Source: a virus
Length of the DNA stretch: 64,000 nucleotides
Virus record (IMG/VR): IMGVR_UViG_3300042934_000631
Span: 4,412 to 68,411 of that record
Strand: one strand, 5' to 3'
The position numbers and the translations under genes are program-made. Below, in pieces: positions 1 through 64,000 of the stretch (within the stretch, counting starts at the first letter, position 1; the number at the start of each line of letters is the position of its first letter). The notes under the pieces are model-generated. The model was given only the letters and a program-made list of their open reading frames with translations, was not told where the DNA came from and did not search any database.

Positions 1-9195: not shown

Positions 9196-9861
9196 ATGTC
9201 CGCAAACCTTTCCGCAATCACATCCGTATTCGAACTCGCCACTGACGACTTTTCTCCGTACGATCGCGTGGTCCTCATCTATTTACGTACCCTCTCGCTG
9301 GAGCATTCATCCGTTTTTCCTTCCTACGAAACAATCGCGTCCAAATGCGGTATGGTTCGCCGTACTGTCATTAACGTGATAAAGCGCCTCATTAAGCATG
9401 GACTTATCGCGAAAGAATCCCGCTTTAAAGACGTGCCTGGCACCGACCGTCCGCGTCAAACGTCCAACGAATACATAACAACTACAGCACCGGCAGTGTC
9501 GTCAAATTCACCCGTAGTAACGGACGAGCTGCCGCCGTCAAATTCACTCTATAATTCAAATTCTTTTAAACATAAACAAGAAGAAGATGAAAATATAAAT
9601 ATCGCGCCAAATCCGCCTTATCTTCCGTTCGAAAACGAAATCAAACGAAACAAAATCACGCCAGAAATCCGTATAGCCATCCTCGAACAAGTAGCGGCAT
9701 CCGGCGCTGACATCTGGCACTATAGCGCGGAAGCCATCCGTCGCGCGCTCAAAAAGGCTACGAACCGTATGCGTCTGGGCAGCGGTCTCTATAATCCTCC
9801 GAAATGGATCGCGGCAGCTCTCCGTAATGAGCAGATGAATCTCGATATAGCTGGCGCTTAG
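9196..9861 (+). CDS. Replication initiator-like protein (N-terminal winged HTH)
   Basis: VFPSYETIASKCGMVRRTVINVIKRL...QTSNEY HTH_36-like; GAAGGAG RBS; adjacent to DnaA boxes and par. Confidence 0.75.
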   Translation: MSANLSAITSVFELATDDFSPYDRVVLIYLRTLSLEHSSVFPSYETIASKCGMVRRTVINVIKRLIKHGLIAKESRFKDVPGTDRPRQTSNEYITTTAPAVSSNSPVVTDELPPSNSLYNSNSFKHKQEEDENINIAPNPPYLPFENEIKRNKITPEIRIAILEQVAASGADIWHYSAEAIRRALKKATNRMRLGSGLYNPPKWIAAALRNEQMNLDIAGA

Positions 9862-9925
9862 ACTGCGGAAACCATTATGTGCGGCTGCGCAATTTGGTTG
9901 ACGCAAAAATTATTTTCCGCGGAAG

Positions 9926-10021
9926 TGTGCGAAACGGCGAAGTCTCTTCGTACATTGCAGTATAACGCCGGATAAATTATTTTCGCGGGAAGTGTACGGA
10001 ATTTTTCCGACCGGCGTCGTA
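9926..10021 (+). promoter_or_regulatory. Tandem phage promoter motifs A and B
   Basis: TGTGCG-N16-TCGTACATTGCAGTA then TGTACG-N18-TCGTA; both repeated elsewhere in the window. Confidence 0.65.
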
Positions 10022-10051
10022 GTCAGTGTAAGCCGAAAGGAGGCCGCCACT

Positions 10052-10180
10052 ATGAGCGCTAAAGTAATCGATTTCGCCGCGTGTCCGCCACGCATCTATC
10101 TCGAACTCGCCGAGCTATCCCGCGGTAACGAGCGCGTCCGTCGCGTTTGGCTGCGTAGGTATCTGAGTTTCACGGTATGA
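10052..10180 (+). CDS. Small hypothetical protein
   Basis: AAAGGAGG RBS. Confidence 0.6.
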   Translation: MSAKVIDFAACPPRIYLELAELSRGNERVRRVWLRRYLSFTV

Positions 10181-10386
10181 AAAAGTTATCTTATTTTGCT
10201 ACGCGACTCCTACGATCCTGCTATCGGTGTCTCGACGCGATCGAATACGGCAGCCCCAGCGTTCAAAAATACGCCGCTTTCGGGTCACTGCAATTTTACC
10301 GTCAAATTAGCGCGTTTCAGACGCCGGACGATAAAATGTTCGACTTCGCTATCAGAGCGGCTAATTTCACGCTAAAAACACGGTGA
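10177..10386 (+). CDS. Hypothetical protein
   Basis: ATGA overlap with the previous gene. Confidence 0.5.
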   Translation: MKKLSYFATRLLRSCYRCLDAIEYGSPSVQKYAAFGSLQFYRQISAFQTPDDKMFDFAIRAANFTLKTR

Positions 10387-10535
10387 AATCACGGCGGTGA
10401 TTCGGCGGCGACGGGGCGGATACGAAATGTGCGGGGCGAATCGCTAAGTTTTATCTTTTCTCTTGGTTTAAAGAGCGCGCGGAAAAGGTTTATGTTTAAC
10501 TGACACGATATGAACGTAGTGAATATCGTTAATAT

Positions 10536-10636
10536 TTAGATCTTAAGATCTTTATTATTAAATCTTTATATCTTTAAGATCTTTATATAACGCTTTAACT
10601 ACGTAAATAACGTTATTATCCGTTACTTAACGTAAG
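10536..10636. repeat. AT-rich repeat tract (AGATCTTTA-like units), possible origin or DNA unwinding element
   Basis: agatcttaagatctttattattaaatctttatatctttaagatctttatat. Confidence 0.45.
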
Positions 10637-10762
10637 ATTCCCGCCAGGCCCCGCAAACATATCCGATTCTGCTGCGGCCGGAATCGCGTCAAAAAGTTAT
10701 CCTATTTTGCTACGCTAGTCACACGATCCTGCTACGGGTCGAAAATCGGAGGAGGCTGCGCA

Positions 10763-11158
10763 ATGAAAACGCATGAAATGATTCGAGATATTCGCGAAGG
10801 GGAAACGTATGAAATCGCTTCGGGCGAATTTGCCGGTAGTGGAGTCGCGCTACAAGAATTCGGAGAGTTCGCGTCAAAAGTCCTCGTTTGGACGGAGAAG
10901 GACGGTCTAGCATCGGATGATGCGCGGTTTACTGTTAACGAAGGAACGCTCGCTTATGAATGGCGCAAACGCACGCCAGCCGTCACGGTCGACTTCGCTA
11001 AAGCATTCGCCGCGTACGAAAGAGGGGCGCGGATTACGTCGCAGGTTACGAACGAAACCGTATCGAAAACATTCTACGGAAATTCAGCTCCGTTTACAGC
11101 CGATGAAATCCGCGGCCAATGGATCGTAGAAGGCGACGGTGAATACTGGTGGGAATAA
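10763..11158 (+). CDS. Hypothetical phage protein
   Basis: GGAGGAGG RBS. Confidence 0.7.
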   Translation: MKTHEMIRDIREGETYEIASGEFAGSGVALQEFGEFASKVLVWTEKDGLASDDARFTVNEGTLAYEWRKRTPAVTVDFAKAFAAYERGARITSQVTNETVSKTFYGNSAPFTADEIRGQWIVEGDGEYWWE

Positions 11159-11178
11159 ATAGCGGAGGTGCACGTAAT

Positions 11179-11553
11179 ATGACGAAGAATAACGAAGCGA
11201 AGCAGACGCAGTCAATCGAACTAACGCCCGACTTCCGCCTGACAACGGACGGCGACCGCAACTTTATCCTGGAGCGCCGCCACACGGTCGACCCAACGAA
11301 GGCGCCCGGCTTTGAGCGGCGGAATGCGGAGGCACTGGAGGCTACTGGCGCCGGCCTGTCGACGGAGAAACGCGATGATTGGCGCGAGGACGGTTATTAC
11401 GGATTTACCGTGCAGGGACTCAGCGCAGCATTATCGACGGTGGCGGTGCGGTCGGCGTGGGGGAGAGCGAGTCACTTATCGGAGTATATTGAAGCGGTCG
11501 CGGAAGAAAGACGGCGGCTGACGGAATTAATAGACGTAGAACACACGTTCTAA
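11179..11553 (+). CDS. Hypothetical phage protein
   Basis: GGAGGTG RBS. Confidence 0.7.
   Translation: MTKNNEAKQTQSIELTPDFRLTTDGDRNFILERRHTVDPTKAPGFERRNAEALEATGAGLSTEKRDDWREDGYYGFTVQGLSAALSTVAVRSAWGRASHLSEYIEAVAEERRRLTELIDVEHTF
11539..11550. promoter_or_regulatory. LexA/DinR-like box
   Basis: GAAC-ACAC-GTTC, 46 bp upstream of the next gene. Confidence 0.4.
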
Positions 11554-11596
11554 GTTAATTAGGCTATGTTAATATAAACGTGAGGGAGCGACAGAT

Positions 11597-11974
11597 ATGA
11601 CGAAAGTTACAATTCCGGCCGAAATCGCGGACGCAATCGAATACCTGCGCAAAGACTGCCACGTTTGGGATGACGCAATCATCCTTAACTGTTTTGACGG
11701 CGGTTATTATAGAACGACGTGCTGCATCCGCCAGTTGCTCGGCAAGTATGCGCTGCAGAATCCGGCAGTATTGGCGAGCGCGATCGTTAACGGGTACGAG
11801 CGTGAGATGACGGACGAGGAACGGGCGCACGCGAAAGTCCGTGAGAAATACGATTATTATCGCGGGGATATGACGTATGGAGAGGCGTTCTGTGACGGTA
11901 TGAAATTCGTGCTTAATTCGCTGAATGTAAAAATCGCGGGAGTGAACGTGGGATTTACGGTAGCTCGCACATAA
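11597..11974 (+). CDS. DUF1642-like phage protein
   Basis: KVTIPAEIADAIE...AIVNGYE pattern. Confidence 0.55.
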   Translation: MTKVTIPAEIADAIEYLRKDCHVWDDAIILNCFDGGYYRTTCCIRQLLGKYALQNPAVLASAIVNGYEREMTDEERAHAKVREKYDYYRGDMTYGEAFCDGMKFVLNSLNVKIAGVNVGFTVART

Positions 11975-11998
11975 CTATATACGAGTGGAGGATTGCGG

Positions 11999-12541
11999 AT
12001 GGAAAAACGAAACTTAACCGCTGACCTGGCGATATGCGAGGCGGCGACGGCGGGACCGTGGTTTAAAACGGACGGCATTCATGCTCTATACGTATCAACA
12101 GACGCTTGTATGGATGTTATCGCAGAATGCGAAGTTACACGCGACGCTACTTTCATCGCGGAAGCACGCACCGGATGGCCTCACGCGATTCAGCGGGCGA
12201 TGGCGGCGGAGAAGGAAGTCGAGCGGTTGCGTGCATTGATTCGCGATGCTGTCGACGAACATAAACGTATATCGGGAAGGGTTGATGCGCCCGCCAAGGA
12301 TGCGGAAATCGTTAAGCAAACGGTGTCGACAGAAACTACTGAGACGATCAACGGCTTTACGTATATCACCGTACATGAACACGACATAGAGTCCACAACG
12401 GTATGCTCCGGATGCAAAGAGCCGCTCAATTTTATAAAGGCGTATACGCAGCGTGAAGTTATCGATGAGCGAACGTTTAAATTCTATTCCGTTCATAAAT
12501 ATTGTCGCGCGTTGGAGGTGCCCGCTAATGCCGAAAATTAA
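11999..12541 (+). CDS. Ead/Ea22-like phage protein
   Basis: EAATAGPW...DATFIAEAR motif. Confidence 0.55.
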   Translation: MEKRNLTADLAICEAATAGPWFKTDGIHALYVSTDACMDVIAECEVTRDATFIAEARTGWPHAIQRAMAAEKEVERLRALIRDAVDEHKRISGRVDAPAKDAEIVKQTVSTETTETINGFTYITVHEHDIESTTVCSGCKEPLNFIKAYTQREVIDERTFKFYSVHKYCRALEVPANAEN

Positions 12542-12914
12542 CACCGCCGACTGGCGAAATCTCCCCGCCAATCAATGGAACGCGCGGACGGTACAGACGA
12601 TGTGCATCGATCGCAACCGCGAACTCTACGGCGTCGAGCAATACGTCCCGTATCGCAATTGGACCGCTGAGCAGGCGATTATCAAACGTAATTTAACGCA
12701 ATATGGCGCAGAAGTTCTACGCGTAGTATTCGACGAGGCATTTCGCGAGTACCGTCCGACGAGGGACTATCCGCAGTTGACGGCAGGCTTCGTATTGTCG
12801 TACGTGGCGAGCCGGATATTGCCGAGGGTGATTGCGGAGAGGGAATCGCGAGAACGGCGAGTGGTGGCGGAAGAGTGCGGACAGGGGGCGGCCGAGGTGA
12901 CTGCGTGGCTATAA
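12528..12914 (+). CDS. Hypothetical protein, likely replication-associated (upstream of DnaC-like loader)
   Basis: GGAGGTG RBS; position in the replication module. Confidence 0.55.
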   Translation: MPKINTADWRNLPANQWNARTVQTMCIDRNRELYGVEQYVPYRNWTAEQAIIKRNLTQYGAEVLRVVFDEAFREYRPTRDYPQLTAGFVLSYVASRILPRVIAERESRERRVVAEECGQGAAEVTAWL

Positions 12915-13066
12915 AAACGCCAAATATCCGCAAATTAGTCCGAATTCGTCCGTTTTTATAAAATTTTCCCTCGATAGGAGACGAACTTTCATTTTCGCCG
13001 ATTTACGTGATATTACTCGTTTGATGAAAACGTAATCCTCATGTTAAATTTTGGAGGTGGCCGCCA

Positions 13067-13246
13067 ATGTTCGATAAGCTACTCGGAATTACCGCGCCCG
13101 ACCGTATGTCCGAAGCGTTCATGTGGCGCTTTGCCGAAGCACATCCGTATCTTCATACGCTAATTGAAGTAACGAATCAGCCGTACTTCCTTGTCGCGAT
13201 CGTGTTCGTCGGCTATCACGTTATCCGGCGGATGGTTCGTCGCTAA
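13067..13246 (+). CDS. Small membrane protein (59 aa; C-terminal TM plus basic tail)
   Basis: GGAGGTGG RBS; not in the ORF track. Confidence 0.55.
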   Translation: MFDKLLGITAPDRMSEAFMWRFAEAHPYLHTLIEVTNQPYFLVAIVFVGYHVIRRMVRR

Positions 13247-13347
13247 CATAAAATTATCGCGAAGTCAATACGCAGTTTCATCGTATAAGTGTGTATTGAT
13301 GATTGCGCAAGTTGCTGTTACATTGAAATTAAGGCGGTGATCAAACG

Positions 13348-14157
13348 TTGTCACATGTAGCAAAAAGCGCTACTCATGCGCTAAAATGTATTCTACGCGA
13401 ACCATGCACGTACGCCAATACGGAGTCATGTAACGCGCTATGCGGTCCATTCGTCGCCATGCACGGTCACTCCGGAAAGGGAGGACGCGTGTACAATGCG
13501 GGCCTTCCCGCTGAGTATCATATGTTAACGCTTAAGACCGCACCCTCCGCAGCGTCCATCGTTCGTATAGGCAGCGATGAGATGGCGCTCGGCTCCTTTA
13601 TCGGTCAATATGCGGCCACATTTACGCGACAATTTGACGGTGAAGACGGAGCGCAGCGACGGATTAAATCGTTGTATCTATATTCCGAATCGCCTGGCAC
13701 CGGTAAGACGACGACGGCAGCCGCTCTACTGAACGAATACCTCACCGTTCACTATATCGGATCACTCAAGCGTAATAGGCAGGCGCTTGATCGACCGGCA
13801 TATTTTCTCGATGCGAATGCATTCCAGACCGAATTTGTAACGTTCAACAGACCGCGTGTTCCCGAAGAAACGGCGGCTCCGGCGGCTGCACGGTATTACA
13901 AATCGTTAGATATCGCGCAGAGTGTTCCGTTCCTTGTCATGGATGACGTAGGCGTCCGCGAGGCTAGTGACGCTTTCAGAACGGACTTACACGCAATCAT
14001 TAACGCAAGGGTAACGAATGGGCTACCGACAGTTTATACGTCGAATCTACCGATGGCGGAGCTTATGCGGACGTATGATGCGCGACTCGCTGATCGCATA
14101 AGGGACATGTGCGTGGAGATATCGTTCCAGGGCGGAAGTAATCGCGGGATGAGGTAA
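13348..14157 (+). CDS. DnaC/IstB-like helicase loader ATPase
   Basis: PGTGKTT; LVMDDVG; IINAR...PTVYTSNL; RLADRI. Confidence 0.88.
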   Translation: MSHVAKSATHALKCILREPCTYANTESCNALCGPFVAMHGHSGKGGRVYNAGLPAEYHMLTLKTAPSAASIVRIGSDEMALGSFIGQYAATFTRQFDGEDGAQRRIKSLYLYSESPGTGKTTTAAALLNEYLTVHYIGSLKRNRQALDRPAYFLDANAFQTEFVTFNRPRVPEETAAPAAARYYKSLDIAQSVPFLVMDDVGVREASDAFRTDLHAIINARVTNGLPTVYTSNLPMAELMRTYDARLADRIRDMCVEISFQGGSNRGMR

Positions 14158-14484
14158 AGTCGATACGTGTCGAATCCGCTAAAGATTTGCTAAATTGCGC
14201 CCGGAATACAAACATGTGCGCTAGAATATCCGTAAATGTAAGAGAGCGGAAGGTAGCGCGAGATCGTATGTTCGCGATTCCACATAATTCATCTCAAATT
14301 AAACAAACTATTTCCGACTAGACTAAACTAAAAAGACAAAAAGGTATATGATCGACACGATGTTACAGTTGTCAAGGACATACTGGTAGACCCGCGTTGC
14401 CACATTGAAATCGCCAAATTTGGCCGGAAACGGCATTTTACGAACGAATACAGACCGCATATAATCGGAGGTGTAATGAACGCA

Positions 14485-15837
14485 ATGGCTAATTACGCAG
14501 AACAATTGATTTCGAAGATATGCGATGATAATGACGTAGGTGCAATTACGCGATACTCAATAACGGAGTCAGATTTCGCCACGGAAACGGAGCGCCGAGC
14601 GTTTTGTTTCGTACTTCAACACAGTGACGCCAATAAGGGACAAGCGCCATCCTACGCGACACTGGTCGGAGAAATCGACGGATTTACGTACATTCCGGCA
14701 GTGACCGACTCGTATGAATTCCTCGCAAAACGGCTTAAAGACGCGGCTGGCCGGCGTCAATTTGCGGAATGGTTTGAATCCGGTCAAATTACGGCCAACT
14801 TTAGCGAAATGACCGCCGAGGAGTTCGGAAGGTACTTGCGCGAAGAATCAGATCGTATTATGATGGGAACATCGGTTCGCGTGTTGAATTTCAAAACATT
14901 CGATACGCTCCGCCACGAGTTCCGCACCGAGTACGAAAAACGTAAAGATGGCCGCTCGTTCAAACTGTGGAAGACGCCGTTTCCTTCGCTAAACGACGAA
15001 ATCGGCGGCCTCTATTCCGGTGACATCTACGGCGTCATGGCGGAATCCGGACGCGGCAAATCGTATCTGATCGCGTGCTTAGTTGACGAGTTGCTCCGCC
15101 AAGGCGCGAAGGTTCTCGTCAAGTCATACGAGCTCAAAGCGTATCTGTGGTTATCGCGGTTACTTTCTATTATAACGGCGCGAGAAGGAGCGCTCGATCA
15201 CGCTGAGATAGCGCAGAAAGTCGGCATTCCGAATAAGGCGATACTTAGCGGCCAACTTGACGGTGAGATAGAAGAATATTTTCTGCGCATGGTTGATGCG
15301 CTTAACGAATACTATCCAGGCGAATTGTTCCTACAGGCGAAGGGTGATCGTGATTTAACGCGAACACTGGCGGATTTGGACCGCGAGCTGCAACAGCATC
15401 CGGAGATTGACGCCGTAGTCATCGATCCATTCTACGGCCTCTCGGATGTATACGGAACGAACGCAAACAGGACAACCGGCGGATCTGCGGAACAGGCTGC
15501 GCGTAAGTTTGAGCAGATTATCGGAGCGAACGACGTGGTAGGCATCTTCGCGATACAAGCAGATTCGCGCAAAGGGAAGGACGCAGATGAGGACGGACGT
15601 AGAGAAATAAGCTTACCAGATCGGAGCCGCGTAAAAACTACCGCAGCAGTACTCGAAATCGCGACGAATCTATTCGCGTTCGATGCCGTCGATGGTAACG
15701 GGCGGATAGGCGTGGAGAAGGGGCGGAATGGCGGCGAGGGGTTTACGATCGACTTGCTTGCGCTGATGGATTACGGCGTGCTTCGGGAGCTTCCGAAGGG
15801 TGCGGAGGCGGCTGCGCAGTTTGCGAGTAATTTTTGA
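14485..15837 (+). CDS. DnaB-like replicative helicase
   Basis: LNDEIGGL; AESGRGKS; VVIDP; EKGRNG. Confidence 0.88.
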   Translation: MANYAEQLISKICDDNDVGAITRYSITESDFATETERRAFCFVLQHSDANKGQAPSYATLVGEIDGFTYIPAVTDSYEFLAKRLKDAAGRRQFAEWFESGQITANFSEMTAEEFGRYLREESDRIMMGTSVRVLNFKTFDTLRHEFRTEYEKRKDGRSFKLWKTPFPSLNDEIGGLYSGDIYGVMAESGRGKSYLIACLVDELLRQGAKVLVKSYELKAYLWLSRLLSIITAREGALDHAEIAQKVGIPNKAILSGQLDGEIEEYFLRMVDALNEYYPGELFLQAKGDRDLTRTLADLDRELQQHPEIDAVVIDPFYGLSDVYGTNANRTTGGSAEQAARKFEQIIGANDVVGIFAIQADSRKGKDADEDGRREISLPDRSRVKTTAAVLEIATNLFAFDAVDGNGRIGVEKGRNGGEGFTIDLLALMDYGVLRELPKGAEAAAQFASNF

Positions 15838-15960
15838 ATATTAATACACAACGTAAAAATATTATTATTCATAACGTAAAAACGTTATTTACAATCTATA
15901 TAATTGGTGGTAGTATTTTCATATAAGAATATTGACGCCAATTTGGAGGTAGATTTTTGA

Positions 15961-16302
15961 ATGAGTGAGAAAAATAGTACAAAATCTTATATTCGCGCAC
16001 TCGTAAAGGTGTCGGCGAATTCTAGTCAGCCACAAGATAAATTTACTATTTCACTTGATTATGCTGACGGGAGGTTACTGGAGGCGTTCGCGAAGATATT
16101 CGGATTGAAAAAGACTGTGTTTGCACGTGAACTACTTAATACTGCGCTTAAAGATGTCAATGACGAAGTGATACCTGGGCTAAGCACTTCTTCAGTAAAT
16201 TTCTATGACTTCATAAACAGTACCGAGCCAATGGAAAAATTTAACCCAGAGGATTATTTTGAGATAACTAGCGAGGGAGTAAAGCCTAAAGAGGATATAT
16301 GA
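15961..16302 (+). CDS. AT-rich insert encoding a possible RHH DNA-binding protein, with its own promoter
   Basis: TTTACA-N17-TAGTAT upstream; FTISLD...LLEAFAKIFGLKKTVFARELL. Confidence 0.5.
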   Translation: MSEKNSTKSYIRALVKVSANSSQPQDKFTISLDYADGRLLEAFAKIFGLKKTVFARELLNTALKDVNDEVIPGLSTSSVNFYDFINSTEPMEKFNPEDYFEITSEGVKPKEDI

Positions 16303-16325
16303 TATTGATTAGGGAGTGACCGCCA

Positions 16326-17312
16326 TTGACCGCCACACTAACGCTTAACGGACGCCGCGTCCCCGTCGACATCGAACGCGAGCTCCGCGAATATGAATGG
16401 AATCGCGCGGTATGGCACGCCGATAAGTTGCAGGCGGTAAGCCCGTTCCGATACGATAAGAGCCCGTCATTCTACGTTTATCTGACGGACACGCTAACGG
16501 CACGTGCCGGCGATTGGGGCGATAGTGGCGGTGAGGGCGATTATGCGCGTGGCGGCTTCGTTAAGCTGCTCGCATTCCTCCGAAATGAGGACGAAGAGAG
16601 TACCCGCGAGTATTTGCTGGCGGAGTACAGCGCCGATTCCACGATCGTGAACGAAAATTACACGTTAGAGGTGCCGGAGCTCGCTATCGCCGAACGTCGC
16701 CGACCGCTGGACAAGCGGATTTTGTCCGAATATGCGTGGCGCCATCCGTACCTGGAATCGCGCGGCATACCGGAAGATATCCAGCGCCTGTATGGCGTGG
16801 GCTACGATAGGCGCAGAAAAGCGATCGCGCTGCCGTGGTTTTCGACAAATGGCGACCTTCAAAACGTCAAATATAGGCGCATAGACACGAAAATGTTCTG
16901 GTACGCACCGAACGCTCGTCCTATCCGCGAATTAATATATGGCATACACATCGCCTATGAACGAAAGATCAAACGGGCGGCCATCGTAGAGGCGGAAGTT
17001 GACGCGCAGACAATTGCGGCTGCGGGCACGTTCGCAATCGCAACCGGCGGCAGCGCCTTTAATACGGTAAAGCGCGATATCATTCTGCGGTCGCCGATCG
17101 AGGAGCTCGTTATCATGGCGGACCATGACGCGGCAGGCCAGAAGTTGAAGCGTCAGATTATCGAATCATTCCGCGGCAAAATCACCGTCAAGGTGGCGGG
17201 CTTTCCGAAGCGTTGGAAGGATCCGAACGAGATGGCGGGGGCAGCCGGCTTGCAAGCGGTGGCTGAGCGAATCAAATACGCGCGGGAAGTCCGCACGAAA
17301 ATAAAATTATAA
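16326..17312 (+). CDS. DNA primase (TOPRIM)
   Basis: SPFRYDKSPSF; YLESRGI; VKYR; VEAEVDA; DHDAAG. Confidence 0.88.
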   Translation: MTATLTLNGRRVPVDIERELREYEWNRAVWHADKLQAVSPFRYDKSPSFYVYLTDTLTARAGDWGDSGGEGDYARGGFVKLLAFLRNEDEESTREYLLAEYSADSTIVNENYTLEVPELAIAERRRPLDKRILSEYAWRHPYLESRGIPEDIQRLYGVGYDRRRKAIALPWFSTNGDLQNVKYRRIDTKMFWYAPNARPIRELIYGIHIAYERKIKRAAIVEAEVDAQTIAAAGTFAIATGGSAFNTVKRDIILRSPIEELVIMADHDAAGQKLKRQIIESFRGKITVKVAGFPKRWKDPNEMAGAAGLQAVAERIKYAREVRTKIKL

Positions 17313-17330
17313 AATGGCGGTGTATATGCG

Positions 17331-17993
17331 ATGTTGAACTCGTTCCTTAACGTGTTCTTCGGCACCTTAGACTCACTAGCGACTTTCGTACTTATTTATA
17401 AAATTTTCCGTTGGCCGTTCTGGCGCGATTTCAACAAGCTGCTCATTCTCGCCGTCATCATCGCACTCGTCTCATTTGCGGACAGGACCGTGCTTGGACT
17501 AGCGGAATTCGATACCGCCATCCAATTCGTTCTGTATGTATTATTCCTGCGTTACATAATAAAAGTCGGATTCTGCGACGCTGCGCTGCTATCCGCGATT
17601 GGCTACAATAGTTTCTTACTTATTCAACTCATCGTTTATCCGGCGCTGCTTGCGTCAGGCATCGTAAGCACAAGTGACGCCGAAGTGGCGAGCGGTTTCG
17701 GAACATTCATCATCCAGGCATCGACTGAAATATCGTGCTTTATCGTTGCGGCATTGTTGTACGTGTTCCGTCTCGGATTTGCACACGTTGACTTACCGCC
17801 ACATGATGCTTACGCAATCCAGAGCTGCACGAAACTCGACTGGATCGCTAACGTAATCGGTGCGATAGCGGTCATGTCGTTCACGTACTGGCTATTAAAT
17901 CACGTAAGTAATATCACGTTAATGATTCCAGTACTCGCAGTCACACTGGCGTTCCTTCTATATTTATCGCGAAGAAAGGACTACGGAAGATGA
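17331..17993 (+). CDS. Multi-pass membrane protein resembling the AgrC sensor module, no kinase domain
   Basis: About 6-7 hydrophobic segments; 220 aa; ends RRKDYGR with no HisKA/HATPase; overlaps agrB. Confidence 0.6.
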   Translation: MLNSFLNVFFGTLDSLATFVLIYKIFRWPFWRDFNKLLILAVIIALVSFADRTVLGLAEFDTAIQFVLYVLFLRYIIKVGFCDAALLSAIGYNSFLLIQLIVYPALLASGIVSTSDAEVASGFGTFIIQASTEISCFIVAALLYVFRLGFAHVDLPPHDAYAIQSCTKLDWIANVIGAIAVMSFTYWLLNHVSNITLMIPVLAVTLAFLLYLSRRKDYGR

Positions 17994-18520
17994 CGTTAAC
18001 ATTATCTCGAAAGTTCGCGGATTTCACGCTTAAGCACAATCCGCATGAGACGCGCAGTTACGAATCGCTCGTCTATCAATTTGCAGTTATGGTAAACTTC
18101 TTGTCCATAATTACGTTAACACTTTTGATCGGATTGATCAATGGGCACTTAGGCGCAACTTTAACCGCGGGCGCTGCGTTTATGTCGTTAAGGGTGGTAT
18201 CCGGCGGCTTCCACTTTAAATCGTTAGACCTATGCGCAGTCGTAACGGCAGCCCTATACGGAGTCATCCCGCTAATACCGTTAGAATCCGCTTACATAAC
18301 GTGGATTAACGCGATCAGCCTCGTTTTAGTCGCGGCTCTCGCACCGACTAACTTGCGGAATACGTTATGGACGAGCACGACTCGCGCAAAGATAGCGTTC
18401 AAAGCTGCGGCTATGTGCGTAGTATTAATCGGATGGGCATTCGGTTCAGAAATCGTTGCGCTGGCGTTCCTGGCGCAGGCATTACTATTGATTCCACGAA
18501 GGGAGGTGGCCATTCGATGA
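17990..18520 (+). CDS. agrB: AgrB-like peptide-processing membrane protease
   Basis: LRVVSGGFHFKSLDLC (R-xxx-GG-x-H-x6-C catalytic dyad); LAP motif; several TM helices. Confidence 0.88.
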   Translation: MTLTLSRKFADFTLKHNPHETRSYESLVYQFAVMVNFLSIITLTLLIGLINGHLGATLTAGAAFMSLRVVSGGFHFKSLDLCAVVTAALYGVIPLIPLESAYITWINAISLVLVAALAPTNLRNTLWTSTTRAKIAFKAAAMCVVLIGWAFGSEIVALAFLAQALLLIPRREVAIR

Positions 18521-18636
18521 AAAACGTTGCTAAGTTTATGTCCGCTGTATCATTCGGCGTCGCATTTGTATTCTACGTTACCTTAAAGGGCGGTATCGGC
18601 GAAATCAGCGCACCAAAAGACTTCTTTAAAAAGTGA
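18517..18636 (+). CDS. agrD: AgrD-like propeptide, cassette copy (MKNVAKFMSAVSFGVAFVFYVTLKGGIGEISAPKDFFKK)
   Basis: GGGAGGTGG RBS; ATGA overlap with agrB; 39 aa; amphipathic leader and EIxxP tail. Confidence 0.85.
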   Translation: MKNVAKFMSAVSFGVAFVFYVTLKGGIGEISAPKDFFKK

Positions 18637-18646
18637 GATCAACGCT

Positions 18647-27320: not shown

Positions 27321-27806
27321 CTGCCTAAAGAGATACATCTTACAAAAGGAAACGTTGCAATCGTAGACGATGAAGACTACGATGCTCTTTCAAAGCTCAC
27401 ATGGTGTATTGCTACGACCGGTTACGCCAAAACAAATATGCGCATAGACGGGATTTACAGAACTGTTTTCATGCACAGACATATCCTAAGTGCTCCCAAA
27501 GGACTTGTCGTAGACCATGTCGACGGTGATAAGTTAAATAATCAACGATCGAATTTAAGGATCTGCACACATGCGCAAAACTGCAGAAATAAAGTTAAGA
27601 ATCACAATAACAAATCCGGCTTTAAAGGGGTTTCTTGGGATAGTTGGAATCAACGTTGGAAGTCGGCCATAGAACATCACGGCGTCTCTATTGCACTTGG
27701 TAATTACCGCGACCCGATCGAAGCAGCTCGCGCCTACAACGCTAAAGCACGCGAACTATTCGGAGAATATGCGCGACTCAACGAAATTCCCGGAGAAACC
27801 GCATAA
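27321..27806 (+). CDS. HNH-AP2 homing endonuclease (probable CTG start)
   Basis: MHRHIL..VVDHVDGDKLNNQRSNLR; SGFKGV...EAARAYN AP2 domain; in-frame upstream LTKG..AIVDDED conserved N-terminus after GGAGG. Confidence 0.85.
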   Translation: MPKEIHLTKGNVAIVDDEDYDALSKLTWCIATTGYAKTNMRIDGIYRTVFMHRHILSAPKGLVVDHVDGDKLNNQRSNLRICTHAQNCRNKVKNHNNKSGFKGVSWDSWNQRWKSAIEHHGVSIALGNYRDPIEAARAYNAKARELFGEYARLNEIPGETA

Positions 27807-27807
27807 C

Positions 27808-27836
27808 TGTACGGAATCCCACCGCACGGCGTCGTA
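27808..27836 (+). promoter_or_regulatory. Phage promoter motif B
   Basis: TGTACG-N18-TCGTA. Confidence 0.65.
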
Positions 27837-27874
27837 ATAAATGAACGTAAACAATCGAAGGAGAGTGACGCGGA

Positions 27875-28144
27875 ATGAAGATCACGGAAACGCACGATAT
27901 CAGTGGTGGATATGACGAGTATAGCGGTAAAGGTTCGATTACGGTAACTGTTGAGGATGACGCAGGAAACCGTACGAGTGTCGACATATCCGCAGGCGAG
28001 CCGGAAGATGCCGTATTCTTCCGCGACTTGAACGGCGCGTATAGCATTGCTGACGCGATTAAACTAGCGTACGCGGCCGGCAAGCGTGGCGAGGAGCTCG
28101 AATACGTATTTATCGACGAGAATCCGGAAGAGGAGGGTGCGTAA
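27875..28144 (+). CDS. Acidic hypothetical protein
   Basis: AAGGAG RBS. Confidence 0.65.
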   Translation: MKITETHDISGGYDEYSGKGSITVTVEDDAGNRTSVDISAGEPEDAVFFRDLNGAYSIADAIKLAYAAGKRGEELEYVFIDENPEEEGA

Positions 28145-28426
28145 ATGGGCGTTGATTTTTACGCATGTGAAAACTGTGCGGACACATTTCCGGATTGCGG
28201 TCCTCATTACCATTGCGAGTGCGGCCGCGTTTACTGCTCAGAGGAATGTGCGGACGCTAAGTATAACGTAGATGAAGACGGCGACGAAGAGGATCAAACG
28301 TGTGCACATTGCCGCGGTGAGACTGCGGACGACTCCGAGCTGCTGACGTATTTGCTTTCGCTATCCGGATTGTCAAAAACCGAATTACTCGCGCAGTATC
28401 TAAAGGAGGCGGTCAGCCATCGCTAG
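28145..28426 (+). CDS. Cys-rich zinc-finger hypothetical protein
   Basis: Several CxxC motifs. Confidence 0.65.
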   Translation: MGVDFYACENCADTFPDCGPHYHCECGRVYCSEECADAKYNVDEDGDEEDQTCAHCRGETADDSELLTYLLSLSGLSKTELLAQYLKEAVSHR

Positions 28427-29534
28427 TTTATTTTCACGGATTGGATTGGAAGTCGTCGCAGAGTCCTCGCAAGAAACGCGCGGTACAACGCTAGAACGCG
28501 AGTTCCTCACGCAAATGGACGCATACTACGCGTCACCATCGTCATCCTTTTATGACAACGCGATCTCCCGCCGATTCTACGAGCAGAAGCTGCGCTACCT
28601 ACGTTTTGATCCGTATCCAAACGACGGCCTTGTCACATTCGGTGCGTCCGGTACGGCAATGTGCGATCGGCAGCTTGTACTAAAGAACGCGCAAGGCGTT
28701 AAGCCGGAGAAATCCGATGACTTACCATTTCGTGGACGGCAGCGGCGCCAGGGGACCGCGATCGTTGATTACGTTCAGCTCGACCTCGTCCATATGCAGA
28801 AGCGTTTAGGCGTGAATGCGAAGTTTACGATGGCTGAACGCGAAAACGGCGAATGGGACTTTGAGGATACGGCGCAACAACGCGTTATATTCGAATACCC
28901 GAATCCCGAAACGGGCGAAATCGTTAAATTCGCTATTACTGCGAAGCCTGACGGTAAATTCAATTACGCTCCGGATGGATCGCGCATTATATTCGAATAC
29001 AAAACTAAGGCCAGCGGACTCCGCGCTATGAACGGTAAAATCGACTTTAAAGGCGCGCAGGACGATCACATCCGCCAAGTAACGGCCGAGTCGCTCGTAT
29101 TCGGCATTGACGAAGCGCTGATCGTTTACGAATCGACGCAGAAGCCCGCCTGGTTCGATGACGCGCAATCTACGTCGGTCACGAAGGGGCAGAAAACGTG
29201 GGAGGACGGTCAGCCACGGCCGGACCTGCGCGCATGCTACGTTAAGATCACGGACGAAATGAAGGCAGCACTGTTATCCGATCTAGCACGTCAGGCTGCG
29301 CTAGTTTACGAACAACGCGCTGGCGGTGAGGTTCCGGAAGTTACCGCGGAGAGTACCGGCAAATGCGGTTTCTGCCAGTTTAGCGGATATTGCCGCAAGA
29401 CAATAACGTCGGATAACTTGGCGAAGCTGCAACGGATCGATTCGGCAATGGCTGCGTCACAGATGGCGGGAAAAGCGGAGCACAGGAACGTTATGAAATA
29501 TATTGCGGAGGTGATCGAACCTGCCACCGAATAG
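28419..29534 (+). CDS. Cas4-like/PD-(D/E)XK exonuclease (probable ATC start)
   Basis: MCDRQ; KPDG; FEYKT; CGFCQFSGYC Fe-S-type cysteines. Confidence 0.7.
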   Translation: MASLFSRIGLEVVAESSQETRGTTLEREFLTQMDAYYASPSSSFYDNAISRRFYEQKLRYLRFDPYPNDGLVTFGASGTAMCDRQLVLKNAQGVKPEKSDDLPFRGRQRRQGTAIVDYVQLDLVHMQKRLGVNAKFTMAERENGEWDFEDTAQQRVIFEYPNPETGEIVKFAITAKPDGKFNYAPDGSRIIFEYKTKASGLRAMNGKIDFKGAQDDHIRQVTAESLVFGIDEALIVYESTQKPAWFDDAQSTSVTKGQKTWEDGQPRPDLRACYVKITDEMKAALLSDLARQAALVYEQRAGGEVPEVTAESTGKCGFCQFSGYCRKTITSDNLAKLQRIDSAMAASQMAGKAEHRNVMKYIAEVIEPATE

Positions 29535-30024
29535 ATATTTGGGTTTGGACCTCTCGTTAAATCCCGGAGTCGCCGCGATCGAAGTACGCAATAGGCAAGC
29601 GTATTTAATCGCAGCCTCCGCCATTACGACGACAACGCAAGATAACGACGCAGTCCGCTCATTAACGGTCGAATCATTCATCGCGCAGTTTATCTACGCG
29701 AATCGGCCGTTTACCGCGGTCATTCGCGAGGATTTTACTTCCGGCCGCAATAAGCGTGCGACACAGACGGTATTTAGTGCGTGGGCAGCGGCGGACAGAG
29801 CGCTTCACGCGTACGGTTACGCGGTGAATGCGGAGATTTCGCCGACCTCCGTTAAGAAAACGGTCACCGGTAGCGGTAAAGCGGAGAAGGCGGAGGTCGC
29901 CGAGGCCGTACGGAAATACCTGCGGCTGCCGTCCGATTACAAATTCGTTGCGGGATACGATGACAGTGATGCTTGTGCGATCGTACTCGCGCATCTTATC
30001 GCGGAAAATTTAATCGACGTATGA
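29521..30024 (+). CDS. RuvC-like Holliday junction resolvase (probable CTG start)
   Basis: YLGLDLSL; IRE; SPTSVKKTVTGSGKAEK; DDSDA. Confidence 0.85.
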   Translation: MPPNRYLGLDLSLNPGVAAIEVRNRQAYLIAASAITTTTQDNDAVRSLTVESFIAQFIYANRPFTAVIREDFTSGRNKRATQTVFSAWAAADRALHAYGYAVNAEISPTSVKKTVTGSGKAEKAEVAEAVRKYLRLPSDYKFVAGYDDSDACAIVLAHLIAENLIDV

Positions 30025-30383
30025 ATATCGTCTACTACTCGCTGACCGGCAACGTGCGACGCTTTATCGAGCGGACGGGACTACGCGCGCAGACGATCGA
30101 CACGCCGCCAGACGGCCCGTTCATCATCGTTACGCCGACGATACGGTTCGGCGAGGTTCCGGATCCTGTCGCGCGATACCTTGCGGAGCATGGCGGGCTC
30201 TTACGCGGCACGGCTGCGTCCGGCAATCGTAACTGGGGCGCCAACTACGGAGCTGCTGCAGATAAGATTAGCGCTCTTTACAGCGTTTCAATCGTTCTCA
30301 AATTCGAATTATCCGGAACATCCGATGACATACGAAAATTTATCGAAGGAGTTGACGCTTTATCTCACGTCACATCGAGTTAA
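30021..30383 (+). CDS. nrdI: Class Ib ribonucleotide reductase flavodoxin NrdI
   Basis: YYSLTGNVRRF; GTAASGNRNWG; KFELSG. Confidence 0.92.
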   Translation: MNIVYYSLTGNVRRFIERTGLRAQTIDTPPDGPFIIVTPTIRFGEVPDPVARYLAEHGGLLRGTAASGNRNWGANYGAAADKISALYSVSIVLKFELSGTSDDIRKFIEGVDALSHVTSS

Positions 30384-32449
30384 ACAACGAAATTATGCAA
30401 CGCGGGGAAGACGGATTTTACCGCCTGGAGAAAGACGCGGAGGCCGTGCGTGCCTTCATGCGCGAGGTCAAGTCGAAGTCGATGCGGTTCGAATCCGTTA
30501 TCGACCGGCTGCGTTATCTCGTGGAGAACACGTACTATTACGATGTGTTCGCGCAATATAACAACGAAGAGTTAATGCAGATTCACGCGATTACTGCCGC
30601 CTATAAATTCCGTTTCGCCTCGTACATGGCTGCGTCCAAGTTTTATTCGGATTACGCGCTTAGAACGAACGATAAACGCCAGTATCTCGAAGATTACGGA
30701 CAGCACGTTGCGATCGTAGCGTTATACCTCGGTCAAGGCGATTACCAGCGCACGGTAAGGCTGGCGCGTTCAATGATGGAGCAGCGCTTGCAGCCGGCGA
30801 CACCGACTTTCCTCAACGCAGGGCGAGCGCGACGTGGCGAAATGGTATCGTGCTTCCTACTCGAAATGGATGACTCGCTGAATTCGATTAACTACGTGCT
30901 CGGAACGTGTATGCAGTTATCGAAGATTGGCGGAGGCGTTGCGGTTAATCTATCGAAACTGCGCGGGCGTGGCGAAGCGATTAAGGGCGTAGAGGGTGCG
31001 GCAAAGGGCATTATGCCGGTGCTTAAACTGATGGAAGACGCGTTCTCTTACGCAGATCAGATGGGCCAGCGGAAGGGCTCCGGTGCGGCGTACTATAACA
31101 TCTTCGGATGGGACCTCGTCGAATTCCTCGATAGTAAGAAGATTAACGCGGATGAAAAGTCGCGTATCAAAACGCTATCGATCGGACTTATCGTTCCGGC
31201 GAAATTCTATAAGCTCGCGGAAGAAAATAAACCGCTCGTTGTATTCGGTGGCCACTCCGTTTTTAAAGAGTACGGTAAGCACCTCGACGACATGGATATG
31301 ACGGTAATGTACGACAAGCTCCTGGCGAACCCCGCCGTTAAAAAGAAAGAGATTATGACCGCGCGTAAGATGCTTGAACGTATTGCAATTACGCAGCTGC
31401 AGAGCGGGTATCCGTATATCTGTAACAAAGACAACGCGAACAGCTCGCACGCATTGAATGCGCTGGGCACGATCAAAATGTCGAACCTCTGCACGGAAAT
31501 TTTCCAGCTGCAGGAGACGTCCGAGATCGCGGACTTCGGCGATGAGAGTAAAATCCTCCGCGATATTTCGTGTAACCTTGCGTCAATGAACATCGCTAAC
31601 GTAATGGAGCGCAAGAGACTCCGCGAAACGGTACACGAAGGTATGGAGGCGCTAACAGTTATCTCCGATATCTCGCGCATTCCAAACGCTCCCGGCGTTC
31701 AGAAAGCGAATCGCGAGCTTCATTCCGTCGGCCTCGGCGTCATGAACCTTAACGGATACCTCGCGAAGAATAAGATTGCTTATGAATCCGAAGAGGCGAA
31801 GGACTTTGCGCGCGCATTCTTTGCGGCGATGAATTTCTATTCGATTGAGAAATCGATGATCATCGCGAAACAAAGCGGAGTCAAATTCGATGGTTTCGAG
31901 AAGTCTGCGTACGCAGACGGCAGTTACTTCGATATGTATCTCGAAAATGACTACGCGCCGAAAACGGAGAAAGTAGCGGCTCTATTCGAAGGTATGACGC
32001 TGCCAACTCGGGCAGATTGGGCTGACTTAGCGTTTATGGTAGCGCAGCACGGACTTTATCACGCGTACCGTTTAGCTATCGCTCCAACGCAATCCATTTC
32101 GTATATTCAGAACGCGACATCGTCCGTTATGCCAATCGTAGATGTCATCGAACGCCGTACGTATGCCAACTCGGAGACATTCTATCCGATGCCGTTCTTG
32201 GCGCGCGATAACTTTTTCTACTATAAATCCGCGTATAACGTTGATCAATTTAAGGTCATCGATTTAATCGCGGAGATTCAACCACATATAGATCAAGGCA
32301 TATCGACGATCCTTCATGTAAATAGCGATATCAGTACGCGTAAGCTCGCTCGAATGTATGTTTACGCAAATCACCGCGGGCTCAAATCGCTTTATTATAC
32401 GCGAACAAATCAAATCGACGTAGCGGAATGCACCGCGTGTCAGATATAG
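30362..32449 (+). CDS. nrdE: Class Ib ribonucleotide reductase alpha subunit (probable ATC start)
   Basis: QPATPTFLNAG; VSCFL; SNLCTEI; KSLYYTR; C-terminal CxxC; in-frame RHIELNNEI upstream of the first ATG. Confidence 0.95.
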   Translation: MSRHIELNNEIMQRGEDGFYRLEKDAEAVRAFMREVKSKSMRFESVIDRLRYLVENTYYYDVFAQYNNEELMQIHAITAAYKFRFASYMAASKFYSDYALRTNDKRQYLEDYGQHVAIVALYLGQGDYQRTVRLARSMMEQRLQPATPTFLNAGRARRGEMVSCFLLEMDDSLNSINYVLGTCMQLSKIGGGVAVNLSKLRGRGEAIKGVEGAAKGIMPVLKLMEDAFSYADQMGQRKGSGAAYYNIFGWDLVEFLDSKKINADEKSRIKTLSIGLIVPAKFYKLAEENKPLVVFGGHSVFKEYGKHLDDMDMTVMYDKLLANPAVKKKEIMTARKMLERIAITQLQSGYPYICNKDNANSSHALNALGTIKMSNLCTEIFQLQETSEIADFGDESKILRDISCNLASMNIANVMERKRLRETVHEGMEALTVISDISRIPNAPGVQKANRELHSVGLGVMNLNGYLAKNKIAYESEEAKDFARAFFAAMNFYSIEKSMIIAKQSGVKFDGFEKSAYADGSYFDMYLENDYAPKTEKVAALFEGMTLPTRADWADLAFMVAQHGLYHAYRLAIAPTQSISYIQNATSSVMPIVDVIERRTYANSETFYPMPFLARDNFFYYKSAYNVDQFKVIDLIAEIQPHIDQGISTILHVNSDISTRKLARMYVYANHRGLKSLYYTRTNQIDVAECTACQI

Positions 32450-32463
32450 GGAGGCTACGTTAG

Positions 32464-33441
32464 ATGAAGATTACGATGCCATGCGTTAACTGGAATAAGT
32501 CGGAAGATTACGTAAATGTGTTCTGGAATCAGAACATTATGCAGTTTTGGACGGAGGAAGAGTTCCCGGTATCCGATGATATCGGGGATTGGACGGGACT
32601 ATCCGAAGCCGAGCGCTCAACTTATAAACACGTGCTGGCGGGCCTCACCGGTCTTGACACGCAACAGGCGTCCGAAGGAATGCCGCTCATTTCGCTTCAT
32701 ATCGGCGACCACCGTAAGAAGGCTGTCCTGGCGTTTATGGGCGCGATGGAGCATATGCACGCGAAGTCGTATTCGTCCATCTTTACGACGCTGCTTACGT
32801 CGGAGGATACGGATTACCTGCTCGAAACGTGGGCGCCGAATCAGTCCAATCTCGTATATAAGGCGGAAGCGATTGGTCAGTATTACCGCAAGCTGCTGAA
32901 GCCTGACGTGTCGGGATACGAACTCTATATGGCGTGCGTGGCTTCGGTCCTCCTCGAAAGCTATCTGTTTTATAGCGGATTTTACTATCCGTTATACCTG
33001 TCCGGTCAGGGTATAATGCGCGCGTCTGGCGAAGTCATCCGGAAAATCCTCATTGATGAATCGATCCATGGCGTATACGTCGGCTACCTCGCGCAGGAAC
33101 TGCACGCGCAGCTAACGCAAGAGGAGCGTATCCGTTCAACGCATGAAATCGCCGATCTATTGCGTAGGCTTGACGCAAACGAAGCCGAGTACTCAGCGGA
33201 ATTGTACGATCCGCTCGGACTTACTGACGACGTGTTGCGGTTTATCCGTTACAACGCGAATAAAGCGCTTATGAATCTCGGCCTGGACACCGCATACGAA
33301 CCCGAACCATTCAGCGCGATCGTAGAGAACGGAATCGACACGGGAACGAAGCAGCACGATTTCTTCTCGCAGAAGGGCGACGGTTACGTTATCGCGCTTA
33401 ACATCGAACCAATGACGGACGACGACTTTATTTTCGCGTAA
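32464..33441 (+). CDS. nrdF: Class Ib ribonucleotide reductase beta subunit
   Basis: GLTGLDT; MEHMHAKSYS; DESIHG; HDFFS. Confidence 0.95.
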   Translation: MKITMPCVNWNKSEDYVNVFWNQNIMQFWTEEEFPVSDDIGDWTGLSEAERSTYKHVLAGLTGLDTQQASEGMPLISLHIGDHRKKAVLAFMGAMEHMHAKSYSSIFTTLLTSEDTDYLLETWAPNQSNLVYKAEAIGQYYRKLLKPDVSGYELYMACVASVLLESYLFYSGFYYPLYLSGQGIMRASGEVIRKILIDESIHGVYVGYLAQELHAQLTQEERIRSTHEIADLLRRLDANEAEYSAELYDPLGLTDDVLRFIRYNANKALMNLGLDTAYEPEPFSAIVENGIDTGTKQHDFFSQKGDGYVIALNIEPMTDDDFIFA

Positions 33442-33442
33442 A

Positions 33443-33510
33443 TGTGCGAAACGAAATAATTACTTCGTACAATGCAGTAAGTGTACGGAAATCCTCCGTG
33501 CGGAGTCGTA
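33443..33510 (+). promoter_or_regulatory. Tandem phage promoter motifs A and B
   Basis: TGTGCG-N16-TCGTACAATGCAGTA directly followed by TGTACG-N18-TCGTA. Confidence 0.7.
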
Positions 33511-33552
33511 ATGAATGTAAGCGCGCAAGACAAATAAACGGAGGTGGGCCGG

Positions 33553-34206
33553 ATGCCTTTACCGAAAGATTCGCTACTATTCGGATTTGCCGCCAAGCTG
33601 ACGGACGAACAACGCGTCTACGTTGACTCAATGTTCGACCGGCAGCTTACGATTGTTAACGCGAAAAGTGGGACCGGCAAGACTACGCTGGCTGTGGCGG
33701 TTGCGAAGATGCTCGGTAAGCCGCTCGTCTACGTATTCGCTCCGGTCGAAGAAAAGCGCATGGGCTACCGTCCAGGCAATCAACGCGAAAAGGAAGCGGA
33801 GTACATTACGCCGCTTACCGATGCGCTGACAGAGATTGGCGAGGATCCAGCGCGCGTCATATTCGATCCGGAAAAGCCGGAGTTGCTAAAACGCGGTGAG
33901 GTGTGGGTGTATCCGATATCCCACACGTTCGCTCGCGGTACAAATCTCAAAGGGAAAACGATTATTATCGGAGAGTCGCAGAATTTTACGCGGGGTGAGT
34001 TGAAGAAGATTCTAACGCGTATTCACGACGATTGTTACGTTATTCTCGAAGGGCACACAGAACAATGCGATTTACCTGACGCGAAGAAATCCGGATTCGC
34101 CCCGTATATCGAGCACTACCGTAAGCAGCCATACGCTCAAGTATGCGAGTTAACTCGTAACTTCCGCGGCAAACTGGCGCAGCATGCCGATGAGCTTAAA
34201 TGGTAA
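33553..34206 (+). CDS. phoH: PhoH-like ATPase
   Basis: KSGTGKT; GYRPG; ARGTNL; ESQN; ILTRI. Confidence 0.85.
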   Translation: MPLPKDSLLFGFAAKLTDEQRVYVDSMFDRQLTIVNAKSGTGKTTLAVAVAKMLGKPLVYVFAPVEEKRMGYRPGNQREKEAEYITPLTDALTEIGEDPARVIFDPEKPELLKRGEVWVYPISHTFARGTNLKGKTIIIGESQNFTRGELKKILTRIHDDCYVILEGHTEQCDLPDAKKSGFAPYIEHYRKQPYAQVCELTRNFRGKLAQHADELKW

Positions 34207-34223
34207 ACGAAAGGGTGACGCAA

Positions 34224-34580
34224 TTGAACGATAAGTTAACGCAGATATACGATATGCAACAAGCGCTAGACGATCGCATCATTACCGAGCGCGGCATCGA
34301 AAAGTCGCTCGACGAGTGGGTTATTGGAATCACTCTCGCTATGGAATCGGAGATTGACGAAATCCGGCGCGAAGTGAGCTGGAAGTGGTGGAAGAATCCG
34401 AAGCCGATCGATAAGGCGGCGCTGCAGGGCGAAGTTATCGACATGTGGCATTTCCTACTCAGCCTATCGCGAATCGTCGGTTTGAGCGCGGACGACATCC
34501 ACCGCATCTACGTTGAGAAAAACGCGGAGAATCACGCTCGCCAGGACGGAACGAGCGCGAAGGAGGGATACGCGGTATGA
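34224..34580 (+). CDS. Dimeric (all-alpha) dUTPase
   Basis: EIDEI...WKWWK; EVIDMWHFLLS; YVEKNAENHARQ. Confidence 0.85.
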   Translation: MNDKLTQIYDMQQALDDRIITERGIEKSLDEWVIGITLAMESEIDEIRREVSWKWWKNPKPIDKAALQGEVIDMWHFLLSLSRIVGLSADDIHRIYVEKNAENHARQDGTSAKEGYAV

Positions 34581-34750
34581 GCCGGTTCTTTAACGGGATA
34601 CCTACGTACACGGACGAAATGCTCGACGGTAAAACGTTAAAGATGGCAGTAGTGAAATCCGAAGGGCATACGGTAGTAGCAGGACAGGACGTAACTACCG
34701 GAATCATTTACGTAATCAAACATGTTATCGAAAAGGAGCTCGCTAATTAA
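34577..34750 (+). CDS. Small hypothetical protein
   Basis: GGAGG RBS; coupled at both ends. Confidence 0.55.
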
Positions 34751-35556
34751 TGCGCCAGTATCACGACCTATGCCGCCACATCTTCGCAAATGGCGTTGAG
34801 AAGACGGACCGCACCGGAACGGGCACGCTTTCTACCTTCGGTTATCAAATGCGATTTAACCTCGCGGAAGGATTTCCGCTGCTGACAACTAAGCGCGTTC
34901 ATCTACGCAGCATCATCTACGAGCTCCTATGGTTCCTGCGCGGAGACGCCAACGTTAAATATCTACGCGATAACGGCGTAACGATATGGGACGAATGGGC
35001 GCGCGATAACGGTGAGCTCGGTCCCGTCTACGGTAAGCAATGGCGCAGCTGGACGTCAACCACTTATCCGAAGGCGTCCGTTAGCATCGATCAGATTAGC
35101 GCGGTCATCCGCCAAATACGCGAGAATCCCGACAGCCGGCGCTTAATCGTTAGCGCCTGGAACGTTGAGCAACTCGATCAAATGGCGCTGCCGCCGTGCC
35201 ACCTACTGTTTCAATTCTACGTCGCTAACGGACGCTTATCGTGCCAATTGTATCAACGGTCGGCCGACGTATTCCTCGGTGTGCCGTTCAACATCGCATC
35301 TTACGCGCTCCTGACGATGATGATTGCACAAGTAACCGGACTTGAGCCGGGCGAATTCGTCCATACGATCGGCGACGCACACATTTATACGAATCACCTC
35401 GACCAAGTCCGCCTGCAACTTTCTCGCGAAGAACGCCCGCTGCCTATGATGCGCCTGAATCCTGACGTCACCAATATCGATTCGTTCACATACGAAGACT
35501 TCGCGCTTGAGGGATACGATCCGCATCCCGCGATTAAGGCGCCGGTGGCGGTCTAG
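34750..35556 (+). CDS. thyA: Thymidylate synthase
   Basis: DRTGTGT; FPLLTTK; ALPPCH; [18 protein letters not shown]. Confidence 0.97.
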
Positions 35557-35579
35557 GTATCGAGCAGCTTATCGCGTTA

Positions 35580-35951
35580 ATGATTGCGCTCATGACGACA
35601 GGTAGCGAAGAATATGCGCAATCTCACGCAACATACTACGAAGTGACCGCGTATACGGCGGGTCCGGAATCAACCGGAAAACGTCCGGGCGATCGCGGCT
35701 ACGGTATCACGGCTAGCGGTAAAAAGACGGAGGAAGGCGTTACAGCAGCGTGCGGACCGGACTTGGCGTTCGGCACACGCGTAGAAATACCGGAGCTTGG
35801 ACGGACTTACACGTGCCAGGACCGTGGCGGCGCAATAACAGCGGACCACCTCGATATCTTTATGACGTCAGTGAAGCGAGCTAGGCAATTCGGAAGGCAG
35901 ACGATGCGCGTAAAAATAATCCCGCCAGAGAGCGGAAAAGGAGCGGCATAA
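35580..35951 (+). CDS. 3D-domain protein (lytic transglycosylase-like)
   Basis: VTAYT...GITASG...DRGGAI...LDIF. Confidence 0.8.
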   Translation: MIALMTTGSEEYAQSHATYYEVTAYTAGPESTGKRPGDRGYGITASGKKTEEGVTAACGPDLAFGTRVEIPELGRTYTCQDRGGAITADHLDIFMTSVKRARQFGRQTMRVKIIPPESGKGAA

Positions 35952-36851
35952 ATGGGCGAAAAGTTAACGGTTATTGAAGGTAAGCAATATCGCGGAGTTG
36001 AACGAGCGGCTGGCGTAGGTGAACGAATTAAGATTATCAAACCGGACAGTGAGGACGAAAAGTATGAACGCGGAGAAATTCTTAACGTAGTCGAATCCTT
36101 CTCCGACGGTGACGTATACGTATCAGAGTACGGAAGAACGTTTGTCCTATTAAGCGAATATCTGACGCTCGAACCGGTCGAACCCGCTGACGACCTCCGC
36201 GCCCTAGTAGACGGCCTCACTGAAACAGTCGCCAGCCTTACGCTGCGTGTGACGGAGCTTGAGCGTAAATCGGCGCAGGCTAAGACTAGTATTGGTGATA
36301 TTACGGTAAAAATTCCGGATATGAGCGGTATTGCTCGAAGGCTTGCAGATAGCATCCGTGAATATGTAAAACCGAAAACGCGCGACGAGATTGTTGAGCA
36401 GGCGAGGAAGGATATTGCGGAGCTTATTGACCGAGCTAAATCTACGCGTATGGATACGCCATCTACAAGTAGATATGGCAGCCTTGACGTGGAATTCGTA
36501 ATTAACCGCGATAAGAGAACCGTAGTTGCGTTACTTCGCGACCACTGGACCGGTAATAAACGCGTCAGAGTAAGCGGAAAGGCCCGTTGCGCACCGGATG
36601 ACTGCTTCAACGCGCACATTGGCCGTGCGATTGCGCTGCGCCGTGCGTTAGGGTTAACGGTACCTGACGAGTATTATAGCGCGCCGCACCCGACGGAGGT
36701 GCGCGTGGGGGATATCGTAGAGAAGAACTCCTGCAGGCGACGCGTAATTGCGAGTAACGAACATCCTGCGTTATTTAAAACTACGCAAATAGGATCTGTT
36801 AACGCTAGCGGACGCATTGTCGACGACTCGCGTGAGGAGGTGGGCGCCTAA
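35952..36851 (+). CDS. Hypothetical phage protein
   Basis: GKARCAPDDCFNAHIGRAIALRRA motif. Confidence 0.65.
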   Translation: MGEKLTVIEGKQYRGVERAAGVGERIKIIKPDSEDEKYERGEILNVVESFSDGDVYVSEYGRTFVLLSEYLTLEPVEPADDLRALVDGLTETVASLTLRVTELERKSAQAKTSIGDITVKIPDMSGIARRLADSIREYVKPKTRDEIVEQARKDIAELIDRAKSTRMDTPSTSRYGSLDVEFVINRDKRTVVALLRDHWTGNKRVRVSGKARCAPDDCFNAHIGRAIALRRALGLTVPDEYYSAPHPTEVRVGDIVEKNSCRRRVIASNEHPALFKTTQIGSVNASGRIVDDSREEVGA

Positions 36852-37453
36852 TGTCCGAGTTATACAAGTCAGAAGAATGGCTTCGTCGTCAATACTGGGA
36901 ACTTGAGTACTCACTTCAAGACATAGCGGATTTAGCAGGATGCACGAGGAAAAACGTCGAGTACTGGATGAGAAAGTTTGGAATCGAAAGGAGGGATAAC
37001 CAGACTAAATACACTAGGCGGTTGTTATCGAAAATCTCGGAGACGTCAAAAGGGAGGCCTTCATTTAGCAAGGGTCTAACAAAGCATGAACATCCGTCTC
37101 TACTTAGGATTAGTGAAAAGCTTAGCGGCAGCAATAATCCACAATGGAAAGGCGGTAGTTATTTGTCGCACGGATACCGCTTTATATATGATCCAAATCA
37201 CCCACTCAGCAATAGGCAAGAAGGCTATGTACTAGAACATCGCTTGGTAATGGAATTTCTTATTGGCCGACTTTTAACCGATGACGAAGTTGTTCACCAT
37301 AGGGACGCGGTGCGGCACAATAACCTTTCATGCAATTTGTTTTTGTTTCCAAACCATAGCGCTCATACCGGCTTCCATATGTTCAAATTGCATAAAAATC
37401 CGCTAATAACGGAGGAACAGTTTATGAGCGAGGTGTATACGAATGCTTCCTAA
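36851..37453 (+). CDS. HNH homing endonuclease-like protein
   Basis: NPQWKGG; YVLEHRLVME; VVHHRD...NN; lower GC than flanks. Confidence 0.8.
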   Translation: MSELYKSEEWLRRQYWELEYSLQDIADLAGCTRKNVEYWMRKFGIERRDNQTKYTRRLLSKISETSKGRPSFSKGLTKHEHPSLLRISEKLSGSNNPQWKGGSYLSHGYRFIYDPNHPLSNRQEGYVLEHRLVMEFLIGRLLTDDEVVHHRDAVRHNNLSCNLFLFPNHSAHTGFHMFKLHKNPLITEEQFMSEVYTNAS

Positions 37454-38045
37454 TATCTCACTCTGCGGTAAGTTACGCTCCGGAAAGGACTCGGTCGCCG
37501 CCTATCTCGTACGCCAATACGGATACACGCGGTTTGCGTTCGGCGACGAGCTTAAGCGTTACTATCACGAGTTGTTTGGCGAAACGGGCACGAAGCCACG
37601 CGAAGGCTACCAATGGCTCGGTCAAACGATGCGGCAGCGTGATCCTGACGTTTGGGTGCGGAAGTGTTTCTCGGCGATTGATACGGAGGATAAGCGTTTC
37701 TATCGCGGACATCATCAAGTTCTCAATTCGAAAACACGCGAAGTGTTAATCGATGTTCCTGCGAATCCATTGCGCGCCGTCATCACGGACCTGCGCCAGC
37801 CTAACGAATACGACCGCTGCCGCGTTGAGGGCTTCGTCATCATCCGCGTAAATGCTCCGGAAGGCGTCCGTATTAATCGCGCGGTCGAGTCCGCTGATAC
37901 GTTCAATCTCGCCGACCTCCGACACGAAACTGAGTCGCACGTGGATACATTCGCTGTCGACTACGTGATCAATAACGACGGCACACTGGCGGAATTACAC
38001 GCGCAGATTGACGCAATTATGGCGCAGGTGAGCGCTGATGTCTAA
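37443..38045 (+). CDS. Deoxynucleoside monophosphate kinase
   Basis: GKLRSGKD; ITDLRQPNE; HETE; INNDG. Confidence 0.82.
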   Translation: MLPNISLCGKLRSGKDSVAAYLVRQYGYTRFAFGDELKRYYHELFGETGTKPREGYQWLGQTMRQRDPDVWVRKCFSAIDTEDKRFYRGHHQVLNSKTREVLIDVPANPLRAVITDLRQPNEYDRCRVEGFVIIRVNAPEGVRINRAVESADTFNLADLRHETESHVDTFAVDYVINNDGTLAELHAQIDAIMAQVSADV

Positions 38046-38238
38046 CGTACCACTTTCCGCACTCGACGCGTACCGTGCCGGCTATGCTGCGGGCTACTTT
38101 CGCGGAAGAATATCGGTTTTAACCGGTGAGGAATACGATGAGCGGACGGATGTTGAGCGCGGCGAGATTGCGGAGGAGACGGCGGATGGTACTGCGTTAG
38201 TTGATCCGTGGGATAACGAAAAAGGAACTACCGAATAG
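38038..38238 (+). CDS. Small hypothetical protein
   Basis: Coupled ORF. Confidence 0.5.
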   Translation: MSNVPLSALDAYRAGYAAGYFRGRISVLTGEEYDERTDVERGEIAEETADGTALVDPWDNEKGTTE

Positions 38239-38298
38239 ATAATTTCGCAAAATAGGCAATTGCGAAATCACGCTTTATAACGGTAGTTCCAATCGTTC

Positions 38299-38685
38299 TC
38301 ACTGCGTTCCCCGACCGTCAGGCGCCGCGTACCCTTCGCGCTTAAACATGAGCCATCCGTCGGCCTTACCGTCGTACACGTATTTCACAGGTTCGAACGG
38401 CAGCTGATGCTTGTTCATGAACACTTTAATATTCGCGTAATGGCGGCCGCGATCGAAGCTGACCGGATTGGCGTCGGACGGTCGCACAACGTCAGGCTTG
38501 CCGATTGCGATACGTTTATTAGCAGCGTCATAGCCTACGTAAAGTTTAATCGCGGAATCCTTGCACGATAACATCTCGACGAGGCCGGCGCTCATGCGGA
38601 CGCGCCCGAATTTATCAGACGTTAGGAAGGCGGCGCCACCGTGTGCGCCCGAATTTGCCCATACGTCGATTACGATTTTTGACAT
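38299..38685 (-). CDS. Hypothetical protein on the opposite strand
   Basis: GGAGG RBS; convergent hairpin at 38224-38290. Confidence 0.65.
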   Translation of the reverse strand: MSKIVIDVWANSGAHGGAAFLTSDKFGRVRMSAGLVEMLSCKDSAIKLYVGYDAANKRIAIGKPDVVRPSDANPVSFDRGRHYANIKVFMNKHQLPFEPVKYVYDGKADGWLMFKREGYAAPDGRGTQ

Positions 38686-38774
38686 GCGGAATCCTCCGTT
38701 TCTTGTACGAGTTATATAACGCTATTATACGCGGAGATTGACGCAAATACAACGCATAAAAGGAGCGGATTAAT

Positions 38775-39536
38775 ATCGGGGCCACGACTCCAAAATGGAC
38801 TGACAATCGATTCGACCGCTGGCTTGAGGGTAATTTACCAAACTATAGACGTACTGGTTCTGTTATTAACGTTCGCACACCAATACAGATGATGTGTGAA
38901 AGAGGGCATGAGATGAGTATGACGATAAACTCTCTCATTCATCGCGGATACCGATGTAAGAAGTGCTTTACAGAGGACGTTAGTAGAGGGGGTCCTAAGC
39001 ACATAAAGACTCAGGCGAAAACCCGAACGTTCTACGATACAAAATCATTCGGAGCTTTAGTCGAGCAGGACGGTTACAAATTGCTAACCGAATATTGCGG
39101 AACAAAGTCATATGTAACCCTAAAGTGCGCCGAACCTTTACATCCGGAATACAAGGTCGTCCCAGGTGCTTTCATCCATAAAGGCCATAGGTGTCCAGAG
39201 TGTGCCCTCGCTAAGAGGCGTGGACTATCTGAGGCTTACCAGGCCACAAAATTGGAGCGAAGTCGCTACAAATCTAAGAAATGGTCTACAGATGTACGTA
39301 GAGCGCACGGAAACGCTTGTCAATACTGCCGATCGGCCAACAAGAAATTAGTAGCCCATCACATTTTTAGCTGGGAAAATGCTGCGCACTTGCGTTACGA
39401 AGTTGAAAACGGGGCTTGTCTTTGTGAAGGGTGCCATACTCACTTTCATAACTCGTACGGTTGCGGCAACAACACGCTAGAACAGTTCGAAGAATGGTTA
39501 CCTAAAAAGGGGGAATCAGCGAGTGGGGTCTTGTAA
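38775..39536 (+). CDS. Zinc-finger/HNH endonuclease-like protein (probable ATC start)
   Basis: CxxGH..CxxC repeats; CQYC..AHHI...NGACLCEGCH..FH. Confidence 0.75.
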   Translation: MGATTPKWTDNRFDRWLEGNLPNYRRTGSVINVRTPIQMMCERGHEMSMTINSLIHRGYRCKKCFTEDVSRGGPKHIKTQAKTRTFYDTKSFGALVEQDGYKLLTEYCGTKSYVTLKCAEPLHPEYKVVPGAFIHKGHRCPECALAKRRGLSEAYQATKLERSRYKSKKWSTDVRRAHGNACQYCRSANKKLVAHHIFSWENAAHLRYEVENGACLCEGCHTHFHNSYGCGNNTLEQFEEWLPKKGESASGVL

Positions 39537-39924
39537 AGTGGACATCGGCGAAAAAGGACGTAAATACGAGCAAAGTTACGCGCTAAATACTGCGAAAGGC
39601 GTGGCGATGCTATTGCGTGATCGTCACAGAATCTCGGAGCGACGTTTTAAAGGTGATACTGACGCATCCTGCATCATCATCGATCTCCATAGCGCAATAG
39701 AGAGCGCCGGCCTTACCGAGCGCCAGGCGGAATCGGTTGCGTGGGTTTACGGGCAGGACCTGACACAAACGGAGGCGGCGCGGATTATGGGCGTATCGCA
39801 GCAGGCGGTTAAGCAATCGATAGATGCTGCAGCCGAGCGGATATCTACTGTGTTTAGCCGGTGGGATTACGGCGAGGTTACAGTCGAAATGAACGAACAG
39901 GAGGCGCAGGATGACGAAGAATAA
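39523..39924 (+). CDS. Sigma-70 region 4-like HTH regulator (possible late activator)
   Basis: LTERQ...DLTQTEAARIMGVSQQAV. Confidence 0.75.
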   Translation: MGSCKVDIGEKGRKYEQSYALNTAKGVAMLLRDRHRISERRFKGDTDASCIIIDLHSAIESAGLTERQAESVAWVYGQDLTQTEAARIMGVSQQAVKQSIDAAAERISTVFSRWDYGEVTVEMNEQEAQDDEE

Positions 39925-40444
39925 ACATGCATTTGCGGAAGAGGTTACAGCGCTCATTCAGCGCAATATCACGGACAGAAGTGAGCGCATGGCCGCAATT
40001 AATGCGCTGACTGACGAGTACGATCGTGCTGACATGGATGTCACGCAATTAGAGCGCCTGACGGATCACATTTTTCGCGAGGAGTTAACGGACACATACC
40101 GCGGCAAGTCAATATGCGTTGAGTACCCGTTTTTAAGCGAGCGCCAGCTAACCACGCGAAGAAATGGCGAGGTAGGTGCCAAAATAGCGGAGGATTACGG
40201 CACAGATAGACGAAATTACTCTGTCCCAAAACGCCGTCTGCGCAATTCTTACGAGAATAACTACGTTGATACACACGCGAAGTCACGTAATAAAGCGAGG
40301 GCTGCGCAGTATAAGCGCGATACATCATCGAGCGATGTCGTACCGTATAATCTGCGCGACACTAGCGGTGAGTTGGCGCCGGAGTTTGTCGCGTGCCGCG
40401 GCTTAGGTGAGCGGTGGAAAAACGGACTAGGCTTCGTCAACTAG
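39911..40444 (+). CDS. Hypothetical phage protein
   Basis: GGAGG RBS; EYPFLSERQL motif. Confidence 0.6.
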   Translation: MTKNKHAFAEEVTALIQRNITDRSERMAAINALTDEYDRADMDVTQLERLTDHIFREELTDTYRGKSICVEYPFLSERQLTTRRNGEVGAKIAEDYGTDRRNYSVPKRRLRNSYENNYVDTHAKSRNKARAAQYKRDTSSSDVVPYNLRDTSGELAPEFVACRGLGERWKNGLGFVN

Positions 40445-40636
40445 CGTAAGTAAATCAGCGATACTGCAGCCGAAATAAGCGCATAGCTTTGCGAGTAGGT
40501 CGCGTGGGTAACGTTCGACTTCGTCATTGTACATTTGACGTACGGATTCGAATCGGTAATCTATATCTCGCGCGATCTCGCGAATGCTAACGCCGCGCGC
40601 TTCGGAAAGCTGGCGCAAGTTTGAGCGAATGTTCAA
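40427..40636 (-). CDS. Xre/HTH_26 transcriptional regulator
   Basis: GVSIREIARDI...LAKLCAYFGCSIADLL. Confidence 0.8.
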   Translation of the reverse strand: MNIRSNLRQLSEARGVSIREIARDIDYRFESVRQMYNDEVERYPRDLLAKLCAYFGCSIADLLTLVDEA

Positions 40637-40666
40637 CGGAATCACCTCCGAAAATAAATATATCCC

Positions 40667-40752
40667 GACACGTAAAAAGTGTCAATTGGCTGTTGACACG
40701 ATAAACGAGTCATGATATATTTGGTTTATAGGAACGACTCGTTTAACGAGTC
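40667..40752. promoter_or_regulatory. Three 17-bp palindromic operators overlapping a divergent promoter
   Basis: GACACGTAAAAAGTGTC, GACACGATAAACGAGTC, GACTCGTTTAACGAGTC; TTGACA at 40693. Confidence 0.7.
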
Positions 40753-40774
40753 GAATAAATGGAGGTAATGACTT

Positions 40775-41200
40775 ATGATTATCGTTAACACGTGCGAGTG
40801 CGGTAAGAAATACCCGGAGACAGCAGCAAAATTCTCTACAGAAGGATACGCTTTTTGCTCAAAAGAATGCGTTGCTAATTATGACATTCCTCTTAAAACC
40901 ATTTCCCTTTCGGCTCATGCTTGGGATTACGCAGCAGAGTTTAAGGTTTCAGGCGTCCGTGGAAGTGTCAGCCTTCACCGCGATTATAACAAGGTTGGTG
41001 ACGGAATCTATTGGGGTATGCAGTCCGGGGCGATACTCAAAGCGACATACACACCCGAAGAAATAGCGCACCGTGAACGCATGAAAACATTAGAGCCGAT
41101 CAACAACGGGGAATTAGTATTGATTGACGGCGAAAAGTATCAAGCGCGAATTCTGGGTAATTTTTCGGATTGCGTGATATTCGATAAATTGGAGGGCTGA
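40775..41200 (+). CDS. Hypothetical protein with an N-terminal zinc site
   Basis: CECG...FCSKEC; GGAGG RBS. Confidence 0.65.
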   Translation: MIIVNTCECGKKYPETAAKFSTEGYAFCSKECVANYDIPLKTISLSAHAWDYAAEFKVSGVRGSVSLHRDYNKVGDGIYWGMQSGAILKATYTPEEIAHRERMKTLEPINNGELVLIDGEKYQARILGNFSDCVIFDKLEG

Positions 41201-41205
41201 TCGGA

Positions 41206-41304
41206 ATGTACCATCACGGAAAACGAATGAACGGCCGCCTTTACGTAAAGACTCGCGCCGGAAACTGGGTTGACCTGCGGTTAATTTCCGCGGATATCGT
41301 ATAA
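41206..41304 (+). CDS. Small hypothetical protein (32 aa)
   Basis: GGAGG RBS. Confidence 0.45.
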   Translation: MYHHGKRMNGRLYVKTRAGNWVDLRLISADIV

Positions 41305-41335
41305 TTTACCGCTGTATGCTGACTTATATTATGCA

Positions 41336-41370
41336 GGACGTTTAGCCAACGATGGCTGAGCGTCTTTTTT
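41336..41370 (+). terminator. Rho-independent terminator
   Basis: GGACGTTTAGCCA...TGGCTGAGCGTC plus T run. Confidence 0.75.
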
Positions 41371-41408
41371 GCGTTGGCCTAAACTTACGAAAAAGGGGAT
41401 CGTTATAA

Positions 41409-42245
41409 ATGACGTTAGAACGCAGTATTAATCCGGAAACTGGCGAAATAGGTACGTTTGTACCTGATGGAGAGGGCTATACGATTCAATCGCAAGAACA
41501 GCGCGAAGCAGGTCGCCGTTATTTCGAGGGTCTACGCAATCCAATTAGCGGAGGCCGCAGCGTTGATTTTACATTTACCGCGATGGAGGCGATTGGCGAG
41601 GTTATTAGCGTGCTTTCGACGGCACAGTGCGGCTTTCTCGCGGTCATCCAGTGTTACGTTAACTACGATTCAAACGCGCTTATTAACGCGGATAAAACGC
41701 CTATGAGCACGGCCGACATGATGCGCGCGCTAAAACTCGAACGGAAGCGCTCGACCTTCTACGCGTTCCTGGCGGCGGCACAGGAGCATGCAATTATTAC
41801 GGTAGATGACAGCTGCTTTTCCGTCAATCCTCGCTACCATTTCCGCGGTTCTGCGCGCGATACGAGCGTTATACGTACATATACTGCGAAGATTAAGCAA
41901 ACGTACACTAGCGCGAAACAGGCGGCCGATATCGGGCTTATATACCGCATGCTACCGTTTGTTAATTACGAAATGAACGCGCTATGCTCGAATCCTACCG
42001 AAAGGGATCCGCGAAAAGTTGACTGGTTCAATCGTAAGCAGCTGGCGGAGGCGATCGGCATTAGCGAGGCGGAACTAACGAAGAGAATCCGCAGACTTAC
42101 GGCTGGTGACGAGTATGTAGTCGCGCGAATCAACGTGGGCGGCGAGACAATGTACGTATTCAATCCACTAGTATTCAAGCGTAATAGCCGGCCGCTCAAT
42201 CACACGGAGCAATTTATGTTCAACGTTAAGTATAAGCGCGGATAA
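41409..42245 (+). CDS. RepL-like / winged-HTH DNA-binding protein
   Basis: INPETGE N-terminal motif; two wHTH units each ending in 'NP'. Confidence 0.5.
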   Translation: MTLERSINPETGEIGTFVPDGEGYTIQSQEQREAGRRYFEGLRNPISGGRSVDFTFTAMEAIGEVISVLSTAQCGFLAVIQCYVNYDSNALINADKTPMSTADMMRALKLERKRSTFYAFLAAAQEHAIITVDDSCFSVNPRYHFRGSARDTSVIRTYTAKIKQTYTSAKQAADIGLIYRMLPFVNYEMNALCSNPTERDPRKVDWFNRKQLAEAIGISEAELTKRIRRLTAGDEYVVARINVGGETMYVFNPLVFKRNSRPLNHTEQFMFNVKYKRG

Positions 42246-42296
42246 AACGTGTGCTTATTTGGACAAATCGCCCGAAAACGTGTGCTTATTTGGACA
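42244..42296 (+). repeat. Two exact 22-bp direct repeats (iteron-like)
   Basis: AAAACGTGTGCTTATTTGGACA at 42244 and 42275. Confidence 0.8.
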
Positions 42297-42570
42297 CGTA
42301 AAAAAGCCTAAATCCCGCGTGGGACTAAGTGAGTCGGCGTTTTGGGTGCGAAATTATTTCTTAGTCTTATAGATGGCGCGGTGCTCCGTACGCGTAAACG
42401 TAGATGTATACGTAAACATCGCGCGATTACTTGTATTGTGAGTCCGTATGCTGTATTACGTTATGAAACGATTCACAATATTCACAATTAATTCGCGAGG
42501 AACGTAGTGACGAAGCGGACGGGGCGCAGTTCCCCGTTATTCTTTTAATATAACGGAGGTGAACGTTAAT

Positions 42571-42966
42571 ATGGCGAAAATACTTAGCGCTGAACAGATG
42601 ATCGCGATCGAATGGTTGTCGAAGCCGAAAAAAGGCGGTAAGACATTCGAAGAAATCGCGGAAATTTGCGGCGTCCATCCGAACACAATCGGTAACTGGC
42701 GTAAGGATAAGACGTTTGATGCGGAATTGAAACGGACTATTGTACGCGAAAATAGCGATAAGCTACCGGAATTGGTCGCGTCATTAACGGATTTAGCTAT
42801 TCGCGGAGATGGTAACGCGGCCTTTGCGAAACTAGCGCTGCAGGTTAACGGAATGTTGACGGATAAGCTCGAAGTGGAAACGAAGGATAGCGGAGATACG
42901 GATATTGACGCTATAAAGGCGAGGCTGGCTGCGTACAAAGAACGGAATAAGGGAAGCGAAGGTTAA
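42571..42966 (+). CDS. Terminase small subunit (phBC6A51-type HTH)
   Basis: KTFEEIAEICGVHPNTIGNWRKDKTF; upstream of the large terminase. Confidence 0.7.
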   Translation: MAKILSAEQMIAIEWLSKPKKGGKTFEEIAEICGVHPNTIGNWRKDKTFDAELKRTIVRENSDKLPELVASLTDLAIRGDGNAAFAKLALQVNGMLTDKLEVETKDSGDTDIDAIKARLAAYKERNKGSEG

Positions 42967-43677
42967 CGTTAAGGTATCGTATTCACAACGCGTACGTTTT
43001 TATACGCATATAATGGAAGGAATACGTTTGCGAACGTATGTGTAACGTTGTGAATAGCGAATTATTATCGGGGAGAAGCCATTTTTACGCGCCTGGTCCG
43101 GAATTTTTCACGTTTAAGCTACGTTAAAAATAACTGTTGACAACGGACGATATACGTGATCTAAGCGGACAGGCTGCGCTGCATAAAAATCGTATGAAAA
43201 TAATCGTTGACACGCGCGAATAAATGTGTATGTGCGTTTTTATGCACGTATGAATGTATATTTATGCGTATGCATAACGAATGTATAAACGAATGGGCGT
43301 ATATACGCGCCAGAAATGCCGTTGTTACGCGGTTTTATAGGCGTGGTGCGGGTTTCATGGCGTAGGTACATATGTACAAAACACGTATTTTATACACATG
43401 TCTGCGCGTATTTATGCATAAACGATGTATAAGAATTATTCGTTAAATAACGCTTGACAAATACATGGCGCTATGATCCGCACATACTACGCGAAAATAA
43501 ACGCTTGACAACGTATTGAACGTGTGATTCACGCATGATATCGCAGCTGAGCACGATCGAACGGTCGATTCCGTGACCCCCAAGGCACCCCGTCATAATG
43601 TGCGGAATCAGGTGCGGAGAAAATCCGCGTATCAAAATTAACGTTTGACTTTCGCAGACTAAAGCGTAGGGGCCGCA

Positions 43678-43812
43678 ATGTTAACGATAATCACCGTAAT
43701 CGGTATCGTTTTTCTCGCAATATGCGCGTATCAGGACGTAACCGACCGAAAGATTCCGTTTCCCAGCGCTTTCGAAACGATGGATGAGTACCGCCGGAAG
43801 TATTTACGTTAG
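43678..43812 (+). CDS. Small membrane protein (44 aa)
   Basis: AGGGG RBS; N-terminal TM then DVTDRKIP. Confidence 0.45.
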   Translation: MLTIITVIGIVFLAICAYQDVTDRKIPFPSAFETMDEYRRKYLR

Positions 43813-43932
43813 TTTATTACGCAGTTTTACCGTGAAATTACCGCTTTATACCGTAATCTTAACCGAATACCTTACCGCAATAGAAATCGCGTTATTTTAC
43901 GCTAATTATACGCTCAAAAGGAGGACGCCGCC

Positions 43933-45666
43933 ATAGCGTGGATAAACAATCGTTGGCATAACCGCAAGGAACGCGAAGAATTAGTCGCCAGTTACCGCGA
44001 ATTAGTCGACGCTATGGTCGCGCAGCCCTCGTTAACTGGCGACGAACTAGCGGACATTGACCGCTATCTTACCGAAATCGAACGTTTAGAACGCATATCA
44101 CGCGCTGAAACGGACTTACTCTACTTCGCGTACGAGTACTTTGGCGAAATTTACAACGCAGACAACAGCGGAAACTGGATTCCGGTCGAAATCGGCGAGG
44201 CTCCGGCCTTCCACGGTGAGATTTGCGACATCATGAACGTAGTTTCTACGCGTGAAATTAACGCGAAGATTGCGGTAGCGGCACCGCGTTCGCACGCCAA
44301 ATCGTCGTTTCTATCGAAGGCGTTCCCGATACATGAGCTCGTTTTCCGAAAACGGAAATACGTCATCATTATTTCGGAGACGCCGCAAGTATCGACGGGG
44401 AACATGGAGTGGCTATCGCTGCAGCTTAAGTCGAACGATAAGCTTCGCGCTGACTTCGGTCCGCTATTATCCGCGAAACAGCAGGAGAACCCGAAGGATA
44501 ACTCGTCGGAATTCATCGCGTGGGAGCCTCGCCAGGACGGCAGCCAGCGCTTATTATGCCGCGTAGAGGCCGCCTCAACCGGTCAGGCGCTCCGTGGGCG
44601 TAACTGGAACGGGACGCGGCCGGATTTAATTATCTGCGATGACCTCGAAGGTAAAAAGAATACGAATACGGAGCAACTTCGGACGGAAATGCGCGATTGG
44701 TTTACACAGGTCGTGATTCCGCTCGGTGATCCAGCAGGAAAACGGACGGCCTTCGTATACATGGGGACGATGGTCCATCACGATTCGTTACTGCGCTACG
44801 TCATGGAGAAGCGGTCGGACTTTAAAACGAAGCTATTCCGCGCGATCATCGAATGGCCTGAGCGGATGGACTTGTGGGAAGCGTGCCGCCTCGTTTACAT
44901 CGATCGCGATAATCCGAAGCGCGCCGACGAAGCGCAGGCCCTCTACGAACTGAATCGATCAGAGATGGACCGCGGTTCGACCGTACTGTGGCCGGACGTG
45001 CAGCCGCTGTGGAAGCTGATGCAGTGGAAATGGGATAACGGAAGCAAAGCGTTCAACACGGAGTATATGAATAATCCGGTTGACGAGGAAAATATGGTGT
45101 TTAATCCGGATAAGTTTACGTACTACGACGGACTTCGCGACGATTTCCCTGCGTCCGAGTTCGATATATTTCTCGGATGTGATTTCGCCATGGGCAAAAC
45201 CCGTGGTGACTATAGCGCAATTGTTACGGTGGCAAAACACCGCAGCAGTGGCGCTATTTTTGTTATCGACGCGTGGGGCGAGCGCGTTCATCCGGACGTG
45301 TTCTTGCGCGTGATCGTTGATAAGGTGATCCGCTACCAACCGGCAGGAATCGCGGCAGAAGCGCAGGCGGCGCAGGAATTCTTCGTACACAAACTCAAAG
45401 AAGCGCTGCGGGCGGCAGGCTATCCGGCGAATAATCGCGTTAAGGAAATTCACCAACGCACACGTAAGGAGCTACGTATTGAGGCGATGGCGCCCGATAT
45501 CGAGAACGGCACGATTCGATTCTCGCGCAAGCACGCGTTACTACTCGAACAATTCGAGCTATACGGAAGCGGAACGCATGACGATCTACCGGACGCTATG
45601 GAAATGGCGGTCAGCATCGCAAAAAACGGACGCAAGCAAGTAACGAATAAGCCCGCGTGGCTATAA
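43933..45666 (+). CDS. Terminase large subunit (probable ATA start)
   Basis: APRSHAKS Walker A; RPDLIICDDLE; EYMNNP; CDFAMG; HDDLPDA. Confidence 0.92.
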   Translation: MAWINNRWHNRKEREELVASYRELVDAMVAQPSLTGDELADIDRYLTEIERLERISRAETDLLYFAYEYFGEIYNADNSGNWIPVEIGEAPAFHGEICDIMNVVSTREINAKIAVAAPRSHAKSSFLSKAFPIHELVFRKRKYVIIISETPQVSTGNMEWLSLQLKSNDKLRADFGPLLSAKQQENPKDNSSEFIAWEPRQDGSQRLLCRVEAASTGQALRGRNWNGTRPDLIICDDLEGKKNTNTEQLRTEMRDWFTQVVIPLGDPAGKRTAFVYMGTMVHHDSLLRYVMEKRSDFKTKLFRAIIEWPERMDLWEACRLVYIDRDNPKRADEAQALYELNRSEMDRGSTVLWPDVQPLWKLMQWKWDNGSKAFNTEYMNNPVDEENMVFNPDKFTYYDGLRDDFPASEFDIFLGCDFAMGKTRGDYSAIVTVAKHRSSGAIFVIDAWGERVHPDVFLRVIVDKVIRYQPAGIAAEAQAAQEFFVHKLKEALRAAGYPANNRVKEIHQRTRKELRIEAMAPDIENGTIRFSRKHALLLEQFELYGSGTHDDLPDAMEMAVSIAKNGRKQVTNKPAWL

Positions 45667-45684
45667 CGAAAGGAGGCGGTCAGA

Positions 45685-47286
45685 ATCGCGCCAATTACAC
45701 AGTGGTTTCAGCGTAAAAATTATTCCGTCGAAACGTCAGGCAACGTAACAGAAGTCTACCAGAGCGGCGGACTCTTTTATACAGGCGGTATGTTTCCGCC
45801 ACCAAACGAGATCGAACGGCTGGCGAAGTATTATCGCGGACGCAAGATATTCGACGGTAAGCAATACGAATTGGTGGCGCGCATGAGCGACCTCCTTAAG
45901 GATACGCCACATGCGGCACAACTCGAAAAATTATATATGGCCGTAAATATTATGGACGTACTCCTAACGAAGCCGGCCGACATGCTCGTAGGGGAGCCGC
46001 CAACATACGATTCCGTTAAAGGCGCGGATAGTCCCGAACAGAAGGCTGTAAACAGCATCGTAGAGGAAAACGATCTCAATCAGCTAGTCCACGAGATCAC
46101 GATCGGCGCCGGCATACGGGGCGACTCCGTTATTAAAGAGTATTACGGATATCGGCAGGATTTCACGGAAGTGCCCGGCGGCATTCCCGAAGGAATCGCA
46201 AAAGAACCGATTATCGAAGCGGTCAATCCGGCGTATTTCTTTCCGGAGTTATCGCACCACTCCGCGAAAAAGTTTAAAGCGGTTAATATCGCGACGGTCG
46301 AGTGGGTTTATTCGCAATCAGACGGCGAGATTCCGTATCTTAACGTTGAGAGACACGTTCCTGGCTACATCATCTACGAACGCTATCGGTTGACGAAACA
46401 GGGCGTAGACAATTCGTTTGGCGCGCCGATTCTAACGTTTATTATTGGCGACAAGGTATCGACTGGACGCGACAAAGACGTCGTTGAGACGGGCGTTCCG
46501 CAAATCCTCGTGCAGCACATTCCGTACAAGTCGGTCGACGATCATTGGGCGGGAATCAGCGGTATCGAAAAGATCGAATCGATACTGGCCGCGATCAATG
46601 ATACGCTCGTGCAGCTCGATTACATTTTACACAAACACTCCGATCCTACCGCGTACGGACCGCCTCTTGACGGCGTCAACGTTAGGATGGGCGGAAAATA
46701 TATCGATGTTGAAAAGACAGATGTTGTTCCCGGTTACATGGCGTTCTTGTCATCGCAGCAGCTCGACGGAATCTTTAAGGAGCTCGATCTTCTTATCGGA
46801 CTCGTATTCCAGATGAGCGAAACGCCGCAGTGGTTATTCGGCACGCAAATATCCGGAGGCTCCGACGGCGGAACCGGCACCTCACACTCGGACGGCGGCG
46901 CCATTAAAGCGCGCTTTATGCCGGTGCTGACGAAGGTTAAACGGATCCGCTCGCATGTTGATCGCGCAATTCGTGACGCGATCTACAACGCGCAGCAGCT
47001 TGAAATCTTCGCAAACGATGGCGTTGATGGCTTCGTTGAATATACGCCAGTTTATCCGAAGATTATGTGGAAAGACGGTATCCCACGCGATGAGAAGGCC
47101 GAAGCTGAGACGATGCAGATTAGAACGGGTGGTCACGCTACGATCGACGTAAAATCCGCGATTAAGCGAATGGACGGCATTGACGACGCGCAGGCTGACG
47201 AAATCATGACGCGTATCGAAGACGATACGACGCGCGTTAACGGCACGGTCGATTCTACGATATTCAACGGCGGCGGTGGCGCTTAA
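45685..47286 (+). CDS. Portal protein, SPP1-like (probable ATC start)
   Basis: Position after terL; about 500 aa; GISGIEKI...IND; SETPQWLFG. Confidence 0.85.
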   Translation: MAPITQWFQRKNYSVETSGNVTEVYQSGGLFYTGGMFPPPNEIERLAKYYRGRKIFDGKQYELVARMSDLLKDTPHAAQLEKLYMAVNIMDVLLTKPADMLVGEPPTYDSVKGADSPEQKAVNSIVEENDLNQLVHEITIGAGIRGDSVIKEYYGYRQDFTEVPGGIPEGIAKEPIIEAVNPAYFFPELSHHSAKKFKAVNIATVEWVYSQSDGEIPYLNVERHVPGYIIYERYRLTKQGVDNSFGAPILTFIIGDKVSTGRDKDVVETGVPQILVQHIPYKSVDDHWAGISGIEKIESILAAINDTLVQLDYILHKHSDPTAYGPPLDGVNVRMGGKYIDVEKTDVVPGYMAFLSSQQLDGIFKELDLLIGLVFQMSETPQWLFGTQISGGSDGGTGTSHSDGGAIKARFMPVLTKVKRIRSHVDRAIRDAIYNAQQLEIFANDGVDGFVEYTPVYPKIMWKDGIPRDEKAEAETMQIRTGGHATIDVKSAIKRMDGIDDAQADEIMTRIEDDTTRVNGTVDSTIFNGGGGA

Positions 47287-48083
47287 TGTATGAGGAAGAA
47301 ATCGCGGAAATCGTTGGTGAGTTTCGTAAGGCCGGCGAGGAAATAAACGCGGAAATGGCGAGCCTGGACGTTAGCGCGTTGACGAATAGCGGAGCGCAGC
47401 CGGTACTTAAGCGTGTCGGTGAAATCTTGCGCGAATTACTCGCGAAAGTGTCCGAAATGGTGGCGCGCTTATTCGGCAAGGCAGCGGCAGAGGGCGTAAG
47501 CAAGGCGCGAGAAAGTATTGGCGTTCCAGGTCCGCCGGAGCCGTCGAGATCACGTGACGCTGTCGTTGCGGCTGCCACTTCCGATATGCAATCGGATTTA
47601 CTCGCGGTAACGCAGAATATCGATCGACGGACGAAAGCGGCCATACGGCGGGCAGTCGCCGATTCCATGCGCGCGAATATGAGCGCCGGCATCAACGGGC
47701 GGCGGACGCTGAATCGCGATACGCTCGCGGGCATCCGCAAGGCGCTCGGTTCATCGGCAGATACCGCAATCATTGACGCTGCAGGACGGCGGTGGAAGCC
47801 GGAAGTTTACGTCGACATGGTGACGCGTACGAAAGCGATGAACACGCAAATTGACGCCACGATCGACGAGGCTCTAGCGCGAGACGTTCAATACGGCGTT
47901 ATCTCACGCCATGGGGCGAAGGATGCCTGCGCGAGATACGAAGGTAAAGTCGTCAAGCTAACACCGGATGCGCCCGGGGATTATCCGTACATTGGCGCGT
48001 TGAAGGCGTCAGGCGCAATATTTCATCCGAATTGCAAGCACGTAATAAGTCCGATAAGGAATCCGAGAGGGGATACGAAATGA
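47286..48083 (+). CDS. Minor capsid / MuF-like head morphogenesis protein
   Basis: DAAGRRWKPEVYVDMVTRT; FHPNCKH. Confidence 0.8.
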   Translation: MYEEEIAEIVGEFRKAGEEINAEMASLDVSALTNSGAQPVLKRVGEILRELLAKVSEMVARLFGKAAAEGVSKARESIGVPGPPEPSRSRDAVVAAATSDMQSDLLAVTQNIDRRTKAAIRRAVADSMRANMSAGINGRRTLNRDTLAGIRKALGSSADTAIIDAAGRRWKPEVYVDMVTRTKAMNTQIDATIDEALARDVQYGVISRHGAKDACARYEGKVVKLTPDAPGDYPYIGALKASGAIFHPNCKHVISPIRNPRGDTK

Positions 48084-48538
48084 ACGACGGAATTAAAATC
48101 GTAGGACGCATCAAATGGGAGCATACGCGAAACGGCGAGATCATCGCAAACGGCGAGCGCGACAACGTCATCACAACCGCGGGCAAGAACGCACTTGCGG
48201 CGCTGTTGAATAGTGCGAGCGCAGGAACAACACTTGTTACGCATATCGGATTTGGAACGTCAACGACTGCGGTTGCGGCCGGCGATACAGCGCTAGGAAC
48301 GGAATTGTCCGGAGGTTCTTATGCGCGAGTAGCTGTTACGCGATCAAATCCGTCCGGAAACGTTATTCAATATCAAGCGACGCTAACCGGTGTTACGAAC
48401 AATCCTACGGTCCAGGAAGCCGGCTTGTTTAGCGCAATTACTGGCGGAACACTCTTCGCGCATCAACTAACAGGCGCGGTTAATCTTGCTACGGCTGCAG
48501 ATAGTCTCCAAGTAACTTGGCAAGTGACGTTCTCGTAA
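48080..48538 (+). CDS. Structural protein, collar/fibre-anchor-like
   Basis: NVITTAGK...THIGFGT...GDTALGTEL...VQEAGLF. Confidence 0.6.
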   Translation: MNDGIKIVGRIKWEHTRNGEIIANGERDNVITTAGKNALAALLNSASAGTTLVTHIGFGTSTTAVAAGDTALGTELSGGSYARVAVTRSNPSGNVIQYQATLTGVTNNPTVQEAGLFSAITGGTLFAHQLTGAVNLATAADSLQVTWQVTFS

Positions 48539-48556
48539 TGAATAAGGAGGTAGGAT

Positions 48557-50014
48557 ATGGCTTACTATCTCCAAATGGACGGAACCAGCAATTATTTAAA
48601 ACTTCCGTCATTGACGTTAAATAGAATTGTTTTTGATGGTGTCATACGCAGGAGAACAGACGCCAACCGCGTTGTGTGGGATTTCCGAACGGGAATAAGT
48701 TTCAGCTACATTTTGCAGCAAACCAATGGTGCTGACGCCATCGGAAGTGGATCGGTTAAGGTGAATGGCGGTTCTAACGTAACCAATAATACAGCATTTA
48801 TTCCGAATGGAACCAGATGCACTATTGAGCACACATTCTCGACAACAGCTGCGGATGATGGGAATATTTTTTCGAACAGTAGCGGTCAGGCTTCAAGTGT
48901 AATTGACGGAGACATATACGATATAAAAATTTACAACGGCGCAACGCTTGTGGCTCATTACGACATGACACTAGGCAACGTCCAGGATCAAAGCGGGAAC
49001 GGAAGGCACGCCACATTAACGGGCGGCACATGGGTAAGCGACGGAGGATCCGGAACAGAGTATCCGGTTAATCTAACGGACTCCATTTCCGTTACAGATA
49101 CGTTGAGTAAACGGCTAAACGTAATCGTCGCTGACACCGTCACTACAAGCGAAAATGAATCGGATACCGCAAATAAATCCCTCACGGATTCCATTGCGAG
49201 CACCGATTCATTTTCATCAACACGCGGCAAGGGCGTAAATCTATCCGACTCAATCGCTATAACGGACTCCATCCGAAAGGCACTCACGAAATTGCGCGTA
49301 GATTCTGTAACACTTACGGATGCCGCCACGGATAGAGCATCGATTGGTAAGTCTTTCGCAGATACACTTACCATTTCGGAGTCAGTAACAACGTTTAAAG
49401 GTAAATCGATCGTCCTAAGTGATAACATCACCGTTTCGGATTCGATTAACAAAGCGATCGGCAAGATTCGCGAAGACTTCGTCAGCTCCTCCGACTCGTT
49501 GTCGCGAAAAACCAACGTAAGTCTACGCCTATATGACGTAATCGTAACGACCGAAACGTTTTCTAAAACGATACCAAACGCGCCAACTCTCATCGGGACT
49601 GTCCGATTAAAGGGGCGCCAGAACTTACGCGTGTACCTAATTGGAAGACGCGATCTAACCGTTAGATTGCGAGGTGGCATCAAAGTGACAGCGGAGAATC
49701 AGAAATTTAAGATGACCGCAGGAGACTCGAAGATTATCGAAGTTCCCATCGAGGACATGGCGGATTTAACGGGAATTACTGCTAAATATGCGATGAAAAA
49801 ATCAATATACAGCGCCGATTCCGATTTATTCAAGGACACAACGAGCGGCATTACGGTAGATGTCGCGAATAAGCAACTTATTATAACGCTATCGCCGACT
49901 GATACGCAGAACTTGTCCGGCGATTATTTACACGAAGTTGAAATCACGGATCAGTCCGGTAATGTATCAACAATTATGACTGGTACCGTAACGATTAGAA
50001 AAAGCGGAGTTTAG
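48557..50014 (+). CDS. Fibre-like structural protein: LamG-like N-terminus, Ser/Thr/Asp repeats, BppU-like C-terminus
   Basis: DQSGNGRHATL; repeated xDSIxxTD units; in-frame internal GAGG plus GTG at 49685. Confidence 0.55.
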   Translation: MAYYLQMDGTSNYLKLPSLTLNRIVFDGVIRRRTDANRVVWDFRTGISFSYILQQTNGADAIGSGSVKVNGGSNVTNNTAFIPNGTRCTIEHTFSTTAADDGNIFSNSSGQASSVIDGDIYDIKIYNGATLVAHYDMTLGNVQDQSGNGRHATLTGGTWVSDGGSGTEYPVNLTDSISVTDTLSKRLNVIVADTVTTSENESDTANKSLTDSIASTDSFSSTRGKGVNLSDSIAITDSIRKALTKLRVDSVTLTDAATDRASIGKSFADTLTISESVTTFKGKSIVLSDNITVSDSINKAIGKIREDFVSSSDSLSRKTNVSLRLYDVIVTTETFSKTIPNAPTLIGTVRLKGRQNLRVYLIGRRDLTVRLRGGIKVTAENQKFKMTAGDSKIIEVPIEDMADLTGITAKYAMKKSIYSADSDLFKDTTSGITVDVANKQLIITLSPTDTQNLSGDYLHEVEITDQSGNVSTIMTGTVTIRKSGV

Positions 50015-50022
50015 TCCGCGTT

Positions 50023-50090
50023 GTCCTACGTTATGACGTTAAACTAACGGCTGCACTTACGAATGGTCGACGGACCTTAAACGGTGGAGG
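50023..50090 (+). promoter_or_regulatory. Structured leader (tandem hairpin/pseudoknot) before the scaffold gene
   Basis: GTC-loop-GACGTTAAAC-TAACG and GGTC-GACG-GACCTTAAAC adjacent to the RBS. Confidence 0.45.
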
Positions 50091-50097
50091 TAACGCA

Positions 50098-50793
50098 ATG
50101 AAACGTAAATATCCGCTTAGTCTCGATATACAATGGTTCGCGCAAGACCCGCAAGATCCACCCGCTGATCCACCGCAGGATCCGCCAAAGCCGGAGAAAA
50201 TCGTATTCACTCCGGAACAACAAGCGGAGGTTGATCGTATCGCGGCTGAGAGAGCGGCGCGTGAACGTAAGAAATTTGCGGATTACGACGATGTTAAAAC
50301 GAAGCTCTCCGATTATGAAAAAGCGGAAGAGGAACGCAGACTGGCGTCACTGTCCGAAAAGGAACGCCTGGAAGCGGAGAAAGCTGACGCGTTAACTAAG
50401 GCACAGGCTGCCGAAGAAGCACGCGATAAGGCGCTAACAGCCGCTAACCAACGCCTCATTAAAGCGGAGTTCAAGGCGCTTGCCCGTGAGCTCGGCATTC
50501 GTTCTGACGCACTAGATGACGCCCATAAACTCGCTGACTTGTCCGCGGCAAGTGTAGACGATGATGGGAACGTGCTCGGCGTTAGGGACGTAATTGAGGC
50601 GCTTGTTAAAGATAAACCATATCTAGCGGAGCAAGCGAAGAAAGAAGCGAAGTCGATCGGCAATCCTTCGAACCCGCCGCAGCCTAACGAGATTAAGACG
50701 CTCGAACAGCAGTTGGAGGAAGCGAAGCAGAAACGCGATTTCAGTAAAGTAATCGAATTGTCCAACAAAATCAAAGCCCTATTACGTAATTAA
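50098..50793 (+). CDS. Capsid scaffolding protein
   Basis: LDIQWFA N-terminus; FTPEQQAEVDRI; coiled coil. Confidence 0.85.
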   Translation: MKRKYPLSLDIQWFAQDPQDPPADPPQDPPKPEKIVFTPEQQAEVDRIAAERAARERKKFADYDDVKTKLSDYEKAEEERRLASLSEKERLEAEKADALTKAQAAEEARDKALTAANQRLIKAEFKALARELGIRSDALDDAHKLADLSAASVDDDGNVLGVRDVIEALVKDKPYLAEQAKKEAKSIGNPSNPPQPNEIKTLEQQLEEAKQKRDFSKVIELSNKIKALLRN

Positions 50794-50858
50794 CCGTTCC
50801 GCCTAAATGGCAGAGCGGTTTTTTAATTTACACCCAAATTTAAGGAGGAATTTTCCCC

Positions 50859-51977
50859 ATGTTAAAAACTTATGACTTTCAAGATCAAATCCGAGACCTA
50901 TCCGAAGGAATTAGTATGATCATCAATGATGCCCCGACCCTTCTCGGCCTGGTCGGTATGAATGGCGAAGCACTAACGCAAACGAAATACGAATGGATGA
51001 GCGATAATCTTAACTCCAACCGTTCTACAGTTAACGGTGCGAAACTCGTTGGCGACACGTCCGTTACTGTAGCAACTGGCGACGGAGATAAATTCCGCGT
51101 TAACGCTCTTATCGTAATCGGCGAGGAGTACTTGAAAGTAACCGCGGTTGCAGGCGACGTCATCACTGTAACGCGTGGATTTGACGGTACAACTGCGGCG
51201 GCCATCGCTAACGGCGCTGAAATCCGCATCGTAGCGCGTCCGCAACTCGAAGGCGCCGGCGTTGGTACTGACGAAGGTCACGACAGACAAGTGGAGTACA
51301 ACTTCACGCAAATCATCGAGCGTTACGCGCAAGTATCCGGTACTCAACAAGCGGTCCGTACTTACAACGTAGGTAACGAGCTTGACTACCAAGTTCAACT
51401 TCGTCTGAAAGAGATGGCGCGTGAGTTTAATGACTGGTTGATTTACGGTCGTCGTGTTAACTCCGGCGCAGGCGTTCCTCGGATGACTGGCGGTCTGTTG
51501 TACTTCGCTGCGCAAAAAGCGGCGTTCAAGAAAAACCTTTCCGGCGCAGAAGTGGCTGCGAAAGACATCAACGAAGTCATGGAGCAAGTATTCCTGCGCG
51601 GTGGTAGCGTGAATACCATCCTGACCAATACTGCAGGAGCTCGTCAAATCACGAAATTGGCTAACAACCAAATTCAAGTACAACGTACTGACTCCGCTAC
51701 TGGTCACCAAATCTCCACGTTCGTATCCGACATCACTGGCGGTAACGTTGCGACAGTCGTTGTTGATCCGAACTTCCCGAAAAACAAAATCGCGTTGTTC
51801 GATCGCAGCATCCTTTCCATGCATCCGCTGAGCGGCCGTTCCGTAAGCGACGTTGACGCATCCGTAGCAGGTGCCGACTTTGTTGCGCGTCAAATCCGCG
51901 GTGAGTACGGAATCAAGGTTAAGAACGCGAACGAGAAAATCGCGATCATCGAGAACGTAAGCACATCGGTATCCTAA
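50859..51977 (+). CDS. Major capsid protein (DUF5309/SU10-like)
   Basis: YEWMSD; NFTQII...VSGT; RMTGGL; GEYGIKVKN. Confidence 0.85.
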   Translation: MLKTYDFQDQIRDLSEGISMIINDAPTLLGLVGMNGEALTQTKYEWMSDNLNSNRSTVNGAKLVGDTSVTVATGDGDKFRVNALIVIGEEYLKVTAVAGDVITVTRGFDGTTAAAIANGAEIRIVARPQLEGAGVGTDEGHDRQVEYNFTQIIERYAQVSGTQQAVRTYNVGNELDYQVQLRLKEMAREFNDWLIYGRRVNSGAGVPRMTGGLLYFAAQKAAFKKNLSGAEVAAKDINEVMEQVFLRGGSVNTILTNTAGARQITKLANNQIQVQRTDSATGHQISTFVSDITGGNVATVVVDPNFPKNKIALFDRSILSMHPLSGRSVSDVDASVAGADFVARQIRGEYGIKVKNANEKIAIIENVSTSVS

Positions 51978-52033
51978 TAACTACGAAGACGGGGCGCTTA
52001 GCGGCGCCTCTCTTTTCTTAACGGAGGTTTAAA

Positions 52034-52234
52034 ATGGCGGATTATAAAGCCAGTCCGTTCTACGCGGTACAAGACGGCGAGACTCGCATCAGTTTCGACC
52101 ATGCGGGCGCGTATTCAACGGACGACGCAGCGGAAATTAAACTACTCGACGGACTTGTTCCGGCTTGGATTCAGCGGATCGATGAACAACCGGAGGTAAA
52201 GGCGCCAACCACGCGCAAAGCCTCCGCTAAATAA
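52034..52234 (+). CDS. Small head-associated protein
   Basis: Follows the major capsid gene; GGAGG RBS. Confidence 0.6.
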   Translation: MADYKASPFYAVQDGETRISFDHAGAYSTDDAAEIKLLDGLVPAWIQRIDEQPEVKAPTTRKASAK

Positions 52235-52251
52235 ACGGAGGTGACCGCACT

Positions 52252-52647
52252 ATGGCGGCAAATTTAGGCGACGCGGAAGCGTATATCGAACAGAACGTAA
52301 TCGCGCTCGATGATTGGGCGGAAGCAGACGAAGCCAAAAAACAACGACTGTTAACGGTGGCTGATCGTACTCTTACCGGCCGATACGTCGGGTACACGAT
52401 TCCGGACGACGCGGTTTACGAATATGCGGCGGTCCTGGCTACGGTATTCAATGATAACGGACTAATGAAGCGGCAAGGCGTCGCAGGTTTCGCCGTCACT
52501 GGCGTCGCGTCCTTTACCTTCGCGAACACGGGCAGGCCATCCGATGATATTGCGCGATTCATTCCGAAGGCAGCGACGGACATTATCAACGCGAGCAATG
52601 CCGGCCTTCCTAGCGTCGGTGGCCGCGTTAAATGGACGGTGATCTGA
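52252..52647 (+). CDS. Head-tail connector/adaptor
   Basis: Synteny; DAEAYI...W..ADE. Confidence 0.6.
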   Translation: MAANLGDAEAYIEQNVIALDDWAEADEAKKQRLLTVADRTLTGRYVGYTIPDDAVYEYAAVLATVFNDNGLMKRQGVAGFAVTGVASFTFANTGRPSDDIARFIPKAATDIINASNAGLPSVGGRVKWTVI

Positions 52648-52964
52648 TGGCGCTCATACCGCTCAAACAAACGGTTACTGTTACGAAAGCTGGCGTAACT
52701 GACGATTGGGGCGACGTTGTTCCAGGCGATGAGTTAACGCTTAAGGCTCGCGTAGAAGAACAAACGAAAACGATCACGGCAGCGTCCGGACTCGAAGCGG
52801 TTACCACGCTCAAGATTTACCTCGATAAGAAGGCGGATGTATCATATGACGACACGATAACGTATACGGACGAAAACGGTGTGACAGTCGTGAGGAAGCC
52901 GATTTCTATCGATGTAAAACGTGGGCTTAACGGTAAAGCGCTTCTAACGGAGGTGCATGTGTAA
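52647..52964 (+). CDS. Head-tail joining protein
   Basis: DDWG motif; synteny. Confidence 0.6.
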   Translation: MALIPLKQTVTVTKAGVTDDWGDVVPGDELTLKARVEEQTKTITAASGLEAVTTLKIYLDKKADVSYDDTITYTDENGVTVVRKPISIDVKRGLNGKALLTEVHV

Positions 52965-53438
52965 ATGGCGAGTAATCGCATTGATATCGATTTAAACCGT
53001 CCGGGCTCGTTCGTACAGAACCTAATCGGACGTTTTTTCCGCGGTTATGGCGAGAGACTTGCGGGTGCGGCTGGTGACGGTGCACGGCGCGGTCTTGAGG
53101 ACGTTATGGACGAATGGAAGCGCGAAGCGACGGACCTCGCACCGCTTAAGCACGGTACATTGAGGCGCGGCATCCACGTCGATGTCGACGAATCAACCGG
53201 CAAGCTAACCGGTGCTATTTCCGTTACCGCGATAGAGAGTAAAAACGGACGAAGTTTCGATTATGCCGAGTATATCCACGATATTTATCCGCAGGTTCAC
53301 GGCAAAACGTTCAAGCATCCGACGACGCCCGGCACAATTCCGGAATTTTTGGATAAGCCGATGGAAGATCACGAGGATGAGTGGAAGCGTCTGCTCGAAC
53401 GTGAGATACGCGATGGATTAAGACGGAGGGGATTCTGA
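52965..53438 (+). CDS. HK97 gp10-like neck protein
   Basis: APLKHGTLRRGI; DYAEYIH; FLDKP. Confidence 0.7.
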   Translation: MASNRIDIDLNRPGSFVQNLIGRFFRGYGERLAGAAGDGARRGLEDVMDEWKREATDLAPLKHGTLRRGIHVDVDESTGKLTGAISVTAIESKNGRSFDYAEYIHDIYPQVHGKTFKHPTTPGTIPEFLDKPMEDHEDEWKRLLEREIRDGLRRRGF

Positions 53439-53896
53439 TGGCGCTGATTAACGATATAGTTTCGATCGATACGTACATCGCGCAGAAGTTTCCGACAGCG
53501 GCGACTTTCCGCCAGACTGCTCCGCTCAAGGCCGCGCCTAACACGTTCGTGATTCGGCTTCAAAACAACGTCAGCGCGACGGAAACTTCCACGTCATGGC
53601 GAGCTGAACGCGAGTATCAAATCGTGTATTACGGAGCCAAAGTGGCGGACACACTCGCAGCAATGGACGCGCTCAGCACAGCACTGTATTCCGATAAGGT
53701 AATCGCGAAGGACGGGGACGTCCGTTATATTCGCGTTGAATCATTCGTGTATAGCATGCCGTTTAAGGCGGCCGATTCGGATAACTACGTCTGCATCGGA
53801 GTCTTGCGGGCCGTGACGCGCGCGATGCGTTCGATGGCGGATTACGAAGCGACTGACAAAATTATGCACGTAAATGTCCGGTATCAACCGGAATAA
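53438..53896 (+). CDS. Tail terminator-like protein
   Basis: Synteny before the sheath gene. Confidence 0.6.
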   Translation: MALINDIVSIDTYIAQKFPTAATFRQTAPLKAAPNTFVIRLQNNVSATETSTSWRAEREYQIVYYGAKVADTLAAMDALSTALYSDKVIAKDGDVRYIRVESFVYSMPFKAADSDNYVCIGVLRAVTRAMRSMADYEATDKIMHVNVRYQPE

Positions 53897-53908
53897 GGAG
53901 GCTACACA

Positions 53909-54961
53909 ATGGCAGGCGGAACTTGGGATCCATCAGCACTACCCCCTAGGCCGGGGCTCTATATTGTTTTTAAAAACGCAGCTATTGCGCAGATTAGCGG
54001 AGGCGCACGCGGTACGGTAGCGATTCCGCTTAAAGCATTCACGGGCGGTACGGCGGCGGCTAAAACGTTCTACACCGTTACCAACGAAACAGACGCGGCC
54101 GCACTTTTCGGCTCGGCCAATATCGCGTCGATTAAGTACGCGCTACAAGGCGGAGCGAAAGAGGTGCTCGTTTACACGTTGCCTGCGAGCGCCACTCCTA
54201 CCGATTACACTGACGCACGCACCGCTTTCGATACGCGTCCGTTCAATGTTCACGTATTCGATGGCGAAGTAACGGCGGCCATCCAGGACTCGACTCTGAC
54301 GTGGGTTAACGCAAACAAAGCGGACGGTAAGCACTTCATCGCGGTATTTGGTGCGGCAGCAGCTGCGGACGATCAAACGCCTGCTACCGGTAATGCGCGT
54401 TCCGTACGTTTACTTAGCGACTACGCCGTTAACTTGACGGTCGGCACCGTTCTCGATGGCGTGGCAGTTTCATCCGGAGTCTACGCACCATACATTGCGG
54501 GCCTTATCGCAGGCACACCGATTAACCGTTCGATTACGTACAAGGTTGCGCCGGTAACGGACGTAAACAAACGCTACACTAACGCCGAAGTCGTTACGGC
54601 ATTGGCTGCGGGCTCGCTCGTGCTCATGAATGACGGCGAAAAAGTTAAGGTCGAACAGGGCCTCGTAACTTCCGCGAAGAAAATCCGCTCGATTCGCGCA
54701 CGCCAGGCGATCAGCAACGATATTACGAAGACAGCGGCGGACTCGTACATCGGTCAAATCAACAACGATGCGGACGGTCAGGCAGCGCTAATTTCCGCTG
54801 TTAAAGCGTATCTCGAAACGTTGGAAGGCGAAGGCGTGCTGACGGGTATTTCCGTGAGCTTGGATCCGCAATTCCAAAGCGTTGGCGATCGCGTTTACCT
54901 ACTCGTTAGCTATACCGAACTTGACTCGATGGAACGTATCTTCTTCACAATTACCGTTTAA
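53909..54961 (+). CDS. Tail sheath protein (XkdK-like)
   Basis: MAGGTW...RPGLYI; YIGQINNDADGQ; DSMERIF. Confidence 0.88.
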   Translation: MAGGTWDPSALPPRPGLYIVFKNAAIAQISGGARGTVAIPLKAFTGGTAAAKTFYTVTNETDAAALFGSANIASIKYALQGGAKEVLVYTLPASATPTDYTDARTAFDTRPFNVHVFDGEVTAAIQDSTLTWVNANKADGKHFIAVFGAAAAADDQTPATGNARSVRLLSDYAVNLTVGTVLDGVAVSSGVYAPYIAGLIAGTPINRSITYKVAPVTDVNKRYTNAEVVTALAAGSLVLMNDGEKVKVEQGLVTSAKKIRSIRARQAISNDITKTAADSYIGQINNDADGQAALISAVKAYLETLEGEGVLTGISVSLDPQFQSVGDRVYLLVSYTELDSMERIFFTITV

Positions 54962-54977
54962 GAAAGGAGTGTAACGC

Positions 54978-55415
54978 ATGCCAGTATTAGATTCTACGCG
55001 CACGATTCAAGGGCATTTCGGCGAAGTCTGGAAAGACGGCGTTTGGCTGACGAATATCTACAAGGCGGAAGCTACCGGCGACATGACGTATGACAAGATC
55101 AAACGGAGTGGCACGCGAAGAACTGGTAATAAGCTCGGTGGTATCGAGTATTCCGGCAGCATTGGCGGATACAAAGTTACGACGGAGTTTGCCGAGCAAA
55201 TCGCGCAAGCTAAAGACGACAAGCGCGGCGCATTCGTTTGCGAGCTAATCATTGCGCTAAAGGATCCGGAAGCATACGGATACGAACGCGTCAGGTTGAA
55301 AGGCGTTCAGTTTACGAAGATGGACATCATTAAATTCGAAGTAGGATCGGTCGTTGAGCAGGAAAACCCCTTCGTCTTCGATGACTGGGAGCATCTCGAC
55401 AAAATCACGTCATAA
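54978..55415 (+). CDS. Tail tube protein (XkdM-like)
   Basis: RTIQGHFGEVW; LKDPEAYGYERV; PFVF. Confidence 0.88.
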   Translation: MPVLDSTRTIQGHFGEVWKDGVWLTNIYKAEATGDMTYDKIKRSGTRRTGNKLGGIEYSGSIGGYKVTTEFAEQIAQAKDDKRGAFVCELIIALKDPEAYGYERVRLKGVQFTKMDIIKFEVGSVVEQENPFVFDDWEHLDKITS

Positions 55416-55506
55416 TAAACGCAATCAAACGCAGTTTTACGCCTAGTGCGCTAAGCTGCGTTTTCAATTTCGAAAATTAACCTTACCTAAACGGAGGAAC
55501 ACATAT

Positions 55507-55896
55507 ATGGACGCATTACAGGCGTTGCTATCCGCAAATCTTGAAATCGAGCAAGACGTTTACATTAAGCGCCTCGGCGCTAGTTTCCGCATTAAAGCGA
55601 TGAGCACGAAGGAAATGGAACGCGCGCGTGAGCAATGTACGAAAATCACCGGAACAGGATCGCGTAAAGAATCCGTGGTTGACGCTGACCGTCTGAACTC
55701 GGTTATGGTCGCGAAGCTTTGCGTGGTACCGGACTTCGGCGATAAAGGTCTGCTCGCGAAATACGGCGCTGCCAATTCGGCTGACTGCGTAGGCAAGGCG
55801 CTTCTGCCCGGAGAGATTGCGCGAATCATCGCAGCCGGCATGGAGTTGTCCGGATTCGGAGACGACGAGGAAGCGGAAGAAGACGTAAAAAACTAA
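55507..55896 (+). CDS. Tail assembly chaperone (XkdN-like, gpG)
   Basis: PDF.D..L...LLPGEI...LSGF...VKN. Confidence 0.85.
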   Translation: MDALQALLSANLEIEQDVYIKRLGASFRIKAMSTKEMERAREQCTKITGTGSRKESVVDADRLNSVMVAKLCVVPDFGDKGLLAKYGAANSADCVGKALLPGEIARIIAAGMELSGFGDDEEAEEDVKN

Positions 55897-56057
55897 TCCA
55901 GGCGGGCGGCGTTCCGTATCTCGTACACCGAATATTCCAACGCCACCACATCCCGCCTGACGAATTTTACGCGAAGGACATACGTACTCGGCGATTCATG
56001 CTCGTATCCGAAGCGATCGAGTTAGACGTCGAAATCGCGCAGAGAAAGGAGATATAA
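55887..56057 (+). other. Programmed -1 frameshift extension (gpGT-like)
   Basis: Slippery A AAA AAC before the stop; -1 frame open to 56057 (KLIQAGG...HIPPDEFY...). Confidence 0.8.
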
Positions 56058-56060
56058 CGG

Positions 56061-57929
56061 ATGGCTTTCGATTTAGTTGCGCGTTTACGTTTAATCGATA
56101 ATATGACGGCGCCAGCTCGACGTGCAATGTCGTCTATGGCGTCAATGGCGACGAAAATTAGCGGAGTTTCTGCGGCAGTCGGCGTGCTTACGTCCGGACT
56201 CGGATCGGCTGCTATCGCGACGAAATCGCTAAGCAAAGCGCTCGATTTCGAAGCGCAGATGTCGACGATTAAGGCGCTGACTGGCGCTACGAGTACGCAG
56301 ATGAAACAGATGGAAGACCTCGCGCTAACGATGGGGTCGAAAACGAAGTACTCGGCGTTACAGGCTGCGCAAGGTATCGAAGAGTTATTGAAAGCGGGCA
56401 TATCGCCGGCAGCCGTTCAGTCCGGCGCATTAGAAGCAGCGCTTAACCTCGCAACGGCGGGCGGACTTGAACTTGCGAGCGCGGCCGAGATTATGTCGAC
56501 GGCACTTAACGCGTACAAAAAAGACGGACTAACAGCGGCCGAAGCATCGAATATCCTCGCGGGGACGGCGAACGCATCCGCAACGGGAGTCGAGGATTTA
56601 CGCATGTCACTATCGGCAGTCTCCGCTGTTGCGGCCGGCTTCGGTATGACGTTCAAAGATACGAACGCTGCGATGGGATTATTTGCCAACAACGGATTCA
56701 AGGGTTCTGACGCGGGGACATCGCTAAAAACGATGCTCCAAAATCTGCAGCCGGGGACTAAGGAACAAATCGCGTTATTTAATAAGCTTGGCATCACAAC
56801 GAACGGAACCGCTAATAAATTCTTCGATGCGTCCGGTAAGATTCAGGACCTCGCAAATGTAGCGAATACGTTGCGGAAAGCGCTCGGCGGAATGAACAAT
56901 ATGCAACGTCAGGCTGCGTTAGAAGCGATGTTCGGAACGGACGCAATCCGTGCTGCGAATATCCTCTACGAAGAAGGTGCGGACGGAGTTAAAAAGTTTT
57001 ACGACGAAATGGGCAACGTAACCGCGCTCCAGGTTGCGACGGAGAAGATGAACAACGGTAAGGGCGCGATTGAACAATTTAAAGGCGCCGTCGAAACGTT
57101 GCAAATCCGCGCGTTCAAGCCGTTACTGCCTGCGGTCAAGCAGACGTTCAATGCGCTCGGCGATTACGTCACGAATAAGACTCCGCAGATTACAGCGGCT
57201 ATGCAGCGCATGGTTGACGGTGCCAAACGTTATCTAAACGAACACTTTATCAACAATCCGGAGTTTAAATCGCTTCCCGACACGAAGAGTAAGATTACGT
57301 TCATTTTCGATGATCTGTTAGCTGCGTTTAACCGTTGGTATCAACAAACCGGAGCTGGGATGGTTAATACCGCGACTGCTACGCTTGTAGATAACCTTGC
57401 GCGAGTACTTAGTGACAACGCAGGCAAGCTTGCGGATCCTGCGATTAAGTTAGGCGCCACTATCGCATCGGGAATCGCGTCCGGCTTACGTGATAGCCTC
57501 GCAAATCATCCAATTCTTGGCGGTATGGTTGCGGGAGCTGCAGCGCCTGTTCCCTTGCCGATGAAAGCGACGGTCGGCGCCGGCACGTTAGTAACCGGGA
57601 ATATGATGAAATCGTTCGACAATTACAAGAAAATGTTCACTTCGGGTGAGATCGAAGGACTTTCGGACCTTAAGGCCGTATTCGGATTCCCTGACGGCAG
57701 CCACCGTTCTGGACTTTCTAACGTACCGTTTGACGGATATAGAGCGGAGTTACACCGTGGAGAACGCGTCCTCACCGCATCTGAAAACGATAGCTACTCG
57801 CGCGGAAATGGCGGTGGCATAATGGTTACCGGAAATACGTTCCATGTGCGCCAGGAGTCCGACATCCAAGCGATCGCAGCGGAATTAGCGCGTGAGATAC
57901 GTGCGGCAAGGGAGGCGGGCGTACGATGA
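56061..57929 (+). CDS. Tape measure protein (TP901-family core)
   Basis: DFEAQMS; TKYSALQAAQG; KGSDAGTSLKTM; ELHRGERVL. Confidence 0.92.
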   Translation: MAFDLVARLRLIDNMTAPARRAMSSMASMATKISGVSAAVGVLTSGLGSAAIATKSLSKALDFEAQMSTIKALTGATSTQMKQMEDLALTMGSKTKYSALQAAQGIEELLKAGISPAAVQSGALEAALNLATAGGLELASAAEIMSTALNAYKKDGLTAAEASNILAGTANASATGVEDLRMSLSAVSAVAAGFGMTFKDTNAAMGLFANNGFKGSDAGTSLKTMLQNLQPGTKEQIALFNKLGITTNGTANKFFDASGKIQDLANVANTLRKALGGMNNMQRQAALEAMFGTDAIRAANILYEEGADGVKKFYDEMGNVTALQVATEKMNNGKGAIEQFKGAVETLQIRAFKPLLPAVKQTFNALGDYVTNKTPQITAAMQRMVDGAKRYLNEHFINNPEFKSLPDTKSKITFIFDDLLAAFNRWYQQTGAGMVNTATATLVDNLARVLSDNAGKLADPAIKLGATIASGIASGLRDSLANHPILGGMVAGAAAPVPLPMKATVGAGTLVTGNMMKSFDNYKKMFTSGEIEGLSDLKAVFGFPDGSHRSGLSNVPFDGYRAELHRGERVLTASENDSYSRGNGGGIMVTGNTFHVRQESDIQAIAAELAREIRAAREAGVR

Positions 57930-58603
57930 CGAACGATATGCAATTTTGGCTTTCGTACAACAACGGCGAAGAACGCCTCCGCCTTCCGGTGAATCCCGAA
58001 TCCGTCCGCATCTCTAAATCGCACGGATACGACGATGTTCTAACGACGCAGCTCGGCGAGGTAACGGTTATCGGATCGGACAGATTGCGCGAGGTATCGT
58101 TCTCATCGTTCTTTCCGCGCGACTATAACGAGTCCTTCTGCGAATACGCGGATATTCCGGAGCCACACGAAGCAGTCGCGATGATTGAACGGTGGATCGA
58201 AACGCGCCGGCCTATCCGGTTGACGATCACGAATTCCGTTAATATTCCAGTTACCGTGCGCTCATTCACGTATGAAGAACGCGCCGGCCACGTTGGCGAC
58301 ATCTTCTTCGACCTCGCGCTCAAAGAATACCGTTTTACGGAGTTAAATAAGCTCACGGAAAAGAGCGTCGATGGATCACTAACTGCGGTCGCATACGTGG
58401 CGGGCGAACCTATGCGCGAAGGGACTGCCGTTCCTTTATCCGCTGAATACACGGTAAAATCCGGCGACAGCCTTTCAAAGATTGCGCATAGCATGTACGC
58501 AAACGTCGATAAGTGGCGCGCTATTTACGATGCGAATAAGGCGACGATCGGCGCGAATCCGAATCAAATTAAGCCGGGACAGGTGCTGAAAATGCCGTCA
58601 TGA
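57926..58603 (+). CDS. XkdP-like LysM baseplate protein
   Basis: RLPVNP; SSFFP; C-terminal LysM YTVKSGDSL. Confidence 0.88.
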   Translation: MTNDMQFWLSYNNGEERLRLPVNPESVRISKSHGYDDVLTTQLGEVTVIGSDRLREVSFSSFFPRDYNESFCEYADIPEPHEAVAMIERWIETRRPIRLTITNSVNIPVTVRSFTYEERAGHVGDIFFDLALKEYRFTELNKLTEKSVDGSLTAVAYVAGEPMREGTAVPLSAEYTVKSGDSLSKIAHSMYANVDKWRAIYDANKATIGANPNQIKPGQVLKMPS

Positions 58604-59646
58604 CAATTTCGGTTATCTACGGTGACACGGTAATTGATCCGCTAGTCACATCCGTCATATGGTCCGGAGATATTACTCAAGCATACCGCAGGCTCGAAGT
58701 TACGCTTAAAAACACGCAGGACGGACGCAGCCAGGCGATAACGTTCGAAGTCGGCGGCCAAATTACGCTGCTCTCGGATAACGCCGAGCTATTCCGCGGA
58801 GTAGTGTTCGCGTATAACATCAACGCGCAAGGAGTAACGCAGATCACCGCATATGATGAGGCCGTCTACTTAACGAAATCAATTGATACGCGAAAGTTTA
58901 CCGGAATGACAGCATCGTCAATCTTACGTGAGATATGCGCAGATTTCGATATTGCGATCGGTTCAGTCGCGGATACTGGCTATGTTATTCCGAAGCTAAT
59001 TCTCCGCGATATGTCGTTGTGGGATATGGTTACGACTGCGCTAACGGAGACGCGTAAGCAAAAGGGTACGCGCTTCCTCGTGCAGTCATCCGGCGGCAAA
59101 GTCAACTTAGTCGCGCGAGGTGAGAAGATCGTTAGCTTCGTACTCGACGACACAACGAATATTCTTGACGCAAACTACGCGCAATCTATCGAAGATATGC
59201 GCAATCAGGTTAAGGTGCTCGGCGGTGACGAAGAAAAGAATCCGATGGAGCTTACGGTTAAAGACGATGCCAATGCGGAGAAATTCGGCGTCATGCAGCA
59301 TTTGGAGCGCGCAGATTCAACGCTAACGCGGTCGCAACTCGAACAATTAGCGCAGACGCTACTCGCTGAAATGGCGACGATTAACGATGACGCCACGGTT
59401 ACAGCGCTCGGCGATACGAGTGTGACGGCGGGCTCAGCGGTCTATGTTCGCGAGTCCTTAACGGGAATTGTCGGTGCGTTTTACGTTGCGACGGATTCTC
59501 ACGTGTGGGACGGAGATTCGTATAGCATGACGTTAACGATATCGGGCGACGAGGGTCTTCCGCGATTAGAGTATACGCCACCGCCGGTCCCAGCTGCGGA
59601 GAAAGCGTATAAATTTACCGGAGCGCTCGCGTTCTTAAACGAATAG
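58600..59646 (+). CDS. XkdQ-like baseplate hub
   Basis: WSGD; LFRG; TAYD; synteny. Confidence 0.8.
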   Translation: MTISVIYGDTVIDPLVTSVIWSGDITQAYRRLEVTLKNTQDGRSQAITFEVGGQITLLSDNAELFRGVVFAYNINAQGVTQITAYDEAVYLTKSIDTRKFTGMTASSILREICADFDIAIGSVADTGYVIPKLILRDMSLWDMVTTALTETRKQKGTRFLVQSSGGKVNLVARGEKIVSFVLDDTTNILDANYAQSIEDMRNQVKVLGGDEEKNPMELTVKDDANAEKFGVMQHLERADSTLTRSQLEQLAQTLLAEMATINDDATVTALGDTSVTAGSAVYVRESLTGIVGAFYVATDSHVWDGDSYSMTLTISGDEGLPRLEYTPPPVPAAEKAYKFTGALAFLNE

Positions 59647-59658
59647 GAAGGTGAACGG

Positions 59659-59997
59659 ATGGGCAACGAGATTTTGCAAGGAACGGGCGCGAGTCGCTTA
59701 GCGCAAGAGATCAGCGTTATGGGCTACAACGAATACGACCGCTTTGAACTCGCAACCATCACGTCGGCGTTTCCGTCCATTCGCGTTAAAGTAGACGGAA
59801 TGAAGATCGAACTTGACGCTTCCGACGTCATCATCGCGGAGAGATTAACGGAGCATACACGCCAGGTTACGATTAATGGCGGCACACTTTCGACGATGGT
59901 CGTTAAGTCTCCGCTCAACGTTGGCGATCGCGTAATCGTTGCGTCAGCCAGTAACGGTCAAACTTACGTCATACTCGATAAGGCGGTGATTTTATAA
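59659..59997 (+). CDS. XkdR/DUF2577-like spike protein
   Basis: LNVGDRV...GQTYVILDK. Confidence 0.8.
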   Translation: MGNEILQGTGASRLAQEISVMGYNEYDRFELATITSAFPSIRVKVDGMKIELDASDVIIAERLTEHTRQVTINGGTLSTMVVKSPLNVGDRVIVASASNGQTYVILDKAVIL

Positions 59998-60410
59998 TGG
60001 CGCTAAGTCCGCTTAAAAGTCCGGAAACGCGCGCGGTCGAAGTCACGCAGGTTATCGGACCATCAAAAACGTACGCGATCGATTTCGACGGTGGCGAAGT
60101 CAGTGACGCGAAAATAGACGGAGTCGAGGCGGTCCGCCAATTCGTCCGCAAAGCGATTCTGACCGCGCGCTACCGTTTTCAAATTTATTCCAATCAATAT
60201 GGATGTGAGATCGACGATCTTATCGGCCAAGACGTCACTCAGGCGCTCCTTAACGTAGAGATACCGCGTGTTATTACGGAGGCGCTCATATATGACGCGC
60301 GCATTAGAGCCGTCCGAGATTTCGAAATCACTCGTTCCGGTGACGGATTATATATTTCATTTACGGTCGATTCGATTTACGGTTCGGCTACGCAGGAGGT
60401 GACGTTATAG
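59997..60410 (+). CDS. XkdS/DUF2634-like baseplate wedge protein
   Basis: KAILTARY..YS..YG.E; ITEALIYD.RI; V.SIYG. Confidence 0.85.
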   Translation: MALSPLKSPETRAVEVTQVIGPSKTYAIDFDGGEVSDAKIDGVEAVRQFVRKAILTARYRFQIYSNQYGCEIDDLIGQDVTQALLNVEIPRVITEALIYDARIRAVRDFEITRSGDGLYISFTVDSIYGSATQEVTL

Positions 60411-61463
60411 ATGTTTGAAGATCAAACGAAGGCGACCATTCAGCAGCGTATGCTCGACGCGAGCGACCAAACGATGGATTTGCGCGAAGGATCGGTCACA
60501 TTCGACATGGTCGCGAAGTCAGCGATTGAGCTTTCGAAGGCTTACGTTGAAATGGATAACGTGCTCAAATTCGGATTCGCCGATACAACGTACGGACCAT
60601 ATCTCGACTTTCGCGCTAATGAACGCGGCCTCACACGGAAGGCGGCGGTCAAGGCGGAGGGCTCCGTTACAATTACAGGCACGAACGGCACGGTCATCGC
60701 AGTCGGCACGATGCTCTCAACCGGAGGGAACGCGCCAGTCCTATTCGTAACAACGGCTGCCGGCACTATTGCGAGTGGCACCGTTACAATCGCAGCCGAA
60801 GCGCAAACTGGCGGAACAGCGGGCAACGTGGCGGCTGGTGCGATTACGCTTGTACTCGGCAACTTGGCGGGTGTCGCATCGGTTACAAACGCGGCATCAT
60901 TTGATGGCGGTACCAACACGGAAACTGACGCGGAATTGCTCGCGCGATATCTCGAAGACGTCCGCAAGCCAGTAACGAGCGGCAATGCGAATCAATACCG
61001 CAAGTGGGCGCTAGAAGTTGCGGGCATATCTGACGCGAAAGTATATCCGATATGGAGCGGACCCGGTACAGTTAAAGTCGTGCTCCTTGATACGGATAAG
61101 ACGGCGCCGGCGCCCGCTGTGGTAACGGAAGTGACATCGCATATTGCGGAGGTACATCCGATTGGTGCGACGGTGACGGTGGTCGGCGCAACGGAAGTCG
61201 CGATTAACGTTTCCGCAACGTTGACGCTTGCGGCGGGGGCTACGCTAGTCCAAGCGCAGGCACAGATAACGGCCGGATTAAGTACGTATCTGAAATCGCT
61301 CGCGTTCACAGATCCGATCGTGCGGTACACGAAAGTGGCGAACGTTATCGGCGATTGCGCTGCGGTGGCGGATTACGCGTCGCTTACGGTGAATAGTGGG
61401 ACGGCGAATATAACGATTGCGGACGGGAGTGTAGCGGTGGCTGGAACCGTAAGTGTAACGTAA
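60411..61463 (+). CDS. Baseplate J-like protein (XkdT)
   Basis: REGS; GG.N.ETD.EL; SGNANQY..WA; GPGTVKV. Confidence 0.9.
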   Translation: MFEDQTKATIQQRMLDASDQTMDLREGSVTFDMVAKSAIELSKAYVEMDNVLKFGFADTTYGPYLDFRANERGLTRKAAVKAEGSVTITGTNGTVIAVGTMLSTGGNAPVLFVTTAAGTIASGTVTIAAEAQTGGTAGNVAAGAITLVLGNLAGVASVTNAASFDGGTNTETDAELLARYLEDVRKPVTSGNANQYRKWALEVAGISDAKVYPIWSGPGTVKVVLLDTDKTAPAPAVVTEVTSHIAEVHPIGATVTVVGATEVAINVSATLTLAAGATLVQAQAQITAGLSTYLKSLAFTDPIVRYTKVANVIGDCAAVADYASLTVNSGTANITIADGSVAVAGTVSVT

Positions 61464-61489
61464 TAACGAAAGAGGAGCGGATATAGACG

Positions 61490-61750
61490 ATGGCATACAA
61501 TAAAAAAGAGCTAGTCACGGACGCGGATAAAAAGCCTGTACCGCAATATTATAACGAGACTGCGGACGCTTACGAAGTCGCGAAGGGCTCGGATGGCGCG
61601 CTTCATATGAAACTAACGGGCAGTTATGCGATATTAAAAGGAGAGGCAAAACCTGCGGGTGCACAGAACAATACGCTCCTTGAATATGACACGGAAACAG
61701 GCGAGACAACAGTGTATAAATACATCAGTGGCGCTTGGAGGGAGTTGTAA
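61490..61750 (+). CDS. Small tail-associated protein
   Basis: PVPQYYN motif; coupled to the next gene. Confidence 0.55.
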   Translation: MAYNKKELVTDADKKPVPQYYNETADAYEVAKGSDGALHMKLTGSYAILKGEAKPAGAQNNTLLEYDTETGETTVYKYISGAWREL

Positions 61751-63222
61751 TGTCATTAGATGAAATAGCATACCTCAAAGCGAAAACAGCGCACCAGCTT
61801 GCCGAACAAGCTACCGTGCAATTGGCAGATATTGCAGTGAACATAAATGCACATAAGCTTGCACCAGAAGCTGATTGGACTCCTGCAATTAGGCGTGCAA
61901 TCACCGCTACTCCTAAAGGAGGTACATTGCTAATCCCTCCAAATCCAGCAGGGTATTATGTTAAAAGTCAGACTGAAAATTTCCTTTTTAAATTGGAAAA
62001 GCCAATTCGAATAGTCGGTTATGGAATAACTTCATTACTCCTTTTAGATGAAACCATCCCGAATGATACGGATATTTTTCTTTTAAGTCCTTCTTCTTTG
62101 AGTAACATAGAAGGCTATTCCATCGAAGGGATAACAATCATAGGAAGAGATGGAAGTGTGCCCGCTAGGCACGCCATACATCTTGATACAACGCTTGAAC
62201 ATCAAAAATTAGCCAGGTGTAAATTCGAAAGGAACTTCATTTACCACACAGGCGGGTGGAGTATATACTTAACCAATCCGACTAATACGGATGGATTCTT
62301 TACATCTCAGATTCAGAAGAACCTTATTTTTTCTGGGATCAATCTCCAACGTGGCGGAGATAGTCTGACAATTACGGAAAATACGATAGCCGGAAATAAT
62401 GGAGTTGATGTATCTCTAGTTAACGGCTCGAATACGCTAGTGTTTGCATTCAATAACTTCACAGCAAGAAAAGGAATAATCATTCGCGGCGGGCACAACA
62501 TCAAGATTCTGTACAACAATTTAGAGGTGGGCTACTCCGATTCGGTATACCCGAATAACGCTCTGTTAGACATTGATGGCTCTGATGTTTCTTTTGATTG
62601 GGGATTGTTGGCCGTAGAAGTCTTAGGGAACAACTTAACTTATCGTTCAACGGCTCCTGATGGGGTGAACGGTATTAGGATCAATAAGGCAAGGGGCGCA
62701 TTAATTGAAGGAAACCACATTACTAATAAAAACTCTACGATGATTGTTATAACAAGTTCGGCACAGGAAACGAGACTCGGTTACAACCTTTACTCTAGCG
62801 TTGACCCGAGCGGCATTATCACTGATGCTGGCAGAAACACAATCAGAGAGGTTGTTCACAGAAGTAATCCGTTTACAGGAAACAAAGAGGTTTATGAAAT
62901 CGATGCAAGCGTAGCTCGTTGGAAAGTTAATACGGTTTGGGATTTAATGAATGTTTATAATTCTGAAGCTATTACGACAAATGATGTGCTGACATTCAAT
63001 CACATTTGGAATGTCGCTAACAACTTTAACTCGAAATATAAATTTCAAACCCAACAAAGAAATGCGGACGGAACTTTAGCGACAGCAAAGCCTTACGCAT
63101 ATTTAGGCGACGGTTTACAGTATTTCGTCAAGGACGGTTTCGCCTTGACTGCACCTGATGGTTTTAGATGGAGAGTAAACGTGAATAATGACGGAACCAT
63201 ATCGACAACCAAAATGATTTAA
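61750..63222 (+). CDS. Tailspike / right-handed beta-helix depolymerase-like protein
   Basis: DWTPAIRRAI...GGTLLIP pectate-lyase-3-like start; repeated IxxN rungs; lower GC. Confidence 0.7.
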   Translation: MSLDEIAYLKAKTAHQLAEQATVQLADIAVNINAHKLAPEADWTPAIRRAITATPKGGTLLIPPNPAGYYVKSQTENFLFKLEKPIRIVGYGITSLLLLDETIPNDTDIFLLSPSSLSNIEGYSIEGITIIGRDGSVPARHAIHLDTTLEHQKLARCKFERNFIYHTGGWSIYLTNPTNTDGFFTSQIQKNLIFSGINLQRGGDSLTITENTIAGNNGVDVSLVNGSNTLVFAFNNFTARKGIIIRGGHNIKILYNNLEVGYSDSVYPNNALLDIDGSDVSFDWGLLAVEVLGNNLTYRSTAPDGVNGIRINKARGALIEGNHITNKNSTMIVITSSAQETRLGYNLYSSVDPSGIITDAGRNTIREVVHRSNPFTGNKEVYEIDASVARWKVNTVWDLMNVYNSEAITTNDVLTFNHIWNVANNFNSKYKFQTQQRNADGTLATAKPYAYLGDGLQYFVKDGFALTAPDGFRWRVNVNNDGTISTTKMI

Positions 63223-63272
63223 CACACACAACGATCCCTTAGTTGATTGTGACAGTAAAAAAGGACACAGAA

Positions 63273-64000
63273 CTAAGTTACTGTTCTGTATCCTTTAATT
63301 TTCTTTAAATCTGGTTGTTTCATTGTTAAAAACACATTCAAACCAATTGGTAACAGGAGATACAATTCTTTAGGGCTCGTTAAATCTCCGCTCACCATTG
63401 AATTTATAAGGCTTATTAAGAAAATTCCCAAAAGCATGTCACCGTAAAATCCTTGTGCTGAGAGTTTCTTTAAACCGATGAAGGACAACACGATCATTAT
63501 TACAAAAAATGATCCTGAGAGCCATCCTAATTCAGCGAAAGCTTCTAAAATAAGGTTGTGGGGATAATCGAAGAATGAATAATTACCAAACTTACCCACC
63601 CCTACACCGATCGGATGGTCAGATATCGCGCGTAAGGCATCCGTATAAAGGAGAATTCTAGCAGATGTCGCGTTATCAGAGAAAATATCGAACAAACGCT
63701 TTATAGATGAATTATCTGAGGTGAAGAAAATGAAATAACACACAGGCATTGATATCCACAAAAGAAGGTACATGCTAAGTATATTTGTTTTTTTAGATAT
63801 GAATGTTTTGATCTTACCGAAAAATATAACAATAAATGCAATGACTAATGAAATTATGGGGCCCTTCGAACCGGTTGATGCCATTACAAACAAGGCAGGC
63901 GATAAAAGCACAATAAATTTCAAAAACTTAATCTTGTTATGTACGAGCATCAGTAACAACCAAAGAGCAGCAATTGAAATGGCTCTACCTAACCAAATGG
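63273..64000 (-). CDS. O-antigen ligase/Wzy polymerase-family membrane protein (5' end outside the window)
   Basis: STGSKG; SAR..LY; HPIGVGVG; YPHNLILE..ELG; low GC. Confidence 0.8.
   Translation of the reverse strand, partial: IWLGRAISIAALWLLLMLVHNKIKFLKFIVLLSPALFVMASTGSKGPIISLVIAFIVIFFGKIKTFISKKTNILSMYLLLWISMPVCYFIFFTSDNSSIKRLFDIFSDNATSARILLYTDALRAISDHPIGVGVGKFGNYSFFDYPHNLILEAFAELGWLSGSFFVIMIVLSFIGLKKLSAQGFYGDMLLGIFLISLINSMVSGDLTSPKELYLLLPIGLNVFLTMKQPDLKKIKGYRTVT

Follow-up and report, generated by a model that had tools for sequence, protein, structure and literature searches.

How might an AgrB-type peptidase close a ring on a precursor that offers neither cysteine nor serine at the place where the ring should begin? 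The question is raised by a Paenibacillus-type phage in which the gene for AgrB is followed directly by one for a small AgrD-like peptide, and in which two further copies of that peptide gene lie elsewhere. We analysed a window of 64,000 nucleotides, namely bases 4412-68411 of the 68,411-base IMG/VR virus record IMGVR_UViG_3300042934_000631, which CheckV rates as complete. The reading that we favour, at a rough probability of 0.4, is that the three genes encode precursors of one phage-made family of autoinducing peptides (AIPs) whose ring would be closed by a lysine, the favoured product being a KGGI lactam. What we infer is where AgrB cuts, how the ring is closed, and what serves as receptor and as output; for the cyclisation this is wholly so.

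A four-gene cassette and two orphan peptide genes

The gene for AgrB lies in a tight set of four, in the order membrane protein, AgrB, peptide copy 2 and LytTR protein (Table 1). The ATG start codon of copy 2 overlaps the stop codon of agrB, and AgrB is translationally coupled to it. Copy 2 alone adjoins agrB, on the same strand; copies 1 and 3 do not. Copy 1 begins 37 nt after the end of an endolysin-like gene and is followed on its 3' side by a hairpin and a T-run, while copy 3 lies between a gene of phrog_6883 (unknown function) and the gene for a 74-aa membrane protein. The whole record holds exactly three matches to the peptide motif and one AgrB.

Table 1. Features of the window discussed in the text; positions count from the first base of the window
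Feature	Position	Strand	Description and evidence
AgrD-like propeptide copy 1 (orphan)	346-462	+	38 aa; K24 at 415-417; six-frame motif scan and ORF list
Membrane protein	17331..17993	+	220 aa, seven predicted helices; candidate peptide receptor; phrog_15604 'membrane protein', 2e-46
AgrB	17990..18520	+	Membrane cysteine peptidase; H75 at 18212-18214, C82 at 18233-18235; PF04647
AgrD-like propeptide copy 2	18517-18636	+	39 aa; six-frame motif scan and ORF list
Residues of copy 2	K24 18586-18588; proposed ring K24-I27 18586-18597; G28 18598-18600; P33 18613-18615	+	
LytTR-only DNA-binding protein	18647..19036	+	129 aa; candidate output regulator; PF04397
XRE/Cro-C1-type HTH protein	19224..19472	-	82 aa, convergent on the cassette; context; HTH_3 E 3e-4, under the Pfam cut-off
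AgrD-like propeptide copy 3 (orphan)	22250-22366	+	38 aa; K24 at 22319-22321; motif scan and ORF list

The product of agrB scores 58.3 bits with PF04647, for which the cut-off is 23 (E 8.2e-16). H75 and C82, the predicted catalytic dyad, lie seven residues apart and are invariant in 14 and in 69 relatives (two alignments); R68, G73, P119 and Q163 are likewise invariant in the 69. Judged by these alignments the His/Cys dyad is intact, and the enzyme is predicted to be one that should still form a thioester; in S. aureus the corresponding dyad, His77/Cys84, is the one that forms the acyl-thioester (PMC10482373). An earlier note on this DNA had read the peptides as AgrD-like substrates of AgrB, and the intact enzyme supports that reading. 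A search of the AgrB profile against solved structures returned no chain at E <= 1.

The three peptide genes are real, and each has a ribosome-binding site of the GGAG/GGGGA type 7-10 nt on its 5' side. Their products share the pattern MK..AKFMS...KGGIGEI..P.DF. The motif scan found KGGIGEI, which the earlier note had called invariant, in all three; its further observations, that none of the propeptides contains Cys and that the ten residues preceding E-I in copies 1 and 3 include neither Ser nor Thr, were confirmed from the six-frame scan and the ORF list, the stretch being FFAVMKGGIG in both. The equivalent residues of copy 2 are FYVTLKGGIG, with a single Thr (T22, at position -11 relative to the conserved Pro). 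Copies 1 and 3 have identical first 23 codons, and all 12 codons at which they differ fall within the last 15; ten of these differences are synonymous and two are non-synonymous, and both copies have therefore been kept by selection on the protein. No Pfam or NCBIfam model, AgrD models included, matched the copies scanned at E <= 1.

Relatives in Paenibacillus and Brevibacillus

The nearest relative is a 69-kb Paenibacillus planticolens contig titled 'Circ', which encodes an AgrB 78% identical to that of the window and three peptide copies, each containing KGGIG. On a 9-Mb Paenibacillus chromosome there are two copies with KGGIG, 54 kb from each other. The gene order of the cassette recurs in the Brevibacillus phages Abouo, Emery and Davies, in 39 IMG/VR contigs and in Paenibacillus genomes, and the AgrB profile matches 85 of 136 genomes of the Paenibacillus family at E <= 1e-15. 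Directly upstream of AgrB there is a relative of the membrane protein in 129 of 138 AgrB frames, and a LytTR-like frame follows within 600 nt downstream in 98 of the 138. The elements that carry the cassette are temperate phages and phage-plasmids, in which it sits beside the repressor region.

The three Brevibacillus phages offer a close published parallel. Abouo (gp44-47), Davies and Emery have the same four genes in the same order, with AgrBs 29-38% identical to that of the window, and their peptides read K-x-x-[IL]-G-x4-P and contain no Cys. They differ from the phage studied here in that each has a single peptide gene and carries an integrase. Hargreaves et al. 2014, in a single paragraph, noted AgrB in all three, together with a putative AgrD and with membrane proteins from which the ATPase domain is missing (PMC3901668); the word 'cysteine' is absent from that text. 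Gene callers mostly miss precursors of the Lys type. Five of the seven relatives of the peptide that were looked up are absent from a collection of 15 billion proteins, and although RefSeq labels Abouo gp46 a 'cyclic lactone autoinducer peptide', the other relatives are either a 'hypothetical protein' or not called.

A lysine as candidate ring nucleophile

We surveyed the small open reading frame that follows each AgrB frame, anchoring the peptides on the conserved Pro of the P-x-E/D-L/F tail and numbering positions from it. The sample comprised 142 AgrB frames (four places present twice), of which 131 have an adjacent peptide, yielding 119 distinct peptides; the 11 frames without a recognisable peptide were left out (L031, L056, L078, L096, L105, L106, L135, L137, L138, L142 and L145). 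Sorted by nucleophile, the distinct peptides have Lys at -9 (50), Ser at -10 (28), Cys at -10 (13), Ser at -9 (22), Thr at -9 (4) or Cys at -9 (2). That none of them lacks a nucleophile is partly so by construction, because those 11 frames were set aside and because five of the 50 Lys peptides, which have divergent tails, entered through a pattern in which K is itself included; a precursor having neither the nucleophile nor the tail motif would escape the survey.

In the window itself, the three copies have Leu or Met at -10 and Lys at -9 and are free of Cys, which supports the claim in the earlier note that they possess no Cys/Ser ring nucleophile. The same division runs through the whole set. 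None of the 50 Lys-type peptides has Ser, Cys or Thr at -10, where Leu (18), Phe (9), Ala (9), Glu (7), Met (3), Arg (2) and Gly (2) are found instead, and Lys at -9 is absent from all types with Ser or Cys at -10. The lysine is real, invariant, fixed in position and mutually exclusive with Ser, Cys and Thr, and is the sole core residue that never varies (50/50 distinct Lys-type peptides). Within the subtype to which the window belongs (36 peptides), Lys at -9, Gly at -5 and Ile, Val or Leu at -6 are each found in 36/36 and the Pro in 35/36, while -8 takes 8 kinds of residue, -7 takes 9 and -11 takes 11; the P-x-E/D-L/F tail motif is conserved. The lysine is thus a trait of the family, and an invariant nucleophile beside a variable ring is the pattern of known AgrD-type autoinducer precursors.

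The main rival to a lysine-closed ring is a linear signal, and it is a serious one even if we think it rather unlikely. AgrB would then do no more than trim the tail and the thioester would be hydrolysed, leaving the lysine to serve recognition by AgrB, export or contact with the receptor. Such a product fits a nucleophile column that holds neither thiol nor hydroxyl; moreover, the receptor here is not a canonical AgrC, and a dependence on the ring need not carry over to it. A biosynthetic role for the lysine is nevertheless the better fit to its retention in all 50 distinct peptides despite varying residues at -8 and -7 and despite receptors that range from 14 to 82% identity with that of the window. 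Its exclusion from -9 in the types with Ser or Cys at -10 argues that it is not a general recognition residue for AgrB, and the linear forms of known autoinducers are inactive (PMC10482373).

Where the cut and the ring would lie

Alignment of 25 Lys-type with 35 Ser/Cys-at--10 peptides by hhalign gave a probability of 97.5% (E 5.2e-12, 43 columns), a score by which the Lys-type peptides are to be taken as homologous to Ser/Cys-type precursors. The alignment places the lysine one column after the Ser/Cys, with no gap between Lys and Pro, and sets Gly(-5) on the His that begins the tail of the Ser/Cys types. The second Lys subtype is consistent with this placement: in four of its 14 peptides position -5 is His or Asn and S-P-x-x-P follows (KPMF|HSPKAP, KPLF|HSPEIP, KPLY|NSPELP), and the same S-P-x-x-P tail is also seen in Ser types, for example SPFYV|HSPEVP. 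Within the tail, P33 presumably aligns with P38 of S. aureus AgrD. E29 and F36 are spaced from P33 just as E34 and L41 are from the Pro in S. aureus, so that the Glu, Pro and Leu/Phe of the two tails are equally spaced. Cleavage of S. aureus AgrD frees a 14-residue tail, the nucleophile being Cys28 and the residues E34 (the second of the tail) and L41 being essential (PMC10482373). Because of the hhalign placement, the tails of the second subtype and the S. aureus spacing, the equivalent cut here is probably I27|G28. This is one residue before the site chosen in the earlier note, which placed the cut before Glu and gave Lys the first place in a five-residue ring; that register is probably shifted by one.

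The proposed cut also bears on the size of the ring. A lysine and three further residues contribute 7+9 = 16 ring atoms, and a Cys or Ser with four further residues contributes 4+12 = 16; thus, because the lysine is shifted by one residue, the macrocycle would keep the size of a five-residue (thio)lactone. AgrC is known to be intolerant of altered macrocycle size (PMC10482373). The argument is weakened by the 28 Ser/Cys/Thr peptides in which the nucleophile stands at -9, since either the ring size must vary among them (13-atom rings) or the cut site must shift. In addition, Gly(-5) is invariant only in the Lys subtype of the window and is never found at -5 in the Ser/Cys-at--10 types (where His occurs 30 times, Tyr 6, Cys 3 and Asn 2), and this glycine could therefore belong to the ring.

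It is this glycine that speaks for the variant put forward in the earlier note, in which a cut after Gly28, before Glu, would yield a five-residue, 19-membered KGGIG lactam. A residue so strictly kept in one Lys subtype would suit a place in the ring, and Gly is an unhindered acyl donor. Nevertheless, hhalign sets Gly(-5) on the first residue of the tail; with Gly in that place E29 matches the essential E34 of S. aureus; and the four second-subtype peptides with His or Asn at -5 have their tails built as in Ser types. We therefore rank KGGIG second to KGGI among the lactams and consider it unlikely. A ring of another kind, closed head-to-tail after removal of the leader or as a lactone through an upstream Ser or Thr, is improbable. 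Copy 2 does have its Thr at -11, and Thr fills the nucleophile column at -9 in four relatives; against this, copies 1 and 3 offer neither Ser nor Thr in the ten residues before E-I, position -11 takes 11 kinds of residue in the subtype, and S. aureus closes the ring while the leader is still attached (PMC10482373), so that no free alpha-amine would be at hand. Least probable is that the peptides are not AgrB-made signals but small membrane peptides with another role, such as lysis timing, found beside agrB by descent: two of the three copies do lie far from agrB, beside lysis or membrane genes, and no AgrD model matches them, but 131 of 142 AgrB frames are followed by a peptide built like these, which is homologous to the Ser/Cys-type precursors by hhalign and retains the P-x-E/D-L/F tail.

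History of the lysine and of its AgrB

A tree was made from 69 distinct AgrBs, a subset of the surveyed loci. The Lys subtype of the window forms one clade of 28 (SH-aLRT 97) with a Ser/Cys pair as its sister, and the second Lys subtype falls among Ser types as a clade of 13 (SH-aLRT 94). Two changes between Lys and Ser/Cys are required on this tree. An AU test did not reject one Lys clade (p 0.54), and the tree constrained to have it was 0.88 log units better. Because only two changes are needed and a single clade fits, the lysine may have arisen in one inherited event rather than as a repeated solution, at least as far as the AgrB phylogeny can tell. We also considered two independent origins by convergence; the free tree separates the subtypes, but given the AU result for one clade we make no such claim. 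A column-by-column comparison of AgrBs for residues specific to Lys-type partners found differences only at L79 (subtype 1) and P169, with no acidic or basic candidate and no column common to both Lys subtypes that would suggest a base for the amine.

A candidate receptor and output regulator

The 220-aa membrane protein has no Pfam or NCBIfam match. Its AF2 model consists of seven long helices (pLDDT 93.9). In the ESM Atlas the model aligns over 190-198 of its 220 residues, at TM 0.63-0.65, with kinases of 403-432 aa, all of which carry PF14501, a domain that we take to be the ATPase domain of AgrC-type kinases. As a lead from modelling, then, the protein resembles an AgrC sensor module without its kinase and is a candidate for the peptide receptor. 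Its profile found no chain at E <= 1 among solved structures. Foldseek matched the model to nothing in the PDB at E <= 0.001, and VIA-align returned only helical-hairpin rows (Z <= 7.1 over 50-62 residues), neither of which implies a new fold. A search for fused or longer relatives among proteins of 428-2000 aa returned none at E <= 0.001, a negative result that carries little weight.

The 129-aa protein encoded at the end of the cassette contains a LytTR domain only (PF04397, residues 21-119; 29.5 bits where the cut-off is 22.6, E 9e-7) and has no receiver domain. Co-folding of the 220-aa protein with this LytTR protein scored 0.35, the best of three controls scoring 0.00, with at least 88% of contacts in agreement between runs and a partner pLDDT of at least 76. 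Of 80 solved complexes 58 reached the mark used, as did 2 of 110 mismatched pairs, and the support given by the score is weak, passes at or below 0.60 comprising only 7 of the 80 solved complexes together with both of the passing mismatches. No family of direct repeats was found in the one stretch searched, 19000-19650; the region upstream of the cassette itself lies in a primase gene.

A pairing of this kind has a precedent in the LytTR Regulatory Systems of Streptococcus mutans (HdrRM, BrsRM), in which a receiver-less LytTR protein and a membrane protein are likewise encoded in one operon and the membrane protein inhibits the regulator, signalling taking place without phosphotransfer (PMC6193735). 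A further mark of such systems is a set of direct repeats shortly before the operon promoter. Those systems differ in being without a known peptide ligand and without AgrB or AgrD, and the likeness between the membrane proteins is one of architecture.

Discussion

The KGGI lactam that we favour would be made in a short series of steps. AgrB, through His75/Cys82, would cleave the precursor at I27|G28, five residues ahead of the Pro, giving a thioester with Ile27 and freeing the tail GEISAPKDFFKK. The epsilon-amine of Lys24 would attack this thioester to form cyclo(Lys-Gly-Gly-Ile), a 16-membered ring closed by an isopeptide amide, and a host protease would remove the hydrophobic leader. The freed peptide would be sensed by the 220-aa membrane protein, which would then free or activate the LytTR-only regulator without phosphotransfer. 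At somewhat less than even odds, we propose on this basis a natural class of macrolactam AIPs in which the AgrB thioester is resolved by a lysine amine to give a 16-membered isopeptide ring, expected to be stable to water and base; the class would be widespread in Paenibacillus, Brevibacillus and their phages. The phage studied here would draw the signal from three genes belonging to different operons, and a sensor/LytTR pair without a kinase would read it, perhaps to count infected or lysogenic cells in the manner of arbitrium.

Much of this scheme is shared with the agr system of S. aureus, which also has an AgrB with a His/Cys dyad acting on a small precursor in which a hydrophobic leader is followed by a short core and a charged tail. 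The phage system departs from it in having peptides without Cys, a lysine that stands one residue later, and three precursor genes for one AgrB. It departs from canonical AgrBDCA loci as well, since the cassette contains neither an AgrC kinase (no PF14501 domain) nor the receiver domain of AgrA.

The chemistry that we suggest has partial parallels. In pilus sortases and transglutaminases, an acyl-thioester enzyme is attacked by the epsilon-amine of a lysine to give an isopeptide, although those enzymes have unrelated folds and their reactions are intermolecular. Ser-lactone autoinducers, among which we count GBAP of E. faecalis, use an oxygen nucleophile and have an ester ring, in contrast to the amine and the amide ring of the phage candidate. 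An amide ring is expected to resist hydrolysis, and the lability of thioester and ester rings is part of the known behaviour of AIPs. The lactones are nevertheless instructive, in that the S. intermedius AIP illustrates how the ring nucleophile can change within a family with AgrB co-adapted to it; AgrB1 and AgrB2 of S. aureus do not process a Ser precursor (PMC10482373). There is also a chemical likeness to synthetic AIP-1 lactams, in which the sulphur of an AIP-type ring is replaced by nitrogen and the ring is closed by an amide. These are man-made and have lost their agonist activity on S. aureus AgrC1 (PMC10482373), which counts against a lactam, though the receptor here differs. The make-up of the ring differs too, since the lysine route would bring in four side-chain carbons and one residue fewer.

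Described agr-type AIPs are, in the literature that we searched, thioesters or esters, with the exception of Cys-derived homodetic cyclopeptides that are formed from a thiolactone (PMC8251862, PMC11297923). A 2025 survey puts the number of characterised peptides at 43, drawn from six species, and the characterised Paenibacillus polymyxa peptide is of the canonical Cys type, ICFGLF (PMC12180512). Our literature search found no natural Lys-closed or isopeptide autoinducer; the approximately 34,600 predicted AgrDs listed in data S4 of the same survey (PMC12180512) lay outside its scope and may hold Lys types. An amide-closed ring signal may thus be of a kind not yet described.

If the proposal is correct, AgrB chemistry would come to include S-to-N acyl transfer onto a side chain, quorum-sensing probes would gain a stable scaffold, and a large set of precursors mostly overlooked in gene calling would be accounted for. 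Given its place beside the repressor region of temperate phages and phage-plasmids, the cassette also offers a testable system of phage peptide communication that is not of the arbitrium type.

Surroundings of the peptide genes in the window

The GC-rich hairpin and T-run that follow the first AgrD-like peptide gene (copy 1; table) argue that this gene closes a predicted transcription unit which takes in the endolysin-like gene. A repeated motif pair precedes the sigma-factor gene adjoining the AgrB cassette and two other operon starts, and looks like a candidate phage-specific promoter. The small membrane protein encoded after the third peptide gene (copy 3) has holin-like Pfam matches that are all sub-threshold, and no PHROG family was found for it.

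Features of the window and of related loci (L handles, relative loci around AgrB frames, with coordinates inside each locus)
Feature	Coordinates	Position	Basis
GC-rich hairpin (GGCGCC...GGCGCC) and T-run	window 463-520	directly 3′ of copy 1	sequence inspection
Repeated motif pair TTTTCGCG..AAGTGTGCGA ... TCGTACAATGCAGTA	window 9926-10040, 19538-19590, 33436-33520		
74-aa two-helix membrane protein	window 22390-22614	immediately after copy 3	
Tandem membrane-protein paralogues, phages Emery and Davies	L002:1047-2448 and L003:1056-2460	upstream of AgrB	
Full response regulator (receiver + LytTR)	L029:2774-3520	after peptide in one Ser-type viral cassette	
LytTR + GGDEF diguanylate cyclase fusion	L117:2035-3093		Pfam scan: GGDEF 1e-50, LytTR 4e-8

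Variation among related cassettes

The 220-aa membrane protein, present once in the window, has two tandem paralogues in phages Emery and Davies. In the Ser-type viral cassette (L029), a short membrane protein is retained upstream despite the full response regulator, and no kinase was found within the locus stretch examined.

Among the peptides that follow AgrB in loci L104-L144, 28 distinct sequences carry Ser, Cys or Thr at -9 (counted back from the conserved tail Pro) rather than at -10; in four of the 28 the putative nucleophile column holds Thr, as in FTNTATF|NRPETP (bar, proposed AgrB cut) and similar sequences, and a conserved Thr occupies -11 in 26. In the Paenibacillus cassettes with T-N-[S/C/T] peptides, the gene next after the peptide encodes a fusion protein that joins a LytTR domain to a GGDEF diguanylate cyclase; the Pfam scan covered L117 alone among 16 loci, the other 15 having frames of 323-368 aa at the same place. 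Given this fusion, the LytTR-like module may be the partner of the membrane sensor, with c-di-GMP as the output.
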